Shown: one piece after another, positions 1 to 64,000 of the stretch
Position numbering within the stretch: the stretch's first letter is position 1
Layout: each line of letters starts with the position of its first letter
From: Rhodanobacteraceae bacterium
Lineage (GTDB): Bacteria > Pseudomonadota > Gammaproteobacteria > Xanthomonadales > SZUA-5
Assembly (NCBI GenBank): GCA_031425695.1
Contig: JANPJV010000314.1
Span: 2,293-66,292 of the forward strand
Direction of reading: 5' to 3'
Length of the DNA stretch: 64,000 nucleotides
The notes under the pieces: generated by a model
What the model was told of the DNA's origin: nothing
Database searches by the model: none
What the model saw: the letters and a program-made list of their open reading frames with translations, nothing else
Position numbers and translations under genes: made by a program

Positions 1-35
1 CGCCCAGAAGTCTGCAAACGTGCCCAGCAACGCGC

Positions 36-1199
36 TCAAGCGAATGCCCCAGGCCTACGCGGATAAGCCTGCATCGGCAACACTTCCTGCGCGTTTACGC
101 GCGACAGTATCAACAGCAGTGCGCCGAGCAGGAGCGCGGCCACCCCGTTATGCGCGGTCGCGGTCCACAACGGCAATTGGTAGACGACATTGCTGATGCC
201 GAGGGCAATTTGCAGTGCCAACAAAAACACCAGGGCGCCGGCGAGTCGACGTTCGTTGCCGAGGGCCAACAGGCGCAGGATCAATGCGCCCACGGCCAGC
301 AGGACAAGCAACGCGCCGACGCGATGAGTCCAGTGAATCGCGGCGCGCGCCGCACCATCGAGGATGCCGCCCTCGTAGTTGACGCCGATCTCGCGAAACA
401 GGACGAAGCCCTCGGCGAAGCCGTCCTGGGGCACCCAGCGTCCCAGGCAAGTCGGAAAATCGGGACACGAGAGTGCCGCGTAGTTGGTGCTGGTCCAGCC
501 ACCCAGAAAGATCTGCAGGCACAGGACAATGAGCGCACCTACGACCCACGGGCGCGGGATCGCCAGAGCCCGTTGCGGGGCCGCCAGCCGCAGCGCTGCC
601 CACAGCAGCAGGCTGAAGGTGGCCAGCCCGCCGAGCAGATGGGCAGTGACGATGATCGGTTTCAGCTTGAGCGTGACCGTCCACATCCCGAGCATGGCCT
701 GGAAGATGATCAGGCCGAGCGTCGCGGTCAGCACCCCTGCGGGAGCTGGTTCGCGCACGAGGACAGCCCCCCCGAAGGGCAGCGCAACTGCCATGCATGC
801 AGCCAGCAGCGCCAGGCTATCGGCACCGCTGCGATTGAGCGCAATCGCGGCAATCGCCATGCCTGCCGATCCCAGCACGCAGCCGCGCGCGCCGCGCGAT
901 CCCGCCGTCGCTCCCCACGCCAGTGCCAACACCAGCAGCCCGAGCGTGCCGGCAAAAAAGCGATGGACCATTTCCTTCCCGGCTTTCGGGGTTTCCACCG
1001 CACGCTCAGGGAACGCCAGGTTCGCCTTGGCGATCTCGGCGTCCGAATTGGGCCAGGTGGCATGTCCGTAGCAGCCCGGCCAGTCCGGACAGCCGAGGCC
1101 CGCATGGCTGAGGCGCACGTAGGCCCCGAGCACGACCACCATGAAGGTCAGCGCGACCGCCGCCCAGGCCAGCCGGCGCATGAAGCTCGAATGGATCAT
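36..1199 (-). CDS. ctaA: heme A synthase (COX15/CtaA family)
   Basis: Track ORF 36..1493(-). The recognisable part starts MIHSSFMRRLAWAAVALTFMVVVLGAYVRLSHAGLGCPDWPGCYG (CtaA N-terminal Cys pair) and is polytopic. Start trimmed to ATG 1199, which forms an ATGA overlap with the stop of ORF 1196..1717. The upstream 98 codons are Arg/Gly-rich shadow sequence. Confidence 0.85.
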   Translation of the reverse strand: MIHSSFMRRLAWAAVALTFMVVVLGAYVRLSHAGLGCPDWPGCYGHATWPNSDAEIAKANLAFPERAVETPKAGKEMVHRFFAGTLGLLVLALAWGATAGSRGARGCVLGSAGMAIAAIALNRSGADSLALLAACMAVALPFGGAVLVREPAPAGVLTATLGLIIFQAMLGMWTVTLKLKPIIVTAHLLGGLATFSLLLWAALRLAAPQRALAIPRPWVVGALIVLCLQIFLGGWTSTNYAALSCPDFPTCLGRWVPQDGFAEGFVLFREIGVNYEGGILDGAARAAIHWTHRVGALLVLLAVGALILRLLALGNERRLAGALVFLLALQIALGISNVVYQLPLWTATAHNGVAALLLGALLLILSRVNAQEVLPMQAYPRRPGAFA

Positions 1200-1717
1200 T
1201 CTCCGACCTTGCTCCAGCGCAGCAGGTGGGCGACGTCCTTGCGCACGTCGGTGGGCTCGGCATTTGCGGCGTAACGCAGCATGGCGTTGCCGAGCGGATC
1301 GACCAGCACGCTCTCGCCGGGCGCCAGCGCCAACGGTGATGCACTCGCCGGTTCCCAGGCGTGCCAGATCGTCCCCAGCGCAGGATGCTGCGGCGCCGCC
1401 CAGGCCACCATCTGCACCCGGTCCATCTTCTTGCCCTGGGCTTCGCGAATATGGCCGAGCAGCGTCAAGCGGCGCTGGCAATCGGCCGCGCATGCGTCTG
1501 GAAAGCGCACCAGCACGGTCCAGCGCTTGCCATTGTTGAAGAGTGTCGTGGCGCCCGCATCGGCCGTCATCGGCAGCACCGGCTCGATCAGTGTCCCACG
1601 GTTGCGCGTTTCTCCCGGATTCCAGTGGAACCAGCTGGTCTGCAGCAGGATCGCGATCAGGGCAGGCAGGGCGAAGGCCGCGATGATCAGCAGCAGTTGG
1701 ACGCGGCTCTTACTCAT
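1196..1717 (-). CDS. membrane-anchored protein of the cytochrome oxidase assembly cluster, function unknown
   Basis: 173 aa with an N-terminal TM anchor (LLLIIAAFALPALIAILL). Translationally coupled between SURF1 and ctaA. No family recognised with certainty. Confidence 0.6.
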   Translation of the reverse strand: MSKSRVQLLLIIAAFALPALIAILLQTSWFHWNPGETRNRGTLIEPVLPMTADAGATTLFNNGKRWTVLVRFPDACAADCQRRLTLLGHIREAQGKKMDRVQMVAWAAPQHPALGTIWHAWEPASASPLALAPGESVLVDPLGNAMLRYAANAEPTDVRKDVAHLLRWSKVGE

Positions 1718-2444
1718 TGCTCGGGGTCAGCTCGGGTCGGTCGCCCCGGCGCAGATCGCGCCAGGCGAGGGTCAAGTAGATGAGGACGACCGCAAGCGCC
1801 AGTGCAAACCACTGCAATGCATAGCCGCGATGTCGTTCAGGCGGCAGCATCCCGGCGCGGATGCTGGTCGCACTGCGGGCGTGTCGGTCTTCGAGAATCA
1901 AGTCTAGCAGCGGTACGCCGAGGCGCTGCTCGATCGCAGCGATATCCATGCGGGTCATCAGCCACGGCCAGTCGGCGGCGGCGCTCGCGCCCAATGCGAG
2001 CCCCGCCCCCGGCGGATCCACCAGCATCCCTTCGAGCGCGCCATCGTTGAGGCCGGTGCTGGCCTGGGGTGGCGCGCTGGCGCGATCGGGCCAGGGCAGC
2101 CAGCCCAGGTCGACCAGTACGGCGCGGTCGTCGTCCTCGATCAGGAAAGGCACATAGGCGCGCACGCCGGGCTTGCCCTCGCGCAGCTGGTTGTCGAGCA
2201 GGATCTGCTTGCCCGCATCGAACCGCCCTTGAATGCGCACGGCGCGAAAGCGCAATCCTGCACCGTCCCGCTCCGCGCTGGCCAATGGAAGCAATGGAGC
2301 CGCGAGCGCGGATTCGATCCCGGCGAGCAGGCGCTCCTTCTCTACCGCACGCTCGAGCTGCCAGAAGCCGATGCGTGAAAGCCCGGCTGCGCACAGGGCG
2401 GCGAGCAGGCCAAACGCAAGGAGCAGACGATTCTTTGGGCTCAT
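1710..2444 (-). CDS. SURF1 family cytochrome oxidase biogenesis protein
   Basis: 244 aa with an N-terminal TM plus FWQLERAVEKERLL and a C-terminal TM (YALQWFALALAVVLIY), matching SURF1 topology. Located in the cox cluster. Confidence 0.8.
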   Translation of the reverse strand: MSPKNRLLLAFGLLAALCAAGLSRIGFWQLERAVEKERLLAGIESALAAPLLPLASAERDGAGLRFRAVRIQGRFDAGKQILLDNQLREGKPGVRAYVPFLIEDDDRAVLVDLGWLPWPDRASAPPQASTGLNDGALEGMLVDPPGAGLALGASAAADWPWLMTRMDIAAIEQRLGVPLLDLILEDRHARSATSIRAGMLPPERHRGYALQWFALALAVVLIYLTLAWRDLRRGDRPELTPSNE

Positions 2445-2521
2445 TCGCGCCGACCGGGTCTTGCAATACGAGGGCGTATCCTCAATTCACCCAGGACCGG
2501 CACTCGCTCGAAGGCATTTCA

Positions 2522-2749
2522 ATGCTCAAGCTCGGCATCATTCTGTATTTCGGATTCATCGTCTACAACCTCGCGGCGGGCGGTTATTACATGCTCACCG
2601 ACAAGGGCAAGTCCGAGCGCGTGGTAAAGGCGCTGACCTGGCGCATCGGTCTGTCGATCTTGCTGATCGTACTGATTGCCGCTGGCGTGTACAGCGGCGT
2701 CATCGAACCGAGCGGGCTGGGGCCGTACGCCGAGAAGCCGGGGAGCTAA
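2522..2749 (+). CDS. twin-transmembrane small protein (DUF2909-like)
   Basis: 75 aa starting at ATG 2522 inside track ORF 2069..2749. Two TM helices (LGIILYFGFIVYNLAAGGYYML and WRIGLSILLIVLIAAGVY). This is the typical small divergent gene of cox clusters. Confidence 0.6.
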   Translation: MLKLGIILYFGFIVYNLAAGGYYMLTDKGKSERVVKALTWRIGLSILLIVLIAAGVYSGVIEPSGLGPYAEKPGS

Positions 2750-2857
2750 CGTAGGTCATGTTGCCCGCGCACGCGGGCTACTTGACGGCTTTTTCGGCCC
2801 AACGCTGGCGTCAAGTAGCCCGCCTTCGCGGGCTGCTTGACCTACAAAAAGCGCTCG

Positions 2858-3727
2858 TCAAAGTACGTAGACGAACACGAACAATCCCAGCCAAACCACG
2901 TCGACGAAGTGCCAGTACCAGGCCACGCCTTCGAAGGCGAAGTGGTGTTCCTTGGTGAAATGGCCCTTGATGCAGCGGAACAGGATCACGATCAGCATGA
3001 TCGTGCCCAGGGTCACGTGCATGCCGTGGAAGCCGGTGAGCATGAAGAAGGTGCTCCCGTAGATGCCGGCGCCCAGCGTCAGGCCGAGTTCGTTGTAGGC
3101 GTGCATGTACTCGATCACCTGCCAGTACAGGAAGATCACGCCGAGGATGATGGTCGCGGCCATCCAGAAAATCAGTGCGCGGCGCTGGCCGAGCTTGAGC
3201 GCCCAGTGCGCGAGCGTGATGGTCAGGCCCGAGGTCAACAGCAACAGCGTGTTGAGCAGCGGAATGCCCCAGGCCGACAAGGTCTGGAAAGCGCCGCCGA
3301 GCTGTCCGGGGCCATTGGTCGGCCACGCAGCGACGAAGCCTGAATGCAGCAACTGGTTGGTCGAGAAGCCGTCGCCGGCGCCACCGAGCCATGGCACCGA
3401 GAGGATCCGCGCGTAGAACAGGGCGCCGAAAAAGGCCGCGAAGAACATCACTTCGGAAAAAATGAACCAGACCATTCCCATGCGGAAGGAAGTGTCGACC
3501 TGGGCGTTGAACATCCCGGCCAGGCTCTCCTTGATCACCGCGCCGAACCAGCCGACCAGCATCACCACCAGCAGGATGAAGCCGGCGATGAACAGCGGGT
3601 TGCCCAAGGCCTTGTTGTCATTGAGCATCGATGCCGCGCCGGCCATGAACAGGAACAGCGCGACTGAACCGACAATCGGCCAGCGGCTGCCGTGCGGTAC
3701 GTAATAAGCGCCAGCGGCTTGTTCCAT
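2858..3727 (-). CDS. coxC: cytochrome c oxidase subunit III
   Basis: 289 aa, about 7 TM helices, with conserved subunit III sequence through the C-terminus (WYWHFVDVVWLGLFVFVYVL). Confidence 0.95.
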   Translation of the reverse strand: MEQAAGAYYVPHGSRWPIVGSVALFLFMAGAASMLNDNKALGNPLFIAGFILLVVMLVGWFGAVIKESLAGMFNAQVDTSFRMGMVWFIFSEVMFFAAFFGALFYARILSVPWLGGAGDGFSTNQLLHSGFVAAWPTNGPGQLGGAFQTLSAWGIPLLNTLLLLTSGLTITLAHWALKLGQRRALIFWMAATIILGVIFLYWQVIEYMHAYNELGLTLGAGIYGSTFFMLTGFHGMHVTLGTIMLIVILFRCIKGHFTKEHHFAFEGVAWYWHFVDVVWLGLFVFVYVL

Positions 3728-3776
3728 AAAAACTTCCTTTGCGAAGGTCGGTCGGGCCGGTCAAGGCCCGGGCACG

Positions 3777-4361
3777 TCAATTGTCGAGATTATCGGCAAG
3801 GCCGGCATGCGATGCCAGCCGCCGCGTCGCCGGATCATTCCGGTAGAAGCTGTAGGACAGGGTGAGCACGTTCACGTTCGCCGGCAGCTCCGGGTCGATG
3901 ACGAAGCGCAGCGGCATGGCGCGCGTTTCGCCCGGGTCGAGCGGCTGTTCGGTGAAGCAGAAACACTCGGTCTTGTTGAAGTACATCGAGGCGCGATTTG
4001 GGGCCACGCTCGGAACTGCCTGGCCGACGATGCGCTCGCTGCTGTTGTTGGTGGCGTCGTAAAAGGCTTCCACGACCTGGCCCGGGTGCACCGTCATCGA
4101 GGACAGCCGCGGCGAGAAGCTCCAGGGCAAGCCCGCACGCACATTGCCGTCGAACTGCACGGTGATGCTGCGGGAGCGATCGATCGCGGTCTCGCGCGCT
4201 GCTGCGGTTGCCTGCGGTCCGGTCTTGCCGTTGATCCCGGTGATCTCGCAATAGATCGAATACAACGGGATCAGCGCGAAACAGAACACGAAGGAGGCCG
4301 CGCACGCGAGCAACACCCGGCGCACCAGCGCCCGGTGCCGCCGTGTCGTGGGCGCGCTCAT
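3777..4361 (-). CDS. ctaG: cytochrome c oxidase assembly protein CtaG/Cox11
   Basis: 194 aa with an N-terminal TM followed by the Cox11 copper-site motif (KTECFCFTEQ). Confidence 0.9.
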   Translation of the reverse strand: MSAPTTRRHRALVRRVLLACAASFVFCFALIPLYSIYCEITGINGKTGPQATAAARETAIDRSRSITVQFDGNVRAGLPWSFSPRLSSMTVHPGQVVEAFYDATNNSSERIVGQAVPSVAPNRASMYFNKTECFCFTEQPLDPGETRAMPLRFVIDPELPANVNVLTLSYSFYRNDPATRRLASHAGLADNLDN

Positions 4362-4498
4362 GACAGCATCCAGGCGCGCACGAAGATCGACGCGTACAGC
4401 ACGACCGCGATCACCACCAACACGGCGACGGTGCGGCGTACCGCCGGCCGGCGTGCCTCGGCAGCGGCTGCTGCCGGGCGATTGGGAGTCGTCGGCAC
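4358..4498 (-). CDS. small single-TM protein (cytochrome oxidase small assembly protein-like)
   Basis: Not in the track (46 aa). GTG 4498 is preceded by GAGG overlapping the coxA stop. Translation: VPTTPNRPAAAAAEARRPAVRRTVAVLVVIAVVLYASIFVRAWMLS. Its TGA overlaps the ctaG ATG (ATGA). Confidence 0.45.
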   Translation of the reverse strand: MPTTPNRPAAAAAEARRPAVRRTVAVLVVIAVVLYASIFVRAWMLS

Positions 4499-4505
4499 GG
4501 TCGCC

Positions 4506-6146
4506 TCAGTGGGTGATGTCGCCATGCGCGAGCATGGAATCGGTCACCTTCGGCGGGATCGAGAAGGTATGGAAGGGCGGCGGCGAAGGCAGCGTCCATT
4601 CCAGGCCATGCGCCCCTTCCCACACGCCCGGCGTGGCGCGCGCGCCTTTCTTCAGCACGCAGGTTTCGATCAGCAGCCAGACGAACAGCAACTGCGACAG
4701 ACCGAAGGCAAAGCCGCCGATGGACGAGATCATGTTGAAGTCGGCGAAGGCGACGTTGTAGTCCGGAATACGGCGCGGCATGCCGGCCAGGCCGAGGAAG
4801 TGCTGCGGGAAGAACAGCACGTTCACCGAGATCGTCGATGCCCAGAAATGCCATTTGCCGAGCGTCTCGTTGTACATGTGGCCGGTCCACTTCGGCAGCC
4901 AGTAATAGACCGCGGCCATGATCGAGAAGATCGCCCCGGTGACCAGCACGTAGTGGAAGTGCGCGACCACGAAGTAGGTGTCGTGATACTGGAAATCCGC
5001 CGGCACGATCGCGAGCATCAGCCCGGAGAAACCGCCCACCGTGAACAGCACCACGAAGGCGACCGCGAACAGCATGGGTGTCTCGAAAGTGATCGAGCCC
5101 TTCCACATGGTCGCCGTCCAGTTGAAGACTTTGACGCCGGTCGGCACCGCGATCAGCATGGTCGCGTACATGAAGAACAGCAGGCCACCGAGCGGCATGC
5201 CGACGGTGAACATGTGGTGCGCCCAGACGATGAATGACAGGAAGGCAATCGAAGCGGTCGCGTAGACCATCGCCTGGTAGCCAAACAGCGGCTTGCGCGA
5301 GAACGTCGGAATGATCTCGGACGCGATGCCGAAAGCCGGCAGGATCATGATGTAGACCTCGGGATGCCCGAAGAACCAGAAGATGTGCTGGAACATCACC
5401 GGATCGCCGCCGCCAGCTGCGTTGAAGAAGCTGGTGTCGAAGAACTTGTCGGTCAGCAGCATGGTCACCGAGCCCGCCAGCACCGGCATCACCGCGATCA
5501 GCAGGAAGGCGGTGATCAGCCACGTCCACACGAAGATCGGCATCTTCAGCAGATCGACGCCGGGCGCACGCAGGTTGAGGATGGTGGCAATGATGTTGAT
5601 CGCACCCATGATCGAGCTGATGCCCATCATGTGGATCGCGAAAATCACGAATGACACGTTGTTGCCGCCTTGGATCGACAGCGGCGGATAGAGCGTCCAG
5701 CCGCCGGCCGGGCCGCCGCCTTCCATGAACAGCGTCATCAGCAGCATGGTGAACGCGAACGGCAGGATCCAGAACGACCAGTTGTTCATGCGTGGCAACG
5801 CCATGTCCGGCGCGCCGATCATCATCGGGATCATCCAGTTGGCGAGGCCGACGAAGGCCGGCATCACCGCCCCGAAGATCATCACCAGCGCATGCATCGT
5901 GGTCATCGAGTTGAAGAACTGCGGCTCGACCAGCTGCAGCCCCGGCTGGAACAGCTCGGCGCGGATGACCAGCGCCATGCAGCCGCCGATCAGGAACATC
6001 ACCAGCGAAAAGATCAGATACAGCGTGCCGATGTCTTTGTGGTTGGTGCCCATGAACCAGCGGTCAAAAAAGCCGCTCGGCGCGTGGTTGTGATCGTCGT
6101 GATGATCGTCTGCGGCGTGGGCGCCGTATGACTGGGTTCCGGCCAT
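4506..6146 (-). CDS. coxA: cytochrome c oxidase subunit I
   Basis: 546 aa with heme-copper oxidase signatures (FWFFGHPEVYIMILPAFG, WAHHMFTVG, HFHYVL). Confidence 0.97.
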   Translation of the reverse strand: MAGTQSYGAHAADDHHDDHNHAPSGFFDRWFMGTNHKDIGTLYLIFSLVMFLIGGCMALVIRAELFQPGLQLVEPQFFNSMTTMHALVMIFGAVMPAFVGLANWMIPMMIGAPDMALPRMNNWSFWILPFAFTMLLMTLFMEGGGPAGGWTLYPPLSIQGGNNVSFVIFAIHMMGISSIMGAINIIATILNLRAPGVDLLKMPIFVWTWLITAFLLIAVMPVLAGSVTMLLTDKFFDTSFFNAAGGGDPVMFQHIFWFFGHPEVYIMILPAFGIASEIIPTFSRKPLFGYQAMVYATASIAFLSFIVWAHHMFTVGMPLGGLLFFMYATMLIAVPTGVKVFNWTATMWKGSITFETPMLFAVAFVVLFTVGGFSGLMLAIVPADFQYHDTYFVVAHFHYVLVTGAIFSIMAAVYYWLPKWTGHMYNETLGKWHFWASTISVNVLFFPQHFLGLAGMPRRIPDYNVAFADFNMISSIGGFAFGLSQLLFVWLLIETCVLKKGARATPGVWEGAHGLEWTLPSPPPFHTFSIPPKVTDSMLAHGDITH

Positions 6147-6186
6147 GGCAAAAGTGCTCCGCTAAGCTTTCAAAATAGGGGGAAGA

Positions 6187-7248
6187 TCAGCTGTTCTGCG
6201 GCGGCGTCGCGGCCGGCTCGGCAGTGGGCTCGACGGTCGGCTCGGCAGGCGCGGTGGCATCGGCCGGGGCGGCATTCGCATCCGCCGGAGCAGCCGTGTC
6301 GACCGGGGCGGCGGGATCGGGCAGTGCGTCCGTGCCGACCGGGGTGACGGCCGGGACCGGCACTGCATCTGGAACGGCTGGCGGCGCGGCGGTGTCGGTT
6401 GCTGCCGGCACGGCGGCGGGCGCCGGCAGCGGCGCGGCGGGTGTCGCCTGCGCAAGCTTCTGCTCACCCAGCCAAGTATCGAATTGTGCCCGCGGGACCG
6501 CTTCGACGACGATCGGCATGAAGCCGTGGTCCTTGCCGCAGAGCTCGGCGCATTGGCCGCGATACACACCCGGCTCGTTGATCTCGGTCCAGGCTTCGTT
6601 GATGAAGCCGGGAATTGCATCCTGCTTCCAGCCGAGCGCAGGAACCCACCAGGCGTGAATTACGTCATCCGCGGTGATCACGAAGCGGATCTTGGTGTTG
6701 GTCGGCAGCACCAGGCGCCGATCGACATCGAGCAGGTAGTTCTCGACCGTATGTGGGTCGATGCCGGAATTGAGCTGTCGAGCCTCGTTGGTCGCGGCAG
6801 TCAGCGAGCTGACGAAGTTGACGTCCTCCCCAAGGAATTCGTAGCGCCATTTCCACTGGTAGCCGGTGATCTTGACGGTGATCTCGGCGCCGCCGGTATC
6901 CGCCATCTTGACCAGCGTCCGCGTTGCCGGGAAGGCCATGGCGAGCAGGATCAGCACCGGGATCACCGTCCAGACGAGCTCGGCGGTGGTGTTGTGGCTC
7001 CAGTTCGCCGCGACAGCGCCCTTGGACTTGCGGAATTTCCAGGTCGAATAAAAGATCGCGCCGAACACGATGATGCCGATCACCACGCAGATCCACAGGA
7101 TCAGCATGTGCAATTGGTAGGCGTCCTGACTGGTGGCAGTCACCCCTGGCGTCATATTGAGCTGCCACCGCTCCGGATTGGCGAACGCCGGGGTCGCCAA
7201 GAGCGCGGTCAAACCGCTGCTGAGCCAGTGCTTCCATCCACGCTTCAT
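6187..7248 (-). CDS. coxB: cytochrome c oxidase subunit II with Pro/Ala-rich C-terminal tail
   Basis: 353 aa: signal peptide plus two TM helices, CuA motif CAELCGKDHGFM, then a ~90-aa PA-rich tail with no CXXCH. Confidence 0.95.
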   Translation of the reverse strand: MKRGWKHWLSSGLTALLATPAFANPERWQLNMTPGVTATSQDAYQLHMLILWICVVIGIIVFGAIFYSTWKFRKSKGAVAANWSHNTTAELVWTVIPVLILLAMAFPATRTLVKMADTGGAEITVKITGYQWKWRYEFLGEDVNFVSSLTAATNEARQLNSGIDPHTVENYLLDVDRRLVLPTNTKIRFVITADDVIHAWWVPALGWKQDAIPGFINEAWTEINEPGVYRGQCAELCGKDHGFMPIVVEAVPRAQFDTWLGEQKLAQATPAAPLPAPAAVPAATDTAAPPAVPDAVPVPAVTPVGTDALPDPAAPVDTAAPADANAAPADATAPAEPTVEPTAEPAATPPQNS

Positions 7249-7527
7249 GCCGTGTGTCCTTCTACAAAAGTTCTTGATGCTGGCCGGTCCGAGCGCTGAC
7301 GCGCATCAATGAGGATCCGGGTAATGAGCTTAAGCCGCCGGCCGCGCGCTCTCGCGCAAAGTCGACTGTGGGAGTAAAGCTCACTGCAGCACCAGATGTC
7401 GGCCGAGCCGGTGAGCTCTTGGACGGTTGCCTGGCTTGGCGCAGTGATAGGGCCCCCCGCTAACCGCTGAAGTCTAACTGCAGATGGGAGTCGGGTGCAT
7501 CCTTGACGGTTGAAGGATCGCGAGGTC

Positions 7528-7575
7528 GCTCCCCTCTCCCGTGCCTCTGGGGAGAGGGGCAGGGGGAGAGGGCGG
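7528..7575. repeat. REP-like palindromic element (GGGAGAGGGG type), left copy
   Basis: GCTCCCCTCTCCCGTGCCTCTGGGGAGAGGGGCAGGGGGAGAGGGCGG. The internal hairpin is CCCCTCTCC/GGAGAGGGG. It is a near-identical inverted copy of 50336..50379. Confidence 0.7.
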
Positions 7576-7628
7576 TTTTACTCGGCAGAAAGCGCCCTCT
7601 CCTGATCAGCCTTGAGATAAGTCTCACG

Positions 7629-7690
7629 TGGTATCGACATAAATGGGATTTGATGGTCGATTGTGGGACGTATCGAACAAGGGAAAAACG
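7629..7690. repeat. prophage left end with putative transposase-binding sites
   Basis: TGGTATCGACATAAATGGGA is terminal (site 7631-7648). A degenerate second copy, GTATCGAACAAGGGAA, lies at 7670-7685, followed by an A-rich CGAAAAG stretch reminiscent of Mu att sites. Confidence 0.5.
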
Positions 7691-7754
7691 AAAAGAGTTC
7701 GTAAGGGCGGAAAAAATTAGGCCCGAACTTTTGCGCAAAAGCGAACCTGAACGG

Positions 7755-7775
7755 ATGCGCCGTCGGACGGCGCAT
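7755..7775. repeat. 21-bp perfect palindrome ATGCGCCGTCGGACGGCGCAT (copy 1), possible terminator downstream of dam
   Basis: 10-bp arms around a central G, lying 29 bp downstream of the dam stop on the minus strand. The identical 21-mer occurs at 50217-50237. Including the upstream CTGAACNG, the match is 29 bp with 1 mismatch. Confidence 0.6.
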
Positions 7776-7803
7776 GATCGCACCGCCGACGGCCGGGCGT
7801 CGC

Positions 7804-8580
7804 TCAGCAGTTGATGCGGTAGATCAGCTCGCCGCTCGCCTTCTCGCGAGCCTTACCGACCTTCCCAACGGTGTACCGCAGGGCTGTCTCCACAACCGGG
7901 AAGCGGCGGAAGATACGGCGCATTTCGGGGTGGTCGTTGATGCTGAGCAAGGCCTTGCCCTGGAGCGTCGAGAACCGATCCGACAGAGCCTCGTACTCGT
8001 CGAGCCCGAAGGGCACGCCGTAGCCGGTGGTCTCCCAGTAGGGCGGGTCCAGGTAGAAGAGCGTGTGCGGCCGGTCGTAGCGACGAATGCAGTCACGCCA
8101 GGTCGAGGACTCCAGGTAAACCGACGAGAGCCGCATGTGGACGAGGGAAAGCTCCTCCTCGATCCGCAGCATGCTGAAGGGCTGAGGCGACGTTGTGGCA
8201 TAGCCGAAGGTGCGGCCCTCGACCTTGGCGCCGAAACAAAGACGCTGCAGGTAGTAGAACCGAGCCGCGCGTTGGATATCGGTCAGCGTTCGCGGGTCCT
8301 GGAGCTTTGCCCATTCGAACATCGTTCTGGAAACGAGAGCCCACCGGAACTGGCGAACGAACTCATCGAGGTGGTGCGCGACGCACCGGTAGAGGGTGAT
8401 CAAGTCGTCGTTGATGTCGTTCAGGACTTCGACCTTGGCTGGCTCGGGACGGCAAAAAAACAACCCGGCGCCGCCAGCAAAGGCTTCGACGTAGCAGTGA
8501 TGGGGTGGAAACAGCGGAAGGATGACTTTTGCGAGACGGCGCTTGCCGCCCGGCCACGGAATAAGGGGTTTCGGCTGCAC
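7804..8580 (-). CDS. dam: DNA N6-adenine methyltransferase (Dam/D12 class)
   Basis: 258 aa with N-terminal PWPGGKRRLAKVILPLFP and catalytic DPPY (FYLDPPYWETTGY). GTG start with a GAGGA Shine-Dalgarno. Confidence 0.85.
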   Translation of the reverse strand: MQPKPLIPWPGGKRRLAKVILPLFPPHHCYVEAFAGGAGLFFCRPEPAKVEVLNDINDDLITLYRCVAHHLDEFVRQFRWALVSRTMFEWAKLQDPRTLTDIQRAARFYYLQRLCFGAKVEGRTFGYATTSPQPFSMLRIEEELSLVHMRLSSVYLESSTWRDCIRRYDRPHTLFYLDPPYWETTGYGVPFGLDEYEALSDRFSTLQGKALLSINDHPEMRRIFRRFPVVETALRYTVGKVGKAREKASGELIYRINC

Positions 8581-8716
8581 TCAGGATGATCCTCGGCTAG
8601 CCTGGACTCGCCCGTGCACGGGTGGGGAGCCCTGGCCTGGTTCACCGGATCAACGGTGGATTGGGGCTCGCGTCGTCGTTAGCGCGGCGGCGCGGGCGCT
8701 CCTCTTCTCTTGCGGG

Positions 8717-8760
8717 ATCATTGCTCGCCGGCTACGCGTCTGGCTTGTGACGCGCGTCAA
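8717..8760 (-). promoter_or_regulatory. putative Mor/C-type activator-dependent promoter upstream of dam (dyad copy 3)
   Basis: Minus strand reads TTGACGCGCGTCACAAG (8760..8744; perfect 12-bp palindrome TGACGCGCGTCA at 8748-8759). A -10-like AATGAT (8722..8717) sits at the same spacing as in the copies at 22841 and 34712. Confidence 0.45.
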
Positions 8761-9107
8761 TCGAAGAGTGAGGGCTGATCCGGTGCTGCAAGTTGCTCCA
8801 GGCGCCGGATGACGCGGTAGACGTGACCGTCGGAGAGCTTGTAGCGCCGCACCAGGTCGATGATCGAAACCCCGGCCCGATAGTCCGCGAACATTCGAAG
8901 GTCTCGCTCGGACGTCAGATTTTCCATTGCCTTGCGGATGTAAACCGTCTGGCCGGCGTATTGCTGCCAAACGTCGAACATGCAGGCCTCGGCAATGTCC
9001 TGAGCCTCGGCCTCGTCGATGCAGACACGGCGTTCCATGAGCGATGCGCGCAAAGCCGCGATCGCATCCTGGATCACCCCGCGACCGTCGACGAGGCGCT
9101 CGTTCAC
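8757..9107 (-). CDS. mor: Mor-family transcriptional activator
   Basis: C-terminal HTH GVSIIDLVRRYKLSDGHVYRVIRRL, typical of the Mu Mor/C family. GTG 9107 gives a GTGA overlap with the gp16-like stop. The track ORF extends to ATG 9182, an alternative start with a 79-nt overlap. Confidence 0.7.
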   Translation of the reverse strand: MNERLVDGRGVIQDAIAALRASLMERRVCIDEAEAQDIAEACMFDVWQQYAGQTVYIRKAMENLTSERDLRMFADYRAGVSIIDLVRRYKLSDGHVYRVIRRLEQLAAPDQPSLFD

Positions 9108-9607
9108 TTGGCCGCGCTCCGACGAGTCTTGCCTGGCAGACGATCCACCGCGTTGACCCGGATTTTCAGCCGCTTGCACCACTGGATCAGGTGCTCAGCG
9201 ACCTTTTGGCGAATCTCGGCCGTGAGCATTTCCGGGGCGCCCTCCCCGACTTGCTCGGGGTTCGACTTGCCCCAGTGGCGAATCCAAGCGCGCAGCGCCG
9301 ACGGGGAACGGTCCTGGATTGCGCCGTGGCGCGCCAGGGAGCCCCACAGGGCGTAGATCAGCCGGACCTGCGGCGGTGCCTTGTCAGCGGCGGCGGGGCG
9401 CGCCTGCTGCTTGGGCTTGGGGCGCCAGCCCTTGGCCATCAGGTGCGCGAGGACCTGGCTGCGCTCGTGCGCATCCAGGTCCTTCGAGCTGCGTTTGCGG
9501 GTGACCGTAAACAGCATGTCCCGGTAGGTATCGTCGTCGAGGCCCAGATCCTTCTTGGCGATGTGGATCTGGGAGAGATCGGATTTGCGCAGGTTCGCGG
9601 CGGTCAT
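9104..9607 (-). CDS. Mu gp16/GemA-like protein (DUF1018)
   Basis: 167 aa from ATG 9607 inside track ORF 9104..10030. Signature LSQIHIAKKDLGLDDDTYRDMLF. ATGA overlap with the upstream ORF. Confidence 0.75.
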   Translation of the reverse strand: MTAANLRKSDLSQIHIAKKDLGLDDDTYRDMLFTVTRKRSSKDLDAHERSQVLAHLMAKGWRPKPKQQARPAAADKAPPQVRLIYALWGSLARHGAIQDRSPSALRAWIRHWGKSNPEQVGEGAPEMLTAEIRQKVAEHLIQWCKRLKIRVNAVDRLPGKTRRSAAK

Positions 9608-9861
9608 GGCAGCGGGTCGCTCATGCGCAGCACCCGCACGCCACCGGCAGTGTCCGGCGACATCACCAGCGCGATGGTCAAGTGGGCGTCGGCGCCGACG
9701 AACCACTCGTCCGGATCCCGTGCGGAAAGCGTGTTGCGAAGCGTCTCGACGGTTCCGAGAGACTTCCGCCCGTCCACGCCGAACAGCTCGATCTGATCCT
9801 CCGGCTTCAATGCCGGATGACCGAGCAGGGCGAGCATTTCGCGGTTGCGAAGCGGGCTCAT
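9604..9861 (-). CDS. hypothetical early protein
   Basis: 85 aa, ATGA-coupled on both sides within the early operon. Confidence 0.6.
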   Translation of the reverse strand: MSPLRNREMLALLGHPALKPEDQIELFGVDGRKSLGTVETLRNTLSARDPDEWFVGADAHLTIALVMSPDTAGGVRVLRMSDPLP

Positions 9862-10370
9862 GGCTCGACGTTCCCGAGAAGCGCCACCAGGAGCGAGTCG
9901 AGCTCGCTGTCTTGCGGCCTGCAGAAGGATTCGTTGCTGCCGTCAATGCGTTCGACTTTGAGGCGCTTGAGGGCCGCGTCGTCGAGCTGGGCAAGCGCCG
10001 CCTTGATGGCGGTCTCGCTGACCTGCACAAAGCTGGCGTGATTCTCCGGATAGAGGCGCCGGATCAGCGCGATGGTCTTTTCCTCGTTGGCAATCTCGAG
10101 CCGGTCACGGCTCTTCTTGAAGCCGACCTTGACGCCCGAAATCACAAGCGATTTCGGATCCTCGAACAGCTCGGGCGCCGCGGTGACCAGCTCGTGCGTT
10201 GCCAGATGCGCGGCAGCAACACGAGCCATCAAGCGCCGGATGCCGGCGACGTGGCGCTTCTTGACCTGGTCGACCTGCTTTTGCAGCACGGCGACCTTGG
10301 CCGCGAGCCGCTCGCGCTCGCCGGAAAGCTTGGTACAGGAACGTTCGATCTTCTGCAGTTTGTTGCTCAT
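9858..10370 (-). CDS. gam: Gam-like host-nuclease inhibitor (putative)
   Basis: 170 aa from ATG 10370. N-terminal coiled coil (ERERLAAKVAVLQKQVDQVKKRH), then a layout resembling Mu Gam in size and topology (ISGVKVGFKKSRDRLEI...FVQVSETAIKAAL). Confidence 0.55.
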   Translation of the reverse strand: MSNKLQKIERSCTKLSGERERLAAKVAVLQKQVDQVKKRHVAGIRRLMARVAAAHLATHELVTAAPELFEDPKSLVISGVKVGFKKSRDRLEIANEEKTIALIRRLYPENHASFVQVSETAIKAALAQLDDAALKRLKVERIDGSNESFCRPQDSELDSLLVALLGNVEP

Positions 10371-10738
10371 GCTGGTGGCTCCAGTCGGATGCGGAGTTGC
10401 CCAGCCAGGTCGGGGAGTGAAACCTTGCGCATCGCGGCGACCTGCTTCAGCCCGGTCATGCCGCGTCGGTAGAGGAACATGCAGGTGGCCGAGAGCTCGC
10501 CCTCGTCGGCCGCCATGAAGTAGCCATGCTCCGGTGTCGCACAAACGTGGTGCCCGCGGAGACGCAGATCGACAACCAGGTGCCGCAGCTGGCGATCGTT
10601 GACCAGGTCCTTTTCCGCCATGCGGTTGACCGCTTCCGCAAGCGCCCGGGCGGGCATACCTCGCGGGGCGCCGACGTGCAGCGACAGCACGGCCAGGAGG
10701 ACCTGGTGCTCCTGGGTGAGTGGCGGTAGTTCCGTCAT
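10367..10738 (-). CDS. hypothetical early protein (winged-helix-like)
   Basis: 123 aa from ATG 10738 (MTELPPLTQEHQVLLAVL...). ATGA-coupled. Confidence 0.6.
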   Translation of the reverse strand: MTELPPLTQEHQVLLAVLSLHVGAPRGMPARALAEAVNRMAEKDLVNDRQLRHLVVDLRLRGHHVCATPEHGYFMAADEGELSATCMFLYRRGMTGLKQVAAMRKVSLPDLAGQLRIRLEPPA

Positions 10739-11301
10739 AGCCCGAATTCCTCTTTGAGCTTCGCGCGTTTCACCCTGTAGGTCTCTTCGTCGATGACCTT
10801 CAGGCGTAGATCGTTGGTCAAGTCGGCTTGCCGCTCCTGGAACTTCGCGCGCAGCGCAGCGGCCGCATTGCGGTCGCCGGTGCGCATGGCGGTTTCCATT
10901 TCGCGCTCTGCTTTCGCCGTCCCCTGCGAGGCCTGCGCAGCGACGATCTCGAGGAGGTAGCCGTGGGACTTGAGCGGCATGGCCAGCTTGCCGGCATCCC
11001 GCAACTCGCACATCGACTGCAGCGCGTTAATCCACAAGACCGTCGGCGCCGCGTACTCCTCGCCGCGGCGCAGAACGAACTGGCCAGAGATCTGCGGGAC
11101 GATCGCTGACAACAGGCGCTCGGCACGGTCATTCGAGAGCGCGCGCTTCGCGGGGCGGAACATGCCGATGTAGTGGGCCATGAGCCGGCCCAGCTCACCC
11201 GAGAGCGATAGCGCCTGGTAGAGGGCGCCGCGTCCCGCTGCAAGCTCGATCGCGGCGGCGAGTTCGAACTGGCTCTGGCAGTTTGGGCAGGCGAGCTTCA
11301 T
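10735..11301 (-). CDS. hypothetical early protein with N-terminal zinc-ribbon-like CPNC
   Basis: 188 aa from ATG 11301 (MKLACPNCQSQFELAAA...). ATGA-coupled. Confidence 0.6.
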   Translation of the reverse strand: MKLACPNCQSQFELAAAIELAAGRGALYQALSLSGELGRLMAHYIGMFRPAKRALSNDRAERLLSAIVPQISGQFVLRRGEEYAAPTVLWINALQSMCELRDAGKLAMPLKSHGYLLEIVAAQASQGTAKAEREMETAMRTGDRNAAAALRAKFQERQADLTNDLRLKVIDEETYRVKRAKLKEEFGL

Positions 11302-12161
11302 GCGGGCAGCTCGTCCCACGTGCGGCCATCGAGCAAGCGGCCAGTGGCCTTCTTGCTCTCGCCGCCCCATTGCTTGAAGAAGAACGGGACACGGAACCCA
11401 ATGCACTGCTCGCGCAGGGAGCGAACCCACTCTGGATGCATCGGGCGCGCGCCGCGACCGCTTTCACCGCCGCAGATAACCCAGTCGACGCCGAGCGTCA
11501 TACCCATCACGGCTGCGGCCTGATCACGGTTCAGCGCTGCGGGAGAACTCATGGCCTCCCGGATCGCGTCCCGAACCAGTAGCTTGCATCCGCAGGCACA
11601 AAAGCGATTGAGTTCGATAGCCCCAAGCATCGGCTCGATCGACACAAACCTGCGCGCGGCCTTGGTTCGAAACAGCCAGGGCACGCGCTCGTCATAAGTG
11701 CCCTGATCTTCGGCACTGACTCCCAGGTGCACGTTCGGCAACGGCCAATCGCGGCCCGCTGCGAAGGCGCTGTTGACGTAGTCGTGCATTCGCTTGGCGC
11801 GCTTGGTCAGCACCTGAAACGTGTGCTGCGACGCCGCGGCCATCGTCGCGAAAACCTCGCTGATCCACTCGTCCGGCACCGCCTCATGGAACAGGTCGCC
11901 GTGCGCGCAGACGAAGATCCGCCGCGGCCTCGCCCAGCGCAGCGGCTGAACCATCCACGCCTCATTGCGCCGTACCAGGCCATTCCAAACCGGGCCGGCT
12001 TTGGATGCAACCGTTAGGCCGGCGCGCGACGGGTGGTTGCGCATGCGAGTGCCTGCCAGCTTCATCGCATAACAGTGCTTGCAGCCGGCGCTGATGACGC
12101 TGCAACCGGTGATCGGGTTCCAGGTGGCATCGGTCCATTCGATTGATGAGTGCTCAGCCAC
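11298..12161 (-). CDS. phage Gp37/Gp68 family protein (DUF5131-like)
   Basis: 287 aa from GTG 12161, preceded by GGAAGGGAGGG. N-terminus AEHSSIEWTDATWNPITGCSVISAGCKHCYA is the family signature; the C-terminus carries VPFFFKQWGG. Confidence 0.75.
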   Translation of the reverse strand: MAEHSSIEWTDATWNPITGCSVISAGCKHCYAMKLAGTRMRNHPSRAGLTVASKAGPVWNGLVRRNEAWMVQPLRWARPRRIFVCAHGDLFHEAVPDEWISEVFATMAAASQHTFQVLTKRAKRMHDYVNSAFAAGRDWPLPNVHLGVSAEDQGTYDERVPWLFRTKAARRFVSIEPMLGAIELNRFCACGCKLLVRDAIREAMSSPAALNRDQAAAVMGMTLGVDWVICGGESGRGARPMHPEWVRSLREQCIGFRVPFFFKQWGGESKKATGRLLDGRTWDELPA

Positions 12162-12351
12162 GAGCCCTCCCTTCCAACTTTTCCTTTGCGTCGACCAACG
12201 CGATGTCGAGCAGCTGCGGAAGCCGCTGCTCTTCTGTCCGCGCCCAAGGTTTCGTAATCCACTGTTCCGGCAGAGCGGTCTGGCTGGCTTTGGAAACCGC
12301 CTTGCCGTTGACCAAGACTTCAACCGTTACCCGAACCTGCAGAAGACTCAT
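12154..12351 (-). CDS. hypothetical small early protein
   Basis: 65 aa, with an ATGA overlap upstream and an 8-nt overlap downstream. Confidence 0.5.
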   Translation of the reverse strand: MSLLQVRVTVEVLVNGKAVSKASQTALPEQWITKPWARTEEQRLPQLLDIALVDAKEKLEGRARG

Positions 12352-12695
12352 GACGGGTTCTCCAGCTTCGCGCGGTCGATGGAACCGATCAGCCCGAGCG
12401 CTTCGCTGTAGGCCGCGTCACGGTTGCGCGCGCCCTCTTTGTCGCGTGCGTACTGGCGGTCGTTGCGGTATTCGGTGCGCTGGGACGGGCCGAGTTCCAC
12501 GACCTTTTCCGCCTCGTCCCTGAGCGTCTTCAGCACCCAGTCGATGGCCGATTGCTCGGAGCCGCGCCCGCTCTTGCGAGCGCCACGGTACATGCCCTGC
12601 ACCCGTCCCCGAAGGTGCGGTCGCAGCTCGATCAGGCGCCGGAGCGCCGGAGGGATCGGCGCCAGCGGCGTGGCAGTGGATGCGGTAGCGGTCAT
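12348..12695 (-). CDS. hypothetical early protein
   Basis: 115 aa from ATG 12695 (MTATASTATPLAPIPPALRRLIEL...), starting 5 nt after the B gene stop. Confidence 0.6.
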   Translation of the reverse strand: MTATASTATPLAPIPPALRRLIELRPHLRGRVQGMYRGARKSGRGSEQSAIDWVLKTLRDEAEKVVELGPSQRTEYRNDRQYARDKEGARNRDAAYSEALGLIGSIDRAKLENPS

Positions 12696-12699
12696 GGCG

Positions 12700-13926
12700 T
12701 CAGACCTCCCGCACCAGCTGCGCGCTGATCTTGTCGAAACCAAGCTCGACGGCCTGGTTCAATGCCCGCACGAGCGCGTTGTTGACGTTCAGCGGGTAGC
12801 TGTGGTCCTCCGGGATGTTGCTGCCCTGCCGCGACAACAACAGGCGCTGCCGAAGGGCCTGCAGTGCATCCTTCTCGAAAAGCTTCTCGATGGCGTCTTT
12901 CCCGAGCACGCGAACGAGCTTGTGCTCGACGTAGCCGGCCAGGTCATCACCGAGTGGTCGAAGCGTCGCCACTTCGCAGCGCCGGATGAACTCGCGGATC
13001 TTCGAGTTCTTGCGCTCGTCCAGGATCAACTTCAGCTCGGGCTGGCCGATCAGGATGATGCCGAGCAGCTTGCGGAAGCCGTCCTCCAGCTCCCAGAAGC
13101 GCTTGAGGTAGCGGAGCATGTCCATCGACAGGTCGTGCGCTTCTTCGATCAGCAGCACGTGCGTATTGCCTGCGGCTGCGCTCTCCGCCAGCACACGCTC
13201 GACCTGCCGTGCCAAGCCCTCAAGATCAGATTTCGGGGTTTCCGAGCTGACGTCTGCGAGGACCGCCTGGCAGACGTGATTGGCGGTCAGCTTCCGCTTG
13301 TCCGTGCACTTCACCTTGATGACGGTGATTCGCTCTTCGCTGCGCGCCAGGCGCTCGATCAGGTTGCGTTTCAGTGTCGACTTTCCGGCGCCGCTCTCGC
13401 CGATCACCGCGAGCAGCCCGTTGTGTTTGGCCGCGTAGTACATCGCCTCGCCCACGAAGCGCATGTCGCGGCTGATGAAGACGTCCCGGCCGCAGGTGAT
13501 GTCGTTGTTGCCGAACGGGTTCTGGTGCAGGTTGAAATGACGGCGAGCGGCCTCTGAAAGCATTTCGGACTCCGGGACGGTTTGGCTGAAGGTTGGTGCA
13601 GCTTTCTCGCGGCTCGCCGGCCGGCTTTCTTCCGGGGGACGGGAGTCCGAGGTGGCGACCTCGGGCTCCCAGAGTCCATCGACGCTCTGCCCGGTTGCGG
13701 CGACGGCACGCTCGATTCTTTTTCTGATCTCCTCCGTGTCGTAGCCGACTGGCCAGATGCCGTGGTTGCACAGGTAGTGCAGCGTGGTGCGGCTGATCCG
13801 ATTGCCGAGCCGGCCGTGTTTGATATCGGCCAGCTCGGCCGCGAGATGGGCTGTCGAGATCCGGCCGCGCCGCATGGCGCTCTTGAGCCCGATGGCCGGG
13901 TTCATGGCGTGGTCGGGGTTTCTCAT
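12700..13926 (-). CDS. transposition ATPase B (MuB-like, ExeA-type AAA+)
   Basis: 408 aa: N-terminal HTH-like region, Walker A GESGAGKST and Walker B HVLLIEEAH. Lies downstream of transposase A. Confidence 0.85.
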   Translation of the reverse strand: MRNPDHAMNPAIGLKSAMRRGRISTAHLAAELADIKHGRLGNRISRTTLHYLCNHGIWPVGYDTEEIRKRIERAVAATGQSVDGLWEPEVATSDSRPPEESRPASREKAAPTFSQTVPESEMLSEAARRHFNLHQNPFGNNDITCGRDVFISRDMRFVGEAMYYAAKHNGLLAVIGESGAGKSTLKRNLIERLARSEERITVIKVKCTDKRKLTANHVCQAVLADVSSETPKSDLEGLARQVERVLAESAAAGNTHVLLIEEAHDLSMDMLRYLKRFWELEDGFRKLLGIILIGQPELKLILDERKNSKIREFIRRCEVATLRPLGDDLAGYVEHKLVRVLGKDAIEKLFEKDALQALRQRLLLSRQGSNIPEDHSYPLNVNNALVRALNQAVELGFDKISAQLVREV

Positions 13927-14132
13927 GGGACGGCCTCGAAGCAGGTAAACGCCTTCGTTCCGCGGATACGGCCATCATTGGCGAGCGCGAGCAGCGCGTT
14001 GCTGACAGTCGCCGGGTAAGGACCGGCCGTCTGCACGAACGCCTGGAACACTTCCGCGTCGGTCGCTTGCTTGCCCGGCCGGTTTGCAATGAACGCGTGA
14101 ATTCGAGACTTGAGCGGCGCCTTCTTGGTCAT
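13923..14132 (-). CDS. hypothetical small early protein
   Basis: 69 aa from ATG 14132 (MTKKAPLKSRIHAFI...), with ATGA overlaps on both sides. Confidence 0.55.
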   Translation of the reverse strand: MTKKAPLKSRIHAFIANRPGKQATDAEVFQAFVQTAGPYPATVSNALLALANDGRIRGTKAFTCFEAVP

Positions 14133-14413
14133 GACTGCGCCTCCCATTGGAGGCGTGTCTGCACGCGCTCCAGCATGTAGCTGCGCAGGGGCTCGTTCAG
14201 CTCATCGTTGGCGCGCTGCGCGATCAGTGCCTGTTTGACCAAGGCGGCCTGATCGACCAGCGTGTAAACGGAATCCCAATGCGCACCGGCGTCGTCACCG
14301 TTGCGAAGGAAATTCACCCCCTGGGCTGCCCACAGCGCGGCCAGGTCGAGCAGCTCGAACAGTTTCAGTTCGAGGTCGCAGCGCCCATCGAGCACATCGT
14401 CTTGGGCGCTCAT
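14129..14413 (-). CDS. hypothetical early protein
   Basis: 94 aa, acidic, ATGA-coupled. Confidence 0.55.
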   Translation of the reverse strand: MSAQDDVLDGRCDLELKLFELLDLAALWAAQGVNFLRNGDDAGAHWDSVYTLVDQAALVKQALIAQRANDELNEPLRSYMLERVQTRLQWEAQS

Positions 14414-14649
14414 GACGGCATCATCCCGGCCCGCCTGGAGGCTTCCTGGTGCGCCGTCTCTTCAGCGCACCGCAGGTAGGCGCGCATCAGCGACACGCGC
14501 TTGTTGAAATCGCGCAAATTCACCTGGATGCCATCCGAACCCGCGCGCAGGAACTCGTCCACCGCATCGAAAGCGGCGACGGTTACAGGGTTGTCGAGCA
14601 CATCTTCATCAAACCGCCTCACGGCGGGTGCAGCAGTCTTGTCGGGCAT
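14410..14649 (-). CDS. hypothetical early protein
   Basis: 79 aa, immediately downstream of transposase A. Confidence 0.55.
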   Translation of the reverse strand: MPDKTAAPAVRRFDEDVLDNPVTVAAFDAVDEFLRAGSDGIQVNLRDFNKRVSLMRAYLRCAEETAHQEASRRAGMMPS

Positions 14650-14655
14650 GGTTGG

Positions 14656-16401
14656 CTACCGGACTAGGGCCAGACGCGGGCGCTCCTCCTGAGCAGGCTG
14701 CGAGAGGCGGTTGACGATCTCCCCGAGATCCGTCTCGGGGACTCCTTGTGGGTACCACTCGGCAACGAGCTCGCGCTCGGGGCTCGATATCGGCCGGCCA
14801 AGCCACTCGCGCAGCGCGCGCAGGGCCTCGACCAGGGAAAGGGGTTTCAGCTCGACCTGCACGGGGTTCGGTACGTGCAGATCCGTGCCGCGGCGAGCGA
14901 TGTGTTGGGGCGCGGCTGCGGCCTTGGCGGCGATGTCCTTCCAGACGTCGAAGCGCCCCTCGTGCGCGGGTACGCCCTTCGCGCGCAGCTTCTCGACTTC
15001 ACCGGAATCGGCGGTGCCGTAGGCCAGCTGGTTCTGCGCTTTGCGCGCCTTGTCGGCGCCGGTGTCGGGCTTTGCGGCGTAGGCCTCGCCGATGATCGGG
15101 GCGAGCACTGAAAACCCAGCTGCGTTCGTTTCTTGCGGTTCGCAGACGTGAAACCGCGTCTTGCCTTCCGCGTCTTCGCGCACGATGCAGATCGCTGGCG
15201 CGCGGTAGGCATTCACCACAACCTGCAGTACTTCGCCGACGCGGATATCTGGAACGTGGTCGACGCCGTAGGTACGGCCCTGCCATTGCACGGTCAGATC
15301 ACCGCGCACCGTGCGCGGCTCCGGCTTGCTGGTCAGCAGCTCGCGGCAGATCTGCTCGTCCGGGCGGTTGCGCAGTTGGCTCGCCTGCACCGTCTGCCAA
15401 AGGCCATAGCGGGTGTGGCCGTGCCGGGAGTGGATTGCGCAAGCGTTCTGCGCGATCAGCCAGTCGTCGAGCCGTTCGTTGAGTTGCTCGACCGTCGGTA
15501 CGCGCGTGAAGGCGAGCCGCGATTCGAAGCGGGTCTCGACGATGTTGTTGCCGTTCTCGACCTGACCCTTCGCGCGGCTATTCCCCTGGGTGTGCGCCCA
15601 ATGGCGCACCTGGAGCGCGGTGAGCAGCTCCTGGATGCCGTGCGAAGTGTTGGCCGAGCCCTTGTCCCAGATCAGGCAATAGGGAACGCCGCGCATGATG
15701 TGTGCGGCATTCGTCGGCAGCATCGCCGACATCAGGAACTGGAACAGAACCGCCTGGTTCTCGCCCAGCGCTTCGAAGTAGCGCGCGTAGATGGACCCGC
15801 TGTAGTGGTCCGTCTGAACGTAACGCCACACGCGCAGCGGCGTCATCTTTGCCACGTAGTCCGGCTTGTTCTTGTAGAACTGGCGCTCGTCCAGCACCCG
15901 AACGCCGTCGCGCTGCGAGTAGTAGACGATGCAGATCGAGGGGTCGACCTGCCAGACGTGGTTGGGGTGCAGCGATTGCAGCTGGGTGTGCGGGCGCGGT
16001 GCGCCGACCTGCTTTCGGTGCAGGTCGTATTGGGTGAAAAGCCGCAGGGCCGTCGCGCCTGAGATCCGCGTTGTGAGCCAGCCGTTAGAGAGCGCCATGT
16101 CGATCGCGTCGTCGACGCTGCCGAGCCACTTGCCGTTGACGCGCCGGCACCCGGCTCCGGACCACAGGGTGGAAAGCGTCAGCAGCTCGTCGTAGCTGAT
16201 CTTGCTGTCACCTTTGTCGCTGCGCAGCTTGCGTTCCTTCGCGGCTCCGATCTCTCGCAGGCGCCGGTAGAACGTTGGCGCCGAGCAGCCAAGCCAGTGC
16301 GTGGCTTCCGCCACGATGCCGTCTTTCTCGCCGTGGCCCGCATTGCGCAGGCGCTCGGCGAATCCGCGCAGCATGTCCAGCTCGGCGAGCCCGGCGCGCA
16401 T
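14656..16401 (-). CDS. Mu-like DDE transposase A
   Basis: 581 aa: N-terminal HTH (WLGCSAPTFYRRLREIG) and an integrase-core (rve) region. DDE candidates are HVWQVDPS, CLIWDKGSANTS and RAKGQVENGNN. Confidence 0.9.
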   Translation of the reverse strand: MRAGLAELDMLRGFAERLRNAGHGEKDGIVAEATHWLGCSAPTFYRRLREIGAAKERKLRSDKGDSKISYDELLTLSTLWSGAGCRRVNGKWLGSVDDAIDMALSNGWLTTRISGATALRLFTQYDLHRKQVGAPRPHTQLQSLHPNHVWQVDPSICIVYYSQRDGVRVLDERQFYKNKPDYVAKMTPLRVWRYVQTDHYSGSIYARYFEALGENQAVLFQFLMSAMLPTNAAHIMRGVPYCLIWDKGSANTSHGIQELLTALQVRHWAHTQGNSRAKGQVENGNNIVETRFESRLAFTRVPTVEQLNERLDDWLIAQNACAIHSRHGHTRYGLWQTVQASQLRNRPDEQICRELLTSKPEPRTVRGDLTVQWQGRTYGVDHVPDIRVGEVLQVVVNAYRAPAICIVREDAEGKTRFHVCEPQETNAAGFSVLAPIIGEAYAAKPDTGADKARKAQNQLAYGTADSGEVEKLRAKGVPAHEGRFDVWKDIAAKAAAAPQHIARRGTDLHVPNPVQVELKPLSLVEALRALREWLGRPISSPERELVAEWYPQGVPETDLGEIVNRLSQPAQEERPRLALVR

Positions 16402-16404
16402 CGG

Positions 16405-17247
16405 TTACTCCCCGATCAACGCGGTCAATTCACGGAGGCGCTCCGCAAGCGGCTTGACCAGGCCGGTGATGGTCTCCTCGATCTCGGCCGGAACCGGTGC
16501 ATTGGCTTGGTCGTAAACAGCCCGCGTGGCGCGCACGGCGCGGCCAAACTTGGCCAGCACACTCGCGAGCTCGACGCCGGCTTTGGCCGCGTCCTGCAGG
16601 ATCTCGTCCGCTTTCTCGTCCGTGCCAGAGCGGCCCCAGTAGCGCAGGCGCTTGTCGAGATCGTTGATCTTCTGATCTTTGCCCTGGACGATCTCGTCGC
16701 GTGCCTTGCCGACCTCGCGCAGCTTTGAGACCTCGGTCCGCAGCTCCTTGGTGGACATGCGGTCGATGTCGCTCTGGGTGAACCCAGGCACTTCGCCGGC
16801 CGCGATTTCCTCGAGCGTCTCGTCGTCGAGGACGGCCAGCTCCAGCAGCTTCGAACTGACGTGCTGGCCGGCCAGCAGCCGTTTGCCGTCGCTGCCCGAC
16901 AGCTTCCGCGCAGCGGCCATGCACTTCTGTGCGAACCGCGGCGACACATTGAGGCTGTCGAGCACTTCCAGGAAGGTTCCCGGTGGCTCGTGTCCTTTCA
17001 GCAACTCGAACACGCGCCCGAGCTGCAGCATGCGCATGCCGGTTTCGACCACCAGGGTCTGGGCTGCGCGGAACAGCGTGTCGCGGTCATACGGGCCAGT
17101 CAGGCCGTAGCGTGCGTCGAACTCAGCCAGCGCCTGGCGCTGTGCCTCAACCTTCGCAGCGTCGTCGAGAATGGTCTGCGGTGACGACGTGGGCAGCGTG
17201 GGGCCGACAATCCCAGGTGCGGCGATTTCTTTTGCTGTGCGTGGCAT
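16405..17247 (-). CDS. hypothetical early protein (DUF3102-like, helical)
   Basis: 280 aa, directly upstream of the transposase as in B3-type phages. The family call is from memory only. Confidence 0.6.
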   Translation of the reverse strand: MPRTAKEIAAPGIVGPTLPTSSPQTILDDAAKVEAQRQALAEFDARYGLTGPYDRDTLFRAAQTLVVETGMRMLQLGRVFELLKGHEPPGTFLEVLDSLNVSPRFAQKCMAAARKLSGSDGKRLLAGQHVSSKLLELAVLDDETLEEIAAGEVPGFTQSDIDRMSTKELRTEVSKLREVGKARDEIVQGKDQKINDLDKRLRYWGRSGTDEKADEILQDAAKAGVELASVLAKFGRAVRATRAVYDQANAPVPAEIEETITGLVKPLAERLRELTALIGE

Positions 17248-17260
17248 ACAACCTCAGGGC

Positions 17261-17575
17261 TCAGTAGGGTTGGCGGGAGTAGCGGTTCTCGATCTCCTCC
17301 ACCTGCGCGCGCAGGCGGGCGAGACCGGTTTGATGGGAAATGGCGATCTGGACGAGCTTTGGGCCGAGCCGCCAGTTGCCGGATTCGAGGCGCTCGACGA
17401 AGCCCGCCGCGCGCAGGTTGCGGAGGTCGTTGTGGACCATCGGGGCCGACCACTTGCCGGACTTACAGATGGCGCCCTGCGTCAGGCCTTCGGCCTCGCG
17501 CCCGGCCAGCACCTGCAGGATCTGGGCGACGCGCTGCTGCGCGTCGTTGGTGCGGTAGGAGTCGGCCTCGCTCAT
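17261..17575 (-). CDS. winged-helix (IclR-type HTH) DNA-binding protein
   Basis: 104 aa from ATG 17575. AQRVAQILQVLAGREAEGLTQGAICKSGKWSAPMVHNDLRNLRAAGFVERLESGNWRLGPKL matches the IclR N-terminal wHTH pattern. Confidence 0.6.
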   Translation of the reverse strand: MSEADSYRTNDAQQRVAQILQVLAGREAEGLTQGAICKSGKWSAPMVHNDLRNLRAAGFVERLESGNWRLGPKLVQIAISHQTGLARLRAQVEEIENRYSRQPY

Positions 17576-18042
17576 CGGAAGGTCCCGCCCCCGCACAGCG
17601 TGGCCGCGTCGGCGTAGTCCAGGCGCACTGGCCGGAACTCCTTCCAGGACGCAGCTGCCGGCGTGTAGCGGATGACGCTGGTGTAGAGCAACGGGCCGGC
17701 AAAGTCGCACACGGCAAAGGGGCTGAGCTCACCCCAGGGCGAGGGCGCGGTCGGCGGTCCGCCCAGTTCAGCACCGGCGCGCGACAGCGGGATCGGCACG
17801 CCATAGATCAAAGGCGTTTCTGCCGAGACTCCGGCGCTGCCGAAGGTGCACAGGGCGACCACAGCGGCTTCGCCTCCGGACTTGGTGATGCGCAGGCTGC
17901 AGCGATCACCTTCTGCTGTCTGCCACGCGCCCGACCAGAGCGAGGTGAGCGGCACATCCTTTGCGGCGACGGGCGAGGCGCAGGCAAACGTGAGGCACAG
18001 CATTGCGACGAACGCCACAGCGTGGCGAAGCGACCTATTCAT
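17572..18042 (-). CDS. secreted protein with signal peptide, unknown function
   Basis: 156 aa from ATG 18042. MNRSLRHAVAFVAMLCLTFACASPVAAKD is a signal peptide, followed by a Cys-containing mature domain. Confidence 0.6.
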   Translation of the reverse strand: MNRSLRHAVAFVAMLCLTFACASPVAAKDVPLTSLWSGAWQTAEGDRCSLRITKSGGEAAVVALCTFGSAGVSAETPLIYGVPIPLSRAGAELGGPPTAPSPWGELSPFAVCDFAGPLLYTSVIRYTPAAASWKEFRPVRLDYADAATLCGGGTFR

Positions 18043-18625
18043 GGACGGGCTCCAGGGGAAGTTCAGGGGTGGCGTAGCGCTCGACTTCGCAGCGTTCCGC
18101 CGCGAGGCGTTCGAGGGCAACGGTGATGGCGGCGTGGGTGTCGGCGGCGGCGGCACGGCCGTCGTAGAACTGCAGGAGCGCACCCACAGCCGCGGTGCAC
18201 GCTTCCTGCAAGGCATGGATGTCGCTGGGACGCGCGCGGCGCCCTGACGGCAGATCGACCAGCAACTGGTGCGCGCTGGCTGCGATGTAACGGGTGACGT
18301 AGGTGCAGCCACAGGCGTGCTCGTAAGGCCGAATCATTCGGGCCGGGATCGAGCCCTCGTTGATCCACTTGTAAATGACCCAGTGGCTGGGCAAGCCCAT
18401 CAGGTCGGCGATGCGTTCAACGCTGAGGTTCCGGGTGTCCAGCGCGAACTTGAGGCACAGCTCCATCGCGGCTGGCAAAGAGTTCGCGCGCTCGGCTTTC
18501 CAATTTCGGCGCAGCTTTGGAGCGGCCTTTTTCTTGGCCTCTCCAATCGCGGCTGGTTTCTGCCCTTGCGAACTAAGTTCGCCAGGGCCGAAACTCTCGC
18601 CACCTTTGAGCGGGCGAGACGTCAT
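18035..18625 (-). CDS. putative HTH regulatory protein
   Basis: 196 aa with a basic N-terminus and the HTH-like LSVERIADLMGLPSHWVIYKWINEG. Confidence 0.65.
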   Translation of the reverse strand: MTSRPLKGGESFGPGELSSQGQKPAAIGEAKKKAAPKLRRNWKAERANSLPAAMELCLKFALDTRNLSVERIADLMGLPSHWVIYKWINEGSIPARMIRPYEHACGCTYVTRYIAASAHQLLVDLPSGRRARPSDIHALQEACTAAVGALLQFYDGRAAAADTHAAITVALERLAAERCEVERYATPELPLEPVHE

Positions 18626-18953
18626 GCCGAAAACTGCCGACGATTCATCTGACCGGAAAAAAGCTTCTGGGCAAGCGTCTCGCGTTCGACGCCCCGCCAG
18701 CCATGAATCCTTGCCAGCGCGCGGCAGTCAGCAAACGACGATAGAAGACCTCGATCTGGAGTCCGCCTCGATCCAGCGCGTGCTCTTCGCGCTGGTTCCG
18801 CAGCTTGTTTGGAACCTGCCGCCACTCCAGCGCGAGCGGGCAATGAACTCATTGAACGTGTACGCGAAACAGGCTGCGCTGGGCGAGCAACAGGCTCGGA
18901 CCTATTACCTAGAGAAAGGCCTTTACGAACACTTGCGGGATCTCGCGCCATGA
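18624..18953 (+). CDS. hypothetical protein, strand uncertain (antisense to the early operon)
   Basis: 109 aa from ATG 18624 (MPKTADDSSDRKK...YLEKGLYEHLRDLAP). By hand count, codon-position GC is about two-thirds at positions 1 and 3 and under half at position 2 in this frame. In the competing minus ORF 18622..18951, the under-half positions are the third codon positions. Confidence 0.35.
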   Translation: MPKTADDSSDRKKASGQASRVRRPASHESLPARGSQQTTIEDLDLESASIQRVLFALVPQLVWNLPPLQRERAMNSLNVYAKQAALGEQQARTYYLEKGLYEHLRDLAP

Positions 18954-18954
18954 C

Positions 18955-19245
18955 TCAGCGCACCGCCCTGATGCGCGAGCCAGTGCCGGGTCTGCGATGG
19001 CGCCAGCCGTGCGCCAGATCCCGCAGCAGCGCGAAAGCCAAGATCGGCATACCGAGGAAGATCGCCATCAGCGTGATGGAGATCAGGTACGCGCACAGTG
19101 CGCGGAGGCCGGCGTACACGCAAACCTCGACGGTCTGCGCTTCGATGATCAGCAGGACGATGGGCAGGGCCAGAACGGCCACGCCGACGCTGACGAGGAT
19201 TGCCATCAGCGCCAGGAAGAAGGATTTCAGGGTCAGTTGGTACAC
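18955..19245 (-). CDS. small polytopic membrane protein
   Basis: About 96 aa from GTG 19245 (GGAG 8 nt upstream); the track ORF starts at 19290. Three hydrophobic helices (FFLALMAILVSVGVAVLALPIVLLII, LCAYLISITLMAIFLGMPILAFALL). Confidence 0.55.
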   Translation of the reverse strand: MYQLTLKSFFLALMAILVSVGVAVLALPIVLLIIEAQTVEVCVYAGLRALCAYLISITLMAIFLGMPILAFALLRDLAHGWRHRRPGTGSRIRAVR

Positions 19246-19270
19246 GGGTGTTGCTCCGGTTGGGGGAGGG

Positions 19271-19564
19271 TCAGGCGGCTTTCGCCGCAAGGCGGGCTTC
19301 GAGGGCTTTCACGCGAGCGGAAAGCTCTGCAACGTTCAGTGGGCGCTTGCGGCGCCGGGCTTCTGGGCCGTGCCAATGCGGCCAGATTTCAGCCAGGCTG
19401 AGCCCGAGGAGAGTGGCGATCTTTTCCTCGATCTGACGGCTCCGACCCACGCTATGGATGACCGCACTCACCGTCTGGCGGTGTGCGACTTGGCACATTC
19501 GTGCGACATCGGCCTGGGTCAGACCGGCGCGTTCCAGCGCGTACTTAATGTCTATCGGGCTCAT
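19271..19564 (-). CDS. ner: Ner-family DNA-binding protein (first gene of the leftward early operon)
   Basis: 97 aa. DIKYALERAGLTQADVARMCQVAHRQTVSAVIHSVGRSRQIEEKIATLLGLSLAEIWPHWH matches the Mu Ner pattern (the ..IWPSRY-type ending). Confidence 0.75.
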   Translation of the reverse strand: MSPIDIKYALERAGLTQADVARMCQVAHRQTVSAVIHSVGRSRQIEEKIATLLGLSLAEIWPHWHGPEARRRKRPLNVAELSARVKALEARLAAKAA

Positions 19565-19655
19565 AGGCGTCTATGTTGGCGTGTGACACTGCAATGCGCT
19601 TTCGCAATGTGCCAAAGCATACGCCGTCGATGGCGCGTGGTGTCAAGGTGTTTGT
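19565..19655. promoter_or_regulatory. divergent promoter/operator region of the immunity switch
   Basis: 91-bp gap between the divergent Ner-family genes. Direct repeats GCAATG at 19591-19596 and 19604-19609. Inverted TGACAC (19584-19589) / GTGTCA (19640-19645). Leftward TTGACA (complement of 19641-19646) with TATGCT (complement of 19616-21). Confidence 0.45.
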
Positions 19656-20078
19656 ATGCACCCCGCTGACATTGCGGCCGCGCTAAAGAGGAAGAAGGTC
19701 ACTCAGGCCGAGGTTGCGGCGGCCTGCGGGGTGGTTCGCGGCGTCGCCAACGCAGTGGTACGGGGCGTTGGGCGGTCGAAGAAAGTCGAGGCCGAAATCT
19801 CGAACGTGACCGGCATACCACTCGAAGAGCTATGGCCGCAGTGGTATCCACCCGCCTCGGCCAAGGGCAATACCGTGTCTGTGCGAGGGGATCGCAACGT
19901 TACTGCTGGAGGCAAAATCGGCCATGTGGTTGATCCACAAACCAGAGACGCGTTCGCGCTATTCGTTTCGGGGCTAACACCCACCGAAGAGCGCTTGATC
20001 AGGCTCTATCGGGCGCTTGAGCCTGGGCAGCAAGAAGAAGTTGAACAGTTCATGCGGAAGAAACTCGCAGGCAACTAA
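19656..20078 (+). CDS. Ner-family HTH protein with C-terminal extension (candidate lysogeny repressor)
   Basis: 140 aa. The N-terminus HPADIAAALKRKKVTQAEVAAACGVVRGVANAVVRGVGRSKKVEAEISNVTGIPLEELWPQWY is paralogous to the ner-like gene on the opposite strand. An extra ~75-aa C-terminal domain follows. Confidence 0.7.
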   Translation: MHPADIAAALKRKKVTQAEVAAACGVVRGVANAVVRGVGRSKKVEAEISNVTGIPLEELWPQWYPPASAKGNTVSVRGDRNVTAGGKIGHVVDPQTRDAFALFVSGLTPTEERLIRLYRALEPGQQEEVEQFMRKKLAGN

Positions 20079-20095
20079 CCAACCTTGGAGTCGTT

Positions 20096-20485
20096 ATGTC
20101 AGCCAAGTACAAGCCGTTTGACCACATCGTTCATCCGCAATTTGTGCCTGGCTGGGTCGGCATGGCTGGATTCGTAAGCGGCATCCTCGCCTTGATTGGT
20201 GCCCTCGGCGTGGTCGCTGGTGGCATCCTGATGCTGGTCGCCTTTTCTACCGATCCGGGCACGACGTTCAGCCCGAAGCCGCCACCAGTCTTGTCGGCGA
20301 TGGGCGCCACCTATCTCATCGGCATGTCGCTTTCGATCTTCGCGCTGGCGTCGATCGTTGACAACCTCGCCGCATGCCGACTGCACCTGCTGGAGCTGGT
20401 CACATTGAAGGCTGTGGAGCAGGGAGTGCCACCGAATGTCGAGCCCGATGTGCAGACCTACGTGGGTCCGAGCACTGGTGCATAG
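20096..20485 (+). CDS. membrane protein (2 TM), accessory operon gene 1
   Basis: 129 aa with GGAG 8 nt upstream, starting 18 nt after the repressor-like gene. TM helices GMAGFVSGILALIGALGVVAGGILMLVAF and ATYLIGMSLSIFALASIV. Confidence 0.65.
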   Translation: MSAKYKPFDHIVHPQFVPGWVGMAGFVSGILALIGALGVVAGGILMLVAFSTDPGTTFSPKPPPVLSAMGATYLIGMSLSIFALASIVDNLAACRLHLLELVTLKAVEQGVPPNVEPDVQTYVGPSTGA

Positions 20486-20663
20486 AGGGGTGCGCCGCCC
20501 GGCACAGCTTTGCCACATCGAAACCCCCGTGGCCGGGCCTCTTGCGAGATCGATGCTTCCGGGCGGCGCAGGGTCATTCTCAGCCCGTGAGACTGACCCT
20601 GTCTATCAGTGAACAGCGCGAGCTGGCGTAGGAAATTTCCGACAACCCAACCCGAGGAACTCC

Positions 20664-21035
20664 ATGAACATCGACGTCATTGGAAACGGCAACAACACCG
20701 CTGGACGCGACCTGACGATCGTCCACATCACCCGCGACAATCTCAAGCTCTCCTGGGAAGCCCGCGTCACCGAGCACCTGCGCCCGCTCCAAATGCCGAT
20801 GCTGCTGTCGCTCCTCGGCCTTGTGTCCTGGGGCGCGGCCATGATGGGCGCGAACTACCTTGCAACCTACTACCGGGTGATGCCGCTTTTCGAGGATGCC
20901 GCTGTCGCCATCTATGGCATTGCCGGGTTCGGCTTTACCGCGTTTGCGATGTACACGCGGCGCAGGGCGGAGAAGGCATGCAGTGATGCGGGCGGCATCG
21001 CGCCAGGTGGGACATTTGGCGCCTCGGCGACATAA
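20664..21035 (+). CDS. membrane protein (2 TM) with N-terminal IDVIGNGNNTAGRDL motif, accessory gene 2
   Basis: 123 aa with a GAGGAA Shine-Dalgarno. The N-terminal motif is shared with ORF 22677 and with the repressor C-terminal domain. Confidence 0.65.
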   Translation: MNIDVIGNGNNTAGRDLTIVHITRDNLKLSWEARVTEHLRPLQMPMLLSLLGLVSWGAAMMGANYLATYYRVMPLFEDAAVAIYGIAGFGFTAFAMYTRRRAEKACSDAGGIAPGGTFGASAT

Positions 21036-21068
21036 CGTCAGGTTCAACCAACACCTACAGGGGGTGTC

Positions 21069-21953
21069 ATGCGACAGATCACAGCTAGCGTAGTGAACAT
21101 CGATGCCCATCCGCACGAGCCAGGCACCTATGGGTCCCTGATGAAGCAGCTCGTTGGCAGGAAGGTAGCTTATCGCGCGGAACGCTCGATGGTCGTGCGA
21201 GGCTTCGATGGCGATGGTCAGATACGCGGCGGAACTATTGTCACGTTCACCGACTTCGACCCAGACGCGCCCTGGTTCGACCCTGAGCTGCTAGACACTG
21301 CGGACGTCCGCGCGACCGAGGCCGCAAGAGCGGCGGTTCAGAAGATCAAGCCTTCCATGCAGGTTTTTCGCGCTGCGCTTGCCGAGATGAACGGCAGCAT
21401 TCACTGCCTCGTAGTCGAGACCAAGAATGAAGAGGGTGAATCGCTTTCGATCTCGCTCGTAGCTGAAGCGCTACGAAAGCTTGCCCTTGGCGTTTTGGGA
21501 GATGCCCCCAAAATGACCGTGAGCTTTTCTGTCCTGTCCAGCAACGACGAGGTGGAAAGACTGCTTTCAAAGCCGAACATTCAGCGCCTGCACGTCATTG
21601 TCTCGATGCCGAACATCGATGATGGGGAGGCCGAGGACAATGCTGTTCAGGAGGAATTGGAAAGGCTTGGCGCGACAAAAGAGGAACGAATCTTGACCGC
21701 CCCCGTCGCAAAGACCGGCGGCATCAAACCAGACGAAGAGTTGAAGAGGCTCGCGCGAGTTGCTTCGCGGCATGGCCGAGTAGAGGTCACCCACGGTTCA
21801 CGCGGCAAGACGAGAATTGAATCGACGTCCGACAAGCCTATTGTCGAGACGGCCAAGCCACATGATAAGGAGCCCTACTCCAGCGCCTTTAAGGGCTTGA
21901 TCAAGCAGTTCATCACTAGGCTCGCGATAGGAAAGAAGTTGGATAGCCAATGA
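21069..21953 (+). CDS. soluble 294-aa protein of unknown function, accessory gene 3
   Basis: AGGGGG Shine-Dalgarno and no TM segments. ATGA overlap with the following membrane protein. GC is visibly lower than in the phage core genes. Confidence 0.7.
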   Translation: MRQITASVVNIDAHPHEPGTYGSLMKQLVGRKVAYRAERSMVVRGFDGDGQIRGGTIVTFTDFDPDAPWFDPELLDTADVRATEAARAAVQKIKPSMQVFRAALAEMNGSIHCLVVETKNEEGESLSISLVAEALRKLALGVLGDAPKMTVSFSVLSSNDEVERLLSKPNIQRLHVIVSMPNIDDGEAEDNAVQEELERLGATKEERILTAPVAKTGGIKPDEELKRLARVASRHGRVEVTHGSRGKTRIESTSDKPIVETAKPHDKEPYSSAFKGLIKQFITRLAIGKKLDSQ

Positions 21954-22606
21954 GCGACAACGGCACCATTGACGTACTCAAGGTTGTTTGGGATATCTCT
22001 GGCGGGTGGCGGCGTATCTCACGCGCTTGGTACACCTGGGCGGCCCTGCTGATCAGCGTTCTCTGTTGGTCTCTCTGGTGGGACGCTGCCTGGTGGGATC
22101 TGTCGCTAGAGATCATCCCTGGAATGCTCGGTTTTTCGCTTGCCGGGTTTGCAATGATGTTGGCGTTTGGAGACGACCGATTCCGTGCCGTCCTTTCAAG
22201 GGCAATGGTGGTGACAGGCGGGGAAGGTACGTCCAAACATTCGGCCTTCATGGGATACGCAAGCATCTTTGTGCACTACTTGGTGGCACAGGTCCTCGGT
22301 CTCTTGCTTGCGATAATCGCCAAGGCCGAGCTGGGAATTCTCCCGCTCGTTGGTGGTACCGGGATATTTCGTTTCGCCATCGGCATTTGTCACTTCGTCG
22401 GTTTCTTCTTCGTCGTGTATTCGATTCTCATGGCCCTCGCAGCAACCCTCGCGGTTTTTCGCATGGCGCGAACCGCCGACAAAATCCAGCGGCTCCCGCC
22501 GCCCAAGCCTGATGCTGTGTCGCCAGAGGGCGAAATGTCCCATCCCGCTTCAGGACCTGTTGTCCCCGCGTCAGCTGCATTAACCCCGCCTGTCACCCGC
22601 GCATAG
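21950..22606 (+). CDS. polytopic membrane protein (about 5 TM), accessory gene 4
   Basis: 218 aa. TM helices include WAALLISVLCWSLWW, IIPGMLGFSLAGFAMMLAF, IFVHYLVAQVLGLLLAIIA and FAIGICHFVGFFFVVYSILMALAATLAVF. Pro-rich C-terminal tail. Confidence 0.7.
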   Translation: MSDNGTIDVLKVVWDISGGWRRISRAWYTWAALLISVLCWSLWWDAAWWDLSLEIIPGMLGFSLAGFAMMLAFGDDRFRAVLSRAMVVTGGEGTSKHSAFMGYASIFVHYLVAQVLGLLLAIIAKAELGILPLVGGTGIFRFAIGICHFVGFFFVVYSILMALAATLAVFRMARTADKIQRLPPPKPDAVSPEGEMSHPASGPVVPASAALTPPVTRA

Positions 22607-22676
22607 TCCCAGAGTCGCCTGGGAATTGCCTTCTCCCCTGGTTGCCATACTCGACTATGGCCGGGGGCGACCAAGC

Positions 22677-22835
22677 ATGAGCGACATTGATATCGAGGGC
22701 AGCAGTAACGCAACTTCTGGGCGCGACCTGGTCGTGGTGGTGATCCATCTGCACTTGAACATCGGCAGCGTCCAGCAGCTGGTGATGACGAATGCTCCGG
22801 CGCCGGAGCCCAAGAAAGCCGAGCCCCCGAAATAG
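22677..22835 (+). CDS. 52-aa protein with IDIEGSSNATSGRDL motif, accessory gene 5
   Basis: ATG 22677 inside track ORF 22626..22835. Sequence: MSDIDIEGSSNATSGRDLVVVVIHLHLNIGSVQQLVMTNAPAPEPKKAEPPK. Confidence 0.45.
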   Translation: MSDIDIEGSSNATSGRDLVVVVIHLHLNIGSVQQLVMTNAPAPEPKKAEPPK

Positions 22836-22836
22836 T

Positions 22837-22888
22837 CTCTTTGACTCACGTCACAAGACCCTAGACAGCCCTCGCTCCTAACCTGCAC
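22837..22888 (+). promoter_or_regulatory. putative Mor/C-dependent late promoter (dyad copy 1) upstream of the lysis cassette
   Basis: CTCTTTGACTCACGTCACAAGACCC...TAACCTGCAC. The dyad TGACTCACGTCA is at 22842-22853 and the -10-like TAACCT at 22879-22884. A near-identical block lies at 34708-34759. Confidence 0.5.
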
Positions 22889-22914
22889 CCGTCAATAGAT
22901 CGTGACGGGGAAGG

Positions 22915-23253
22915 GTGATGGAAACGGAGCGCACCACGGGGCCGGTCGAAGGGCCTATTCCGATGTCGCCGACAGAGGCGACGATCCACGAATTCGCTAC
23001 CGGCTGGCCGGTGCTCGTGCTGTTTCTGCTGTGCCTGATCGTGGTCTGGTGGATCGCGCCGGAGCGCGCGGCCATTGCGATCTGGATCCTCTGCCGCCTG
23101 GCGCTCGGCGCGTTTGCCGGGAACCTTTTCGGCGGCCTTCTTATCCCGATTGGTGACCCGCAGCAGCTTACCGGCCTCGCGCGCGGCAACGCGATCAACG
23201 CGCGAGCGGTCTGCATCGGCTTCGGCATGCTGGCCGCAGGCTGGACTCTGTGA
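22915..23253 (+). CDS. holin-like membrane protein
   Basis: 112 aa with 2-3 TM helices (WPVLVLFLLCLIVVWWI, AIAIWILCRLALGAFAG, AVCIGFGMLAAGW). GTGA overlap with the endolysin start. Confidence 0.6.
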   Translation: MMETERTTGPVEGPIPMSPTEATIHEFATGWPVLVLFLLCLIVVWWIAPERAAIAIWILCRLALGAFAGNLFGGLLIPIGDPQQLTGLARGNAINARAVCIGFGMLAAGWTL

Positions 23254-24017
23254 AGCTGCTAGGTCTCCTGGCGCTCTGCACGCTGCTGTTTCGGCTCAGC
23301 ATCGATCACTGGCCGCGGCTGCGCGACTGGTCTCTCCGCGAGGAGAGCGACGAGATTCTGAACATCGCCTACTGGTGCGACTTCGCCGTGGTGCTGATCC
23401 TGGCGATGATGGTGATCGCGAGCAGTCCCGCCGAGGCCGCCCCAGGTGCGGGCGCGACGCCTCACATTCCCGTGCGCGCGGACGGCTATTCCAAGCTGCT
23501 CGAGCGGGAAGCGGTCGGGCGCTTCGGCCTCAATGCGCCGGTCGCGTTGCTGGCGGCGCAGCTCCATCAGGAGTCGGGCTGGCGCACTGATGCGCAGTCG
23601 CCATACGCGCAAGGCCTCGCGCAGTTCACGCCAGCGACCGCGAAATGGATTCCCGAGGTGTGTGCTGACTTGGGTACACCTAACGTCTGGGACGCGCGCT
23701 GGTCGATCCGTGCGCAAGCCTGCTACATGCGGCACCTGCATGCACAGGTGGCCGACGCGGCGACGCCGTGCGACCGCTGGGCGATGGCGCTCTCCGCGTA
23801 CAACGGTGGCTTGGGGTGGCTCAATCGAGACCGGAAACTGGCGTCGGCTAACGGGGCTGATCGTGCCGTGTGGTTCTCGAATGTCGAGCTTCACTCCAAG
23901 CGCGCGGCGTGGGCCATCGCAGAGAACCGCGGTTATCCACGCCGCATCTTGACCACCCTCGAACCCACCTATCTGGCGGCCGGGTGGCCGGGGAGTCGCA
24001 CGTGCCCGGCTCTGTGA
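23250..24017 (+). CDS. lytic transglycosylase-type endolysin (SLT domain) with N-terminal hydrophobic segments
   Basis: 255 aa with the SLT catalytic region LLAAQLHQESGWRTDAQSPYAQGLAQFTPATAKW and ALSAYNGGLGW. N-terminal TM/signal-anchor-like helices. Confidence 0.8.
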   Translation: MKLLGLLALCTLLFRLSIDHWPRLRDWSLREESDEILNIAYWCDFAVVLILAMMVIASSPAEAAPGAGATPHIPVRADGYSKLLEREAVGRFGLNAPVALLAAQLHQESGWRTDAQSPYAQGLAQFTPATAKWIPEVCADLGTPNVWDARWSIRAQACYMRHLHAQVADAATPCDRWAMALSAYNGGLGWLNRDRKLASANGADRAVWFSNVELHSKRAAWAIAENRGYPRRILTTLEPTYLAAGWPGSRTCPAL

Positions 24018-24274
24018 ACCGTCGCTGGGAATTTCGGCACGAAGGCAACGGCAAGGGCGGACAGAGCCCTGCCGGGGTGAACCCCTGGAGGCCAATCGTC
24101 TCCGCGCCTCGCGACGGTAGCGCTATCGAGGTCAAGGCCGGCATGACGCATCCGAGGGGATTTCTCGTGCGTTGGAACGAAGGCGCCTTCCGCGGCTACC
24201 GCGACGACAAGCCCTACCGCAACGCGTCGGAATGGCGCGAAGCGGCTCACCTTGGCCCTCGGAGGTTGGCGTGA
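24002..24274 (+). CDS. hypothetical protein with WxPIxxAPxDG motif
   Basis: About 90 aa from GTG 24002 (GGGGAG upstream); an alternative GTG is at 24014. Carries WRPIVSAPRDGSAIEV. Confidence 0.45.
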   Translation: MPGSVNRRWEFRHEGNGKGGQSPAGVNPWRPIVSAPRDGSAIEVKAGMTHPRGFLVRWNEGAFRGYRDDKPYRNASEWREAAHLGPRRLA

Positions 24275-24756
24275 TCGGATCTCGATTGATTTCTGCAGGT
24301 GGCGCAAAACTGACCGCATGGCTTCTGGTCGCCTGCGTCGTGCTGCTTGTGCTGTTGGGCGTCTCGGCCTGGTTGCACTGGGTGCAGATCGAGAGCAAGT
24401 CGGCCGCAGTCTCCGATCTCAGCGGGCAGCTCGCCGCGGCGAAAGCAAAGGGCGACGCGGATCTCCAGGCGTGCACCGACACGAGCCAGCGCAACGCCAG
24501 CAACGTTCTGCTGCTGGCCGAGAAATTGACCGCCTGCCGCGGCAAGAACCAAGACATGAACGGCGCGCTCGCGCTCGCCAACCGCAAGCGCTCGCGCGCC
24601 CAGGCGGAGGCCGAGGGCGAGCGTGCAATGCGGGCCGAAATCATCCGAGGGATCTATGAAACGAATGCCGATTGCCGTGCGTGGGCTGCTGGTGCTGTGT
24701 GCCGCGCTCGCTCTGACGAGCTGCTCAACGGAGCAAAAGCGCCCCCCGCTAAGTGA
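24271..24756 (+). CDS. i-spanin (Rz-like)
   Basis: 161 aa from GTG 24271 (GGAGG upstream). N-terminal TM LTAWLLVACVVLLVLLGVSAW, a coiled-coil periplasmic domain, and the C-terminal DCRAWAAGAV. Confidence 0.7.
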   Translation: MIGSRLISAGGAKLTAWLLVACVVLLVLLGVSAWLHWVQIESKSAAVSDLSGQLAAAKAKGDADLQACTDTSQRNASNVLLLAEKLTACRGKNQDMNGALALANRKRSRAQAEAEGERAMRAEIIRGIYETNADCRAWAAGAVCRARSDELLNGAKAPPAK

Positions 24757-25006
24757 GCCGCAGTTTGTCGAGGTTCCCGGACCGACGCGGTTCGTTGCGG
24801 TCCCGGAAAACCTGACGGCACCGACGCCGGCGCCGAACGTGCCGATGCCGCTGTGCGTCGATGCGGAAGGCTTCCCGGTGCTCTGCAACCGGCAGCTGGA
24901 TGAGCTGCGCGAGTCCTACGCCTTCGTGCTGAAGATGTGCAACGACGACAAGGCCGCAATCGCCACGCTACCGCTGAAACCCGAGGACGGAAGTGGACAG
25001 GATTGA
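24656..25006 (+). CDS. o-spanin lipoprotein (Rz1-like), overlapping the Rz 3' end
   Basis: 116 aa from ATG 24656 (GAGGGA upstream). Signal peptide plus lipobox in MKRMPIAVRGLLVLCAALALTSC. Pro-rich mature part. Starts 100 nt inside the Rz gene in another frame. Confidence 0.7.
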   Translation: MKRMPIAVRGLLVLCAALALTSCSTEQKRPPLSEPQFVEVPGPTRFVAVPENLTAPTPAPNVPMPLCVDAEGFPVLCNRQLDELRESYAFVLKMCNDDKAAIATLPLKPEDGSGQD

Positions 25007-25202
25007 CCGCGCCGAGCAGCTCGAACAGATCGCACGCGACGCCGGCATTGCCGGCGTCCGCGCAGCTGCGGCTGCTCAACAGGTGCCAAGCGGGCGCACG
25101 CACTGCGACCGCTGCGACGAGACCATTCCGGTGATGCGCCTGGTGTTCGTGCCCGCGGCCCGGCATTGCGCTTTCTGTGCGTCGCGGTTGGGCGTGTCGT
25201 GA
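24993..25202 (+). CDS. TraR/DksA-family C4 zinc-finger protein
   Basis: 69 aa with CDRCDETIP...CAFCASR. Confidence 0.7.
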   Translation: MDRIDRAEQLEQIARDAGIAGVRAAAAAQQVPSGRTHCDRCDETIPVMRLVFVPAARHCAFCASRLGVS

Positions 25203-25594
25203 GCCAGCTCACCCAGTCCGCCCGCCTCGACCGCGGCCTCTACCAAGGTGCGAGTTGGGATCTTTGCCTGCGCGTGTACAACGCCGCGGCGCCGTTGGGC
25301 GACGGCTTGCCGCGCAGTGCGGTCGGCCTGGTCGTCAAGTGCCAGATCCGCGCGGAAGAACGCGAAGACGCGACGCTGCTCGCGAGCATGAGCACCAGCG
25401 ACGGCCGAATAACGACTGACGCCGACGGCTACGTTCGCATCCGACTGCCGGCAAGCGTTACCGCGACCATGCCGTTCTTGGGTCGGCCTCGGACCTGGTT
25501 CTACGACGTGCGCATTGCCGAGGCAGGCGACACTGAGCCCGTTCGCTATTGGCTCCACGGCGCGGTCAACGCGCAACCGCGGGTGACCTCATGA
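25199..25594 (+). CDS. hypothetical structural protein preceding the tail fibre
   Basis: 131 aa from GTG 25199 (GTGA overlap) and an ATGA overlap with the tail-fibre gene. Confidence 0.55.
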   Translation: MSQLTQSARLDRGLYQGASWDLCLRVYNAAAPLGDGLPRSAVGLVVKCQIRAEEREDATLLASMSTSDGRITTDADGYVRIRLPASVTATMPFLGRPRTWFYDVRIAEAGDTEPVRYWLHGAVNAQPRVTS

Positions 25595-27063
25595 GCGGAA
25601 TTGAAGTCCAGGTCGTTGACCAGGTGGTTCAGGTCTACGAGGGCATGGGTCCCGACGGTCCGCCAGGCCAGGGGTTGCCATCGGGCGGCACAACCGGGCA
25701 GCAGCCGCGCAAGGCCTCGAACATGGACTACGACGTCGAGTGGGTTGATCCGCCTGCCGGATCGGGCGACGTGGTGGGGCCAGCAGTCTCGGTCGATGAC
25801 CGTCTCGCAGGCTTCAACGGCACGACTGGGAAGCTGCTCCGGCAAGGCACGAAAACGCTTGCCCAGGTGGCCACCCATCTGGACAGCACGGCGAATCCGC
25901 ACGGAACCACGGCGGTACAGGTCGGGGCGGATCCAACGGGTACCGCGGCGGCGGCGGTAGCTGCACATGCTGGCGCGGCCGATCCACATGCTGACCGCGC
26001 GTTTGCCACCGCTGCGGTTGCGGCGCATGCGGGCGCAGTGGATCCACACGCCGACCGTGCTTTTGCCACAGCTGCCGTTGCCGCACATGCGGCAGCAGCT
26101 GGTGCGCATGAGATGGCGGGCGTAAACGGTTTGGCCGCGGCGCTCGCGCTACTGGCGCCGCTGCTTTCTCCAGCGTTGACGGGCAATCCGACGGCGCCAA
26201 CGCAGTCGGCCGGCAACTCCAGTACGCGGCTCGCAACGACGGCTTTTGTGGCGCAGGCGCTTGCAGACTTGATCGGCAGCGTGCCTGGCACGCTGGACAC
26301 GTTGGACGAGCTCGCCGCGGCGCTCGGTGATGACCCGAACTTTGCAGCAACGATTGCGGCGTCTATCGCGACCAAGCTGGCCAAAGCATCCAATCTCAGC
26401 GATCTGACTGACGCCGCGGCGGCGCTCACCAACCTCGGGGGCAGCACGCTCGGGAAAGCCATTTTCGCGGTTGCCAGCGCAGCCGCAGCTCGCACGCTCC
26501 TGCAGCTTGGTGGAGCTGCGCTGCTTGCGGTTGGCACCACAGCCGGGACTGTCGCGGCGGGCGACGATGCGCGCATCACAGGCGCGGTGCCGAGCACGCG
26601 CACGGTTGCAGGCGCAGGCCTGGTAACTGGGGGCGGCGACCTCTCGGCCAATCGCACCCTCACGGTTGGAGCCGCGTCGGCCGCAGATGTCAACACCGGC
26701 ACGAGTGCTGCGGTGGCAATGACTCCGGCGAGCTACAAGGATTCCACTCCGTTCTACGTCGATGTCGCGGCCGACAAGACCCTCCAAATCGCGGATGCGA
26801 ACGTCAACCAGCGCGTGAACAGCGCGAGCGCCATCGTGCTGACTCTGGCGCTGAACGCGACCGTCGCTTACCCGGCGCGATGCGTTTTCCCCGGGAAACG
26901 ATCGGGCGCGGGCACTGTGACCATCGACGCCGTCGCGGGGGTCACGCTCAACGGTGTGAACGGCGGAAGCTGCACCGTCAACACGCGCTATCAGGGCTTC
27001 CTGATCGAGAACGTGGGTGTGGATGCGTTCGAGATCTCCGGCGACGTGAGTGCGGTCGCATGA
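25591..27063 (+). CDS. tail fibre protein
   Basis: 490 aa from ATG 25591. Gly/Ala/Thr-rich, with 20-aa tandem repeats AVAAHAGA(A/V)DPHADRAFATA, an NPHG/DPH motif and TRLATTAFV, all typical of phage fibres. Confidence 0.75.
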   Translation: MSGIEVQVVDQVVQVYEGMGPDGPPGQGLPSGGTTGQQPRKASNMDYDVEWVDPPAGSGDVVGPAVSVDDRLAGFNGTTGKLLRQGTKTLAQVATHLDSTANPHGTTAVQVGADPTGTAAAAVAAHAGAADPHADRAFATAAVAAHAGAVDPHADRAFATAAVAAHAAAAGAHEMAGVNGLAAALALLAPLLSPALTGNPTAPTQSAGNSSTRLATTAFVAQALADLIGSVPGTLDTLDELAAALGDDPNFAATIAASIATKLAKASNLSDLTDAAAALTNLGGSTLGKAIFAVASAAAARTLLQLGGAALLAVGTTAGTVAAGDDARITGAVPSTRTVAGAGLVTGGGDLSANRTLTVGAASAADVNTGTSAAVAMTPASYKDSTPFYVDVAADKTLQIADANVNQRVNSASAIVLTLALNATVAYPARCVFPGKRSGAGTVTIDAVAGVTLNGVNGGSCTVNTRYQGFLIENVGVDAFEISGDVSAVA

Positions 27064-27872
27064 CGGTCGTTCGGATTCCGCGGTATCGGACGGCGCGGCG
27101 TTCTGCTGCGGTCGCGTTCACGGGGGCGCTGGACAGCTACACCACCAGCCTTTGGTTCGTGTATTCGACGCGCCTGCTGCTCTCTGCATATTTCGGCAAT
27201 CCGCTGCTGCGCGTCCGCCGCTCATCCGATGACGCGGAATTGAATATCGGGCACGCCAGCAATGGAGCGCTAGACACCGCAGCCCTGCTCGCATTCGCCG
27301 GAGCAGGCTCCGCGTACGTAAAGACCTTCTACGACCAGAATGGCTCGCGCAATGTCACGATTGGCACGAACGGCGCGCAGCCGCGGATCGTTAATTCGGG
27401 TGCAGTCGAGTTGATCGCAACCGGCATTCCCGGTGTGAAGTTTGACGGCTCGGACGATGGCTGGATGCAGACCGATCAGCCCAGCACAGCGACCGTTATC
27501 GCGACCATCAAGACATCCGACAGCGTCGGGACAATGCTGCATGCGGGTCCGCCGTACTACAGCTATGCCGGGCTATGGAATAGCGGCGACGGCAGCGGAA
27601 CTTCAGATTCGACCATATCGGTGCAGGCAGTAAATGGCACGGCGGTAGCTAACACCCGCGCGGCGTTGCATACCGTCGTCGCAACTGGTGTCCCGGTTCT
27701 TTACTACCTCGAAGTAAACACCGGTGGATGGACCGAGATTGGCTTCGGAGCCTATTCCGGCGCGTACAACGTCGACGGGACTGTGCGGGATTTCATTGTC
27801 TATTCGGCCGACATGAGCGCGAGCCAGGCCGGCATTGAAGCTGCGATCAACAACGGTGGGTGGATTTACTGA
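27060..27872 (+). CDS. tail-fibre-associated protein with ConA/LamG-like (arabinofuranosidase-B-like) signature
   Basis: 270 aa from ATG 27060 (ATGA overlap). LLRVRRSSDDAELNIG...YVKTFYDQNGSRNV resembles lectin-fold receptor-binding modules. Confidence 0.6.
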   Translation: MTVVRIPRYRTARRSAAVAFTGALDSYTTSLWFVYSTRLLLSAYFGNPLLRVRRSSDDAELNIGHASNGALDTAALLAFAGAGSAYVKTFYDQNGSRNVTIGTNGAQPRIVNSGAVELIATGIPGVKFDGSDDGWMQTDQPSTATVIATIKTSDSVGTMLHAGPPYYSYAGLWNSGDGSGTSDSTISVQAVNGTAVANTRAALHTVVATGVPVLYYLEVNTGGWTEIGFGAYSGAYNVDGTVRDFIVYSADMSASQAGIEAAINNGGWIY

Positions 27873-28387
27873 TGAATCCCGCACGCGAAATAAATGGCGT
27901 GATCGTTGCCTACCCGTATCTGCTCCGGCCCGATGCGAAGCAGGCGCATCCCGAAGTCAGTCCGCTGCCTGGCACGTGGGAACGGTGCTCGATCGATCAG
28001 CTCGTGGCGCTTGAGTGCGTCGACGTGCAGATGGTTGCGAGGCCGGCTCTGCGACCTGGTGATTCAGTTTCCGAAGGCGAGCCCGAGTTTGCCGCTGGCA
28101 TTTGGCGCCAGACCTGGATTGTGATTCCGGCCGGGGCTCCGTCTGCGCCTCCGGCCGTCGAGAGCCACAAATGCCGAATCGAGCTGATCGTTCGCGGTGA
28201 GTGGCAGCGCGTGCTGGCGATCGTCGCCGCGATGCCCGAGCCGCACCGCGCAATCGCAACTGAGGCCCTCGGCGCGCCCTACTACAACCGCAACAGTCCA
28301 ATGCTCGCCGCGCTTTCGCAGGGCATGGGCTGGAGCGCGGCCGATATCGACGAGCGCTTCGCCGCCGCTGCGGCCCGAATTGTTTAA
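27872..28387 (+). CDS. hypothetical protein (tail-fibre assembly candidate)
   Basis: 171 aa from ATG 27872, overlapping the upstream stop. Confidence 0.55.
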   Translation: MNPAREINGVIVAYPYLLRPDAKQAHPEVSPLPGTWERCSIDQLVALECVDVQMVARPALRPGDSVSEGEPEFAAGIWRQTWIVIPAGAPSAPPAVESHKCRIELIVRGEWQRVLAIVAAMPEPHRAIATEALGAPYYNRNSPMLAALSQGMGWSAADIDERFAAAAARIV

Positions 28388-28395
28388 GGACTGAC

Positions 28396-28668
28396 ATGTT
28401 TGGTAATCCTCCAGATTTCGGGCCGATCGTGATCGCGGTGCTCATGTTGGCGCAGCTGATCAACTGGGCCTTGTGCGCCTGGCTTTGGGCGCGCGTAACC
28501 GGCATGCCGACGCACGCGGACCTGCACGGGCTACGCGTGGACATCAGGGCGGCAACCAGCCAGGTGGGTGAGCTTGCGACGAAGCTCGCCGGGCTCGATG
28601 CCACGGCCGAGCAAACCCTCGAATCAGTTCGAGTCATCCAGAGTTATCTGATGGAGCGTGAGCGATGA
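28396..28668 (+). CDS. DUF2730-like small membrane/coiled-coil protein (Mu late-region type)
   Basis: 90 aa with the N-terminal TM IVIAVLMLAQLINWALCAWLW followed by a coiled coil. Its position before the gp26/gp27-like genes matches Mu-like phages. Confidence 0.55.
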   Translation: MFGNPPDFGPIVIAVLMLAQLINWALCAWLWARVTGMPTHADLHGLRVDIRAATSQVGELATKLAGLDATAEQTLESVRVIQSYLMERER

Positions 28669-28961
28669 GCTTCGATGCGCATCTACGCGAGCACCGGCGC
28701 CTGGTAATCCTTCGCTGTCTGGCCGAGATCGCCAGCGGCCAAGCGAACACGTCGGTCCTGTACGACGGCGCCAACTGCTATGGCGTCTCGTCGACTCGCG
28801 ATGACATCCGCACCGATGTCGCCTGGCTTGCGGAGCAAGGCCTGGTGCGCACCGAGACGCTCGTCGGCGCACTGCTGCTGGTCACCATCACCGAGCGCGG
28901 GCAGGACATCGCTGAAGGCCGCGCGATCGCGCCAGGCGTGCGCCGGCCGAGCCCGCGCTGA
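28665..28961 (+). CDS. winged-helix protein (Mu gp26-like position)
   Basis: 98 aa: RRLVILRCLAEIASGQANTSVLYDG...WLAEQGLVRTE...ITERGQDIAEGRAIAPGVRRP. Confidence 0.55.
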   Translation: MSFDAHLREHRRLVILRCLAEIASGQANTSVLYDGANCYGVSSTRDDIRTDVAWLAEQGLVRTETLVGALLLVTITERGQDIAEGRAIAPGVRRPSPR

Positions 28962-29518
28962 TGGGCCGCCGTAGCAAGGTCAAGGACGCCCCTGATTCGA
29001 TCCGAAGTGAGATCGAGAAGATGCTGCGCGCGGACAAGTTCAGCCTTGAGGAAATGCGGGAGCTGCTTATCCAGCAATTCCCAGACTTGGCAGACAAAAT
29101 CCCGACGCGCAGCTCGCTCGGCCGATATCGCCAGTCGATGGGCCAGATGCTGGGCCGCATGCGCGATATCGACGCCGCTGCGCGTGTGGTGGTCGCTGAG
29201 CTTGGCGAAAACCCGGACGAGCGCGCGGGTGCACTGCTCACGCAGACGATCACCGCCCTCGCCACCCACGCGGCGCTCAAGGCCGGCGAGAAGGAGGACG
29301 GCGCGTCCATCGGCGAGGTCAAGGAACTGGCTCGCGCGGCGAAGAACGTCATGGACGCGCGGCGCGTCGGGCTCAAGGAACGGCAGGAAATCCGCGAGGA
29401 AGCGCGCAAGCAATTGGTGCGCGAGCAGCAGGAGAAGCTCGGCGACCTGGTCAAGCGGGGCACGATCCCAGCCGAGGCGATCGCCATCATCCAGCGCGAC
29501 GTCTACGGCTTGGTATGA
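28961..29518 (+). CDS. terminase small subunit (Mu gp27-like, DUF3486)
   Basis: 185 aa. MGRRSKVKDAPDSIRSEIEKMLRADKFSLEEMRELL...SSLGRYRQS matches the gp27/DUF3486 pattern. Confidence 0.7.
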   Translation: MGRRSKVKDAPDSIRSEIEKMLRADKFSLEEMRELLIQQFPDLADKIPTRSSLGRYRQSMGQMLGRMRDIDAAARVVVAELGENPDERAGALLTQTITALATHAALKAGEKEDGASIGEVKELARAAKNVMDARRVGLKERQEIREEARKQLVREQQEKLGDLVKRGTIPAEAIAIIQRDVYGLV

Positions 29519-31020
29519 ACGAGCCGGCCGTCAAGCTGTACGCAAGCCAGCGCCGCTACGTGCAGGACCGCTCGCGGTTCAAGGCGTGCATGCAGGCGCG
29601 GCAAACCGGGAAGACGTTTGGCTCCACGCTGGAGATCGTCAACCAGGTGCTTGAGCAGGAGTCAGGCGGCGGCCGGCAGAGGTGGGTGATCCTTTCCCGC
29701 GGCGAGCGCCAAGCCAAAGAGGCGATGGGCGAAGGCATCAAGCGCCACTTCCATGCCTACGGCGCCGCATTCGATTCTCTCGAGGTTCCTTGGGAAGGAG
29801 CCAAGGAAGCGGCCCTTGAGGTGCGGCTGCCGAACGGCAGCTGCATCACGGGCGTCCCTGCCAATCCCGACACCGCTCGCGGCTTCACCGCGAATGTGCT
29901 GCTCGACGAGTTTGGTTTCCACGCAGATAGCAAGAAGATCTGGGCGGCACTGTTCCCGGTGATCTCCCGCCCCGATCTCAGCTTGCGCGTGATCAGTACG
30001 CCGAACGGCAAGGCCAACAAGTTTTACGAGCTGATCAGCCAGGCTAACGACGCCGACCTGCGCCGCGAAGGGCACATCCAAGCCGGGGTGTGGTCGCTGC
30101 ACTTCTGCGACATCTATCGCGCCGTGCGCGAAGGTCTGCCGCGCAACATCGAAGAGCTGCGCCAGGGCCTCAACGACGCCGATATCTGGGCGCAGGAGTT
30201 CGAACTTCAGTGGCTGGACGAGGCCTCGGCTTGGCTCTCGTTCGAGCTGATCAACACCTGCGAGGCTGACTACGCCGGTGACCCGTCGCTCTACCAGGGC
30301 GGACCTGTGTATGTGGGCAACGACATCGCAGCGGTGCGGGACCTGTTCGTGCTCTATGTCGTCGAGGATGTCGGCGGCGAGCTCATCACGCGGGAGATCA
30401 TCACCGCGCGTCGCAAGTCCTTTGCCGAGCAAGACGAGCTGCTCGACGGGGTCATGAATCGCTACGACGTGCGCGGGCTGTGGATGGACAAGACCGGCAT
30501 GGGCATGAAGCCCGTCGAAGACGCCACTCGCCGGTACGGCGAGCACCGCGTCCACGGGGTGATGTTTACGCCTGCCAGCAAGCAGGAGCTGGCAACGAAG
30601 GGCAAGCAGGCGTTCGAGGATCGCCGCATCAAGATCCCGATGGGCGACCAGGCGCTACGCAGCGATCTCCACAAGCTCAAGCGCGAAGTCAGCGCGACCG
30701 GCATGCCGAGGTTTGTCGCCGAGCGGGATTCGACCGGACACGCCGACCGCGCCTGGGCGTGCTTCCTCGCGATCAGCGCGGCATCTGCTCCCTTTCTTGC
30801 GCCGGCCGGGGAGACCGTCGACCCGACGCCCGAGACGATGCGCCCGGTTCATGGCCGGCCAACCTCGGGCGGGATGTTCGGAAGGCTCAAGGATCGGTTG
30901 CTCGGCCGGACGCGTACGCGCCACCAGGAGCGCCCAGGCGGCGAGCCCGCGGCAACCCCATCAGAAAATTCGCAAAACGGCGGGGAGCCCATTCCGGAAC
31001 GCTCCCGAGGGGAGGTTTGA
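29515..31020 (+). CDS. terminase large subunit (Mu gp28-like)
   Basis: 501 aa with a Walker A-like ARQTGKTFG, an ATPase domain followed by a nuclease domain, and its position before the portal gene. Confidence 0.85.
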   Translation: MNEPAVKLYASQRRYVQDRSRFKACMQARQTGKTFGSTLEIVNQVLEQESGGGRQRWVILSRGERQAKEAMGEGIKRHFHAYGAAFDSLEVPWEGAKEAALEVRLPNGSCITGVPANPDTARGFTANVLLDEFGFHADSKKIWAALFPVISRPDLSLRVISTPNGKANKFYELISQANDADLRREGHIQAGVWSLHFCDIYRAVREGLPRNIEELRQGLNDADIWAQEFELQWLDEASAWLSFELINTCEADYAGDPSLYQGGPVYVGNDIAAVRDLFVLYVVEDVGGELITREIITARRKSFAEQDELLDGVMNRYDVRGLWMDKTGMGMKPVEDATRRYGEHRVHGVMFTPASKQELATKGKQAFEDRRIKIPMGDQALRSDLHKLKREVSATGMPRFVAERDSTGHADRAWACFLAISAASAPFLAPAGETVDPTPETMRPVHGRPTSGGMFGRLKDRLLGRTRTRHQERPGGEPAATPSENSQNGGEPIPERSRGEV

Positions 31021-32465
31021 TGGGTATTTTCAGCGCAGTTGCCGGTTGGATGTTCGGGTCGGGCCGATTCGTAGAATCTGCGGGCGAAACGATCGACGCC
31101 GATGATGATCAGTGGCGCCGCCTGAGCGGCGACGCGAACCGCGACCTCGCGCCAATGACCCAGAGCCGGATGCAGAAGCTGGCGGCCCACCTCTGGGAAC
31201 GCAACGGCCTGGCGAATCGGCTGATCGAGCTGCCGATCGCCTACATGCTCGGCAAGGGTTGCCGCGTCGTGGTCGAGGACGAGGAGTCGCAGAAGGCCCT
31301 CGACCGGCACTGGGCGGACGGGCTTAACAGTTGGAACCTGAAACTCCCGAAGCGAGCGCGTGAGCTCGCGATCTTCGGCGAGCAGTGCTGGATCGCATTT
31401 CGCAATCCGGTGAGCGGGTTCGTGCGCTTCGGCTATCTCGACCCGTCGCTGATCGACGACGTCATCACCGACCCCGACAACATCGAGCAGCCGATCGGCA
31501 TTCGCACGGTTGCCGACAGCAAAGGCAACAAGAAGACGTACCGCACGTTGGTCAACGTGAGCGAAGCAGCGTTCGGTCGGGTCGCGCGGGCGATGCGCGC
31601 GCAGATGGTCGACGGCGACTGCCTTTTCTTCCGCGTGAATGATCTTTCCGCAGGGCGAAGAGGCCGGTCCGATCTGTTGCCCCTGATCGACTGGCTGGAT
31701 GCCTACGACGAGTTCCTCTACGGCGAGCTGGACCGGGCCGACCACCTCCGCAACTACGTCTGGGACGTCACCCTCAAAGGCGCGGACGCGACAGCAGTGA
31801 GAACGCGCGCCAAGGAGATCCAGGCGCCGGCGCCGAACTCGGTCCGCGTCCACAACGACTCCGAGACCTGGGCGGCGGTGAGCCCGGCGCTTTCGGCCTA
31901 CGAGGCGGCGGCCGGTTCGCGCCTTTTCCGCAATCACATCCTGGGTGCGCGCTCGATCCCGCCCACCTGGTTCGCTGACGGTGAGGACGCGAACAAGAGC
32001 AACAGCCAGGGCATGGCCGAACCGACCGAGCGCGTGCTCGAACAGCGCCAGGGCTATCTCGGGTACATCCTCGCCGAGACCATGCGCTACGTGCTGCGCT
32101 CGGGCTGGAGCGCGCTCGATCGCGAGGTCACTGAAGCCGAGCAGAAGATCCTGGACTCGGTGCGCGTCGACTGGCCGCCACTGACGGCGAAGGACACGAC
32201 CAAGTACGCGTCGGCGTTCGCGCAGGTCGTAGCGGCCGGTGTCCAGGCGATCAACGAGGGGCTGTTCACGCGCGAAACCGTGACCGCGATGCTCGCCTCC
32301 CTGGCCGCGCAGCTGGGCGTTGAGGTCGACGTCGAGCACGAGCTCGAGGAAGCGCAGAAGCAGCAGTCCACGGGCGGCGGCGACCCGGCGCAGTTCGCGC
32401 CTGCCGTTATCGACGATCCCAAAGAGAACGCCCAGGCCGCGGCGGACGCCCGCGTTGAAGCCTGA
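31020..32465 (+). CDS. portal protein (Mu gp29-like, DUF935)
   Basis: 481 aa from ATG 31020 (overlaps the TerL stop), inside track ORF 30480..32465. Confidence 0.85.
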   Translation: MGIFSAVAGWMFGSGRFVESAGETIDADDDQWRRLSGDANRDLAPMTQSRMQKLAAHLWERNGLANRLIELPIAYMLGKGCRVVVEDEESQKALDRHWADGLNSWNLKLPKRARELAIFGEQCWIAFRNPVSGFVRFGYLDPSLIDDVITDPDNIEQPIGIRTVADSKGNKKTYRTLVNVSEAAFGRVARAMRAQMVDGDCLFFRVNDLSAGRRGRSDLLPLIDWLDAYDEFLYGELDRADHLRNYVWDVTLKGADATAVRTRAKEIQAPAPNSVRVHNDSETWAAVSPALSAYEAAAGSRLFRNHILGARSIPPTWFADGEDANKSNSQGMAEPTERVLEQRQGYLGYILAETMRYVLRSGWSALDREVTEAEQKILDSVRVDWPPLTAKDTTKYASAFAQVVAAGVQAINEGLFTRETVTAMLASLAAQLGVEVDVEHELEEAQKQQSTGGGDPAQFAPAVIDDPKENAQAAADARVEA

Positions 32466-32480
32466 ACCACGGAGCCAGCC

Positions 32481-32654
32481 ATGCCACGCAAGGCAAAAGA
32501 GTCGAGCGCGACGTTCAAGCGCACCAGGGACGGGTTCCGGATCGTGATGCGCGGTCAGCTCGCCAACGACTTCTTCCGGTGTCTGCTCAAGCACGCGGAG
32601 CCACCGCCAGGCGCTGCGCCCGCGGCACCAGTTGCGCCCGCAACGCCGGAATGA
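32481..32654 (+). CDS. hypothetical 57-aa protein
   Basis: Below the track size cutoff. GGAG 7 nt upstream. MPRKAKESSATFKRTRDGFRIVMRGQLANDFFRCLLKHAEPPPGAAPAAPVAPATPE. Exactly fills the portal-F gap. Confidence 0.45.
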   Translation: MPRKAKESSATFKRTRDGFRIVMRGQLANDFFRCLLKHAEPPPGAAPAAPVAPATPE

Positions 32655-32657
32655 CCG

Positions 32658-33593
32658 ATGACGCCGCTGGAAGCTTATCGCGCGGAATTGCGCCGGCAGC
32701 TGGCGGCCCTGCCGCGCCTGCAGCGCAAGACGATCGAGAGCGTCGTCGCCGAGCTGCAGCTCGCACGTACCTCGATCCTCGCTGAGCTGGCGGCTGATCT
32801 GAGTGATTCGCGCCGGGCATCGCGCACGCGGATGCTGGCCGAGGTGGAGCGGCAACTCTCGGCCTGGTCGAGGGCCGCGGGCGAGATCGGCAGCGCCGCG
32901 GCGAGCACGAGCTGGACGGCGGGGATGGAATTGGTGCGTGCACCAATCGCTGCCGCAGGCCTCGGTGTATCGGTCGGGAACCGTATCAATCCTCGCGCGC
33001 TAGCCAGCGTGCAGCAGGTGTTGACGAACCTGATCTCCGATGCGAGCAGGAGCGCGATCGCGCGCATCAACAGCGTGATCACCCAGACGCTGATCGGCAC
33101 CACGGCCCAGGCCGATGCGATCAGCCAGGTGTCGGCGATCCTTGATGCGCCGCGCAGACGGGCGCAGACGATCATCTTCACCGAGGTCGGCCGTGCTCAC
33201 GCGATGGCATCCCACGCCGCGCTGGTCGAAGCGGCTGCCCAGATCCCAGGACTGCGCAAGCGCTGGGTTAAGAGCGGGAAGATCCACCCGCGCCGCGATC
33301 ACGTCGCCGCGCACAACCAGGTGCAACTGGCCGCCGAGCCGTTCCTCGTCGCGGGCGAGCGGCTCATGCATCCGCGAGATCCGAACGGTAGTGCGAGCAA
33401 CACAATCAACTGCGGCTGCATGTCGGTGCCGCTGGTCGACGGCTCGACGCTGGGCGCCAGCACCGTGCGCATCGACCGCCGCACCGGCGAGATGACGCTG
33501 GAACGCCGGCCAGGCCTGACGCCGGCCGAGGAAGCACTTGGAATCACTCTCGACCAGGTCGCGCAAGCGGGCCTGATCGTTGTCCGCGGGTAA
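32658..33593 (+). CDS. head morphogenesis protein (Mu F/gp30, SPP1 gp7 family)
   Basis: 311 aa. RRAQTIIFTEVGRAHAMAS...HPRRDHVAAHNQV...NCGCMSVP is typical of the family. Confidence 0.8.
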   Translation: MTPLEAYRAELRRQLAALPRLQRKTIESVVAELQLARTSILAELAADLSDSRRASRTRMLAEVERQLSAWSRAAGEIGSAAASTSWTAGMELVRAPIAAAGLGVSVGNRINPRALASVQQVLTNLISDASRSAIARINSVITQTLIGTTAQADAISQVSAILDAPRRRAQTIIFTEVGRAHAMASHAALVEAAAQIPGLRKRWVKSGKIHPRRDHVAAHNQVQLAAEPFLVAGERLMHPRDPNGSASNTINCGCMSVPLVDGSTLGASTVRIDRRTGEMTLERRPGLTPAEEALGITLDQVAQAGLIVVRG

Positions 33594-33612
33594 TTCAACA
33601 GGAGACGCAACG

Positions 33613-34221
33613 ATGGATGGAACACGGGTTCGAAGTCTTTATCTGCAGGTGGCAGTCGCAATCGCGGCGCTCGGTTCCGAGCTGGGGATTGCGGGAATCA
33701 CCGGAGAGGGGCCGCGATCATTGGTATACGACGTACAGCCGCAGGGCTTTTATCGACTCGGCAAAATCGAAGAGTTCCGCGAAGAACTGTTCGCGCAGAC
33801 CGACGATCCGCTGGCGCAGCGTTTCGCGGAGGGCATGCCGGATTTCTACTTCGTCCAGGATGGCGACGAGCACGTCACGCTGACTGCCCAGCAACGCGCC
33901 CTGCAGGACTTCAACTGCAGCAACGGCAAGTTCACGATGATCGCGATTTACGGCCAAGACCCTTGGACGGCCTACGGTGAGTCGGTGGTCCAGTCGATCG
34001 ATGCGGATGGCGCAGCGGTCAACACGCGCATCCTGGTCAATGGGAAGTGCGTGGGCTTCTTTGCCGACGACACTGCGGCGCGCGGCCGCTGGCCGGCGAC
34101 CATCAATCCCAAGGCTGCCGATGCGGGCAAAGTGGCGCGAGCTGCCTACCAGCGGTTTCGGCAGAGTAATCGGGCAAGCGCGGAACCGATGCCGGCGGGG
34201 TGGGCGGGAACGCCAAACTGA
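33613..34221 (+). CDS. hypothetical protein (occupies the Mu G position but is unlike G)
   Basis: 202 aa from ATG 33613 with an AGGAG Shine-Dalgarno. Confidence 0.6.
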   Translation: MDGTRVRSLYLQVAVAIAALGSELGIAGITGEGPRSLVYDVQPQGFYRLGKIEEFREELFAQTDDPLAQRFAEGMPDFYFVQDGDEHVTLTAQQRALQDFNCSNGKFTMIAIYGQDPWTAYGESVVQSIDADGAAVNTRILVNGKCVGFFADDTAARGRWPATINPKAADAGKVARAAYQRFRQSNRASAEPMPAGWAGTPN

Positions 34222-34299
34222 CGTCCTCTTGGCGACCAGGCTGCGCGGCTTGGTCGCCGTGGCGATTAGAATCGTGCTCCCGACCGAGGAGCACATCCA

Positions 34300-34707
34300 A
34301 TGGGATCCATCTTCAAATCTGCTGAAGCAGAGTATTTAGAGACGAAAGCAAAGTCGGAGCAGCGGCGGCAGCAGAATGAAATCAAAGGGAGGCAGTACAT
34401 CGCCGTCATTGCGAACCTGCTTCGTCACGAACACGAATTCGTAAAGGCGCGACATTCGAACTCGAAAGTGGAGGCAAACGAGCTCCAATGCACGCTTTCA
34501 ATAGCAACTTCCAGTAGTCGCGATGCTCATTCGAAATTCTCGGCGTGGTTTGATGCAAGCCAAGAGCAGATGGAACTGACGGCTGTAGTTCCGCCAGCAA
34601 AGTTTGATCGGACGTGGACGATTGGGGTCAAGGACTACAAGGGGACGGAAGCAGAGGAGCTGCTCCGCGAGTTCGCCCTTGCCTATGCCGGATTCGTGCA
34701 CGGCTAG
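34300..34707 (+). CDS. low-GC moron protein, unknown function (anti-defence candidate)
   Basis: 135 aa with a GAGGAG Shine-Dalgarno. Composition is clearly AT-richer than its neighbours. Bracketed by a hairpin (34231-34258) upstream and late-promoter dyad copy 2 downstream. Confidence 0.65.
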   Translation: MGSIFKSAEAEYLETKAKSEQRRQQNEIKGRQYIAVIANLLRHEHEFVKARHSNSKVEANELQCTLSIATSSSRDAHSKFSAWFDASQEQMELTAVVPPAKFDRTWTIGVKDYKGTEAEELLREFALAYAGFVHG

Positions 34708-34759
34708 CTCTTTGACGCGCGTCACAAGACCCAACCCAAGGACCTGCTGCAACCTGCAC
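34708..34759 (+). promoter_or_regulatory. putative Mor/C-dependent late promoter (dyad copy 2) upstream of the head/tail operon
   Basis: CTCTTTGACGCGCGTCACAAGACCC...CAACCTGCAC. Perfect palindrome TGACGCGCGTCA at 34713-34724 and a -10-like CAACCT at 34750-34755. Confidence 0.5.
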
Positions 34760-34790
34760 GCTGACAAGAAGTTCACCCTTCGAGTACAGC

Positions 34791-35231
34791 GTGATGACAA
34801 AGCAGACTTCGCCCGCGGCATCGAAAGCAGCCCGCGTGCAACCAGTCCGGCCGGTTGGGGCCGAAACGCAACCCGGAGCTGGCTCGCCGCCGGCTCCGGG
34901 CTCTGCCAACCCGAATAACAGCGCCCACGGCGCGAGCCAGCCGGGTGATGCAAAGACCGGCACCACGGACCGTCCCACCGGTGGGGAGCCACCGGTGGGC
35001 GCGTCCAGCGACGCGGACAAGGCAGCCCCGAAAGCCCCCGCCTCACACAAGCTGACCAAGCACCGCGACGCGGTCAACGCTGACGTTCCCGCGGCCGTGT
35101 ACGACGCCGCCTGCAAGCTGCGCCCCGGCCTCACCGATGTGCTCGCGGCGCGCAAGTACTCCGATCACTGGGTGCTGGTAGGCATGACGGCGAACTGGGC
35201 CGGCAAGGTCGAGGTGCCGCATGGCCCGTAA
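34791..35231 (+). CDS. hypothetical protein with Pro/Gly/Ala-rich N-terminal half
   Basis: 146 aa (GTG 34791 or ATG 34794). First gene after dyad copy 2. Overlaps the next gene by 11 nt. Confidence 0.55.
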   Translation: MMTKQTSPAASKAARVQPVRPVGAETQPGAGSPPAPGSANPNNSAHGASQPGDAKTGTTDRPTGGEPPVGASSDADKAAPKAPASHKLTKHRDAVNADVPAAVYDAACKLRPGLTDVLAARKYSDHWVLVGMTANWAGKVEVPHGP

Positions 35232-37518
35232 GTCGCTGATGGCGACCGCGATCATGGCGGGGCTCGCATTTGCCGGGCGCTTCGTCGAAGCCGACGGCGA
35301 CACCGAGGGCCACTTGGTTGAGGGCTCGCTGTCGTTCGACCAGACGTCGAACCTGCTGCAGGCAGCGCTGCGCCGTCACTACGGCCTCGGCCAAGCCGAG
35401 TGGATCTATCCCGATTCGATCTACGCCGACCGCGTCATCGTGCGTCGGGACGGCAAGCTAATCGAGTTCCCCTATTCGATCGCGGCCAACAACGAGATCA
35501 CGCTCGGTGCGGCTCGCGAAGTGGTCATGGAGCCGGTGCCGATCTCCGGGCAGCTGGTTGAAGCGGTGAGGAGTGCCGATGACCAGGCGCCGACCAATCG
35601 CTTCGTGATCCGCGTCATTCGCAGCGGGCTCAGCCGCAACGGCGTGGACTACCCCGCGGCGGTGCTGCGTGAGTCGGCTCCGCTGTTTGACCGTGCGCGC
35701 GTCTGCGCTGTCAGCGACGAGGAGCACATCCGGGACCTGCCCGCCAAACGCGACGCCGGCAAGATCATCGGCCGGTTAAGCAAGCCGCGGTTCGTCGAGT
35801 CCGGTACCGGTGGCGAACTCCTCGCCGACCTGGTCGTGATCGACAGCGGCTGGGCAGACCGTTTCCGCGAGGCGATCTCGGCCGGCGCGGCTGACCTTTT
35901 CGGCTTCTCGATCGACGCATCCGGTACCTGGAAAAAGGCCGGACGTTTCCGCGAGGCCACCGCGATCAACAAGGTCGCATCCGTCGACGTCGTGTCCGAA
36001 CCGGGCGCTGGCGGTCAACTCATTCGCCTCGTCGAGGCCGTCAACCCCGCATCCCGTCACCAGGAGTCGATCATGAATCGAGCGCAAATGCTTGCGCTGT
36101 TGCAGAAGATGAACCCGAACCGGGCGGCGGCGCTTGCCGATGCGTCCGATGCGGAAGTTGCGGGCGCGTTCCGTGAAGCGTGCGAGCACGCTGCTCAGAC
36201 CAATGGGAACGGCGTAACCGCTGATGCCGTGGCCGAGCAGATCCGCATGGTGGAGGCGCGCGTCACCGCGCGAACCACGATCGCGGGCAGCGGCCTGCCG
36301 GCGCCGGCCGTCGAGCGCCTCCAGGCTGACTTCAACGGTCGCGCCAGCTTCGTCGAGGCCGACGTGACCGCGGCGATCACCGCCGAGCGTGCCTACCTGG
36401 GCCGCTTCGTCGAAACCCCGATCACCGGTCTCGGTGGCGGCTCGGTCGTGGCTGGCCAGGATCGTTCGGAAAAGGTACGCGAGCAGCTCGACCACCTGTT
36501 CGATCCCGCGCGCCGCGCCGGCTCGTTCCGCGAGGCCTACGCCGATATCACCGGCGACCGCGCGGTCACCGGCCTGCTCGCCAACTGCAACCGCACACGC
36601 CTGGCCGAAGCCCTCGGTGGCGGCCGGTTCGTGGAAGCGGTGTCGGCTGCGACTTTTGCCGAAATCCTCGGTGACTCGATCACCCGCGCGATGGTTCGCG
36701 ACTACAACCTGTCGAACATGTGGGATGACTGGCGGGTGCTGTGCGACGTCGTGCCCGTGAACGATTTTCGCACCCAGCGTCGCACCCGCATGGGCGGCTA
36801 CGGCAACCTCCCGGCTGTCGCCGAGAACGGCGCCTATGCGGCACTGACCACGCCGGGCGATGAAGAGGCGACCTACGCGGCCACCAAGCGTGGCGGCACG
36901 GAGACGATCTCGATCGAGGCGATCGCCAACGATGACGTCGGCGCCATTCGCCGCATCCCGAGCAAGCTGGCACAGGCGGCGAAGCAGACGCTGTATCGCT
37001 TCGTGCTCGATTTTCTGGCCACGAACGCGGCGATCTACGACACGGTCGCTCTGGCGCATGCCACGCACAACAACCTCGGGGCGACGGCGCTCAGCGCTGC
37101 AACCTTCGCGGCGGCGCGCTTGGCGATGCTGCAGCAGGTCGAGGCCGGCAGCACCGAGCGCATTGGGCTGGTGGCACGCCACCTGTTCATCCCGACCAAC
37201 CTCGAAGAAACGGCGTTCGACCTTTTCGTCCGCAACACCAACAACGACGAGACCTTCGTCCAGTCGCGCAAGCCCACGGCCCATGTCGTGCCGTACTGGA
37301 CCGACGCCAACAACTGGTGGGTCACCGCAGACAAGGCCGACGTCCCGCTGATCGAGTTGGGCTTCTACGGCGGCCGAGAGGAACCGGAGCTGTTCGTGCA
37401 GGACAACCCGACCCAGGGCAGCCTGTTCTCCAACGACCAGCTGAAATACAAGATGCGCCACATTTACGGCGGCGCAGTGAAGGATTACCGCGGCTTCTAC
37501 GGCGCCGTGGTCGCCTGA
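35221..37518 (+). CDS. prohead protease - scaffold - major capsid protein fusion
   Basis: 765 aa. The N-terminal third has HK97-type prohead protease features (SDEEHIRD...GKIIGRL...LFGFSIDASG). The middle is a helical Ala/Glu-rich linker. The C-terminal ~330 aa resemble an HK97-fold/Mu gpT-like capsid protein. An in-frame internal ATG at 36073 has a CAGGAG Shine-Dalgarno. Confidence 0.75.
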   Translation: MARKSLMATAIMAGLAFAGRFVEADGDTEGHLVEGSLSFDQTSNLLQAALRRHYGLGQAEWIYPDSIYADRVIVRRDGKLIEFPYSIAANNEITLGAAREVVMEPVPISGQLVEAVRSADDQAPTNRFVIRVIRSGLSRNGVDYPAAVLRESAPLFDRARVCAVSDEEHIRDLPAKRDAGKIIGRLSKPRFVESGTGGELLADLVVIDSGWADRFREAISAGAADLFGFSIDASGTWKKAGRFREATAINKVASVDVVSEPGAGGQLIRLVEAVNPASRHQESIMNRAQMLALLQKMNPNRAAALADASDAEVAGAFREACEHAAQTNGNGVTADAVAEQIRMVEARVTARTTIAGSGLPAPAVERLQADFNGRASFVEADVTAAITAERAYLGRFVETPITGLGGGSVVAGQDRSEKVREQLDHLFDPARRAGSFREAYADITGDRAVTGLLANCNRTRLAEALGGGRFVEAVSAATFAEILGDSITRAMVRDYNLSNMWDDWRVLCDVVPVNDFRTQRRTRMGGYGNLPAVAENGAYAALTTPGDEEATYAATKRGGTETISIEAIANDDVGAIRRIPSKLAQAAKQTLYRFVLDFLATNAAIYDTVALAHATHNNLGATALSAATFAAARLAMLQQVEAGSTERIGLVARHLFIPTNLEETAFDLFVRNTNNDETFVQSRKPTAHVVPYWTDANNWWVTADKADVPLIELGFYGGREEPELFVQDNPTQGSLFSNDQLKYKMRHIYGGAVKDYRGFYGAVVA

Positions 37519-37565
37519 TCTGACTGGCTGAGCTTCCGAACAACCAGCGAGCGAGCGGCAAGCCA

Positions 37566-37589
37566 AGGCGCCCCAGGGATGGGGCGCCT
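37566..37589 (+). terminator. GC-rich hairpin after the capsid gene (attenuator/terminator candidate)
   Basis: AGGCGCCCC-aggga t-GGGGCGCCT: a 9-bp stem with no T-run. Confidence 0.35.
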
Positions 37590-37611
37590 GGTCACTGACA
37601 GAGGGAACGTA

Positions 37612-37728
37612 ATGGGCTTCTGGCTGACCGTGTCGCACCTGGTGCTCGCTGCTGTGGTCCTCGGGCTGCTGTTGATTGCCCGCTGGAACATCAAGCGCCG
37701 TGGCGGCAGTTGCGGCTCTGGCTACTGA
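37612..37728 (+). CDS. 38-aa single-TM micro-protein
   Basis: Below the track cutoff. GAGGGA Shine-Dalgarno. MGFWLTVSHLVLAAVVLGLLLIARWNIKRRGGSCGSGY. Ends 3 nt before the next gene. Confidence 0.4.
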   Translation: MGFWLTVSHLVLAAVVLGLLLIARWNIKRRGGSCGSGY

Positions 37729-37731
37729 CCC

Positions 37732-38397
37732 ATGTCCCTCGCCGCCTACCAAGATTTGATTGCCGACCTGGTGCGGGACCGCGAGTCCCGGATCTCGACG
37801 GCGCAGCTCAGCGCTGCGCTACAGCGCGCCGTGCTCCGTTACTCCGATCACCGGCCGCTGGTGTTGGTCGAAGACGTCACGAGCGCGGGCGGGCGACGCC
37901 TGGCGCTGCCGTCCGAGTGGCAGGCTGGCCGCAGCCAGGTCGTTTCACTCGAATACCCCGCAGGCGATGTGCCGGCCACCTACATCGAGCCGGGCACGTA
38001 CCTGATCTATCAAGGGCCGTCGTCATCCGAGCTGGAGCTCGAATACTCGCTCAGCGCTGGCGAAGAGGTGCGGGTCAGCTATGGCCGCGCGCACACGCTC
38101 GACGACGACACCGACACCATCCCGGATCGCGACGCGCCCGCCGTAGCCGCACTCGCAGCGAGCGATCTGTGCGGCCAGATGGCGCGTTACTACGGCCAGG
38201 AAAGCGAGTCCTCGATCTCCGCTGATGCGGTCGACCGCAAGAGCAAGGCTGAGACCTACCGAATGTTCGAGCGCGATCTGCGTGCTCGCTACTTCACGCA
38301 CATCGGCATCTCCGATCGCGACACGCAGGCGGCTGGCGTCGTCGTCGCGCCTGCGCGGCCTGCCGAGCGCACCCGCATTTTCGGGCGGCGCCGGTGA
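37732..38397 (+). CDS. hypothetical head-completion/connector protein
   Basis: 221 aa, positioned after the capsid gene, with an ATGA overlap downstream. Confidence 0.6.
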   Translation: MSLAAYQDLIADLVRDRESRISTAQLSAALQRAVLRYSDHRPLVLVEDVTSAGGRRLALPSEWQAGRSQVVSLEYPAGDVPATYIEPGTYLIYQGPSSSELELEYSLSAGEEVRVSYGRAHTLDDDTDTIPDRDAPAVAALAASDLCGQMARYYGQESESSISADAVDRKSKAETYRMFERDLRARYFTHIGISDRDTQAAGVVVAPARPAERTRIFGRRR

Positions 38398-38900
38398 ACC
38401 TCTACATCGACTTCTCGCCCCTTGACCTCGGCATCCGGGTCCTCGGTGCCGGTGCCCGCGCCCGACTGCCTGCTGAGCTGGAGATTGCCGCGATCGAAGG
38501 CATGTTGTTGCTGCAGGGCGAACTGATGCAGGCATTGCCCAAAGGTGCGGGTGGTGTCGGTGGTGGTTCCGGCCTGGCCGCGAGCGTGAGCTACGGAGTC
38601 GAGCGGACCGCTTCGGGCGCCGTCGGCGAAATTGGTTCGCCGCTCGAGTACGCCGAGCACGTCGAGTTCGGCACGCGACCACACTTCCCGCCCATCCAGC
38701 CGCTGCAAGACTGGGTCGAGGTAAAGCTCGGGCTGCGTGGTGCCGAGGCGCGCTCCGTCGCACACGCGATCGCGGTCACGATCGGTCGCCGCGGCACTGC
38801 CGCCCAGCCGGTCTGGGAGCCGACGTTCACCCGGTGCCAACCAATGCTTCGCGCCAAAGTCAATGCGGCAATCGACCGCGCTGTGGAGGCCTTGCCGTGA
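38394..38900 (+). CDS. HK97 gp10-family head-tail joining protein
   Basis: 168 aa with the family motif PLEYAEHVEFGTRPHFPP. Confidence 0.65.
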   Translation: MNLYIDFSPLDLGIRVLGAGARARLPAELEIAAIEGMLLLQGELMQALPKGAGGVGGGSGLAASVSYGVERTASGAVGEIGSPLEYAEHVEFGTRPHFPPIQPLQDWVEVKLGLRGAEARSVAHAIAVTIGRRGTAAQPVWEPTFTRCQPMLRAKVNAAIDRAVEALP

Positions 38901-39385
38901 GCCTGAGCCTCTCTGCCGTGCGCGATGCAATTGTGGCCAAGCTGCGCGGCATTCCCGGAATCGGCCCGGTCAGCGCTTTCGAGCCGCTCGGAAAAGACCT
39001 GGCCGCGTTGAAAAAGTATTACGTGGCAGCCGGTTCCGGCGTGCTCCGCGGCTGGTACCTGCGCCGCATGGCAACTGCCGAAGTGGGCGAAATCTACGAG
39101 CGGTCGGCCGACTACACGACCTGGCGCATCCAGGGCTATGTCGCCGTCAGTGGCGATGGCGCCTCCGAGCTCGATGCGCAGGAACTGGTCGAGACGATCC
39201 GCCAGGCCTTCCGAGAGGACTACAACCTCGGCGGCGTGGTTGCCTCGCAATCGGCATCCAGTCGCGGCGGCGAGATCCACGTGCAGCTGCGCGAATTCAC
39301 CACTGTCATGTTCTGCGAAGTGCTCTGTCACTCCATACGCCTGGAGCTGAGCACGGAGCGCCATTTGGAAATCGAGGAGCCCTGA
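38897..39385 (+). CDS. hypothetical tail-completion protein
   Basis: 162 aa from GTG 38897 (GTGA overlap), inside track ORF 38834..39385. Confidence 0.55.
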   Translation: MSLSLSAVRDAIVAKLRGIPGIGPVSAFEPLGKDLAALKKYYVAAGSGVLRGWYLRRMATAEVGEIYERSADYTTWRIQGYVAVSGDGASELDAQELVETIRQAFREDYNLGGVVASQSASSRGGEIHVQLREFTTVMFCEVLCHSIRLELSTERHLEIEEP

Positions 39386-39387
39386 AA

Positions 39388-39654
39388 ATGCGTGTCGTCA
39401 ACGACAAAAACGGCAACTACGTGCGCACCGAAAACGTAACCGCGCCGCCTCCGGCGAGCGGCATGTTCTGCGCTCGCGATGAACACGGAGTGCCGGTGGC
39501 GCTCGCTGCCCGCCAGCACGAGCAGCAGCTTGCGGCCGAGCGGGCCGAGGCCGCCACCAAGAAGGAAGCCCGCCGCGCCGCGCGCGACAAGTCGGTCGAG
39601 GTCGCAAAGCCGGGCGACGCGCCGGCCGCGGCAACCGACCAGCCCAAGGAGTAA
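39388..39654 (+). CDS. hypothetical protein
   Basis: 88 aa from ATG 39388 (MRVVNDKNGNYVRTENV...), in the frame of track ORF 38737..39654. Confidence 0.5.
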   Translation: MRVVNDKNGNYVRTENVTAPPPASGMFCARDEHGVPVALAARQHEQQLAAERAEAATKKEARRAARDKSVEVAKPGDAPAAATDQPKE

Positions 39655-39661
39655 CTGAGCC

Positions 39662-40612
39662 ATGTCGTTGTCTGCCAAGAAAGTCTTGCTCGCGGCCAAA
39701 GTCGAGGCCGCCTATGGCGTCGCCGAAACTCTGGCTGGCGCGAATGCGGTGCTTACCCGCGATCTGGAAATCATGCCGTTTGAGGGTGAGGCGCTCGATC
39801 GAGAGCTGGACCGCCCCCAGTTCGGTGCCTCCGATCGAATCCACGTCGGGCTGCACGTGCGGATCAAGTTCAAGGTCGAGCTGGTGGGATCGGGCACGCT
39901 CGGTACCGCCCCGGCCTTCGGTGATCTGCTGCAGGGATGCCGCTTGCTTGAAACCATCGTCGCGGTGACAAGTGTCGAATACAAGCCGCTCTCCAGCGAC
40001 ACCACAAGCGTGACGATGAAGTTCAATATGGATGGCATCGACCACCTGGTGGTCGGCGCGGTTGGCAACGTCATGATCGAGCTCGACGCCAACCAGATCC
40101 CGTACCTGAATTTCGATTTCATCGGGATCTACGCCGACCCGACCGCGACGGCAGCGCTCAACCCGGCTGCCGGGTGGGCGAACTATGTCCGGCCAGAGCC
40201 GATTGGCTTCGCCGCCACCACCGCGATGTCGTTCTACGGGATCACGACTGGTTGGAACCTGCGCAACTTCAAGCTGGATGTCGGCAACGACGTGCAGTAC
40301 TTCGAAGGGCCGGGCGAGCAGCTCGTCGACCTGGTCGATCGCGACGGCAAGGGCAGCCTGGTGATGCTCCAGCGCGCAGTCGGCACGTTCAACCAGTTCA
40401 CCCAGGCGCGCACCAACACCCTCGGGGCGCTGCTGATCACACACGGTACGGTTGCCGCCAATCGTTGGCACCTGTCGGCGCCGACGGTCCAGATCCTGCA
40501 GCCGAAGTACGGCGACGACCGCAACCGGGCAACGATGAACGTTGACCTGGCGTTCGTGCCGACCAGCACCGGCGACGACGAGTTCAAGTTGCGGTTCGCA
40601 TCGGCAGCCTGA
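39662..40612 (+). CDS. major tail tube protein (siphovirus type)
   Basis: 316 aa. Lies immediately upstream of the chaperone pair and the tape measure and is followed by a strong hairpin. Confidence 0.65.
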   Translation: MSLSAKKVLLAAKVEAAYGVAETLAGANAVLTRDLEIMPFEGEALDRELDRPQFGASDRIHVGLHVRIKFKVELVGSGTLGTAPAFGDLLQGCRLLETIVAVTSVEYKPLSSDTTSVTMKFNMDGIDHLVVGAVGNVMIELDANQIPYLNFDFIGIYADPTATAALNPAAGWANYVRPEPIGFAATTAMSFYGITTGWNLRNFKLDVGNDVQYFEGPGEQLVDLVDRDGKGSLVMLQRAVGTFNQFTQARTNTLGALLITHGTVAANRWHLSAPTVQILQPKYGDDRNRATMNVDLAFVPTSTGDDEFKLRFASAA

Positions 40613-40636
40613 TCGCTGGCTGACCTGTCACCACGG

Positions 40637-40656
40637 GCGCCGTCGATCGACGGCGC
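40637..40656 (+). terminator. 20-bp perfect palindrome GCGCCGTCGATCGACGGCGC after the tail tube gene
   Basis: Perfect 10+10 palindrome followed by TCGCGTTTCC. It shares the GCGCCGTCG arm with the palindromes at 7755 and 50217. Confidence 0.45.
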
Positions 40657-40696
40657 TCGCGTTTCCACCAACCGAAACCTGTAGGAACCCCCAACC

Positions 40697-41128
40697 ATGA
40701 GCACCAAGAGTAAGAGGACCGGGCCGATTCCATTCGTCCTGGACACTGAAACGACCTTCAAGTGGCCGGTGACCGTACTGGTGCCGTCGGCCACCAACGT
40801 CGGCCAGAAGGTCAAGATGAAGTTCGAGGCCGAGTTCGTGCACGTGTCCCAGGAGCGGCGCCTGGAGCTGATGACCGAGCACCGCGAGGCCATGAAGGAA
40901 ATCGCCACCTCGTCGCCCGAGGAACAGATGGAAGGCCTCTTCAGCATCGCGCAGCGTGTCCTGGACGAGGTGTTTGTCGGTGCGACCGGGATCCTGAATC
41001 GCGACAGGCAGCCGGTCGAATTCTCCGATGAGACCAAGAAGGCCCTGATCCAGCACCAGATGGTCTACCCAGCCATTTTCGAGGCCTACAACTCTGCGAT
41101 CCGGCAGCAGGAGCCGCGGGGAAACTAA
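40697..41128 (+). CDS. tail assembly chaperone (G-like, zero-frame product)
   Basis: 143 aa, directly upstream of the tape measure. Ends ...EPRGN-TAA, with the slippery heptamer at its last codons. Confidence 0.75.
   Translation: MSTKSKRTGPIPFVLDTETTFKWPVTVLVPSATNVGQKVKMKFEAEFVHVSQERRLELMTEHREAMKEIATSSPEEQMEGLFSIAQRVLDEVFVGATGILNRDRQPVEFSDETKKALIQHQMVYPAIFEAYNSAIRQQEPRGN
41119..41125 (+). promoter_or_regulatory. programmed -1 ribosomal frameshift site G GGA AAC
   Basis: Canonical X XXY YYZ heptamer in the zero frame (cgG GGA AAC taa). The -1 frame is open from 41032 and continues GKLIELAYVWASQEEVPSCDEDLRAMQEGG... to 41562. Confidence 0.7.
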
Positions 41129-41562
41129 TCGAGCTCGCCTACGTCTGGGCGAGCCAGGAGGAGGTTCCGAGCTGCGATGAAGATCTGCGAGCAATGCAAG
41201 AGGGCGGCGCCGACGAGAAAACCCTCGCTCGGTACCGCACGCAGTTCGAAGAGCAGGTCGCGGCGCTCTGGATCTCTGCCGTGTACCGCAACGGCGCCTG
41301 GCGCTCAGCAGCTGGCGAGCTGCTTGCGATCGATGTCCTTCCCGAAAACCTGTTGGCCTGGGCCGTGTTTCGTTGCTGCCAGAGCCAGTGGGACATGCCG
41401 GGCGGCTTCAGCGGGAAATGCGGGCTGCCCTGGACCGAAGTCGAGGCGGCCATGCGGATGATGGAGATCCCACGCTCGATGAGGTTTCAGGTCTTTATCG
41501 GGGTTCGCGTGCTGGTTGAGCACGCGCGAGTCAAGCTGATCGAGCGGATGCCCAAGAAGTGA
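41119..41562 (+). CDS. T-extension of the tail assembly chaperone (DUF1799-like), expressed as a G-T fusion by -1 frameshift
   Basis: The track shows only ATG 41194..41562, but the frame is open upstream to 41032 and joins the G frame at the slippery site. Overlaps the tape-measure start (41559). Confidence 0.65.
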   Translation, partial: GKLIELAYVWASQEEVPSCDEDLRAMQEGGADEKTLARYRTQFEEQVAALWISAVYRNGAWRSAAGELLAIDVLPENLLAWAVFRCCQSQWDMPGGFSGKCGLPWTEVEAAMRMMEIPRSMRFQVFIGVRVLVEHARVKLIERMPKK

Positions 41563-44500
41563 ACGAATATCGCCTCGCCATCGTTATCGATGCCAACGGT
41601 CGCCCGGCGATCGAGGCGATCAACAAGATCACCGGTGCCAGCCAGGGCCTCACGACTGCGCAGCGTAACGTCGCGGCCGGCGCGGACCGCCAGGCGCAGG
41701 CCACCAGGCGCGCGAACACGGAGATGGAATCCCTCGGCGCGACGGCGCGCCGGGTGCAGGGCTTCCTGGCAGCCGTGTTCGGCGCCGCCGTTGTGCGAGA
41801 GATCATCGGCACGACCAACCGTATCGACGGCATGAGCCGGACGCTGCAGGGCGTCCTCGGCAGCTCACGGGCTGCGGCCTCGGGAATATCCTTCATCAGG
41901 GCGGAAGCCGATCGGCTCGGGATTGCGTTTGAACCCGCGCTCAACGGCTACACCAAACTCGCCGCGGCGGCCCGCGGTACCGAACTGGCACCGAAGGTCA
42001 ACGAGCTGACCAGCGCCATCCTGCAGGCAGGCCGCGCGTTCAACGCATCGGGCGAGCAGATCGGCGGCGCCATCACCGCGATCGAGCAGATGATCAGCAA
42101 GGGAACGGTCTCGGCCGAAGAGCTGCGCGGGCAGCTCGGCGAGCGTATCCCGGGCGCATTCGGCATCGCCGCGCGCGCGATGGGCGTCACCACCGCCGAA
42201 CTCGACAAGATGCTCACCAAGGGTGAGGTCGTCGCCAAGGACTTTCTTCCCAAGTTTGCAGCGGAACTCGAACGGTCAACGCGGGCCGCAGCGGGCCTCA
42301 ATGCAGCGTCACCGGCTGCCGAGCTCGAGCGAATTGGCAACGAGCTGCAGAGCATCGCGGTTGACCTGGGCACTGGACTCTTCGAAGGGCTGGGCAGTGG
42401 TCTGACAGAGTTCCGTGAGGCGCTCGCTGGCATAAACGCGAAGGACCTAGGCCGGGACATCGGTGAGGCCCTCGGAAGCATCGCGCGCAGTGCCGATATC
42501 GCTGCTGTGGCGATGGTTGCTTTCGCAGGCGCGCGGGGCGTCGGGGCTGCGGTTACAGCACTGCAGGGACTCGGGATCATTGCGCGACCAATGCCTGCGG
42601 TGATTGCCTCGGCTGGCGCTGCTTTCATGGCGCTCAACGTGCCAGTGGTCGGCAGCACTTCGGCAATCACCGCCTGGACCCGAGCGGCCGGCATTGCTTC
42701 GACGGTCGGGCGCGGGTTCTTCCTGCTGATGGGCGGCTGGCCTGGGCTCTTGGCCGCTGCTGCAGCAGGCATTTACTACTTGGCGACGGCAAAGGGTGAG
42801 GTCGCTCAAGCTGCCGATCGGGCTACTGAAGCGATCGACAATCTGCGCGCGGCTACGGATGCAAACCGCCAAAGCTCGATCGCCGCCACCCAGGCTGAGA
42901 TCAAGCGAACTGAGGCGATGATCGCCTCCGCTGTAGCAGCCCGAGCCTCGCTTGCCGCTGCCGGTCCGGCGAGCCTTGCATCGTTAGGCAGAGAGATCGG
43001 GCGGGGTGCAGGGACGCCTGGGCTCGCCGCGCAGGCCGCAAGCATCAACGAGCTGAGTCTTACGCTACTCCGGCTGCGCGCGGCCATTGCAGAGGCATCC
43101 GGGGGCACCGCTGACCTTCGAAAGCTCTGGGCCGGCTTCGACAAGGCCCTTGGGGTTACCAAGCTCCTCAATGCGCTTGGAATCCAGCTTGGAGAGGTCG
43201 AAGATCAAGCGGGCGACACCACAGGCGGGTTCGAGGATCTGCACGCGGCTGCCGAAAAGTACATCGAGTCGCTGCAGGAACAGATCGCCACGCTCGGGAT
43301 GTCTCGTGCCGAGCAGGTGCGTTGGGAGGCGGCTCAGCGGGCCAGCAAGGCGGCAACGCGGGAGCAAGCCGAGGAGATCCGGCGCCTGGGCGACACGCTG
43401 GCTCTCAAGATCGAGCTGACCGAGGCAGCAACCGAAGCCGAGCGTGAAGCAAAGCGAGTCACTGATGACCTGGCGCAAGCCAATCAGCGCTTGGCACAAC
43501 GAACGGCGGAGCTGCTCGATCCGTTGCGCAACGTTGCCGACGCCCAGCGCGATTTCAACCAGCTGCAGGGCGATCTGACGCAGGCGCTGATGGGGCCTGC
43601 CGAACAAGCTCGTGCGCGGTACATCGAGGATCTTCGAATCATCCAGGCGGGCCTGGAAGCGGCATTCGCGGTGGGTCCGTTGACACCCGATTCTGCAGCG
43701 GCCTGGGATGCACGCGCGCGTCAGATGACCGAGCAGGCGGGACGAGTACTCGAACAATCGCTGGCCGAGATCGAGACCGAATACGACCGCTTCTGGACGG
43801 ACTTCCTCACGACCGGTAGCGACGCATTCGGCGAGCTTGCAGCGAACGGCTTCGAAGACTGGGAAGGCTTCCTGGACAAGATGGAGTCGGCCTGGAAGCA
43901 GTACATCGGTCGGATGGTCGCGGAGTGGGTTCAGTCCGGACTGACGCAGCTATTGAGCGGTGGCGGAATGGGCGGCTTCAACCTTGGCAGCGTGTTCGGC
44001 GGGGGTGGCGCCGGTGGCGGCGGCGGCTTTATGTCCATGATCAGCAGCGTCTTCGGCGGCGGATCGGGCAGCGGATCGGGCGGTTTCAACCTTGGCTCGA
44101 TCGGCAGCATGCTCGGCCTTGGCGGCGGCGGATTCACCGCGGCCGGCGCCGGTGGGCTCGCCCCGATCTTCGGCAGCAGCACGCTCCTGGGTGGTGCGAC
44201 CACGAGCGCAACCAGCGGCTTGGTTGGCCTGGGTGGTACGACTGGTGCTGCCGTCAGTGGCATGAGCCAAGTCATGAGTGCTGCCATGAGCGCAGTGCCT
44301 TGGGTGGCTTTGATCGCCGCCGGCATCAGTGCCAATAACCGGGCCTACGCAGCCGGCTGGCGGCCCAACGGCGCCAGCACGGTGCTCCCCAATGGACAGT
44401 CCATCACTGGAGGGGGCGCCCCGCGCTGGATGGATGGTGCGGTTAGCGACGGGCTCCTTCAGTCCCTTGGATTCTCCGCGTCGACGGCTTCCATGCTCAG

Positions 44501-46997
44501 TGGCTCGGCATTGCACACGCGGCTCTTTGGTCGCAAGAAGCCAGAAGTGCGGCGAAGCGAATCGACGTGGAACCTGGGGCCGGACGGTACGAGCGGCTCC
44601 GAGGTCTACCGTACGGTCGAGCGCGGCGGGACGTTCCGCAGCGACCGCTGGCGCAACCATAACTTCGATCTTGGCGAGGAAGCGCAGACCGCCATCAAGG
44701 AGCTGTTTGACACCGTCCGCGGGGTCATGACGGCAAGCGCGCGCGCCCTGCAGGGCGAGGTGCCGCCGATGATCGATGCGGCGCTGCGCACCGTCATGGA
44801 ATACGACAGCAAAGGCAAGGTGACGGCCACCAAGTTCTTTGTAGACCTGCTTGGCCGCACCTGGGAGGAATCGTCGTCCGAGGCGGCTACGAGCCGGATC
44901 ATCGCGGAGTCCATGATTGCGACGATTGACTCGGTCCTGGGCACGACGGTCACCGTGGCTGGTGATGCGGTCGCTAATGCCGCCAGCGACGTCGTCGACG
45001 CAGCTGCTGGAGCTCTCTCCGGTGGGCTGCCGCGACTCAGTGGCGTCATCGACGACATGGTGAAGAACGTCGGCGCGACCCAGGGCGAAGCGTCGGCCAT
45101 CGCCGAGCGCTGGCGCCACGACGCAGCGATGTTGCTCGACGGCGCGGGTTTCCTGCTGGCGGCTGCCACGGACATGCGCAACGGCACCGCGCTGATCACC
45201 GACGGCACCCTTACCCAGATCACCGACCTGGTCGAGGAGCTGGGCCGGGAAGGCGAGTCGATGATCGAGAGCTACGCGCGCCTGCAGGCGTCCACGCAGC
45301 TCTATCTGACTGCGCTCGGGATCATGGACGGTGCGCTGCAGACGTCGACGGCTGAGATTGTCGAGTTTGCCGACGGCGCCGTCGAAGCCCTGGGCGGCTT
45401 GGACGCCGCGACGCAGCAGCTCAACGTCATCCTGGAAACCTTCTTCACAGAGGCCGAGCGAAACGCGCTACGCCTGGCTCAAGCGCAAGCTCGGGTTGCC
45501 CGGGCGCAGTCGGAAGTGGGCGCCGAGGGCGTCACTTTCGACAACTTCCGCGCCCGCTTCGAGGCGGCGCGCGCGGGAGGGCTCTCGCCGGAGGAGTTCG
45601 CCGCTTGGGTGCGCCTGGGTGTCGCGCTCGCGCAGGCGGCGGCTGCCTCCGATGCGCTCACCGAGTCGACTGAAGATTTCGCCGAGACCACGACCGCGAC
45701 GGCCGACGTGATCGCCGCCAGCGCCGAGGAACTGGGGGTCGTGGCCAACACGGTTTCCGAGGCACTTGCCGGGCTGAGCCAGTTCACTGGGCAGCTTGAT
45801 CAGGATCTCAACGCGCTGCGTCGCGATGGCATGAACGAGTTCGTGACCGGCATCCAGGATGTGGAGTCCTGGCTGGTGACTTCGACTCAGCAGGCGCACC
45901 AGCTGGCACGCGCCACGGGCCAGCAAGCGGCGAGCGAGGAAACGCTGACGCAGATCCGTACCTTGGCGGCCGCCCGAATTGGCCAGGCGATCGCGGCGCT
46001 CGATGCGGCGACGGTCGGGATGATCGCGAGCCTGTACGAGGCTGCGGATGCGGTCCAGGAGTTCGATCTCTCGCGCTCGAATGATCCCCTGGCGATCATC
46101 ACGCAGCTGGCGATCGGCTTTCAGGAGACTGCTGATGCGATCGACCCGCAGCGCTACCAGCAAGCCCTTCAGATCGCTCAAAACCTGTTCAACTTGGGCT
46201 GGGCGACTGGTGACGACGTGCTCGATATCGGCGAGCGCATGCGCCTGCCGTTCGACCGGTTCCTGCAGGACCTGGGCGTTGACTTGTCTGCATTGAGCGA
46301 TGCCAGCAACTTCGACGGCTTGGTGCAGGCGGCGCGCGCGCTGGGTGTCGAGTTGCCGGAGCTCGCGGCGCGTGTTGGTGTCAATCTGGGCTCGCTGTCC
46401 GACGCGAGCTCGATGATCAACGATGGTTTCGAGCGCGCGCTCGCACGCCTGACCGCGAGCCAGGCCGACCCGATCCGCAACCTGCTGCGACAGTTGGAAA
46501 CGGCGCCCGAGGCCGACCGCGCTGGCATCCGGGCGCAGATCGAGGCCCTGGTCAACCGCCTGCCGACCGAGCTGCGCGCCCTCTTTGCGCCGTTCCTGGA
46601 TGACGTGGACGTAACGCCGCCCGAAGTCGAGCAGGTCAATGCCACCAACCGCGTCGAGACCGCGGTCAACGCCGGCAACTCGTTGCTGGGCCGCATCCTC
46701 GCGACGCTGGCCAACACGCCGAAGCCCGGCTCCGCCAGCGCACGTTTCAACCCGGATAAGTCGGCCGGACTCGATGCTTCGGTCGGCATGGATGCCGCGG
46801 TGTCCCACCTGGTGGGAATCCGCGCTCTGATCCAGCAGGCGATCGCATCGGCCGGCGCCGACAAGGCCGGCAACGTGGCCGACAGCCGAGCCGTCCTCGT
46901 CGAGCTGCGAGGTATATCCAGCGAGATCCGGGACGCGACAAATGTGTTGCGGCGCTCCACCGACCGCAAGCTCGTCGGCATGAACGGCGCCGGCTGA
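41559..46997 (+). CDS. tape measure protein
   Basis: 1812 aa, Ala/Leu/Glu-rich and helical, with an internal Gly-rich block (GGGMGGFNLGSVFGGGGAGGGGGF...). Positioned after the G/GT chaperones. Confidence 0.9.
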   Translation: MNEYRLAIVIDANGRPAIEAINKITGASQGLTTAQRNVAAGADRQAQATRRANTEMESLGATARRVQGFLAAVFGAAVVREIIGTTNRIDGMSRTLQGVLGSSRAAASGISFIRAEADRLGIAFEPALNGYTKLAAAARGTELAPKVNELTSAILQAGRAFNASGEQIGGAITAIEQMISKGTVSAEELRGQLGERIPGAFGIAARAMGVTTAELDKMLTKGEVVAKDFLPKFAAELERSTRAAAGLNAASPAAELERIGNELQSIAVDLGTGLFEGLGSGLTEFREALAGINAKDLGRDIGEALGSIARSADIAAVAMVAFAGARGVGAAVTALQGLGIIARPMPAVIASAGAAFMALNVPVVGSTSAITAWTRAAGIASTVGRGFFLLMGGWPGLLAAAAAGIYYLATAKGEVAQAADRATEAIDNLRAATDANRQSSIAATQAEIKRTEAMIASAVAARASLAAAGPASLASLGREIGRGAGTPGLAAQAASINELSLTLLRLRAAIAEASGGTADLRKLWAGFDKALGVTKLLNALGIQLGEVEDQAGDTTGGFEDLHAAAEKYIESLQEQIATLGMSRAEQVRWEAAQRASKAATREQAEEIRRLGDTLALKIELTEAATEAEREAKRVTDDLAQANQRLAQRTAELLDPLRNVADAQRDFNQLQGDLTQALMGPAEQARARYIEDLRIIQAGLEAAFAVGPLTPDSAAAWDARARQMTEQAGRVLEQSLAEIETEYDRFWTDFLTTGSDAFGELAANGFEDWEGFLDKMESAWKQYIGRMVAEWVQSGLTQLLSGGGMGGFNLGSVFGGGGAGGGGGFMSMISSVFGGGSGSGSGGFNLGSIGSMLGLGGGGFTAAGAGGLAPIFGSSTLLGGATTSATSGLVGLGGTTGAAVSGMSQVMSAAMSAVPWVALIAAGISANNRAYAAGWRPNGASTVLPNGQSITGGGAPRWMDGAVSDGLLQSLGFSASTASMLSGSALHTRLFGRKKPEVRRSESTWNLGPDGTSGSEVYRTVERGGTFRSDRWRNHNFDLGEEAQTAIKELFDTVRGVMTASARALQGEVPPMIDAALRTVMEYDSKGKVTATKFFVDLLGRTWEESSSEAATSRIIAESMIATIDSVLGTTVTVAGDAVANAASDVVDAAAGALSGGLPRLSGVIDDMVKNVGATQGEASAIAERWRHDAAMLLDGAGFLLAAATDMRNGTALITDGTLTQITDLVEELGREGESMIESYARLQASTQLYLTALGIMDGALQTSTAEIVEFADGAVEALGGLDAATQQLNVILETFFTEAERNALRLAQAQARVARAQSEVGAEGVTFDNFRARFEAARAGGLSPEEFAAWVRLGVALAQAAAASDALTESTEDFAETTTATADVIAASAEELGVVANTVSEALAGLSQFTGQLDQDLNALRRDGMNEFVTGIQDVESWLVTSTQQAHQLARATGQQAASEETLTQIRTLAAARIGQAIAALDAATVGMIASLYEAADAVQEFDLSRSNDPLAIITQLAIGFQETADAIDPQRYQQALQIAQNLFNLGWATGDDVLDIGERMRLPFDRFLQDLGVDLSALSDASNFDGLVQAARALGVELPELAARVGVNLGSLSDASSMINDGFERALARLTASQADPIRNLLRQLETAPEADRAGIRAQIEALVNRLPTELRALFAPFLDDVDVTPPEVEQVNATNRVETAVNAGNSLLGRILATLANTPKPGSASARFNPDKSAGLDASVGMDAAVSHLVGIRALIQQAIASAGADKAGNVADSRAVLVELRGISSEIRDATNVLRRSTDRKLVGMNGAG

Positions 46998-49255
46998 TGA
47001 TCCGGCACATTGTCGTTGCCCAGATCGATGCGCCTGGCGGCGTGGTGTATGCCTCCACCAGGCCGTATGCGACGCATCCCAGCGACACGCCAGCAAACCT
47101 GTTCATTTCCCGCGGCACGGCAGAGATCGTTTACGAGCGAGCCCTGACCTTCGAGTTTTGGAGTCGCGGCGGCGGCGGCGCTACGAGCGGCGTCGAGCTC
47201 TACAACATCGACGGCTATTTCGACACGTGGCCGAACCTGGCCTGGAAGGGCCGTCGAATCAACCTTTACGCCGTTGAGCCACGCCAGGCGTGGTCGACCA
47301 GGATCGCGTTAGGGTCAATGACCATTCACCGGCCGCGCGTAACCGGCGCTCATCGTATCCGGCTCGAATGCGGATCGACTATCGAGCTGCTCGGCCGGCC
47401 GGTGAACAGTGTGTTCCTGCAGACGATTGGCAACCTGCAGCTGCGCGGCCAGCCGGCACCTATCGTGCTCGGTCACGTGCGCTGGGCCGATCCCCGGCCA
47501 AGGCGGTTGAACGATGGAAGCACGCGCGGCCTGTACGACCTGACGGACGCACCATTTGAGTCGGTCGCGCAGGTTCTCCATCGCGGCTCGCCGCTTATTG
47601 AGCAGCCAGACCCGCAGCTGCCGACCGGTGGCTTTTGGGTCGACGCGGACGAGTGCTACGGTTTCCGGTTTGGTCCCCAGACGTACCGGTTGGCTGGGGA
47701 AATGCACGGCAACCTTCGCCGCGAGGCGAATCTCACCACAAACGACACTTTCCCTACGGCTACCGGCGACGATCCCGCGGGTTGGGATGTAACCGAGGAA
47801 GGCACGGCCACCGTCGTTCTGACGGCGCCAGGCATCGTTACCATCACGGGGTTCGGCGACGGGAATGTGCGGATCGACCAAACCCTTGGCCTGACCGACG
47901 GACACCGGTACCAGTTGGAGGTGCGCGTCTCGTCCCAGACCGGAACCGCCGACTTTTACTACGGCGCCACCGTCTTGCGGTCCTTCGAGGCGGCCAGCAA
48001 CCGCACGGTCATGGTTTGTTTCGTGGCGGCCGGTGGGGTCGACAACATTGGTGTGGGGCTCAACATCGGCCAGTCCGGCTTCGTGCAGATCAATTTCCTC
48101 CGCTGTTACCGGGTGCATCGCATTGACTCGCTGGGCGAAATGCTCCGCTTCGCCGCAGCGCGAAATTCGGTTTCGACCTCGGCGCTGGCGCTGACCGCCT
48201 GTGACGACCTGCAGGCGGAAACGCCTTACCGGCTGGCGATAGCGACCACCGGAGCGATCACGGGCGACGAACTCGTGCGGCGTGCCGCGTTGAGCTACGG
48301 CTCCGGGTTCTTCGAGGACCGCTCCGGCCAGCTGCGTCCGGCTCGGCTAAAGCGCCCGTCAGCGGTGGCCGATTGGGACATTCCCGAGTGGCGAGTCAAG
48401 GGTGATATCGCCTTTGAAACCGACCACGCGCCAGGTCTGGCCAACCGAATGAGTTTCGGGCGCAACTACGTCCTTCACAGCGATGACGACATGAGCGGGA
48501 TTACCGATCCCGCAATGCGCGCTGCGCTGTCGCGCGGTCCCTCCGTGGTGACCTCGACGATCACGCTTCACGCCGAATATGCCGCGGACGCAGCTGCTCG
48601 CGAACCGATCGAGTCGTTGTTGTCGGAACAGGCCGACGCCCAGGCAGAGATCAACCGGTTGTGCGACCTGTACCGGCTGATTCGCGGTTTCTGGTCATTC
48701 ACCGTGCGACTCGACGACGTGCTCGACGCCTACGAGATCGAGCCGGGTGAAACGATCCGCCTGACCCATCGTCGCTACGGGTTGTCGGCCGGCGTGAACC
48801 TGCTCGTGGTGCTGGCGCGCAGCAATGAGACGCAAGTTGACCTGGTGTGTTGGGGCTCTGCGGAGCCAGAAGCCGAAGACGAGGCTTACGAGCCGTCGCC
48901 GATCGAGGAGCTGATTGAGGACACGACCTTCGACAGCAGCTCGGGCTGGACCGGCTGGCTTGTCGAGGACGGCTACGCTGCCTACGACGAAGGGGAGCTG
49001 GAGGCCGAGTTGCTTCGCCCCTGTACACCCGGCCTGGGCTATCGGCTGACGGTCGACGTGCTGGCCAGTGACATGGATTACGGGCTGGACGTCTACCTCG
49101 GAGACCAGCTGATCTATTCCGGGCTGGCGCCAGCTGTCGGCGAGTGGACCTTCGATTCCACCGCTTCTGGTGCGCACGGGACCCTTACTTTCATCCCCGA
49201 GGGCGGCACGCCAGCGCTCGAATTCGGATCGGTTTCTCTGCAGGAGCTTGGCTAG
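46997..49255 (+). CDS. tail tip/distal tail protein
   Basis: 752 aa. Its ATG overlaps the tape-measure stop. Confidence 0.65.
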   Translation: MIRHIVVAQIDAPGGVVYASTRPYATHPSDTPANLFISRGTAEIVYERALTFEFWSRGGGGATSGVELYNIDGYFDTWPNLAWKGRRINLYAVEPRQAWSTRIALGSMTIHRPRVTGAHRIRLECGSTIELLGRPVNSVFLQTIGNLQLRGQPAPIVLGHVRWADPRPRRLNDGSTRGLYDLTDAPFESVAQVLHRGSPLIEQPDPQLPTGGFWVDADECYGFRFGPQTYRLAGEMHGNLRREANLTTNDTFPTATGDDPAGWDVTEEGTATVVLTAPGIVTITGFGDGNVRIDQTLGLTDGHRYQLEVRVSSQTGTADFYYGATVLRSFEAASNRTVMVCFVAAGGVDNIGVGLNIGQSGFVQINFLRCYRVHRIDSLGEMLRFAAARNSVSTSALALTACDDLQAETPYRLAIATTGAITGDELVRRAALSYGSGFFEDRSGQLRPARLKRPSAVADWDIPEWRVKGDIAFETDHAPGLANRMSFGRNYVLHSDDDMSGITDPAMRAALSRGPSVVTSTITLHAEYAADAAAREPIESLLSEQADAQAEINRLCDLYRLIRGFWSFTVRLDDVLDAYEIEPGETIRLTHRRYGLSAGVNLLVVLARSNETQVDLVCWGSAEPEAEDEAYEPSPIEELIEDTTFDSSSGWTGWLVEDGYAAYDEGELEAELLRPCTPGLGYRLTVDVLASDMDYGLDVYLGDQLIYSGLAPAVGEWTFDSTASGAHGTLTFIPEGGTPALEFGSVSLQELG

Positions 49256-50092
49256 ATGGGCGCGATCCTTAGCAACGTGAACTACGCGGACAGCGCGGAC
49301 GCGACTATCACCGAGAACACGGGCACGTTCCTGACGCCCCTCTCGCAGCTGCAGGTCCCTTGGGGTCGAGGACTTTGCCGGGCTCACGATGGCCCGTACC
49401 CGCGCTGCATCTTTGATGTGGACCTGGGCGACGTCAAAAGCATCGTGACGCTGGGCCTCAAGGGCATGCAGGGGCATTGCGAGGTGCGATACCAGCTATC
49501 GGCGTTCGCCGACTTCTCTGTAATGGTGGCCAACACCGTCGTTGAGTACGAGTCCGCCTGGGGCTTCCCCTACGGCGCCGGTTGCTGGCTGCACCCCGCA
49601 GGTGCGGCCTGGGAAGCGCGCTACCTCCGCGTGCGTGTGGACGTCTTTGAGGGCATCGATCCCTCATGGGTTGATATGCGCCGACTGTGGGTCGGCGGCG
49701 GGATCATCCTCAGCGACGGCGTGGCAGCAGGCTGGGAAGTTGACCCAGCTGTGGACGGCAGTCCGACCGACCGGAGCCCCGATGGCGACGTTTACGCCGA
49801 CGCCCGCGCCAGGTGGCGCCGGCTTCGCGCTGGCCGCACCCTGATGACCAGGGCGACGGCTGTGGGCGGCACAGTGCCCGGCCTGGCCGCTGCGATTGCC
49901 TCGATCGGGCACTCTCGCGAGTGCGTCGTCGCCGTTCGGGCCAACGATGGCGGCGACAACGACCTGGCACGTTTCTACGAGACTGTTCACGGTCAGCTGG
50001 CCAGCTGGGCACCGCTGCGCAGCCAAAAAGGTGATCGGATTGGCCTGGAGCACCTGATGGTCGAGGAAGTGCCAATGGAGCCGCTGAGCTGA
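49256..50092 (+). CDS. tail tip-associated protein
   Basis: 278 aa, the last large gene of the late operon. Confidence 0.6.
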   Translation: MGAILSNVNYADSADATITENTGTFLTPLSQLQVPWGRGLCRAHDGPYPRCIFDVDLGDVKSIVTLGLKGMQGHCEVRYQLSAFADFSVMVANTVVEYESAWGFPYGAGCWLHPAGAAWEARYLRVRVDVFEGIDPSWVDMRRLWVGGGIILSDGVAAGWEVDPAVDGSPTDRSPDGDVYADARARWRRLRAGRTLMTRATAVGGTVPGLAAAIASIGHSRECVVAVRANDGGDNDLARFYETVHGQLASWAPLRSQKGDRIGLEHLMVEEVPMEPLS

Positions 50093-50202
50093 TGACCGTC
50101 CAAGACCTCGCCGCCTGGATCGTGATCCTTTGGGCCGCGAAGCGCGCGATCTATGGAGTGCTCGACTGCGCCGCGTACGTGAAGCGCAACTGGCCGAAGT
50201 GA
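50092..50202 (+). CDS. 36-aa hydrophobic micro-protein
   Basis: Below the track cutoff. Its ATG overlaps the upstream TGA. MTVQDLAAWIVILWAAKRAIYGVLDCAAYVKRNWPK. Followed 14 nt later by the 21-bp palindrome. Confidence 0.35.
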   Translation: MTVQDLAAWIVILWAAKRAIYGVLDCAAYVKRNWPK

Positions 50203-50216
50203 GGCAAGCTGAACCG

Positions 50217-50237
50217 ATGCGCCGTCGGACGGCGCAT
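50217..50237. repeat. 21-bp perfect palindrome ATGCGCCGTCGGACGGCGCAT (copy 2), possible terminator of the late operon
   Basis: Identical to 7755-7775. With the preceding CTGAACCG it gives a 29-bp repeat (50209-50237). Confidence 0.6.
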
Positions 50238-50289
50238 CGTGACCGTTTCGTCTGTGCGTATTCTCTTCGCAAGCGCTGAACTTTGACCG

Positions 50290-50334
50290 ACGCGCATTTA
50301 TGTCAAGATTCGGCCGCATTTATGTCAGCGCGCA
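50290..50334. repeat. prophage right end with two phased putative transposase-binding sites
   Basis: GCATTTATGTCA at 50294-50305 and 50316-50327, exactly 22 bp apart. The end reads ...GTCAGCGCGCA-3'. Confidence 0.55.
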
Positions 50335-50335
50335 T

Positions 50336-50379
50336 CACTCTCCCCCGCCCCTCTCCCCAGAAGCAAGGGAGAGGGGAGC
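50336..50379. repeat. REP-like palindromic element, right copy (inverted relative to 7528..7575)
   Basis: CACTCTCCCCCGCCCCTCTCCCCAGAAGCAAGGGAGAGGGGAGC. Its reverse complement aligns almost base for base with the left copy. Confidence 0.7.
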
Positions 50380-50433
50380 AATCACATCACGTAGACTCCT
50401 CGCCCTCACATTCACGCCGTCCCGAGCCCATCG

Positions 50434-53400
50434 ATGACCCCCCAAGCCCCGCTGTTGCAGGACGCTGCGTCCGACGCCGATGAGTCGCTGTTGCGCCTCG
50501 CCACGAATTACGCGCGTGACGAGGCGGAGGTGGTGAGCGAGCTGTTGCGGGTGGCGGAGATGGATGCCGAGCTCAAGGGACGCATCCATGGGACCGCCGC
50601 GGACCTGGTCAAGCGCGTCCGCGGGCGCAAGGCTGACCAGAGCGCGGTCGAGTCGTTCATGCGTGAGTACGACCTCTCCAGCGAGGAGGGGGTCATGTTG
50701 ATGTGCGTGGCCGAGGCGCTGTTGCGCATTCCCGACAGCGAGACCGCCGACAAGCTGATCTCCGACAAACTCGGCGACGCCAACTGGCAATCGCATGCAG
50801 GCCGCAGCGACAGCCTGCTGGTCAACGCGGGCACCTGGGGCCTGATGCTCACCGGCAAGCTGGTGCGTATTGCGGAAGACACCAAGCGCAACTTCTTCGG
50901 TGCCTTCAAGCGCCTGATCGCGCGCTCGGGCGAACCGGTGGTGCGCCTCGCGGTGCGCCAGGCGATGCGCATCATGGGCCACCAGTTCGTGATGGGTCGC
51001 ACCATCGAGGAGGCGATCGGGCGTTCGAAAGACAAGGACCAGCGTGGTTACCGGCATTCGTACGACATGCTCGGCGAGTCGGCGCTGACCTCGGCCGACG
51101 CGCTGCGCTATCTCGAAAGCTATCGCCAGGCGATCATCGGCATCGGCCGCGCCGGTCCATATCCGGACCTGGTTGCGGCCCCGAGCATTTCGGTCAAGCT
51201 CTCGGCGCTGCATCCGCGCTACGAGCGCGCCAAGCGCTCGCGGGTGCTGGTCGAGCTCACCCCGCGCGTGCTTGCGCTGGCAGAACTTGCCAAAGCGCAG
51301 GGCATTCCGATGACCATCGATGCCGAGGAGGCCGACCGCCTGGAGCTGTCGCTGGAGATCATCGCGCGCGTGCACTCGAGCCCGACCCTGGCCGACTGGC
51401 AGGGCTTTGGCCTGGCTGTCCAGGCTTACCAGAAGCGCGCCCTCGGGGTGATCGACTGGCTCGGCGAGCTCGCCCGCAAGACCGGCCGGCGCCTCAACGT
51501 GCGGCTGGTCAAGGGCGCTTACTGGGACAGCGAGATCAAGCGGGCGCAGGTCGATGGGCACGACGGCTATCCGGTGTTCACGCGCAAGCCCAACACCGAT
51601 CTCTCCTATCTCGCCTGCGCGCGCCGTCTGCTGGCGCAGGGCGATGCGATCTATCCGCAATTTGCGACCCACAATGCGCAGACCATCGCCGCGATTTTTC
51701 ATCTGGCGCAGGGACGGCCCTTCGAATTCCAACGCCTGCACGGCATGGGCACTGATCTCTACGCCGAAGTAATCCCGGCCGAGCGCCTGAATGTGCCGTG
51801 TCGCGTGTATGCGCCGGTTGGCACCCACGAAGACCTGCTCCCCTACCTGGTGCGCCGCCTGCTGGAGAACGGCGCCAACACCTCGTTCGTCAATCGCATC
51901 GTCGATGAGAGCCTGCCGATCGATGAGTTGATCCCGCACCCGGGCGACGTCGTCGCGGCCACCGAGCCGAAGGCCCATCCACGGATCCCGTTGCCGCTCA
52001 ATCTGTACGGCGTCGACCGTCGCAACTCGCGCGGCATCAATGTCGGCAATGACCGCGAGCTCACTGAGCTTCTCAAGCTGACCGCAGCGGTGCGCTTCGG
52101 CGAGATCCACGCCATCCCGATGGTGCCGGGCGCGACCAGCGCCAAGGCCGCCGAACCGGTCACCGATCCGGCCGATCGCCGGCGTGTGCTCGGTAGCCAC
52201 CAGCCCGCCGATGCGGCCATGGTCGACAAGGCGCTCGCCAACGCGCAGGCGGCCTTCCCGGGCTGGGAAGCAACGCCGGTCGAGTTGCGTGCGCAGATGC
52301 TCGAGCGTGCCGCCGACCTGATGGAGGTCCATCGCGCCGAGCTGATTGCGCTGTGCACGCGCGAGGCCGGCAAGACCATTTCCGACGGTGTCGCCGAGGT
52401 TCGTGAGGCAGTCGATTTCTGTCGCTATTACGCGCAGTGCGCGCGCCGTGACTTCGTGCCGAAGATTTTGCCGGGGCCGACCGGTGAATCCAACCAGCTC
52501 GAGTTGCACGGGCGCGGGATCTTCGTCTGCATCAGCCCTTGGAATTTCCCGCTCGCGATCTATGTCGGGCAGGTCGTGGCGGCGCTGGTGGCGGGCAATT
52601 GCGTGATCGCCAAGCCGGCCGAACAGACCAACCTGATCGCCTGGCGCGCGACGCAGATGCTGCATCAAGCGGGGATTCCGCCCGCGGTGCTGCAATTCCT
52701 GCCGGGCGCGGGCTCCGTGGTGGGTGCGCGGTTGACGGCGGATGCGCGCATCGCCGGCGTCTGCTTCACCGGCTCGACCGAAACGGCACGGCTGATCAAT
52801 CGCACGCTGGCCGCGCGCGACGCCGCGATTGCCATCCTGATTGCCGAGACCGGCGGCCAGAACGCGCTGATCGCCGATTCCTCGGCGCTCCCCGAACAGC
52901 TGGTCAAGGATGCAATCTCCGGCGCCTTTGGATCGGCTGGCCAGCGCTGTTCGGCCACGCGCATCCTGTTCGTCCAGGAGGATGTAGCGGAGCGGACCTT
53001 GACCCTGCTCGCCGGCGCGATGGACGAGCTCAAGCTCGGCGATCCCGGGCTACTCGCCACCGATATCGGCCCGGTCATCGACGCCGAAGCGCGCCAGACG
53101 CTCATCGATCACGCCGAGCGCATGCGCCGCGAAGGGCGCCTGATCAAGGCGATGGCAACAGACGACAGCCATGTGCATGGTTGTTTCTTTGCACCGCAGG
53201 CGTTCGAGATCGATTCGCTGGATCGCTTGCAACGAGAGGTCTTCGGCCCGGTCCTGCACGTCATCCGCTACAAGGCCAGCGAGCTCGATCAAGTCATCGA
53301 CGCGATCAATGCGAGCGGCTACGGCCTCACCCTCGGCGTGCACAGCCGCATCGATTCGACCATCGAACGCATCAGCTCACGCATTCGCGCCGGCAACTGC

Positions 53401-53586
53401 TACGTCAACCGCAACATGATCGGCGCCGTGGTCGGCGTGCAACCCTTCGGCGGCGAAGGCCTCTCCGGCACCGGGCCCAAAGCCGGCGGCCCGCACTACC
53501 TGCACCGCTTCGCCACCGAGCGCACGCTCACCATCAACACGGCGGCGGTGGGGGGAAATGCGACGTTGATTGCGCAGGGGGGGTGA
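50434..53586 (+). CDS. putA: bifunctional proline dehydrogenase / 1-pyrroline-5-carboxylate dehydrogenase
   Basis: 1050 aa: PRODH barrel region (YRHSYDMLGE, KLSALHPRY, RLVKGAYWD) followed by an aldehyde dehydrogenase domain (FTGSTETA, AETGGQNA, GQRCSA). Confidence 0.95.
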   Translation: MTPQAPLLQDAASDADESLLRLATNYARDEAEVVSELLRVAEMDAELKGRIHGTAADLVKRVRGRKADQSAVESFMREYDLSSEEGVMLMCVAEALLRIPDSETADKLISDKLGDANWQSHAGRSDSLLVNAGTWGLMLTGKLVRIAEDTKRNFFGAFKRLIARSGEPVVRLAVRQAMRIMGHQFVMGRTIEEAIGRSKDKDQRGYRHSYDMLGESALTSADALRYLESYRQAIIGIGRAGPYPDLVAAPSISVKLSALHPRYERAKRSRVLVELTPRVLALAELAKAQGIPMTIDAEEADRLELSLEIIARVHSSPTLADWQGFGLAVQAYQKRALGVIDWLGELARKTGRRLNVRLVKGAYWDSEIKRAQVDGHDGYPVFTRKPNTDLSYLACARRLLAQGDAIYPQFATHNAQTIAAIFHLAQGRPFEFQRLHGMGTDLYAEVIPAERLNVPCRVYAPVGTHEDLLPYLVRRLLENGANTSFVNRIVDESLPIDELIPHPGDVVAATEPKAHPRIPLPLNLYGVDRRNSRGINVGNDRELTELLKLTAAVRFGEIHAIPMVPGATSAKAAEPVTDPADRRRVLGSHQPADAAMVDKALANAQAAFPGWEATPVELRAQMLERAADLMEVHRAELIALCTREAGKTISDGVAEVREAVDFCRYYAQCARRDFVPKILPGPTGESNQLELHGRGIFVCISPWNFPLAIYVGQVVAALVAGNCVIAKPAEQTNLIAWRATQMLHQAGIPPAVLQFLPGAGSVVGARLTADARIAGVCFTGSTETARLINRTLAARDAAIAILIAETGGQNALIADSSALPEQLVKDAISGAFGSAGQRCSATRILFVQEDVAERTLTLLAGAMDELKLGDPGLLATDIGPVIDAEARQTLIDHAERMRREGRLIKAMATDDSHVHGCFFAPQAFEIDSLDRLQREVFGPVLHVIRYKASELDQVIDAINASGYGLTLGVHSRIDSTIERISSRIRAGNCYVNRNMIGAVVGVQPFGGEGLSGTGPKAGGPHYLHRFATERTLTINTAAVGGNATLIAQGG

Positions 53587-53760
53587 AAGCCGGTGTCGGT
53601 TTCGGACGTCGGTTTCGGAGGAGTGCTCTACCGAAACCGACAACCGAAACCGAAACCGTGGTTAAGCTCGCCCCACCGCTCGCCCTCTCGCGGAACCATC
53701 TTCCCCGCCCGCTGGTCTCCTGAACACTTGAGCCAAGCCTAAGCGGGCTAGAATGTGGTG

Positions 53761-55371
53761 ATGTATCTCGACTTTTACGGCCTCAGCGAGGCCCCGTTCT
53801 CGATCACTCCGGATCCGCGCTTCGTCTACCTGAGCGAGCGCCATCGGGATGGGTTGGCGCATCTGCTGTATGGCGTCGGCCAGGGCGGATCGGGCGGGTT
53901 CGTGCAGCTGACGGGCGAGGTCGGGACCGGCAAGACCACACTTTGCCGGCTGCTGCTCGAACAGGTGCCGGACAAGACCCGGATCGCGCTGCTGCTGAAT
54001 CCGTTGCTCAATCCGGTCGAGTTGCTGGAAACCATCTGCGAAGAGCTGTCGATTGACCTCGAAGGCGCGCGCGGCAGCTTAAAGACGCTCACCGACCGGC
54101 TTAACGCGGTGTTGCTGAAAGCGCACGCCGATGGCGAGCGCGTGGTCGTTATCATCGACGAGGCACAGAATCTGTCCGTCGACGCGCTCGAGCAGGTGCG
54201 CTTGCTGACCAACCTCGAGACCTCGACGCAGAAGCTCATGCAGATCATCCTGCTCGGCCAGCCGGAGCTGCGCGACCTGCTCGATCGCCCGGATTTGCGC
54301 CAGCTCGCGCAACGCATCACCGCGCGCTATCACCTGACACCGCTGGATTCGGAAGAGACCGAAACCTATGTGCGCCATCGGCTGCACGTCGCCGGCAGCG
54401 AGCGTATTCCATTCACCCGCCTCGCCCTGCGCAGCCTGCACCGCCGCTCCGGTGGCGTGCCGCGCCTGATCAACGTGATCGCAGATCGGGCGCTGGTCGC
54501 CGGGTATGCGCGCTCGCTCGACAGCATCAACGAACGCGTCGTGGACGAGGCCGCCGACGAGGCGCTGCACGGTGGCTCGCGCAAGCGCCGGCGCCTGGGC
54601 GCATTTGCGGCGTTGGCGGCGGCATCGCTGCTGCTTTCGGTAATCGCAATCTGGTGGCCACGAACGCCGGAGCCCACCACCCAGGCGGTTGCCGCGGTGG
54701 CGCCGCCCGTGCCAGCGGAGGCACCCGACGCCGCGTTGCAGCGCTTACTCGCCGCGAGCCAGGATGACGACCACCAGGCCTGGTCGCGGCTGGCCGAACT
54801 CTGGCAGATCCCGGTCGATGCCGACGGTCTGGCGCAACTGGCCGCGTGCGCAGGCGCAATCGGCGAGGGCGTCTACTGTCTGCGGGCCAGCGGGCCGCTC
54901 GGGCGGCTCGCCAAGCTGAATCGCCCGGTCATCCTGCGCCTGCGCAAGGCAAGTGGCTTCACTTCGGCGCTACTGCTGGGCCTGGACGATGTGCATGCAC
55001 GCCTGGAGATCGCCGGCGAACCGCTGACCGTGCCACGCTCGTTGATCGAGCTGCATTGGTTCGGCGACTATCGAGCACTCTGGCGCGCGCCTGAATTCGT
55101 GCCCTCGGTGCTGCGCATCGGCGATCGCGGACCGGGTGTCGCGTGGCTGCGTGAACGTTTGGCCGGCGCCGAGGTCCAAGAGGGACTGGATGGTCCGGTG
55201 ATCACCAACGCCGAGTTCGATGCGGAGCTCGAGCGCCGGCTGCGCCGCCTGCAGATCCGCCTCGGCCTGGTGGCCGACGGGATTGCGGGTTCGGAGACGC
55301 AGATGGCGCTTGCCAGTTACGATGCCCTTGGCCCGCGTCTCGCGCGCCTCGATACGCCGCCGCGAGGTTGA
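53761..55371 (+). CDS. gspA: ExeA/GspA-type AAA+ ATPase with C-terminal peptidoglycan-binding domain
   Basis: MYLDFYGLSEAPFSITPDPRFVY..., Walker A GEVGTGKTT, Walker B VVIIDEAQ, and C-terminal LQIRLGLVADGIAGSETQMAL. The track ORF starts at GTG 53755. Confidence 0.85.
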   Translation: MYLDFYGLSEAPFSITPDPRFVYLSERHRDGLAHLLYGVGQGGSGGFVQLTGEVGTGKTTLCRLLLEQVPDKTRIALLLNPLLNPVELLETICEELSIDLEGARGSLKTLTDRLNAVLLKAHADGERVVVIIDEAQNLSVDALEQVRLLTNLETSTQKLMQIILLGQPELRDLLDRPDLRQLAQRITARYHLTPLDSEETETYVRHRLHVAGSERIPFTRLALRSLHRRSGGVPRLINVIADRALVAGYARSLDSINERVVDEAADEALHGGSRKRRRLGAFAALAAASLLLSVIAIWWPRTPEPTTQAVAAVAPPVPAEAPDAALQRLLAASQDDDHQAWSRLAELWQIPVDADGLAQLAACAGAIGEGVYCLRASGPLGRLAKLNRPVILRLRKASGFTSALLLGLDDVHARLEIAGEPLTVPRSLIELHWFGDYRALWRAPEFVPSVLRIGDRGPGVAWLRERLAGAEVQEGLDGPVITNAEFDAELERRLRRLQIRLGLVADGIAGSETQMALASYDALGPRLARLDTPPRG

Positions 55372-55375
55372 TGCA

Positions 55376-56278
55376 ATGTCTTTGATTCTGGATGCGTTGA
55401 AGAAGTCCGAAGCGGAACGCCGTCGCGGCCTGCCGCCTGGGCTCAACACGCCGTTCAGTGCGCCGCGCCGGCGCCGCCATATGCCGTGGGTAGCCGGAGC
55501 TGGTGCGGTCCTGCTTGCGGCCGGGGTTGCCAGCGGCTGGGTGTTGCTCAATCGCAGCCGTGACAACGCCGCGCCCGACCTGGCCGCGGTTCCAGCCGCA
55601 CCGGGCGATTCCGGCAGCCTCGTCAGCGCGGCTGCCCCCGGCGTTCCGGCAACGAGCGCCGCTGCCGGCGCGCCGCTGCCGGTCGCGCTCGCGTCCGCCG
55701 AGAGCCAGGCCGAACTGCAGCAGACCTATGGTGGGCTGGCTGGCAACGGCAATGGTGGCAGTGTGTCGGGTGGCGGGCTGCCTACCCCTGAGCGCGCCGG
55801 GCTGTTCACGCCGAGCGCCAATCCCGAATCCCAGGTCGCTGCTGAGACCGCGCCACCCGTACCCGCCGCGCCGGCACCCGAGCCCGTGATGCCGCCCGCC
55901 GCCCCCACCGTCGCCGCGCTCGCGCCACCGCTCGCAGCTCCGGATCCGATGCCGGCAGCGATTGCGCCGCCACCGAGCTTCGATCCCAAGAACGAGCTGC
56001 CCATGACTCCGCCGGCAGCGGTGACCCAGCCGCAGGAAGGCATGTTGGTGGTGCATCAGCTGCCTTATGCCCTGCGCAAGGAATTGCCCAAGCTCGAGCT
56101 GTCGATGCATGTCTACAGCCCGGTCGCCGAAGAGCGCTTCATCGTCCTCAACGGCAAGCGCTTCAACCTGAGTTCCCCGGCTCCCGGCCCGGAGCTCAAC
56201 CTCGTCGATATCGTTGACGACGGCGCGGTGCTCGAGTTCCGCGGCCAGCGGTTCTTGTTGCCGCGGGTGTCGTACTAG
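55376..56278 (+). CDS. gspB: general secretion pathway protein B (ExeB/GspB-like)
   Basis: 300 aa from ATG 55376. MSLILDALKKSEAERRR, one TM helix, a Pro/Ala-rich linker, and a C-terminal LPKLELSMHVYSPVAEERFIVLNGKRF domain. Confidence 0.75.
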   Translation: MSLILDALKKSEAERRRGLPPGLNTPFSAPRRRRHMPWVAGAGAVLLAAGVASGWVLLNRSRDNAAPDLAAVPAAPGDSGSLVSAAAPGVPATSAAAGAPLPVALASAESQAELQQTYGGLAGNGNGGSVSGGGLPTPERAGLFTPSANPESQVAAETAPPVPAAPAPEPVMPPAAPTVAALAPPLAAPDPMPAAIAPPPSFDPKNELPMTPPAAVTQPQEGMLVVHQLPYALRKELPKLELSMHVYSPVAEERFIVLNGKRFNLSSPAPGPELNLVDIVDDGAVLEFRGQRFLLPRVSY

Positions 56279-56616
56279 GGCCCTGAACCCTCCTGGCGCC
56301 GGTCACGCATTGCGCCCGTTACCGCAGACGTGGATGGCAGCTTTGGTAGCGTGGCTCTGAGCGCGCGTCGAGCTGGTATTTCGCGCACAAGCGATCGCGC
56401 CAGCGCCGCGTATGGCCACGGAGCGTAGATATCGACATTTGAAGGGAACGCTTCGTCGCGAAACGCGGCGCTGGCGCGATTACCGATTTCGTGATGACCA
56501 ACACCACGCGCGCTCAGGGCCACGCTACGTTCGGCTCTCGCGACCCGTGAGGCCGTTTGCCTACTACACGCACTTTGCCCGGATACTGTCGGCTTCCGTG
56601 AAGCCGGCCATACCCA

Positions 56617-57291
56617 TTGTTCGTACGCGTTGACGAAAAACCAAAGCGGCGCTGGCATTGGGCGACGCCGGCGTTGGTGCTGGCGTGCATGGGCATGGCA
56701 GTGTGGCAGGCATTGGCGGCGCCGACGGAGCGCTATGCGGTGCTGCAGAGTTGGGGGACGATTCCGGCAGAGCTGCGCCTCGATCCCTCGGCCTTGCTCG
56801 GCGGTTCCGGGTTGCGCCTCTTCAGCGCGCTGTTCGTGCACGCCGACTGGACCCACCTCTTCGGCAACCTGTTGTTTCTAGGCCTGTTCGGCGCCGGCGT
56901 CGAGCGCACGCTTGGATCCTTGCGCCTGCTGTTCCTGTTCCTGATCGCCGGCGCCGCCGCGAACCTCTTTGCCGCGCTCATGTCGCCGCTGGTCAACGTG
57001 CCGATCATCGGATCGTCGGGCGCCGTCTCCGCGCTCATTGGCGCCTACGTGTTGCTCTATCCACGCTCGCACCTGGGCGTCATCCTGCCGCTCGGGCTGT
57101 ACTTCCAGCTCGTGCGCGTCCCGGCCATCCACCTGATCGCCATCTGGCTGCTGTTCCAGTTCTTGGAAACCCTCGGCACCCGCGCCGGCGCGATCGCCTG
57201 GTGGGCCCACGTCTTCGGCTTCGCCAACGGCATCGTCCTAGCCTTGACCCTCCGCCCCTGGCTCTACCGACGGGATGCGCGGCTGTTGTGA
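56617..57291 (+). CDS. rhomboid family intramembrane serine protease
   Basis: 224 aa with FVHADWTHLFGNLLFL and the catalytic GSSGAVSALIGAY, plus His in AHVFGF. The start (TTG 56617) is uncertain. Confidence 0.8.
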   Translation: MFVRVDEKPKRRWHWATPALVLACMGMAVWQALAAPTERYAVLQSWGTIPAELRLDPSALLGGSGLRLFSALFVHADWTHLFGNLLFLGLFGAGVERTLGSLRLLFLFLIAGAAANLFAALMSPLVNVPIIGSSGAVSALIGAYVLLYPRSHLGVILPLGLYFQLVRVPAIHLIAIWLLFQFLETLGTRAGAIAWWAHVFGFANGIVLALTLRPWLYRRDARLL

Positions 57292-57315
57292 AAGCCGCAA
57301 GAAAAGCAAGAATTT

Positions 57316-57423
57316 ATCCACAGATTACGCAGATTTCCGCAGATTAAAAGCAATAGATTGGCCACCGACATGCGAGGCTCAACGAGCTTCTAATCTGCGC
57401 AAATCGGCTCTTAATCTGTGGAT
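57316..57423. repeat. MITE/REP-like palindromic element (ATCCACAGATT...AATCTGTGGAT)
   Basis: ~38-bp imperfect terminal inverted repeats (ATCCACAGATTACGCAGATTTCCGCAGATTAA / TTAATCTGCGCAAATCGGCTCTTAATCTGTGGAT) around a ~35-bp core. A second copy is at 58883-58978. Confidence 0.65.
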
Positions 57424-57448
57424 AAAAGCTTCTGCTCTTGTGCCTCTG

Positions 57449-58801
57449 CTATTTCTCCGGCTTCGCCGCCACCGGGGCCTGCCAGCGGGAGAGGGCGCGG
57501 AGGATGTTCACGGCTTCCTGGAGGACGAAGTCGGCGTCGGGGCCGGTGGTAGGCGTCGCGGCCGCACCAGGCGTAGGGGCAGCCTCGCGGTTACGGTTGC
57601 CGAGATGGCCGGGCAGCTCGGCTTCGGTGATGTTGGCAAAGGCGCGGCTGATCGGCTTGAGCTCGGCGGCCTGCAACTCGACGTCGGGGACGATGCCTTC
57701 AGCCTGGATCGAACGGCCGCCCGGGGTGAAGTAGAGGGCGGTGGTGAGCTTGATGGCCTCGCCACTTTCCAGCGGGAGGACCGACTGCACCGAGCCTTTG
57801 CCGAAGGTGCGCTGGCCGAGGATGAGTGCGCGCTTGCGATCCTGCAGCGCGCCCGCGACGATTTCGCTGGCCGAGGCCGAGCCGCCATCGACGAGCACGA
57901 CCAGTGGCGCGCCCTTGAGCACGTCGCCGGCGGTTGCATTGAATTCAGCGCTCGCCATCGGCACGCGGCCGCGGGTGCTTACGATCACGCCGCTGTCGAG
58001 GAAGAGATCGCTGACCTCGACCGCGGCATCGAGCAGGCCGCCCGGATTGCTGCGCAGGTCGACAACCAGGCCCTCGAGCGGTTTCTTCGGCTTGATCAGG
58101 GCGGCGATGCGCTTGGCGACTTCTTCGCCGGTGTTGTCCTGGAAGGCGGCAATGCGTACATAGCCGAAGCCCGGCGCGAGCAAGCGCGCGCGTACCGCAG
58201 TGACGTCGATCACTTCGCGCGTGAGCTCGAGATCGATCGGCGGCTGGCCGGCGCGCAGCACGGTGATCTTGACCTTGGTACCGGCGGCGCCACGCATGCG
58301 GTCGATCGCAATGTCGGCGTTGTCGCTTTCGACCGCCAGCCCGTCAATTCGCGAGATCACATCCCCCGACTGGACGCCGGCACGCGCTGCGGGAGACTCG
58401 TCGAGCGGCGCGATCACCGTGAGCTGGCCGCCACGGATCTGCACCTCCAGCCCGAGGCCACCGTAGCTGCCGCTGGTGCCATCGGTCAGTGCCTGCAGGT
58501 CGTTCTTGCGCAGGTACGCGCTGTGCGGATCGAGATCGAGCAGCAGCCCACGGATCGCCGCCTTCATCAGTTGCTGCGCACTGACCGGCTCGACATACGA
58601 GCGCTGCACTTCGCGGAACACCGCGGTGAACACCCGGATGTCCTCGACGCTGACCTCGTCAGAGCCGGCGACCTTGGCGCTCTCGACGACCGTGTTGGTA
58701 GCCGGCTTGTCCGCCGCGGACTTCGGCTCGGCCGCGTGGACATGCGACATCAGGACCACGGCAAGAGTTGCGAATAAAGGGCGCAGCACAGGCAGGGTCA
58801 T
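57449..58801 (-). CDS. ctpA: carboxy-terminal processing protease (S41 family)
   Basis: 450 aa: signal peptide, PDZ region, and the S41 catalytic region (VVLVDGGSASASEIVAGALQD, GQRTFGKGSVQ). Confidence 0.9.
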   Translation of the reverse strand: MTLPVLRPLFATLAVVLMSHVHAAEPKSAADKPATNTVVESAKVAGSDEVSVEDIRVFTAVFREVQRSYVEPVSAQQLMKAAIRGLLLDLDPHSAYLRKNDLQALTDGTSGSYGGLGLEVQIRGGQLTVIAPLDESPAARAGVQSGDVISRIDGLAVESDNADIAIDRMRGAAGTKVKITVLRAGQPPIDLELTREVIDVTAVRARLLAPGFGYVRIAAFQDNTGEEVAKRIAALIKPKKPLEGLVVDLRSNPGGLLDAAVEVSDLFLDSGVIVSTRGRVPMASAEFNATAGDVLKGAPLVVLVDGGSASASEIVAGALQDRKRALILGQRTFGKGSVQSVLPLESGEAIKLTTALYFTPGGRSIQAEGIVPDVELQAAELKPISRAFANITEAELPGHLGNRNREAAPTPGAAATPTTGPDADFVLQEAVNILRALSRWQAPVAAKPEK

Positions 58802-58882
58802 GGTCGATGGGCGTCAGGAGGCTGGTGGCAGTATAGGTTCGACTGTGCCCGTCGAAGAGCATCAACAAAGCAAAGCACTTCT

Positions 58883-58978
58883 ATCCACAGATTTCGCAGA
58901 TTTACGCAGATTAAAAACCAGCAGCGACGTCGGCTTGCATTGCTCTTAATCTGCGTAATCGGCTCTTAATCTGCGGAT
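58883..58978. repeat. MITE/REP-like palindromic element, second copy
   Basis: ATCCACAGATTTCGCAGATTTACGCAGATTAA ... TTAATCTGCGTAATCGGCTCTTAATCTGCGGAT. Confidence 0.65.
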
Positions 58979-59014
58979 AAGGCTCTCCGCTTCTTGCTCT
59001 TGTGCTCTCGCTGC

Positions 59015-60226
59015 CTACTTCCCCCACCACCGCCCCGGATCGAGCGCCTGGCCGCGGTGGCGGAGCTCGAAGTACAGGCCTGGCTCGGAGGCGCCGCCGG
59101 AATCGCCAACGGTGGCCAGCGGGGCGCCGGCTTCGACCCAGTCGCCTTCGGCTTTTTCGAGTGTCTCGCAGCGGCCGTAGAGGCTCATGTAGCCATCGCC
59201 GTGGTCGAGGATCAGCAGCAAGCCATAGCCACGCAGCCAGTCGGCAAAGGCGACGCGGCCACGCGCGACGGCTTTGACCGGAGTGCCGCGCTCGGCCAGG
59301 ATGTGGGTTCCGGCGCTGGCGCGACCGCCCGGCCCGGCCTGTCCGAAACCGATGCTGGTGCGGCCGGCGAGTGGACGACCCAAGTTGCCCTTGGATTCGG
59401 CAAACGGACGATCCTGCGGCAGCAGTGAGGGTACGTCACCGATCACATCGCGCAATTGTGCGAGCAGGCTTTCGATCTCCTGCGACTCACGGCCGAGATC
59501 TTCGACACGCGCTTCGACCTTCGCCAGCTCGCTCTTCAGGCCCTTGACGATGTCACCGCGGCGCGCGCGATCGGCGGCGAGCTCGGCCAGGTTCTGTTCT
59601 TCGAGCACGCGCACGGCGGCGAGCGCCTGGGCCGCGATCTCAGTGTCGGCAAGCACCTTTTCGAGGCCCGCGAGCAATTCCCGGACGCGGCCGATGCGGC
59701 TCATGCGCACTCGCTGCAACTGGGTCGAATACGCCATCAACCGGCCGGTGTCCGACATCTGGTCCTGGGCGAGGATGAGCTTCAGGGTATCCAGCCGCCC
59801 GAGCACGTAAGCCGAGCGCAGCAGGGCCGCGAGCGCGGATTTTTCACCAGAGAGATCGGTTTCGAGGCGCGCCGATTCGGCCTGCAGCTCGATCAGTCGT
59901 GCCTCTTCCAGCACGGCCTCGGCAGCCAATCGCTTGAGCGTTTCCTTGCGACCGGCGATCTCCTTGTCGACCTTGCGCAACTCGGCGATCGCGACATCGA
60001 CGGCGCCCTTGCGCTGCGTGCGTTCCAGCTCGGCCTTGGCAACCTGCGCACCGATGGCCTCCAGGCGATCGACCAGGCCGGCTTCGTTGCTCATGTCGGC
60101 AGGCTGGGCGAAGGCGGGGATCGCCAGGCCTGAGAGGATGATTACCAGCAGCAGCAAAGCAAGAGCTCGCGGCCATGGCCGCTCCCACGATGGCTGCTCC
60201 CACGAGCGATTCACGCGCGTGCTCAT
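59015..60226 (-). CDS. envC: murein hydrolase activator EnvC-like (coiled coil + M23/LytM domain)
   Basis: 403 aa from ATG 60226 (ATGA overlap with the gpmI stop): signal anchor, a long coiled coil, and C-terminal GYGLLLILDHGDGYMSLYG...GLYFELRHRG. Confidence 0.85.
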   Translation of the reverse strand: MSTRVNRSWEQPSWERPWPRALALLLLVIILSGLAIPAFAQPADMSNEAGLVDRLEAIGAQVAKAELERTQRKGAVDVAIAELRKVDKEIAGRKETLKRLAAEAVLEEARLIELQAESARLETDLSGEKSALAALLRSAYVLGRLDTLKLILAQDQMSDTGRLMAYSTQLQRVRMSRIGRVRELLAGLEKVLADTEIAAQALAAVRVLEEQNLAELAADRARRGDIVKGLKSELAKVEARVEDLGRESQEIESLLAQLRDVIGDVPSLLPQDRPFAESKGNLGRPLAGRTSIGFGQAGPGGRASAGTHILAERGTPVKAVARGRVAFADWLRGYGLLLILDHGDGYMSLYGRCETLEKAEGDWVEAGAPLATVGDSGGASEPGLYFELRHRGQALDPGRWWGK

Positions 60227-61746
60227 TCGGCGAACAGCGAGCGCCCGCTCATTTCGGCGGGGATCGGGAGCTGCATGAGCTCGAGGATGGTGGGTGCGAG
60301 GTCGCGCAGTGCGCCGCCGTCGCGCAGGCGCGCGGGGCCGCCGACGTAGACGACCGGGACCGGATTCATCGAGTGCTGGGTGGCGGGCTGGCCACTTTCC
60401 GCGTCCCACATGTCTTCGAGGTTTCCATGATCGGCGGTGACCAGCATGGCGCCACCGCTGCGCAGGATTGCGGCTTCGAGCCGACCGAGCGCGGCATCCA
60501 CGGTTTCGGCCGCGGCGATCGCTGCCGCCATGATGCCGGTGTGGCCAACCATGTCCGGATTGGCGATGTTGCACACGATGAGATCGAACCGGCGTTCCTC
60601 GATTGCTTCGACCAGCCGATCGGTAACTTCAGGACAGCTCATCTGCGGCGCCAAGTCATAGGTCGCGACTTTGGGCGACGGCACCAGGATGCGCTCCTCA
60701 CCGGGGTAGACGGCTTCGCGCCCGCCGCTGAAGAAAAACGTCACGTGCGCGTATTTTTCGGTTTCAGCGATGCGCAGCTGGGTGCGCCCTTGCGCGGCCA
60801 GGACTTCCGGCAGGGTGTTGGCCATGCTCTGCGCAGCAAAGGCGATGCTGCTGGGAATATCGTCGGCATATTGGGTCAGGCTAACGAAGTCGGCCAGCAG
60901 GGGAACGCGCATCCGCGCGAAGCCCACGAACTTGGGATCGATGAAGGCCTTGCTGATTTCGCGCGCGCGGTCGGCGCGGAAGTTCATGAAGACGACGGCA
61001 TCGCCATCGGCCACCGGAACACCCCCAGCAATCGTGGTTGGCGCCACGAACTCGTCGTTTTCGCCACGTGCATAGGCGGCGGCGAGCGCGCTCGTCGCGT
61101 CGGCTGCGTCGAAATCTCCACGCGCATCGACGATCGCCTGCCACGCGCGTTCGACGCGGTCCCAACGCTGGTCCCGGTCCATGCCGTAGTAGCGTCCGCC
61201 GACGCTGGCGATCCGCACTTGCGGCACCTGTGCACACAGCCCCTGCAGCCGCTCGAGCGAGGGCAGGGCACTGCGGGGCGGCGTATCCCGGCCATCGAGG
61301 AACACATGCACGGCAATGCGCGCGGCGCCCTGGCGCGCGGCCATTTCCAGGAAGTGCAGGATGTGGTCTTCGTGGCTGTGGACGCCACCGGGTGAGAGCA
61401 GCCCGAGCACATGCAGCGTCCGTCCGTTAGCGGACACTTTTTGGACGGCCGCGGACAAGACCGGGTTGGTTTCGAAGCTGCCATCGGCAATGGCGGCGTC
61501 GACGCGGGTCAGGTCCTGGTAGACGATCCGACCGGCGCCGAGGTTCATATGACCCACCTCGGAGTTGCCCATCTGGCCTTCCGGCAGGCCGACGGCCAGC
61601 CCATCGGTGCGAATCAGCGTTCGCGGGCTGGTCGCCCACAGGCGATCCCAGTGGGGTGTGTGCGCGAGGTGGATCGCGTTGTCTGGCGCGGGCTCCGCGT
61701 ATCCCCAGCCATCGAGGATCAGGAGCAGGATCGGCTTCGGCGGCAT
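60223..61746 (-). CDS. gpmI: 2,3-bisphosphoglycerate-independent phosphoglycerate mutase
   Basis: 507 aa. LLILDGWG, MGNSEVGHMNLGAGR and ADHGN motifs. Confidence 0.95.
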   Translation of the reverse strand: MPPKPILLLILDGWGYAEPAPDNAIHLAHTPHWDRLWATSPRTLIRTDGLAVGLPEGQMGNSEVGHMNLGAGRIVYQDLTRVDAAIADGSFETNPVLSAAVQKVSANGRTLHVLGLLSPGGVHSHEDHILHFLEMAARQGAARIAVHVFLDGRDTPPRSALPSLERLQGLCAQVPQVRIASVGGRYYGMDRDQRWDRVERAWQAIVDARGDFDAADATSALAAAYARGENDEFVAPTTIAGGVPVADGDAVVFMNFRADRAREISKAFIDPKFVGFARMRVPLLADFVSLTQYADDIPSSIAFAAQSMANTLPEVLAAQGRTQLRIAETEKYAHVTFFFSGGREAVYPGEERILVPSPKVATYDLAPQMSCPEVTDRLVEAIEERRFDLIVCNIANPDMVGHTGIMAAAIAAAETVDAALGRLEAAILRSGGAMLVTADHGNLEDMWDAESGQPATQHSMNPVPVVYVGGPARLRDGGALRDLAPTILELMQLPIPAEMSGRSLFAE

Positions 61747-61958
61747 GCGCGTTTCGTCAGGTGCAGGCGGGATCGCTCCGATGCTAGCCGAGCGCGTGCC
61801 TTGTGCGCCGCCAGCAATTCCGGAGTTGGCCGCGACCCGTGCCGGAAGTTGGGTCGCGCCTCACGCAACCAAAGTGGCTGCGGCTGCATCTATTGGATGG
61901 CACAGGGATTGCAATCGCTCCCGCACCAGATTCGAACCCAGACCTTAAGGAGGTCACC

Positions 61959-62135
61959 ATGGAAAGCATCACCGAACAACCCTTCGCTGCTCGGGAAGAG
62001 CGTTTTGTCGATCGCCTGCTGCAAGCGCTCGCCACCCTGCCGCAAGACGAGCCGCGCGGCGCCGCGCGCTGCGCGCAGGATTGGGCCCGCGCTGAGCGCA
62101 CCGAGTCCGCCCCCATCTCCCCAGTCCGCAACTAA
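61959..62135 (+). CDS. hypothetical 58-aa protein
   Basis: ATG 61959 with a strong AGGAGG Shine-Dalgarno. Ends 11 nt before the repeat-protein gene. Confidence 0.5.
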   Translation: MESITEQPFAAREERFVDRLLQALATLPQDEPRGAARCAQDWARAERTESAPISPVRN

Positions 62136-62146
62136 AGAGCACACCC

Positions 62147-62893
62147 ATGAACGAGAACAAGTTTGTCAACGCGCTGCTGGCGGCCCTGGTGGTCGGCGTC
62201 GCCACTCCAGTGATTGCCGCGACCGTGGTTGCGCCGGGCACCAGCGGTGACTCGGTCAACAAGTCCCTGAGCGTGGCCGATGGCACGGCGGTCCAGAGCG
62301 TCGAAACCGTCAATGGCAGCATCGAGGTCGGCTCCGGCGCGACCGCGAACTCGGTAGAAACCGTCAACGGCAGCGTCAAGGTGGGCAACGACGTTTCTGT
62401 CGAGTCGCTGGAAACCGTCAACGGCAGTGTCGTCGCTGGCAGCAACCTCAAGGTCAAGGGCAACGTCGAAACCGTCAACGGTCGCATCGAAATTGCCAGC
62501 GGCGGCAGCATCGAGGGCTCGGTCGAGACCGTCAACGGCAAGGTCAGCCTCGATAACGTCAGCGTTGCGCAGAACGTCGAAACCGTCAATGGCGGGCTCG
62601 ATTTCAAGGCCAGCCGCATCGGCGGCAACGTCGAAATGGTCAATGGCCGCATTGATCTCGCGGCCGCGACCATCGTCGCCGGCGACCTGGTCGTCGCCAA
62701 GAACAAGAGCTTCGGCTGGAGCTGGGGCAGCAAGCCCAAGCCGCCGGTCGTGGTCATCGGCGAAGGCAGCGAAGTCCGCGGCCGCATCCTGATCGAGAAC
62801 GAAGCAACCAAGCTCTACGTCCACCAGAACGCACGCATCGGCGAAGTGGTCGGCGTCACCGCACAGCGTTTCAGCGCCGAAGCGCCGGAGTGA
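62147..62893 (+). CDS. secreted beta-strand repeat protein (VETVNG repeats; toastrack/DUF4097-like)
   Basis: 248 aa: signal peptide (LLAALVVGVATPVIAATV), then seven ~18-20-aa repeats centred on (S/N)VETVNG(S/R/K)(I/V). Confidence 0.8.
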   Translation: MNENKFVNALLAALVVGVATPVIAATVVAPGTSGDSVNKSLSVADGTAVQSVETVNGSIEVGSGATANSVETVNGSVKVGNDVSVESLETVNGSVVAGSNLKVKGNVETVNGRIEIASGGSIEGSVETVNGKVSLDNVSVAQNVETVNGGLDFKASRIGGNVEMVNGRIDLAAATIVAGDLVVAKNKSFGWSWGSKPKPPVVVIGEGSEVRGRILIENEATKLYVHQNARIGEVVGVTAQRFSAEAPE

Positions 62894-62898
62894 GATCT

Positions 62899-62962
62899 CG
62901 ATCCGAAATCTGCGATTTCGGATCGGAGCGGGACTCGATCCGAAATCTGCGATCTCGGATCG
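62899..62962. repeat. two tandem copies of a 27-bp hairpin CGATCCGAAATCTGCGAT(T/C)TCGGATCG
   Basis: Copies at 62899-62925 and 62937-62962. The first has perfect 11-bp arms GATCCGAAATC/GATTTCGGATC; the second carries one mismatch. They lie directly after the stop of 62147..62893. Confidence 0.65.
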
Positions 62963-63170
62963 GTTGGGTGAGTCGCCGGCGGGGCGAAGACGCGGTCTTC
63001 GCCGCGCCACCACTGGCACGCATTGAACACGATTTGTAAAGCCGGTCTGACGCTCTCCTTGGCGCCAGTCGAGCACTGAAACTTTTCTGTTGCCCCGCAG
63101 TCTGACTTGGCAGGGCAGCACTCCAAATCCCCGTCCCGGGATTGCTTCAGAGACAGCGAAAGGGACCTTG

Positions 63171-63201
63171 ACGCCGGGTATGGATGCCTGGCGTTTTTTT
63201 T
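63171..63201 (+). terminator. rho-independent terminator (orphan)
   Basis: ACGCCGG-gtatggatg-CCTGGCGT followed by a run of eight T. No annotated plus-strand gene ends nearby. Confidence 0.6.
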
Positions 63202-63213
63202 GCGTGCTATTTG

Positions 63214-63468
63214 GAAAAGAGCGGGGAGGAAGGAAGCGAAGAGAAGCAGAAAGGTCGCGAAGGGAAGCGCATCTACACCCCAGCCCTTTAGCCTTCGTGG
63301 GTCTGCGCTATGCGCATACGCTCTTGCCGCCTTCTGAGAAAAATGCGCCCGCGCGCAGCGCAGACCCACCAGATCCACAGCGCCCTAACCACCTGCTGCT
63401 GCTTGCATCGCCCTCCTTCGCGTCCTTTCTGTTTTTCCTTCGCTTCCTTCCCACCCCGCTCTTTTTTA
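63214..63468. repeat. long nested inverted repeat with polypurine/polypyrimidine arms
   Basis: Left arm GAAAAGAGCGGGGAGGAAGGAAGCGAAGAGAAGCAGAAAGGTCGCGAAGGGAAGCGCATC (63214-63273) pairs with 63405-63468. The inner inverted repeat is GTGGGTCTGCGCT (63298-63310) / AGCGCAGACCCAC (63357-63369). Confidence 0.65.
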
Positions 63469-63483
63469 TCGGGACCAGCGCGC

Positions 63484-64000
63484 TCAGATCTCGCCCATCC
63501 CCTCCGGCGTGCCATTCGGCCCGACGCGCAGGAGCTTGAGCGTGTTGGTGCCGCCGAGCAGGCCGGTGTGGTCGCCGGTGGTGATGCAGACGCGGTCGCC
63601 GACGCTGAGGCGGCCCTGGGCGTGGAGCATTTCGATCGCGAGGCGGGTGGATTGGGCGACGCCGCCGCCTTGTGGATCGAACGCGACCGGGTAGACGTCG
63701 CGATACAGGCACATGCGCTGGCGTGCGGGCTGGTGGCGGCTCATTGCGTAGATCGGGATGCGCGAGCGGAAACGTGAGAGCCATTGCGCGGTCGCGCCGG
63801 ATTCGGTCAGCGCGATGATCGCGCGCACGCCGATGCGGTTGGCGAGCGCCATCGCGGCCATCGCGATCGCCTGGTCGGTACGGTGGATTTCCAGCGGCGC
63901 CGGCAGCGTCGATTCCATCGATTCGAACTGGCGCTCGGCGGCCTCGCAGATGTTGCGCATGGCGGCGACCGCCTGGTCCGGATGCTTGCCAGAGGCGGTT
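63484..64000 (-). CDS. pyk: pyruvate kinase, C-terminal part (gene continues beyond the window)
   Basis: The reading frame is open to the window edge. ...AIAMAAMALANRIGVRAIIALTESGATAQWLSRFRSRIPIYAMS... is typical of the PK C-terminal domain. Confidence 0.85.
   Translation of the reverse strand, partial: TASGKHPDQAVAAMRNICEAAERQFESMESTLPAPLEIHRTDQAIAMAAMALANRIGVRAIIALTESGATAQWLSRFRSRIPIYAMSRHQPARQRMCLYRDVYPVAFDPQGGGVAQSTRLAIEMLHAQGRLSVGDRVCITTGDHTGLLGGTNTLKLLRVGPNGTPEGMGEI

Follow-up and report, generated by a model that had tools for sequence, protein, structure and literature searches.

A slot in a Mu-like transposable prophage, bounded by the HTH gene in the repressor position and by the late lysis operon, is filled by five ORFs, which raise a simple question: do they make up a new prophage defence or exclusion system laid out like lambda cI-rexA-rexB, as the original prediction, made from the DNA sequence, proposed? 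The prophage was analysed within a 64,000-nucleotide stretch of DNA from a Rhodanobacteraceae bacterium, which we refer to as the window.

Organisation of the repressor-proximal block

The gene at the head of the block (19656..20078, + strand) codes for a 140-aa HTH_35 protein (Pfam HTH_35 E=6e-9; phrog_769, "transcriptional repressor"). It is a paralogue (45% identity over 67 aa) of a divergently encoded 97-aa Ner-like HTH_35 regulator (19271..19564, - strand; Pfam HTH_35 E=4e-7; phrog_769). The latter is the product of gene 1 of the leftward early operon, which is the Cro/Ner position, and downstream of its gene the - strand carries a cII-like gene, a gene for a Mu-like transposase (581 aa, 37-39% identity to transposases of B3-like and BcepMu-like type) and one for an AAA_22 MuB-like ATPase. 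An orthologue of the 140-aa HTH protein is encoded at the equivalent position in the related phage L035 (48% identity over the HTH). Judging from its position, the 140-aa protein presumably acts as the repressor. The 91-bp divergent region between the two HTH genes (19565..19655) contains GCAATG as a short repeat, seen on direct reading, as well as the inverted repeats I3 and I16, and would serve as a putative operator.

All five ORFs, of 129, 123, 294, 218 and 52 aa, are present on the + strand downstream of the HTH gene with the coordinates first given for them, and in each of them GC3>GC1>GC2, the pattern of real genes at 65% GC. A Shine-Dalgarno sequence had been assigned to every one; good ones precede the first three (129, 123 and 294 aa), and those of the 218-aa gene and of orf52 are weak. 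The GC content, said to be lower than that of the phage core, indeed reaches its window minimum in the kilobase 21001-22000 (0.565 vs 0.62-0.71 across most of the window). The 294-aa and 218-aa genes have the lowest GC in the window. Their GC3 is 0.65-0.67, as compared with 0.80-0.82 in the adjoining lysis genes and 0.74-0.79, a value near that of the phage core, in the three small ORFs. The difference between the pair and the small ORFs implies a different origin.

The block ends 5 bp before the late-operon motif TTGACTCACGTCACAAG (22841-22857, + strand), at which the late lysis/structural operon starts. The late-promoter dyad noticed here is real, since TTGACKCRCGTCACAAG is found in the window three times, at 22841-22857 (+), 34712-34728 (+) and 8744-8760 (-), while 0.07 copies are expected. 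Downstream of the motif are a holin-like gene (22915-23253) and the gene of an SLT endolysin (23250-24017). As the motif begins only after the block, the five ORFs do lie outside the lytic late operon, and the 294-aa/218-aa pair, being upstream of the late promoter, is positioned for expression in the lysogen.

The content of this slot varies. In the B3-like phage JBD18, whose architecture is equal, merely about 240 bp separate the repressor-position gene from the holin gene, and in L035 three unrelated genes occupy the space between the repressor and the lysis genes. The repressor/lysis-gene junction of B3-like transposable phages is thus a swap-in slot for cargo genes. The data support the view that the 294-aa/218-aa pair, next to the repressor of a Mu-like prophage, is imported cargo and that its status is accessory, non-late and horizontally acquired.

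The DUF4747 protein and its 4-TM partner

The 294-aa protein (21069-21953, + strand), the soluble component of the cassette and a putative RexA-like sensor, matches Pfam DUF4747 (PF15931) with E=5.2e-28 and 98.6 bits (cut-off 27) over profile positions 1-254 of 257, and phrog_10040 with E=4e-25. The 218-aa protein (21950-22606, + strand) matches phrog_20580 (E=2.4e-29). Both therefore belong to described families, although none had been recognised at first. A search of a representative library clustered at 50% identity retrieved 565 relatives of the 294-aa protein at E<=1e-3, the best being 56% identical. Conservation was judged on an alignment of 54 DUF4747 sequences (A1), in which N10, H14-P15-H16, Y21, H112, P181-N182 and D184 are invariant or near-invariant. 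The window protein has the family motifs N-x3-HPH near the N-terminus, the central His (H112) and (R)PN-x-DD, the last of which is complete as P181-N182-x-D184-D185. These His and Asp motifs hint at a chemistry that RexA is not known to have.

The start of the 218-aa gene overlaps the stop codon of the DUF4747 gene (ATGA) and, with its weak Shine-Dalgarno sequence, relies on this overlap. About five TM segments had been counted in the product; we find four conserved hydrophobic segments, and the fifth stretch falls within a variable loop. Family-averaged hydropathy and the K/R distribution in nine sequences, interpreted by the positive-inside rule, predict an N-in/C-in topology with both termini in the cytoplasm. 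The protein is thus a predicted 4-TM inner-membrane partner and a putative RexB-like effector.

We surveyed the neighbourhoods of DUF4747 genes to see whether a homologue of the membrane protein, some 180-240 aa long, is encoded right after the DUF4747 gene. A partner homologue was found directly downstream in all 8 independent loci, i.e., in seven genomic loci of alpha-, beta- and gammaproteobacteria (phmmer E=1e-24 to 1e-28) and on the Acinetobacter lwoffii plasmid NZ_CP118966, where a "DUF4747 family protein" is followed by a 209-aa partner homologue (hmmsearch E=4e-53). With mechanical ORF calls, six genomic loci show an overlap of 1-23 nt between the two ORFs; in the seventh and on the plasmid there is none. 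Homologues of orf129, orf123, orf52 and the HTH gene were absent from the 7 other DUF4747 loci. The conserved unit is, therefore, only the two overlapping genes (294 aa and 218 aa), and the five-gene unit that had been envisaged is not kept together.

The surroundings of the cassette are diverse. One DUF4747 copy (L024) adjoins a Type ISP restriction-modification enzyme, another (L017) an SNF2/PLD helicase plus methylase, and a third (L031) belongs to another Mu-like prophage, where it has the Mu F gene on one side and the Mu I gene on the other; on the plasmid, a RelE/ParE toxin-antitoxin pair adjoins the cassette. Bona fide DUF4747/4-TM cassettes are widespread, as the 565 clusters at 50% identity attest, and are absent from PADLOC v2: no match in PADLOC-DB v2.0.0 was obtained for the five products or for any of the 54 A1 sequences.

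Relation to Rex-like systems and possible functions

A Rex analogy has been drawn for DUF4747 proteins in print (PMC6426596, PMC6426606, PMC7542560, PMC13373217). A DUF4747(-like) domain is described in three papers as common to RexA, Sbash gp30, CarolAnn gp44 and Butters gp30, the published link between DUF4747 and RexA consisting of weak HHpred matches; RexB, Sbash gp31, CarolAnn gp43, Butters gp31 and RexBpp each have four TM segments (PMC6426596, PMC6426606, PMC7542560, PMC12894663). A 2026 paper counts "DUF4747/CarolAnn", found downstream of CapK/CapS in Acinetobacter spp., among known or predicted immune operons (PMC13373217), so the system can no longer be called new. The locus adds another DUF4747/4-TM pair, of a type already proposed to be Rex-like, and would hardly surprise a specialist, since its architecture and repressor-adjacent position are expected from published Rex-like systems. 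Phage-specific protection is conferred by all published Rex-like analogues; in the searchable literature, we found no experiment on any bona fide DUF4747/4-TM pair.

As in lambda RexA/RexB, a soluble protein of ca. 280-290 aa is followed by a 4-TM protein on the repressor strand, adjoining the immunity repressor, and the window pair is also outside lytic operons and co-oriented with the repressor-position gene. The differences are the size of the membrane protein (144 aa for lambda RexB vs 218 aa) and the distance from the repressor, from which the window pair is set apart by two small ORFs and a 178-bp gap. The cI-rexA-rexB analogy of the original prediction is thus apt for the 294-aa/218-aa pair, for which it has a published parallel, and does not extend to the other three ORFs.

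The Pfam RexA (PF15969) and RexB (PF15968) profiles had no match among the window proteins at E<=0.1, the control scores of lambda's own RexA and RexB being 1e-97 and 8.5e-92. Comparison of the window proteins with RexA and RexB by BLASTP and hhalign was negative, as was comparison of a 151-sequence DUF4747 profile with RexA homologues and CarolAnn gp44 (hhalign or hmmsearch). Both AlphaFold models, made to look for a RexA/RdgC-like two-domain fold in the soluble component, were poor (pLDDT 44 and 47). When one of them was used in Foldseek, the RexA structure (PDB 8TWQ) ranked 6-7 as a weak match (E~1) with the best rmsd and probability in the list; with the other, it was absent among the 50 matches listed.

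CarolAnn gp44/gp43, Sbash gp30/gp31 and Butters gp30/gp31 are likewise prophage-expressed pairs of a soluble and a 4-TM protein, and the CarolAnn pair is co-transcribed with the repressor. However, CarolAnn gp44 is a 370-aa protein with no Pfam DUF4747 match at E<=10, whereas the window protein is a strong full-length member of the family; gp44 also failed to match A1 in hhalign, and gp43 was not matched by the partner HMM. In P. putida prophage P1, RexABpp (PP_5643/PP_5644) is encoded downstream of a CI-like repressor, with two dispensable small genes between them, and consists of a DNA-binding RexA-like protein followed by a 4-TM effector that damages the membrane when activated (PMC12894663). 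This gene order in a proteobacterial prophage is nearly equal to that of the window, the comparison being one of layout and not of sequence. RexApp is larger (37.5 kDa with tag), and the primer-derived termini of PP_5643/PP_5644 (MHRTATFV...) had no match in IMG/VR or among 150 representatives. The A. lwoffii plasmid pair is a member of the two-gene family to which the window pair belongs; for the CapK/CapS-linked operons, the tie to it is the common DUF4747 label. These copies are under DNA-damage kinase/repressor control or plasmid-borne, in contrast to the window copy, which lies beside a Ner-type repressor paralogue.

The functional unit is the cassette at 21069-22606, a horizontally acquired "moron". 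We consider it probable, mainly by analogy, that this unit is a two-component module of the Rex-like kind, for abortive infection or exclusion. In this model, the pair would be expressed in the lysogen and defend it by a sensor-effector mechanism. The gene of the cytoplasmic DUF4747 protein is translationally coupled to that of the 4-TM inner-membrane protein. Transcription of the pair in the lysogen might continue from the repressor promoter (read-through) or begin at a promoter within the 178-bp gap that precedes orf123. The soluble DUF4747 protein would sense an infection cue, which, by analogy with RexA, Sbash gp30 and RexApp, may be a DNA or DNA-protein intermediate of the phage. Once triggered, it would activate the membrane partner, which would then depolarise or permeabilise the membrane and so halt the growth of the infected cell. 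Counted against the Rex-like reading are our negative comparisons, which did not recover the published RexA link, the missing Pfam DUF4747 match of CarolAnn gp44, the lack of a matching PADLOC model, the chemistry hinted at by the conserved His and Asp motifs, and the possibility that the structured gap terminates the repressor transcript. Should the pair protect the lysogen, it would provide a proteobacterial, Mu-like-prophage example for the Rex-like two-component abortive-infection class and would open a first way into the function of the true DUF4747/4-TM family, which so far is tied to defence by weak homology and by the genes around it. At about 1.55 kb, the locus is compact and easily cloned.

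It is unlikely, in our estimate, that the cassette is a defence system with a non-RexA mechanism, the DUF4747 protein being an enzyme and the likeness to Rex purely architectural. The invariant or near-invariant polar residues from N10 to D184 would suit an enzyme, and similarity to RexA or CarolAnn gp44 was not detected at the sequence or profile level. Yet conserved residues alone do not demonstrate catalysis, other groups have reported an HHpred link of DUF4747 to RexA-like proteins, and the one weak Foldseek match to RexA is the best in its list by rmsd and probability. An enzyme/sensor that depends on the invariant motifs (N-x3-HPH, His and PNPDD) and gates the membrane effector, instead of a RexA-type DNA clamp, has a similarly small chance of being correct; here orf123 and orf52 could act as modulators and might prevent self-exclusion on induction.

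Nor do we find it likely that the pair mainly tunes the lysis-lysogeny switch or the lysis timing of its own prophage instead of excluding other phages. Lambda RexA does bind DNA and bias the switch to lytic growth without the need for RexB (PMC11077077), and the window cassette has the immunity region on one side and the holin/endolysin genes on the other. However, it is upstream of the late promoter and outside the lysis operon, close architectural relatives do without it, and copies outside prophages, with restriction-modification/helicase neighbours or on a small Acinetobacter plasmid, are accompanied by neither a phage switch nor a lysis cassette.

Quite improbable is an addiction-like toxin/regulator or membrane-stress module that serves to stabilise mobile elements and plays no part against phages. 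An activated membrane partner is plausibly toxic, like RexBpp (PMC12894663), and the plasmid cassette does adjoin a toxin-antitoxin pair, but restriction-modification/helicase neighbours and prophage moron slots are typical of defence genes, and the published analogues all protect against specific phages.

Small ORFs and the 178-bp intergenic gap

The first ORF of the block, orf129 (20096-20485, + strand), starts 17 bp past the HTH gene, has a GGAG Shine-Dalgarno sequence and a GC3 of 0.74, and encodes a small membrane protein of 129 aa with 2-3 hydrophobic segments. It is followed by the 178-bp gap (20486-20663, + strand), in which the inverted repeats I14 and I18 give two stem-loops, one at 20491-20502/20559-20570 and the other at 20569-20582/20588-20601. 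The predicted fold of the gap RNA has an energy of -74.4 kcal/mol (z=-2.0); there is no Rfam match and no U-tract in this region, which may be a terminator, an attenuator or a separate promoter region. Since the structured gap splits the block, parting a repressor-orf129 unit from the remaining four ORFs, a single five-gene operon is not established.

The 123-aa product of orf123 (20664-21035, + strand; GC3 0.79; GAGGA Shine-Dalgarno) has the N-terminal motif M-x-IDvxGxxNxTxGRDLxxVxI and, as judged by eye, two stretches of moderate hydrophobicity (around residues 43-62 and 78-97) that may be TM segments, neither of which reaches the hydropathy cut-off. Its N-terminus is similar to that of orf52 (22677-22835, + strand; 52 aa from ATG; GC3 0.79), with 52% identity over 21 aa (BLASTP E=5e-6). 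Neither orf129 nor orf123 had a match in Pfam, PHROG, NCBIfam or PADLOC, and homologues of orf52 were not found elsewhere. The three are separate, lineage-specific small genes that share the slot and are outside the conserved cassette.

The least probable reading, that the repressor and all five ORFs act together as a single, integrated multi-component system for defence and represent a new family, could appeal to the common strand, the mostly short spacers and the N-terminal motif common to orf123 and orf52, which flank the pair and might have linked roles, but it is opposed by the invariance of the pair in loci devoid of the small ORFs and the HTH gene, by the divergent GC3, by the dividing gap and by the P. 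putida P1 genes between the repressor and rexAB, which are dispensable for defence. On an independent identical contig, orf52 was also called as a 52-aa gene.

A conserved two-gene cassette within the five-ORF block

The five ORFs that come after the 140-aa HTH_35 gene (orf129, 20096-20485; orf123, 20664-21035; a 294-aa ORF, 21069-21953; a 218-aa ORF, 21950-22606; and orf52, 22677-22835; all on the + strand) lie where the original prediction had placed them, and all five display the GC3>GC1>GC2 order of real genes. The claim that each has its own Shine-Dalgarno sequence fails for the 218-aa and 52-aa ORFs, which are preceded by weak sites only; the start codon of the 218-aa gene and the stop codon of the 294-aa gene overlap (ATGA).

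By its sequence, the 294-aa product is unambiguously a DUF4747 protein: it is a full-length member of this Pfam family (E=5.2e-28) and also matches phrog_10040, so the block cannot be said to belong entirely to an unrecognised family. The 218-aa product matches phrog_20580, while searches of Pfam, PHROGs, NCBIfam and PADLOC gave no matches for the products of orf129, orf123 and orf52. The DUF4747 family is not modelled in PADLOC v2. With a cut-off of E<=1e-3, an exhaustive HMMER search retrieved 565 DUF4747 relatives, nearly all of them 280-325 aa long, the closest being 56% identical to the window protein and the others ca. 30%. Word-indexed protein searches returned essentially the query alone, even with a 54-sequence profile, and a locus search with the query and its 56% relative retrieved no loci from genomes, metagenomes or IMG/VR.

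Species-representative genomes were scanned with a hand-built degenerate pattern describing the family motifs HPH ... RPNPDD, and the 26 matches were screened with the family HMM, which left seven true DUF4747 loci (in Shewanella, Aeromonas, Nitrosovibrio, a Rhodocyclaceae MAG, Falsiroseomonas, Paracraurococcus and a gammaproteobacterial MAG). At every one of these loci the next downstream gene codes for a homologue of the 218-aa protein, a membrane protein of 182-241 aa (E=1e-24 to 1e-28), and in six of the seven the two ORFs, as called, overlap. Homologues of the HTH protein, orf129, orf123 and orf52 were found at none of the seven. Since the partner is always downstream and the other window ORFs lack homologues at these loci, the conserved unit is, as judged from sequence comparison, a two-gene one (21069-22606), and not the five-gene system originally proposed. 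An eighth example is carried by an Acinetobacter lwoffii plasmid, where the first gene is annotated by PGAP as “DUF4747 family protein” and the partner is matched with E=4e-53. Four hydrophobic segments are conserved across the partner family, and loop charges predict an N-in/C-in topology; the 218-aa protein accordingly has four conserved TM helices instead of the approximately five first assigned to it. Assignment of the pair to a DUF4747/4-TM cassette family is therefore firm at the level of sequence.

Queries taken from this locus (the region as a whole and the 294-, 218-, 140- and 123-aa products), together with two further DUF4747 proteins, had no matches in DNA and protein searches of sequenced phages (n=50,697), and a tblastn search of the same 50,697 genomes with three DUF4747 proteins detected no copies. 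Nonetheless, a PHROG exists for the family and at least two Mu-like prophages carry a member. Isolated phages appear to encode it only rarely.

Prophage layout and the cargo slot

A Mu-like transposable prophage occupies the window (ca. 65% GC) from ~7.66 kb rightwards. Its leftward early operon includes a Ner-like HTH gene (19271-19564, -), a cII-like gene (18035-18625, -), a gene for a 581-aa transposase that is 37-39% identical to transposases of B3-like and BcepMu-like phages, and a MuB-like ATPase gene (AAA_22). The gene of the 140-aa HTH_35 protein (19656-20078, +) faces this operon, and the five ORFs are followed by a holin-like gene, an SLT endolysin gene and a terminase gene. The two divergent regulators of the prophage switch (19271-19564, -, and 19656-20078, +) are paralogues, both of the Ner-type HTH_35 family (45% identity over 67 aa, E=1e-19), the + strand copy having an additional C-terminal half of ~70 aa. 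A related IMG/VR phage (L035) has the same divergent pair, and its early operon includes a third HTH_35 gene (L035 6310-6918).

In the B3-like phage JBD18, which has the same overall architecture, only ~240 bp separate the repressor-position gene from the holin. In L035, whose repressor-position protein is 48% identical to that of the window over the HTH, the place of the pair is taken by genes for a 267-aa lipoprotein, a 156-aa zinc-ribbon membrane protein and a 131-aa protein. The repressor/lysis junction is thus a variable slot for cargo, and one occupant of it is the DUF4747 pair. Elsewhere, one cassette copy adjoins a Type ISP restriction-modification enzyme, another adjoins an SNF2/PLD helicase with a methylase, and in the Rhodocyclaceae MAG (L031, 1773-5781) the cassette lies between a Mu F-like head gene and a Mu I protease/scaffold gene. 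Restriction-modification, helicase/methylase and Mu-like prophage neighbourhoods are the settings expected of defence cargo. The Rhodocyclaceae locus is a second Mu-like prophage with the same cassette, at a different site from that in the window.

The low GC content noted for the block is evident, 21001-22000 being the lowest-GC kilobase of the window (0.565). The pair has a GC3 of 0.65-0.67, as against 0.74-0.79 in the three small ORFs and 0.80-0.82 in the lysis genes, a clear difference that points to a separate, foreign origin of the pair. The predicted late-promoter dyad is likewise real, since TTGACTCACGTCACAAG is present in three copies compared to 0.07 expected by chance; one begins 5 bp past the end of the ORF block and the others are at 34712 (+) and 8744 (-). 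That the block is part of the lysis cassette can be rejected, because the pair is found elsewhere without lysis genes and lies upstream of the late motif.

The third copy of the motif (8744-8760, -) is directed leftward and is located just upstream of a gene for a D12-class (Dam-like) DNA adenine methyltransferase (7804-8580, -; Pfam E=5e-23), the final gene before the left end of the prophage (~7.66 kb). In this it resembles the late, C-dependent mom gene at the end of the Mu genome. The lowest-GC kilobase inside the late region, 27001-28000 (0.604), falls below every other kilobase except those of the cargo block and of the prophage/host junction. ORFs 26880-27872 and 27860-28387 extend into this kilobase, which may represent additional cargo.

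A 178-bp gap (20486-20663) with two stem-loops (fold z=-2.0) divides the HTH-orf129 unit from the other four ORFs. Here, a 12-bp perfect inverted repeat (56-nt spacer) abuts a 14-bp hairpin, and no U-tract is present. An Rfam search of 19000-23500 gave no matches, and σ70 promoter and terminator scans were at background level. The gap could be a terminator/attenuator or a regulator binding site between the repressor unit and the cargo genes; its stem-loops may end the repressor transcript or be read through. That the pair is expressed in the lysogen we infer from position only.

Relation to RexAB and related exclusion pairs

DUF4747 has been described as a domain common to lambda RexA, Sbash gp30, CarolAnn gp44 and Butters gp30, all four of which have a 4-TM protein as partner; the Sbash, CarolAnn and Butters pairs confer phage-specific defence (PMC6426596, PMC6426606, PMC7542560). 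RexA and the homologous actinophage proteins form dimers, bind DNA non-specifically and are related to RdgC in fold (PMC11077077). Work published in 2026 on prophage P1 of P. putida documents a RexA-like DNA-binding protein and a 4-TM effector whose activation damages the membrane; the two are encoded downstream of a CI-like repressor, with two defence-dispensable genes in between (PMC12894663), a gene order that the window matches almost exactly. A second paper of 2026 lists “DUF4747/CarolAnn” with the immune operons, known or predicted, that CapK/CapS control in Acinetobacter (PMC13373217). The DUF4747/4-TM cassette family has accordingly been flagged before as a predicted immune operon.

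Given these published analogues, the best explanation is that the pair is probably a two-component abortive-infection module of Rex-like type, which the prophage would express and in which the soluble DUF4747 protein would sense infection and the 4-TM partner would collapse membrane integrity. The cI-rexA-rexB analogy of the original prediction was well chosen as regards architecture, topology, position and literature, but the pair fails the sequence test against lambda RexA/RexB, and likewise that for membership with CarolAnn gp44/gp43. Neither the Pfam RexA and RexB models nor BLASTP against RexA/RexB matched the window proteins; hhalign (with 54- and 151-sequence DUF4747 profiles) and hmmsearch were negative against four RexA homologues and CarolAnn gp44, as was the partner profile against RexB and gp43, and CarolAnn gp44 did not match Pfam DUF4747. 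The published DUF4747-RexA link was thus not reproduced by Pfam, BLASTP, hhalign or hmmsearch.

A PDB sequence search returned noise only. Two AlphaFold models built from a two-sequence alignment had pLDDT values of 44 and 47. With one of these models (pLDDT <50), Foldseek ranked RexA (8TWQ) 6-7, with the best rmsd and probability of the list and a non-significant E~1; with the other (pLDDT <50), 8TWQ was absent among the 50 matches listed, which were not significant. The His and Asp motifs of DUF4747 are strongly conserved, which leaves room for a mechanism other than that of RexA. The window pair is a compact, testable representative of a widespread, experimentally uncharacterised DUF4747/4-TM family.

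In Nitrosovibrio tenuis (L026, 3258-5651) the gene immediately preceding the cassette, in the same orientation, is rdgC (Pfam RdgC E=3e-95). RdgC is a reported structural relative of lambda RexA, and the adjacency may be a coincidence or a hint of ancestry.

A motif common to orf123 and orf52

The products of orf123 and orf52, which flank the pair, have a common 21-aa N-terminal motif, M-x-IDvxGxxNxTxGRDLxxVxI (52% identity, E=5e-6), encoded at 20664-20730 and 22677-22745, respectively. It had no matches in family libraries, IMG/VR or the rest of the window. A recent duplication caused by cassette insertion was considered and rejected, since the DNA is too diverged, with a common core of only 11 nt. 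Similar short strings are present in the 156-aa zinc-ribbon membrane protein of the L035 slot (NNSVAAGRDVN; L035 3852-4322, -) and in the window's 140-aa HTH protein, within its linker (GDRNVTAGGKI).

What the first reader, a model, noticed from the sequence alone, without database searches (positions are those of the whole stretch)
19875..22742. A ~19-aa Gly/Asn/Thr motif is shared by the repressor-like protein and two accessory proteins
Aligned by eye:
- Repressor-like protein, residues 74-92: VSVRGDRNVTAGGKIGHVV.
- 123-aa membrane protein, residues 3-21: IDVIGNGNNTAGRDLTIVH.
- 52-aa protein, residues 4-22: IDIEGSSNATSGRDLVVVV.

The two accessory proteins share 10 of 19 identities. All three share the pattern h-x-h-x-G-x-x-N-x-T-(A/S)-G-x-x-h-x-x-V. 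Three copies of one short module in a single operon, on a DNA-binding protein, a membrane protein and a mini-protein, suggest a common interaction or oligomerisation tag. Such a tag could couple the switch to the membrane components.
Basis: seen in the sequence. Interest (0 to 1): 0.6.

Follow-up and report, generated by a model that had tools for sequence, protein, structure and literature searches.

The report
Shared motif couples repressor, membrane proteins
A 15-19-residue sequence really is shared by a prophage repressor-like protein and two small membrane proteins, and the same pairing of repressor tail with the start of a membrane protein recurs in dozens of other phages, which points to an apparently undescribed link between a phage's genetic switch and the cell membrane.

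Summary
B (123 aa) and C (52 aa) are significantly alike (BLASTP E=5e-6). The copy in A (the repressor-like protein) looked like chance when tested against B and C alone. It became significant only after I found the wider family.

Degenerate DNA patterns for the motif recovered 30 viral and about 25 genomic loci. In 32 of 33 evaluable cases, an HTH repressor ending in VxVxGxGN(R/V)TAGRD(Y/F/L) is followed directly by a gene whose product starts with the same motif and ends in transmembrane helices. Examples include phage B3 ORF18/ORF20 and an E. coli P2-like phage. Profiles built only from those outside sequences rank A and B first and second in the whole window (E about 1e-4).

Motifs from the same phage resemble each other more than motifs from different phages. 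Repressor homologues without the motif also lack the partner. A fused form appears to exist. The motif also sits on TIR, Lamassu-CTD12 and actinobacterial gene pairs, and its AG(R/G)D core resembles the amyloid-signalling motif BASS1.

Best reading: a self-pairing beta-hairpin tag that couples the immunity repressor to membrane proteins co-expressed in the lysogen. Here these proteins flank a DUF4747/membrane-protein pair. Physical interaction is inferred, not shown. I found no description of this module in the literature I could search.

The parts
19656..20078 (+). A: 140-aa repressor-like protein. It has a Ner-type HTH (residues 1-68), then the motif, then a helix LTPTEERLIRLYRALEPGQQ. It is the first gene of the rightward operon and diverges from the ner-like early operon. 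This is the same position as phage B3 ORF18 / Fc02 RepC.
   Evidence: Pfam HTH_35, 36.1 bits (cut-off 25). phrog_769 transcriptional repressor. Synteny with B3. Outside repressor-family HMM E=1.2e-5, with three matched stretches: HTH, motif and helix.
19875..19931 (+). Motif copy in A: VSVRGDRNVTAGGKIGHVV. It is internal and has the AGG variant.
   Evidence: Outside motif profile 16.3 bits, E=3e-4, rank 2 in the window. Close to the internal copy GVAVEGDRNRTAGGDYHE in the Pseudomonas carbonaria HTH protein of L064.
20096..20485 (+). 129-aa protein with two hydrophobic segments and no motif. It lies between A and B.
   Evidence: No family hits.
20569..20601 (.). Inverted repeat (14-nt arms, 5-nt loop) in the 178-nt gap before B. 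It may be a transcript boundary or a regulatory hairpin.
   Evidence: repeat I18. Not called as a terminator (no T-run).
20664..21035 (+). B: 123-aa partner-type protein. The motif is at residues 3-21. Two hydrophobic helices follow, and then a basic tail (TRRRAEK).
   Evidence: AlphaFold2 without an alignment (pLDDT 62.6) gives a hairpin, strands 4-10 and 16-21, then helices 24-69 and 75-110. Same layout as B3 ORF20 and the 160-aa partners in L003 and L018.
20670..20726 (+). Motif copy in B: IDVIGNGNNTAGRDLTIVH.
   Evidence: Outside motif profile 18.9 bits, E=5e-5, rank 1 in the window.
21069..21953 (+). 294-aa DUF4747 protein. Published work links this family to RexA-type exclusion proteins. 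It sits between the two motif-bearing membrane proteins.
   Evidence: Pfam PF15931, E=5e-28. phrog_10040. Literature: PMC6426606, PMC7542560.
21950..22606 (+). 218-aa multi-pass membrane protein. Its start overlaps the DUF4747 stop by 4 nt.
   Evidence: phrog_20580, E=2e-29. Three to five hydrophobic segments.
22677..22835 (+). C: 52-aa mini-protein. The motif is at residues 4-22, running into a hydrophobic stretch (18-36), followed by a charged Pro/Lys tail.
   Evidence: Called as a gene in a public assembly. BLASTP to B E=5e-6. Outside repressor-family HMM 9.0 bits, rank 4. A 55-aa counterpart lies after the repressor of Escherichia phage 520873.
22686..22742 (+). Motif copy in C: IDIEGSSNATSGRDLVVVV.
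19271..19564 (-). Divergent 97-aa Ner-like gene that heads the early (transposition) operon. It defines the switch region together with A.
   Evidence: Pfam HTH_35. Synteny with B3 ORF17 and BcepMu gp16.
22915..24017 (+). Start of the lysis cassette downstream: a 112-aa two-TM holin-like protein and an SLT endolysin. B3 and BcepMu have the same order.
   Evidence: Pfam SLT, E=6e-12..

Best explanation
The window holds a B3/BcepMu-like transposable prophage.

The motif has the consensus [IV]x[IV]xGxxN(R/V)(T/V)AG(R/G)D[YFLIV] and probably forms a beta-hairpin. It is a self-recognising pairing tag. One copy sits on the immunity-repressor-like protein A, on a flexible region after its DNA-binding domain. 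Further copies sit at the cytoplasmic N-termini of the membrane proteins B and C. I infer that motif-to-motif beta pairing joins the repressor to these membrane proteins.

The most likely use is as an accessory, lysogen-expressed module. In this model the repressor's state (free, DNA-bound or clustered) controls small membrane effectors, giving superinfection exclusion or abortive infection. B and C flank a DUF4747/membrane-protein pair, a family the literature links to RexA/RexB-type exclusion. The reverse direction is a close second: the membrane partner titrates or sequesters the repressor and so tunes induction.

Shown: the motif, its recurrence on these two partner types, co-variation within pairs, and joint presence or absence. 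Inferred: physical pairing and the biological output.
For: 1. Recurrence. Pattern scans found 30 viral loci, all true hits, plus genomic loci. In 32 of 33 evaluable cases an HTH repressor ending in the motif is followed by a gene starting with it, with a gap of 0-40 nt or an overlap. That gene ends in one or two TM helices. The partner copies mostly read NRVAGRD, which the search pattern (it required T) could not have selected.
2. Named phages. B3 ORF18 ends ...GGISVTGDGNRTAGRDFHERKE and ORF20 starts VNIEVTGSNNIVAGRDF, with two predicted TM helices. An E. coli P2-like phage has the same pair. BcepMu gp17/gp18 share a different variant, VGQA[VI], at the same positions.
3. Co-variation. For 22 non-redundant pairs, same-phage pairs score 51.3 against 46.4 +/- 1.15 for shuffled pairs (1 of 20000). 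At variable positions the scores are 11.8 against 6.1 (0 of 20000). Only 37% of identical residues use the same codon, so gene conversion is not the cause.
4. Joint loss. The JBD25 repressor homologue has no motif and no partner.
5. Fusion. phrog_17822 is matched at profile positions 7-98 by the BcepMu repressor's HTH and at 112-264 by a separate motif-bearing protein.
6. Window proteins. A and B rank first and second against outside profiles. B's motif is modelled as a hairpin. Basic residues flank B's hydrophobic helices, which places its N-terminus in the cytoplasm.
7. Defence contexts elsewhere. The motif occurs with TIR_2 and with Lamassu CTD12. In Actinobacteria, 5 of 5 pairs have a C-terminal copy followed by an N-terminal copy in the next gene.
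8. Expression. In beetrevirus Fc02 the repressor at this position is experimentally proven. It is co-transcribed in the lysogen with a downstream accessory gene of unknown function (PMC9936078).
Against: - No interaction was tested.
- The AlphaFold2 model of A is uninformative (pLDDT about 30 over the motif) and that of B is only moderate.
- A departs from the family layout. It has a Ner-type rather than XRE-type HTH, the motif is internal rather than at the C-terminus, and it reads AGGK rather than AGRD. B is not adjacent to A: a 129-aa gene and a hairpin intervene.
- C scores weakly against outside profiles.
- Co-variation rests on perhaps 4-5 independent lineages.
- I could not check whether Fc02 RepC and e4 carry the motif, because the phage is not in the collection.
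- The direction of signalling and the phenotype are guesses.
Confidence: 0.6

Rival explanations
1. Amyloid-type (prion-like) signalling. In this reading the motif is a bacterial amyloid signalling sequence. Clustering of one carrier nucleates a cross-beta fold that templates the motif on the other carriers. This switches the membrane proteins on (cell death or exclusion), or irreversibly inactivates the repressor. It is a specific form of the best explanation rather than a contradiction of it.
For: - The short motif is rich in G, N and V, is shared by products of neighbouring genes, and is 40-70% identical within pairs. These are the properties reported for BASS motifs.
- BASS1 reads ASGSGRVYQAGRDQHI on one side and YQAGGDQYI on the other. 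It shares the G...AG(R/G)D.(H/Y) skeleton, including the R/G alternation seen in A.
- A BASS1 HMM scores 13 of 73 motif instances above 4 bits, against 3 of 730 shuffles.
- The motif occurs on TIR, Lamassu-CTD12 and actinobacterial gene pairs.
- Precedent: the Bab/Agp pair in an E. coli prophage island.
Against: - The conserved core is only 15-17 residues, against about 25 for BASS.
- It has one residue fewer than BASS1 between the glycines and AGRD.
- BASS1 HMM scores stay at or below 11 bits, and one shuffle reached 12.3.
- No Bell or NLR domains are present.
- A constitutively expressed repressor carrying a prion-prone tail would be risky for the lysogen.
- No fibril data exist.
Confidence: 0.22
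2. The motif is a common handle for a third party rather than a self-pairing tag. Candidates are a host protease or adaptor (as ClpXP acts on the Mu repressor tail; from general knowledge), a chaperone, or a membrane-insertion factor. Repressor and membrane proteins would then share a fate, or compete for the factor.
For: - The motif lies at exposed termini, after a Lys/Ser/Gly-rich linker.
- Its core (GN.TAGRD) is strongly conserved across hosts from Pseudomonas to E. coli.
- A decoy or competition logic would also explain joint presence and absence.
Against: - Same-phage pairs co-vary at variable positions. A shared host factor would not impose that.
- BcepMu uses a different shared sequence in the same two places.
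- The motif occurs in phyla with very different proteases.
- The apparent fused form suggests the two carriers act together.
Confidence: 0.12
3. Only B and C are related, as small paralogous membrane proteins of the lysis or accessory region. The match in A is chance, and nothing couples A to them.
For: A is not significant against B and C alone. A has a different HTH type and motif position from the family.
Against: - Outside profiles rank A second or first in the whole window, at E=3e-4 and 1.2e-5.
- A occupies the position of the motif-bearing repressor in B3.
- A also has the family's helix, (L/I)xxYRAL.
- The AGG and internal variants occur in undoubted family members, L054 and L064.
Confidence: 0.05
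4. The similarity is compositional noise, or the by-product of a DNA-level repeat such as an operator or a transposase-binding site.
For: The segment is rich in Gly, Asn and Thr. The naive database searches found nothing.
Against: - None of 5000 shuffles reached the B-C score.
- Synonymous sites differ between copies.
- No DNA repeat family covers the three sites.
- Dozens of independent loci show the same protein-level pattern.
Confidence: 0.01

Closest known systems
Phage B3 ORF18/ORF20 (also Ps59), and beetrevirus Fc02 RepC with its downstream accessory gene e4
   Same: The genome position and order match: ner-like early operon on one strand, then repressor, partner, holin, SLT endolysin and Rz on the other. 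The B3 repressor's tail and the start of ORF20 carry the motif. Fc02 RepC is a proven immunity repressor, co-transcribed with e4 in the lysogen.
   Different: In the window the repressor-like protein has a Ner-type HTH with the motif in the middle. There are two motif-bearing membrane proteins rather than one. They are separated from A and from each other by extra genes. None of the papers I could read mentions the shared motif. Whether Fc02's genes carry it could not be checked.
Bacterial amyloid signalling sequences: BASS1 of Streptomyces Bell/NLR pairs, and BASS11 of E. coli Bab/Agp
   Same: In both, a short beta-prone motif rich in G and N is shared by products of adjacent genes, with pairs about 50% identical and a membrane-acting protein as one carrier. 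The AG(R/G)D core is shared with BASS1.
   Different: The carriers here are an HTH repressor (C-terminal or internal copy) and TM proteins (N-terminal copy), not a Bell effector and an NLR or TGP sensor. The core is shorter. The BASS1 profile match is weak. Amyloid formation is untested.
Lambda cI-rexA-rexB and the actinophage CarolAnn gp45-44-43 / Sbash gp30-31 exclusion modules
   Same: A repressor gene is followed by a cytoplasmic DUF4747-type protein and a multi-pass membrane protein, expressed from the prophage.
   Different: Lambda RexA hits Pfam RexA, not DUF4747, in my scan, and shows no BLASTP similarity to the window protein. The 218-aa protein is not RexB-like by sequence. Lambda's RexA and RexB showed no local similarity to the window's proteins, and I did not look for such a motif in the CarolAnn or Sbash systems.
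Membrane sequestration of transcription factors by anti-sigma-type tail- or N-in-anchored proteins (general knowledge, not tested here)
   Same: A cytoplasmic N-terminal binding element on a membrane-anchored protein is encoded next to the regulator it would bind.
   Different: There the two partners have different, complementary folds. Here both carry the same short motif.

Membership tests
Phage repressor-tail / membrane-partner shared-motif module (B3 ORF18-ORF20 type; defined here) | An HTH DNA-binding protein at the head of the operon, divergent from the ner-like early operon | tested here: met
   A hits HTH_35 at 36.1 bits. Synteny with B3 and BcepMu.
Phage repressor-tail / membrane-partner shared-motif module (B3 ORF18-ORF20 type; defined here) | The segment matches the motif profile built from other phages | tested here: met
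   B scores 18.9 bits (E=5e-5) and A 16.3 bits (E=3e-4); the next hit scores 6.4 bits. C scores only 1.6-9.0 bits but matches B at E=5e-6.
Phage repressor-tail / membrane-partner shared-motif module (B3 ORF18-ORF20 type; defined here) | The motif lies at the extreme C-terminus of an XRE-type repressor, after the helix DEQLLLxxYRxL | tested here: not met
   In A the motif is internal (residues 74-92 of 140) and the YRAL helix follows it. The HTH is Ner-type. A is therefore a permuted variant.
Phage repressor-tail / membrane-partner shared-motif module (B3 ORF18-ORF20 type; defined here) | The next gene's product starts with the motif and ends in TM helices | tested here: inconclusive
   B starts with the motif and has two hydrophobic helices. 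It lies 585 nt downstream of A, after a 129-aa gene. C lies about 2.6 kb downstream of A.
BASS amyloid signalling motifs (BASS1) | A short motif shared by products of neighbouring genes | tested here: met
BASS amyloid signalling motifs (BASS1) | Carried at the C-terminus of a Bell-type effector and the N-terminus of an NLR | tested here: not met
   No Bell, NACHT or NB-ARC hits in A, B, C or their counterparts.
BASS amyloid signalling motifs (BASS1) | Matches the BASS1 sequence profile | tested here: inconclusive
   An HMM from 29 published BASS1 motifs gives B 9.3 bits, with a best score of 11 bits. It is enriched over shuffles (13/73 against 3/730 above 4 bits), but one shuffle reached 12.3.
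BASS amyloid signalling motifs (BASS1) | Forms cross-beta fibrils and templates its partner | not testable with these tools
   Needs peptide fibril assays or foci assays.
RexA/RexB-type exclusion pair (for the genes between B and C) | A cytoplasmic protein of the RexA/DUF4747 kind | tested here: inconclusive
   DUF4747 E=5e-28. Lambda RexA does not hit DUF4747 at E<=1, and BLASTP is negative. The link is from published HHpred results.
RexA/RexB-type exclusion pair (for the genes between B and C) | An adjacent multi-pass membrane protein of the RexB family | tested here: not met
   The 218-aa protein has three to five hydrophobic segments. It has no RexB Pfam hit and no similarity to lambda RexB.

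The most novel reading that the evidence does not exclude
The motif is an amyloid-type signalling element, a short relative of BASS1. In this reading many temperate phages (B3-like, BcepMu-like and P2-like) have hung it on their immunity repressor and on small membrane proteins. A self-propagating cross-beta conversion, rather than proteolysis, would then link repressor state to membrane permeabilisation or to repressor inactivation. That would be a prion-like layer in the lysis-lysogeny or exclusion decision. The same element would serve as a portable adaptor for TIR, Lamassu and actinobacterial conflict systems.
Probability: 0.22. Interest if true: 0.92.

Novelty: new variant of a known kind. 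Interest (0 to 1): 0.74.

Why it matters
Mu-like and many P2-like repressors lack the RecA-dependent self-cleavage domain. How their activity is tied to cell state is poorly understood.

A conserved tag that joins the repressor to membrane proteins expressed in the lysogen gives a concrete, testable route for induction control, or for repressor-triggered exclusion. The tag is present in B3 and in an E. coli phage, and so in tractable systems.

The result also widens the principle of a short motif shared by adjacent genes. So far that principle is known from Bell/NLR and Bab/Agp amyloid signalling. Here it extends to transcription factors and transmembrane proteins, and it adds a motif family seen from Proteobacteria to Actinobacteria and Bacillus.

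It also shows that standard homology searches miss such modules entirely.

Tried and rejected
Searches that led nowhere:
- Word-indexed protein searches with B, C and a B+C alignment returned only the query proteins. All operon proteins are singletons at 90% identity.
- Exhaustive HMMER of a B+C motif profile against 1.84 billion proteins gave only B, C and three unrelated repeat proteins: Kazal-like and low-complexity.
- tblastn of A, B, C, the DUF4747 protein and the 218-aa protein against 50,697 phage records found nothing real.
- The search for related loci with the DUF4747 protein found nothing in viral or genome contigs.
- Pfam, NCBIfam, PHROGs and PADLOC have no model for the motif, for B or for C.
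- Literature searches for the motif strings, and for amyloid combined with prophage repressor, found nothing.

Ideas tested and rejected:
- An HMM from B and C alone does not detect A. On that evidence I first judged A to be chance. Outside profiles reversed this.
- DNA-level repeat or gene conversion: rejected, because synonymous sites differ.
- Membership of BASS1: not established.
- A direct RexA relationship for the DUF4747 protein could not be reproduced by hmmscan or BLASTP.
- My guess that the actinobacterial ~350-aa carriers are nucleotide cyclases got no Pfam support.

Uninformative:
- The AlphaFold2 model of A, run without an alignment (pLDDT 46.8).

Full report
**1. What is at the coordinates**

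The window is GC-rich (about 64%) and carries a transposable, Mu-like prophage.

- On the minus strand lie a 97-aa Ner-like gene (19271-19564), a CII-like gene (18035-18625), a MuB-like AAA protein (12700-13926) and further early genes.
- On the plus strand, starting 91 nt from the Ner-like gene, lie in order:
  - A (19656-20078), a 140-aa protein with an HTH_35 domain at residues 1-68;
  - a 129-aa membrane protein;
  - B (20664-21035), 123 aa;
  - a DUF4747 protein (21069-21953);
  - a 218-aa multi-pass membrane protein (21950-22606);
  - C (22677-22835), 52 aa;
  - a holin-like protein, an SLT endolysin, terminase, portal and capsid genes.

The three quoted peptides are exactly at 19875-19931, 20670-20726 and 22686-22742.

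**2. Is the similarity more than chance?**

B and C: yes. BLASTP gives 11/21 identities and E=5e-6, and no shuffle in 5000 reaches the observed score.

A against B and C alone: no.
- BLASTP finds nothing.
- An HMM built from B and C gives A 1.1 bits.
- The sum-of-pairs score of 52 is the best of 112,003 six-frame positions, but the next scores are 48, 42 and 40.

At that stage the fair verdict was that B and C are paralogous and A is probably chance.

The copies differ at synonymous sites. No DNA repeat links them. The signal is therefore at the protein level.

**3. Standard searches fail**

All operon proteins are singletons at 90% identity. These searches found only the query proteins or unrelated repeat proteins:
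- three word-indexed searches;
- an exhaustive HMMER search of 1.84 billion representatives;
- tblastn against phage genomes;
- relative-locus searches.

No Pfam, NCBIfam, PHROG or PADLOC model covers the motif.

**4. The family appears with degenerate DNA patterns**

I back-translated D-[VI]-x-G-x-x-N-x-T-[AS]-G-R-D and scanned viral contigs. This gave one locus, L003. There, an XRE-type HTH protein ends ...GGVSVKGSGHRVAGRDYNEGK. The next gene starts MRSSMSSIDVEGDKNRTAGRDYYE and has two TM helices.

A second pattern, [IVM]x[IVM]xGxxNxTAGRD, gave 30 viral loci where about 3 were expected by chance. All are true hits.
- Each has an HTH protein of about 140-160 aa. Its consensus runs: HTH, then LPADEQLLLESYRALSAAKKKALLASLLTGG, then a Lys/Ser/Gly linker, then GGVVVTGSGNRTAGRDYHEKE and the stop.
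- The next gene lies on the same strand and is almost always abutting or overlapping. Its product begins xIxVxGxxNRVAGRD(Y/F/L)IE.
- The partner copies mostly have V where the pattern demanded T, so the search did not select them.

Counting all fetched loci, 36 repressors carry the motif.
- 29 have a partner by a strict regular expression.
- Three more have diverged partners: IEVDDEQNRVAGRDY, and MGVSVEGEGNRTAG(K/E).
- Three contigs end too soon to judge.
- One has none.

That makes 32 of 33 evaluable.

Partners differ in body but not in plan. The motif comes first and the membrane anchor last. Three body types occur:
- about 160 aa with two TM helices and an amphipathic tail;
- about 200-250 aa, helical, with one C-terminal TM;
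- about 115-125 aa with a CxxC...CxxC zinc ribbon and a TM.

Some loci (L018, L077, L064) have three adjacent motif genes, as the window does.

**5. Named phages**

The repressor family occurs in 95 phage records from Burkholderia, Ralstonia, Pseudomonas and E. coli.

- Phage B3. ORF18 is annotated "similar to P22 c2 repressor" and ends ...SSGGISVTGDGNRTAGRDFHERKE. ORF20 starts VNIEVTGSNNIVAGRDFIENHL and has two TM helices. B3's gene order is the window's order: transposase, CII-like and Ner-like genes on one strand; repressor, partner, holin, SLT and Rz on the other.
- Beetrevirus Fc02. The gene at this position, repc, is a proven immunity repressor (a temperature-sensitive mutant exists). 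In the lysogen it is transcribed together with a downstream accessory gene, e4, of unknown function that is absent from some relatives (PMC9936078). I could not check whether Fc02's genes carry the motif.
- BcepMu. The repressor gp17 ends ...EQVFHGSVGQAVKVEGN... and the membrane protein gp18 begins ...KQEFNKPVGQAIQAGEAN... This is a different shared sequence in the same two places. gp18 also has a SVAGRDIVNV copy.
- Escherichia phage 520873 (P2-like). The repressor next to cox ends ...ELNISGGNNRIAGRDYNETKGR. An unannotated 55-aa ORF follows: MAVNSNGSNNRVAGRDFHEK... with a hydrophobic tail. This is a mini-protein like C.
- JBD25. The repressor homologue has no motif and is followed by a lipoprotein without one.

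**6. Re-testing A, B and C with independent profiles**

Motif HMMs built only from the outside sequences, searched against the six-frame translation of the whole window, rank B first (18.9 bits, E=5e-5) and A second (16.3 bits, E=3e-4). The best noise hit scores 6.4 bits. The profile made from partner copies alone gives A 13.9 bits (E=0.002).

A full-length profile of the outside repressors ranks the window's fragments as follows:
- A first, E=1.2e-5, matching three stretches: the HTH, the motif (KGNTVSVRGDRNVTAGG aligned to SSGGVVVTGSGNRTAGR) and weakly the helix (LTPTEERLIRLYRALEPGQQ aligned to LPADEQLLLESYRALSAAKK);
- B second, E=2.5e-4;
- the other Ner-like protein third, through its HTH;
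- C fourth, 9.0 bits.

So A is a member, but a permuted one. It has a Ner-type HTH, the motif comes before the helix rather than after it, and it reads AGGK instead of AGRD. AGG and internal copies do occur in clear members (L054; L064 has GVAVEGDRNRTAGGDYHE internally). C is the most diverged copy and joins the family through B.

**7. Evidence that the two copies recognise each other**

- Among 22 non-redundant pairs, motifs from the same phage are more alike than shuffled pairings: 51.3 against 46.4 +/- 1.15 (1 of 20000). At variable positions alone the scores are 11.8 against 6.1 (0 of 20000).
- Examples: AGRDL pairs with AGRDL, GNVTAGRDVN with GNVTAGRDVN, and BcepMu's VGQA with VGQA. If the two copies evolved independently along one phage tree, no such excess would be expected. 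The number of independent events is perhaps four or five.
- Identical residues share a codon in only 37% of cases (91 of 243), so recent gene conversion is not the cause.
- phrog_17822 is matched at profile positions 7-98 by the BcepMu repressor's HTH, and at 112-264 by a separate motif-bearing protein of L018. This suggests single-chain versions exist.
- AlphaFold2 models B's motif as a hairpin (strands 4-10 and 16-21) at modest confidence, followed by two long helices. Basic residues on both sides of the helices place B's N-terminus in the cytoplasm, where A is.
- The model of A is too poor to use.

**8. The motif beyond phage repressors**

The same pattern in 185,579 genomes gave 49 loci. 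About half are chance. The rest include prophage pairs in Pseudomonas, Thauera, Serratia, Marinobacter, Comamonas and Microbulbifer. Other carriers found:
- a Bacillus subtilis protein with the motif at its N-terminus and the CTD12 domain of ABC-3C (Lamassu) systems (E=9e-28);
- a TIR_2 protein (E=6e-27) with the motif after the TIR domain;
- Streptomyces pairs of a roughly 72-aa protein and a TM protein;
- five of five Actinobacterial loci in which a roughly 350-aa protein carries the motif near its C-terminus, and the overlapping next gene (about 700 aa) carries a variant near its N-terminus.

This layout of a C-terminal copy, an N-terminal copy and adjacent genes is the signature described for bacterial amyloid signalling sequences. 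Published BASS1 pairs read RARASGSARIYQAGRDQHITER and MEGRASGSARIYQAGGDQYIEE. They share G...AG(R/G)D.(H/Y) with the present motif but have one extra residue before AGRD. A BASS1 HMM detects the present motif only weakly: at most 11 bits, though enriched over shuffles. I treat this as a resemblance, not membership.

**9. The genes between B and C**

The 294-aa protein is a full-length DUF4747 member (E=5e-28). It is translationally coupled to the 218-aa membrane protein by a 4-nt overlap.

Published work links DUF4747 by HHpred to lambda RexA and to the prophage defence proteins CarolAnn gp44 and Sbash gp30. Each of these is paired with a four-pass membrane protein and, in lambda and CarolAnn, co-expressed with the repressor.

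I could not reproduce a direct RexA link. Lambda RexA hits Pfam RexA only, and BLASTP is negative. The layout is RexAB-like, but membership is unproven.

**10. Mechanism**

Best supported: the motif is a self-pairing beta tag that joins the repressor to membrane proteins made from the same lysogenic transcript.

Because motif and partner come and go together and are dispensable in relatives, the module looks like an accessory. The motif's other carriers are defence proteins, and here it brackets a DUF4747/membrane-protein pair that resembles an exclusion module only by layout and by the published DUF4747 link. I therefore favour repressor-controlled membrane effectors (exclusion or abortive infection). 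Membrane titration of the repressor, tuning induction, is the main alternative.

An amyloid-templating version is possible (about 0.2). A shared third-party handle is less likely because of the co-variation.

No paper in the searchable library describes the shared motif.

Noticed in passing
window 21069-22606: A DUF4747 protein and a translationally coupled 218-aa multi-pass membrane protein (phrog_10040 and phrog_20580) lie downstream of the repressor-like gene, in a lambda cI-rexA-rexB-like layout. PADLOC has no model for them. Neither has a close relative in the phage, viral or genome collections.
   Followed up: partly
window 20569-20601: A near-perfect inverted repeat (14-nt arms, 5-nt loop) lies in the 178-nt gap between the 129-aa gene and B. 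A weak minus-strand promoter-like site overlaps it. It could split the 'operon' into two transcripts.
   Followed up: no
window 19271-19564 (-) and 19656-20078 (+): Two divergent Ner-type (HTH_35) genes face each other across only 91 nt. In B3 and BcepMu the rightward gene is XRE-type instead. The repressor position has therefore been refilled with a different HTH class that still carries the motif and the YRAL helix, in swapped order.
   Followed up: partly
L083 (BcepMu) 3531-4726: The C-terminus of BcepMu gp17 and the N-terminus of gp18 share a different short sequence, F..(.)VGQA[VI]...G..N. gp18 also carries an AGRD-type copy. This suggests several motif 'alleles' are used in the same two positions.
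   Followed up: partly
phrog_17822 (matches in L083:3531-3947 and L018:9311-9859): One PHROG profile of 267 positions is matched in its first third by a repressor HTH and in its last 150 positions by a separate motif-bearing protein. This suggests fused single-chain versions of the pair exist.
   Followed up: partly
L039:219-806 (Bacillus subtilis) and L060:6138-7544 (Sedimentisphaerales MAG): [quoted passage not shown] It also occurs directly after a TIR domain. This fits a portable adaptor in defence systems.
   Followed up: partly
L036, L037, L045, L061, L069 (Amycolatopsis, Saccharopolyspora, Saccharomonospora): A conserved gene pair. A roughly 350-aa protein ends in the motif plus a QEFSGxFxTxGDSNFGPxSGRR tail. 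It overlaps by 4 nt a roughly 700-aa protein with a motif variant near residue 45-60. Neither protein has a Pfam or NCBIfam hit.
   Followed up: partly
L085:1912-2079 (Escherichia phage 520873): An unannotated 55-aa ORF lies directly after the P2-type repressor. It starts with the motif. A 115-aa ORF further on ends in a TM helix and may be the rest of a disrupted partner gene.
   Followed up: no
L010:2784-3386 and relatives (phrog_5825): The roughly 200-aa tail-anchored partner type has a weak NCBIfam match (E=2.5e-6, far below cut-off) to Flk. Flk is a tail-anchored regulator of FlgM secretion in Salmonella.
   Followed up: no
window 11298-12323 (-): A DUF5131 protein (E=2.5e-88) lies in the early region of the prophage, next to the MuB-like AAA gene.
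   Followed up: no
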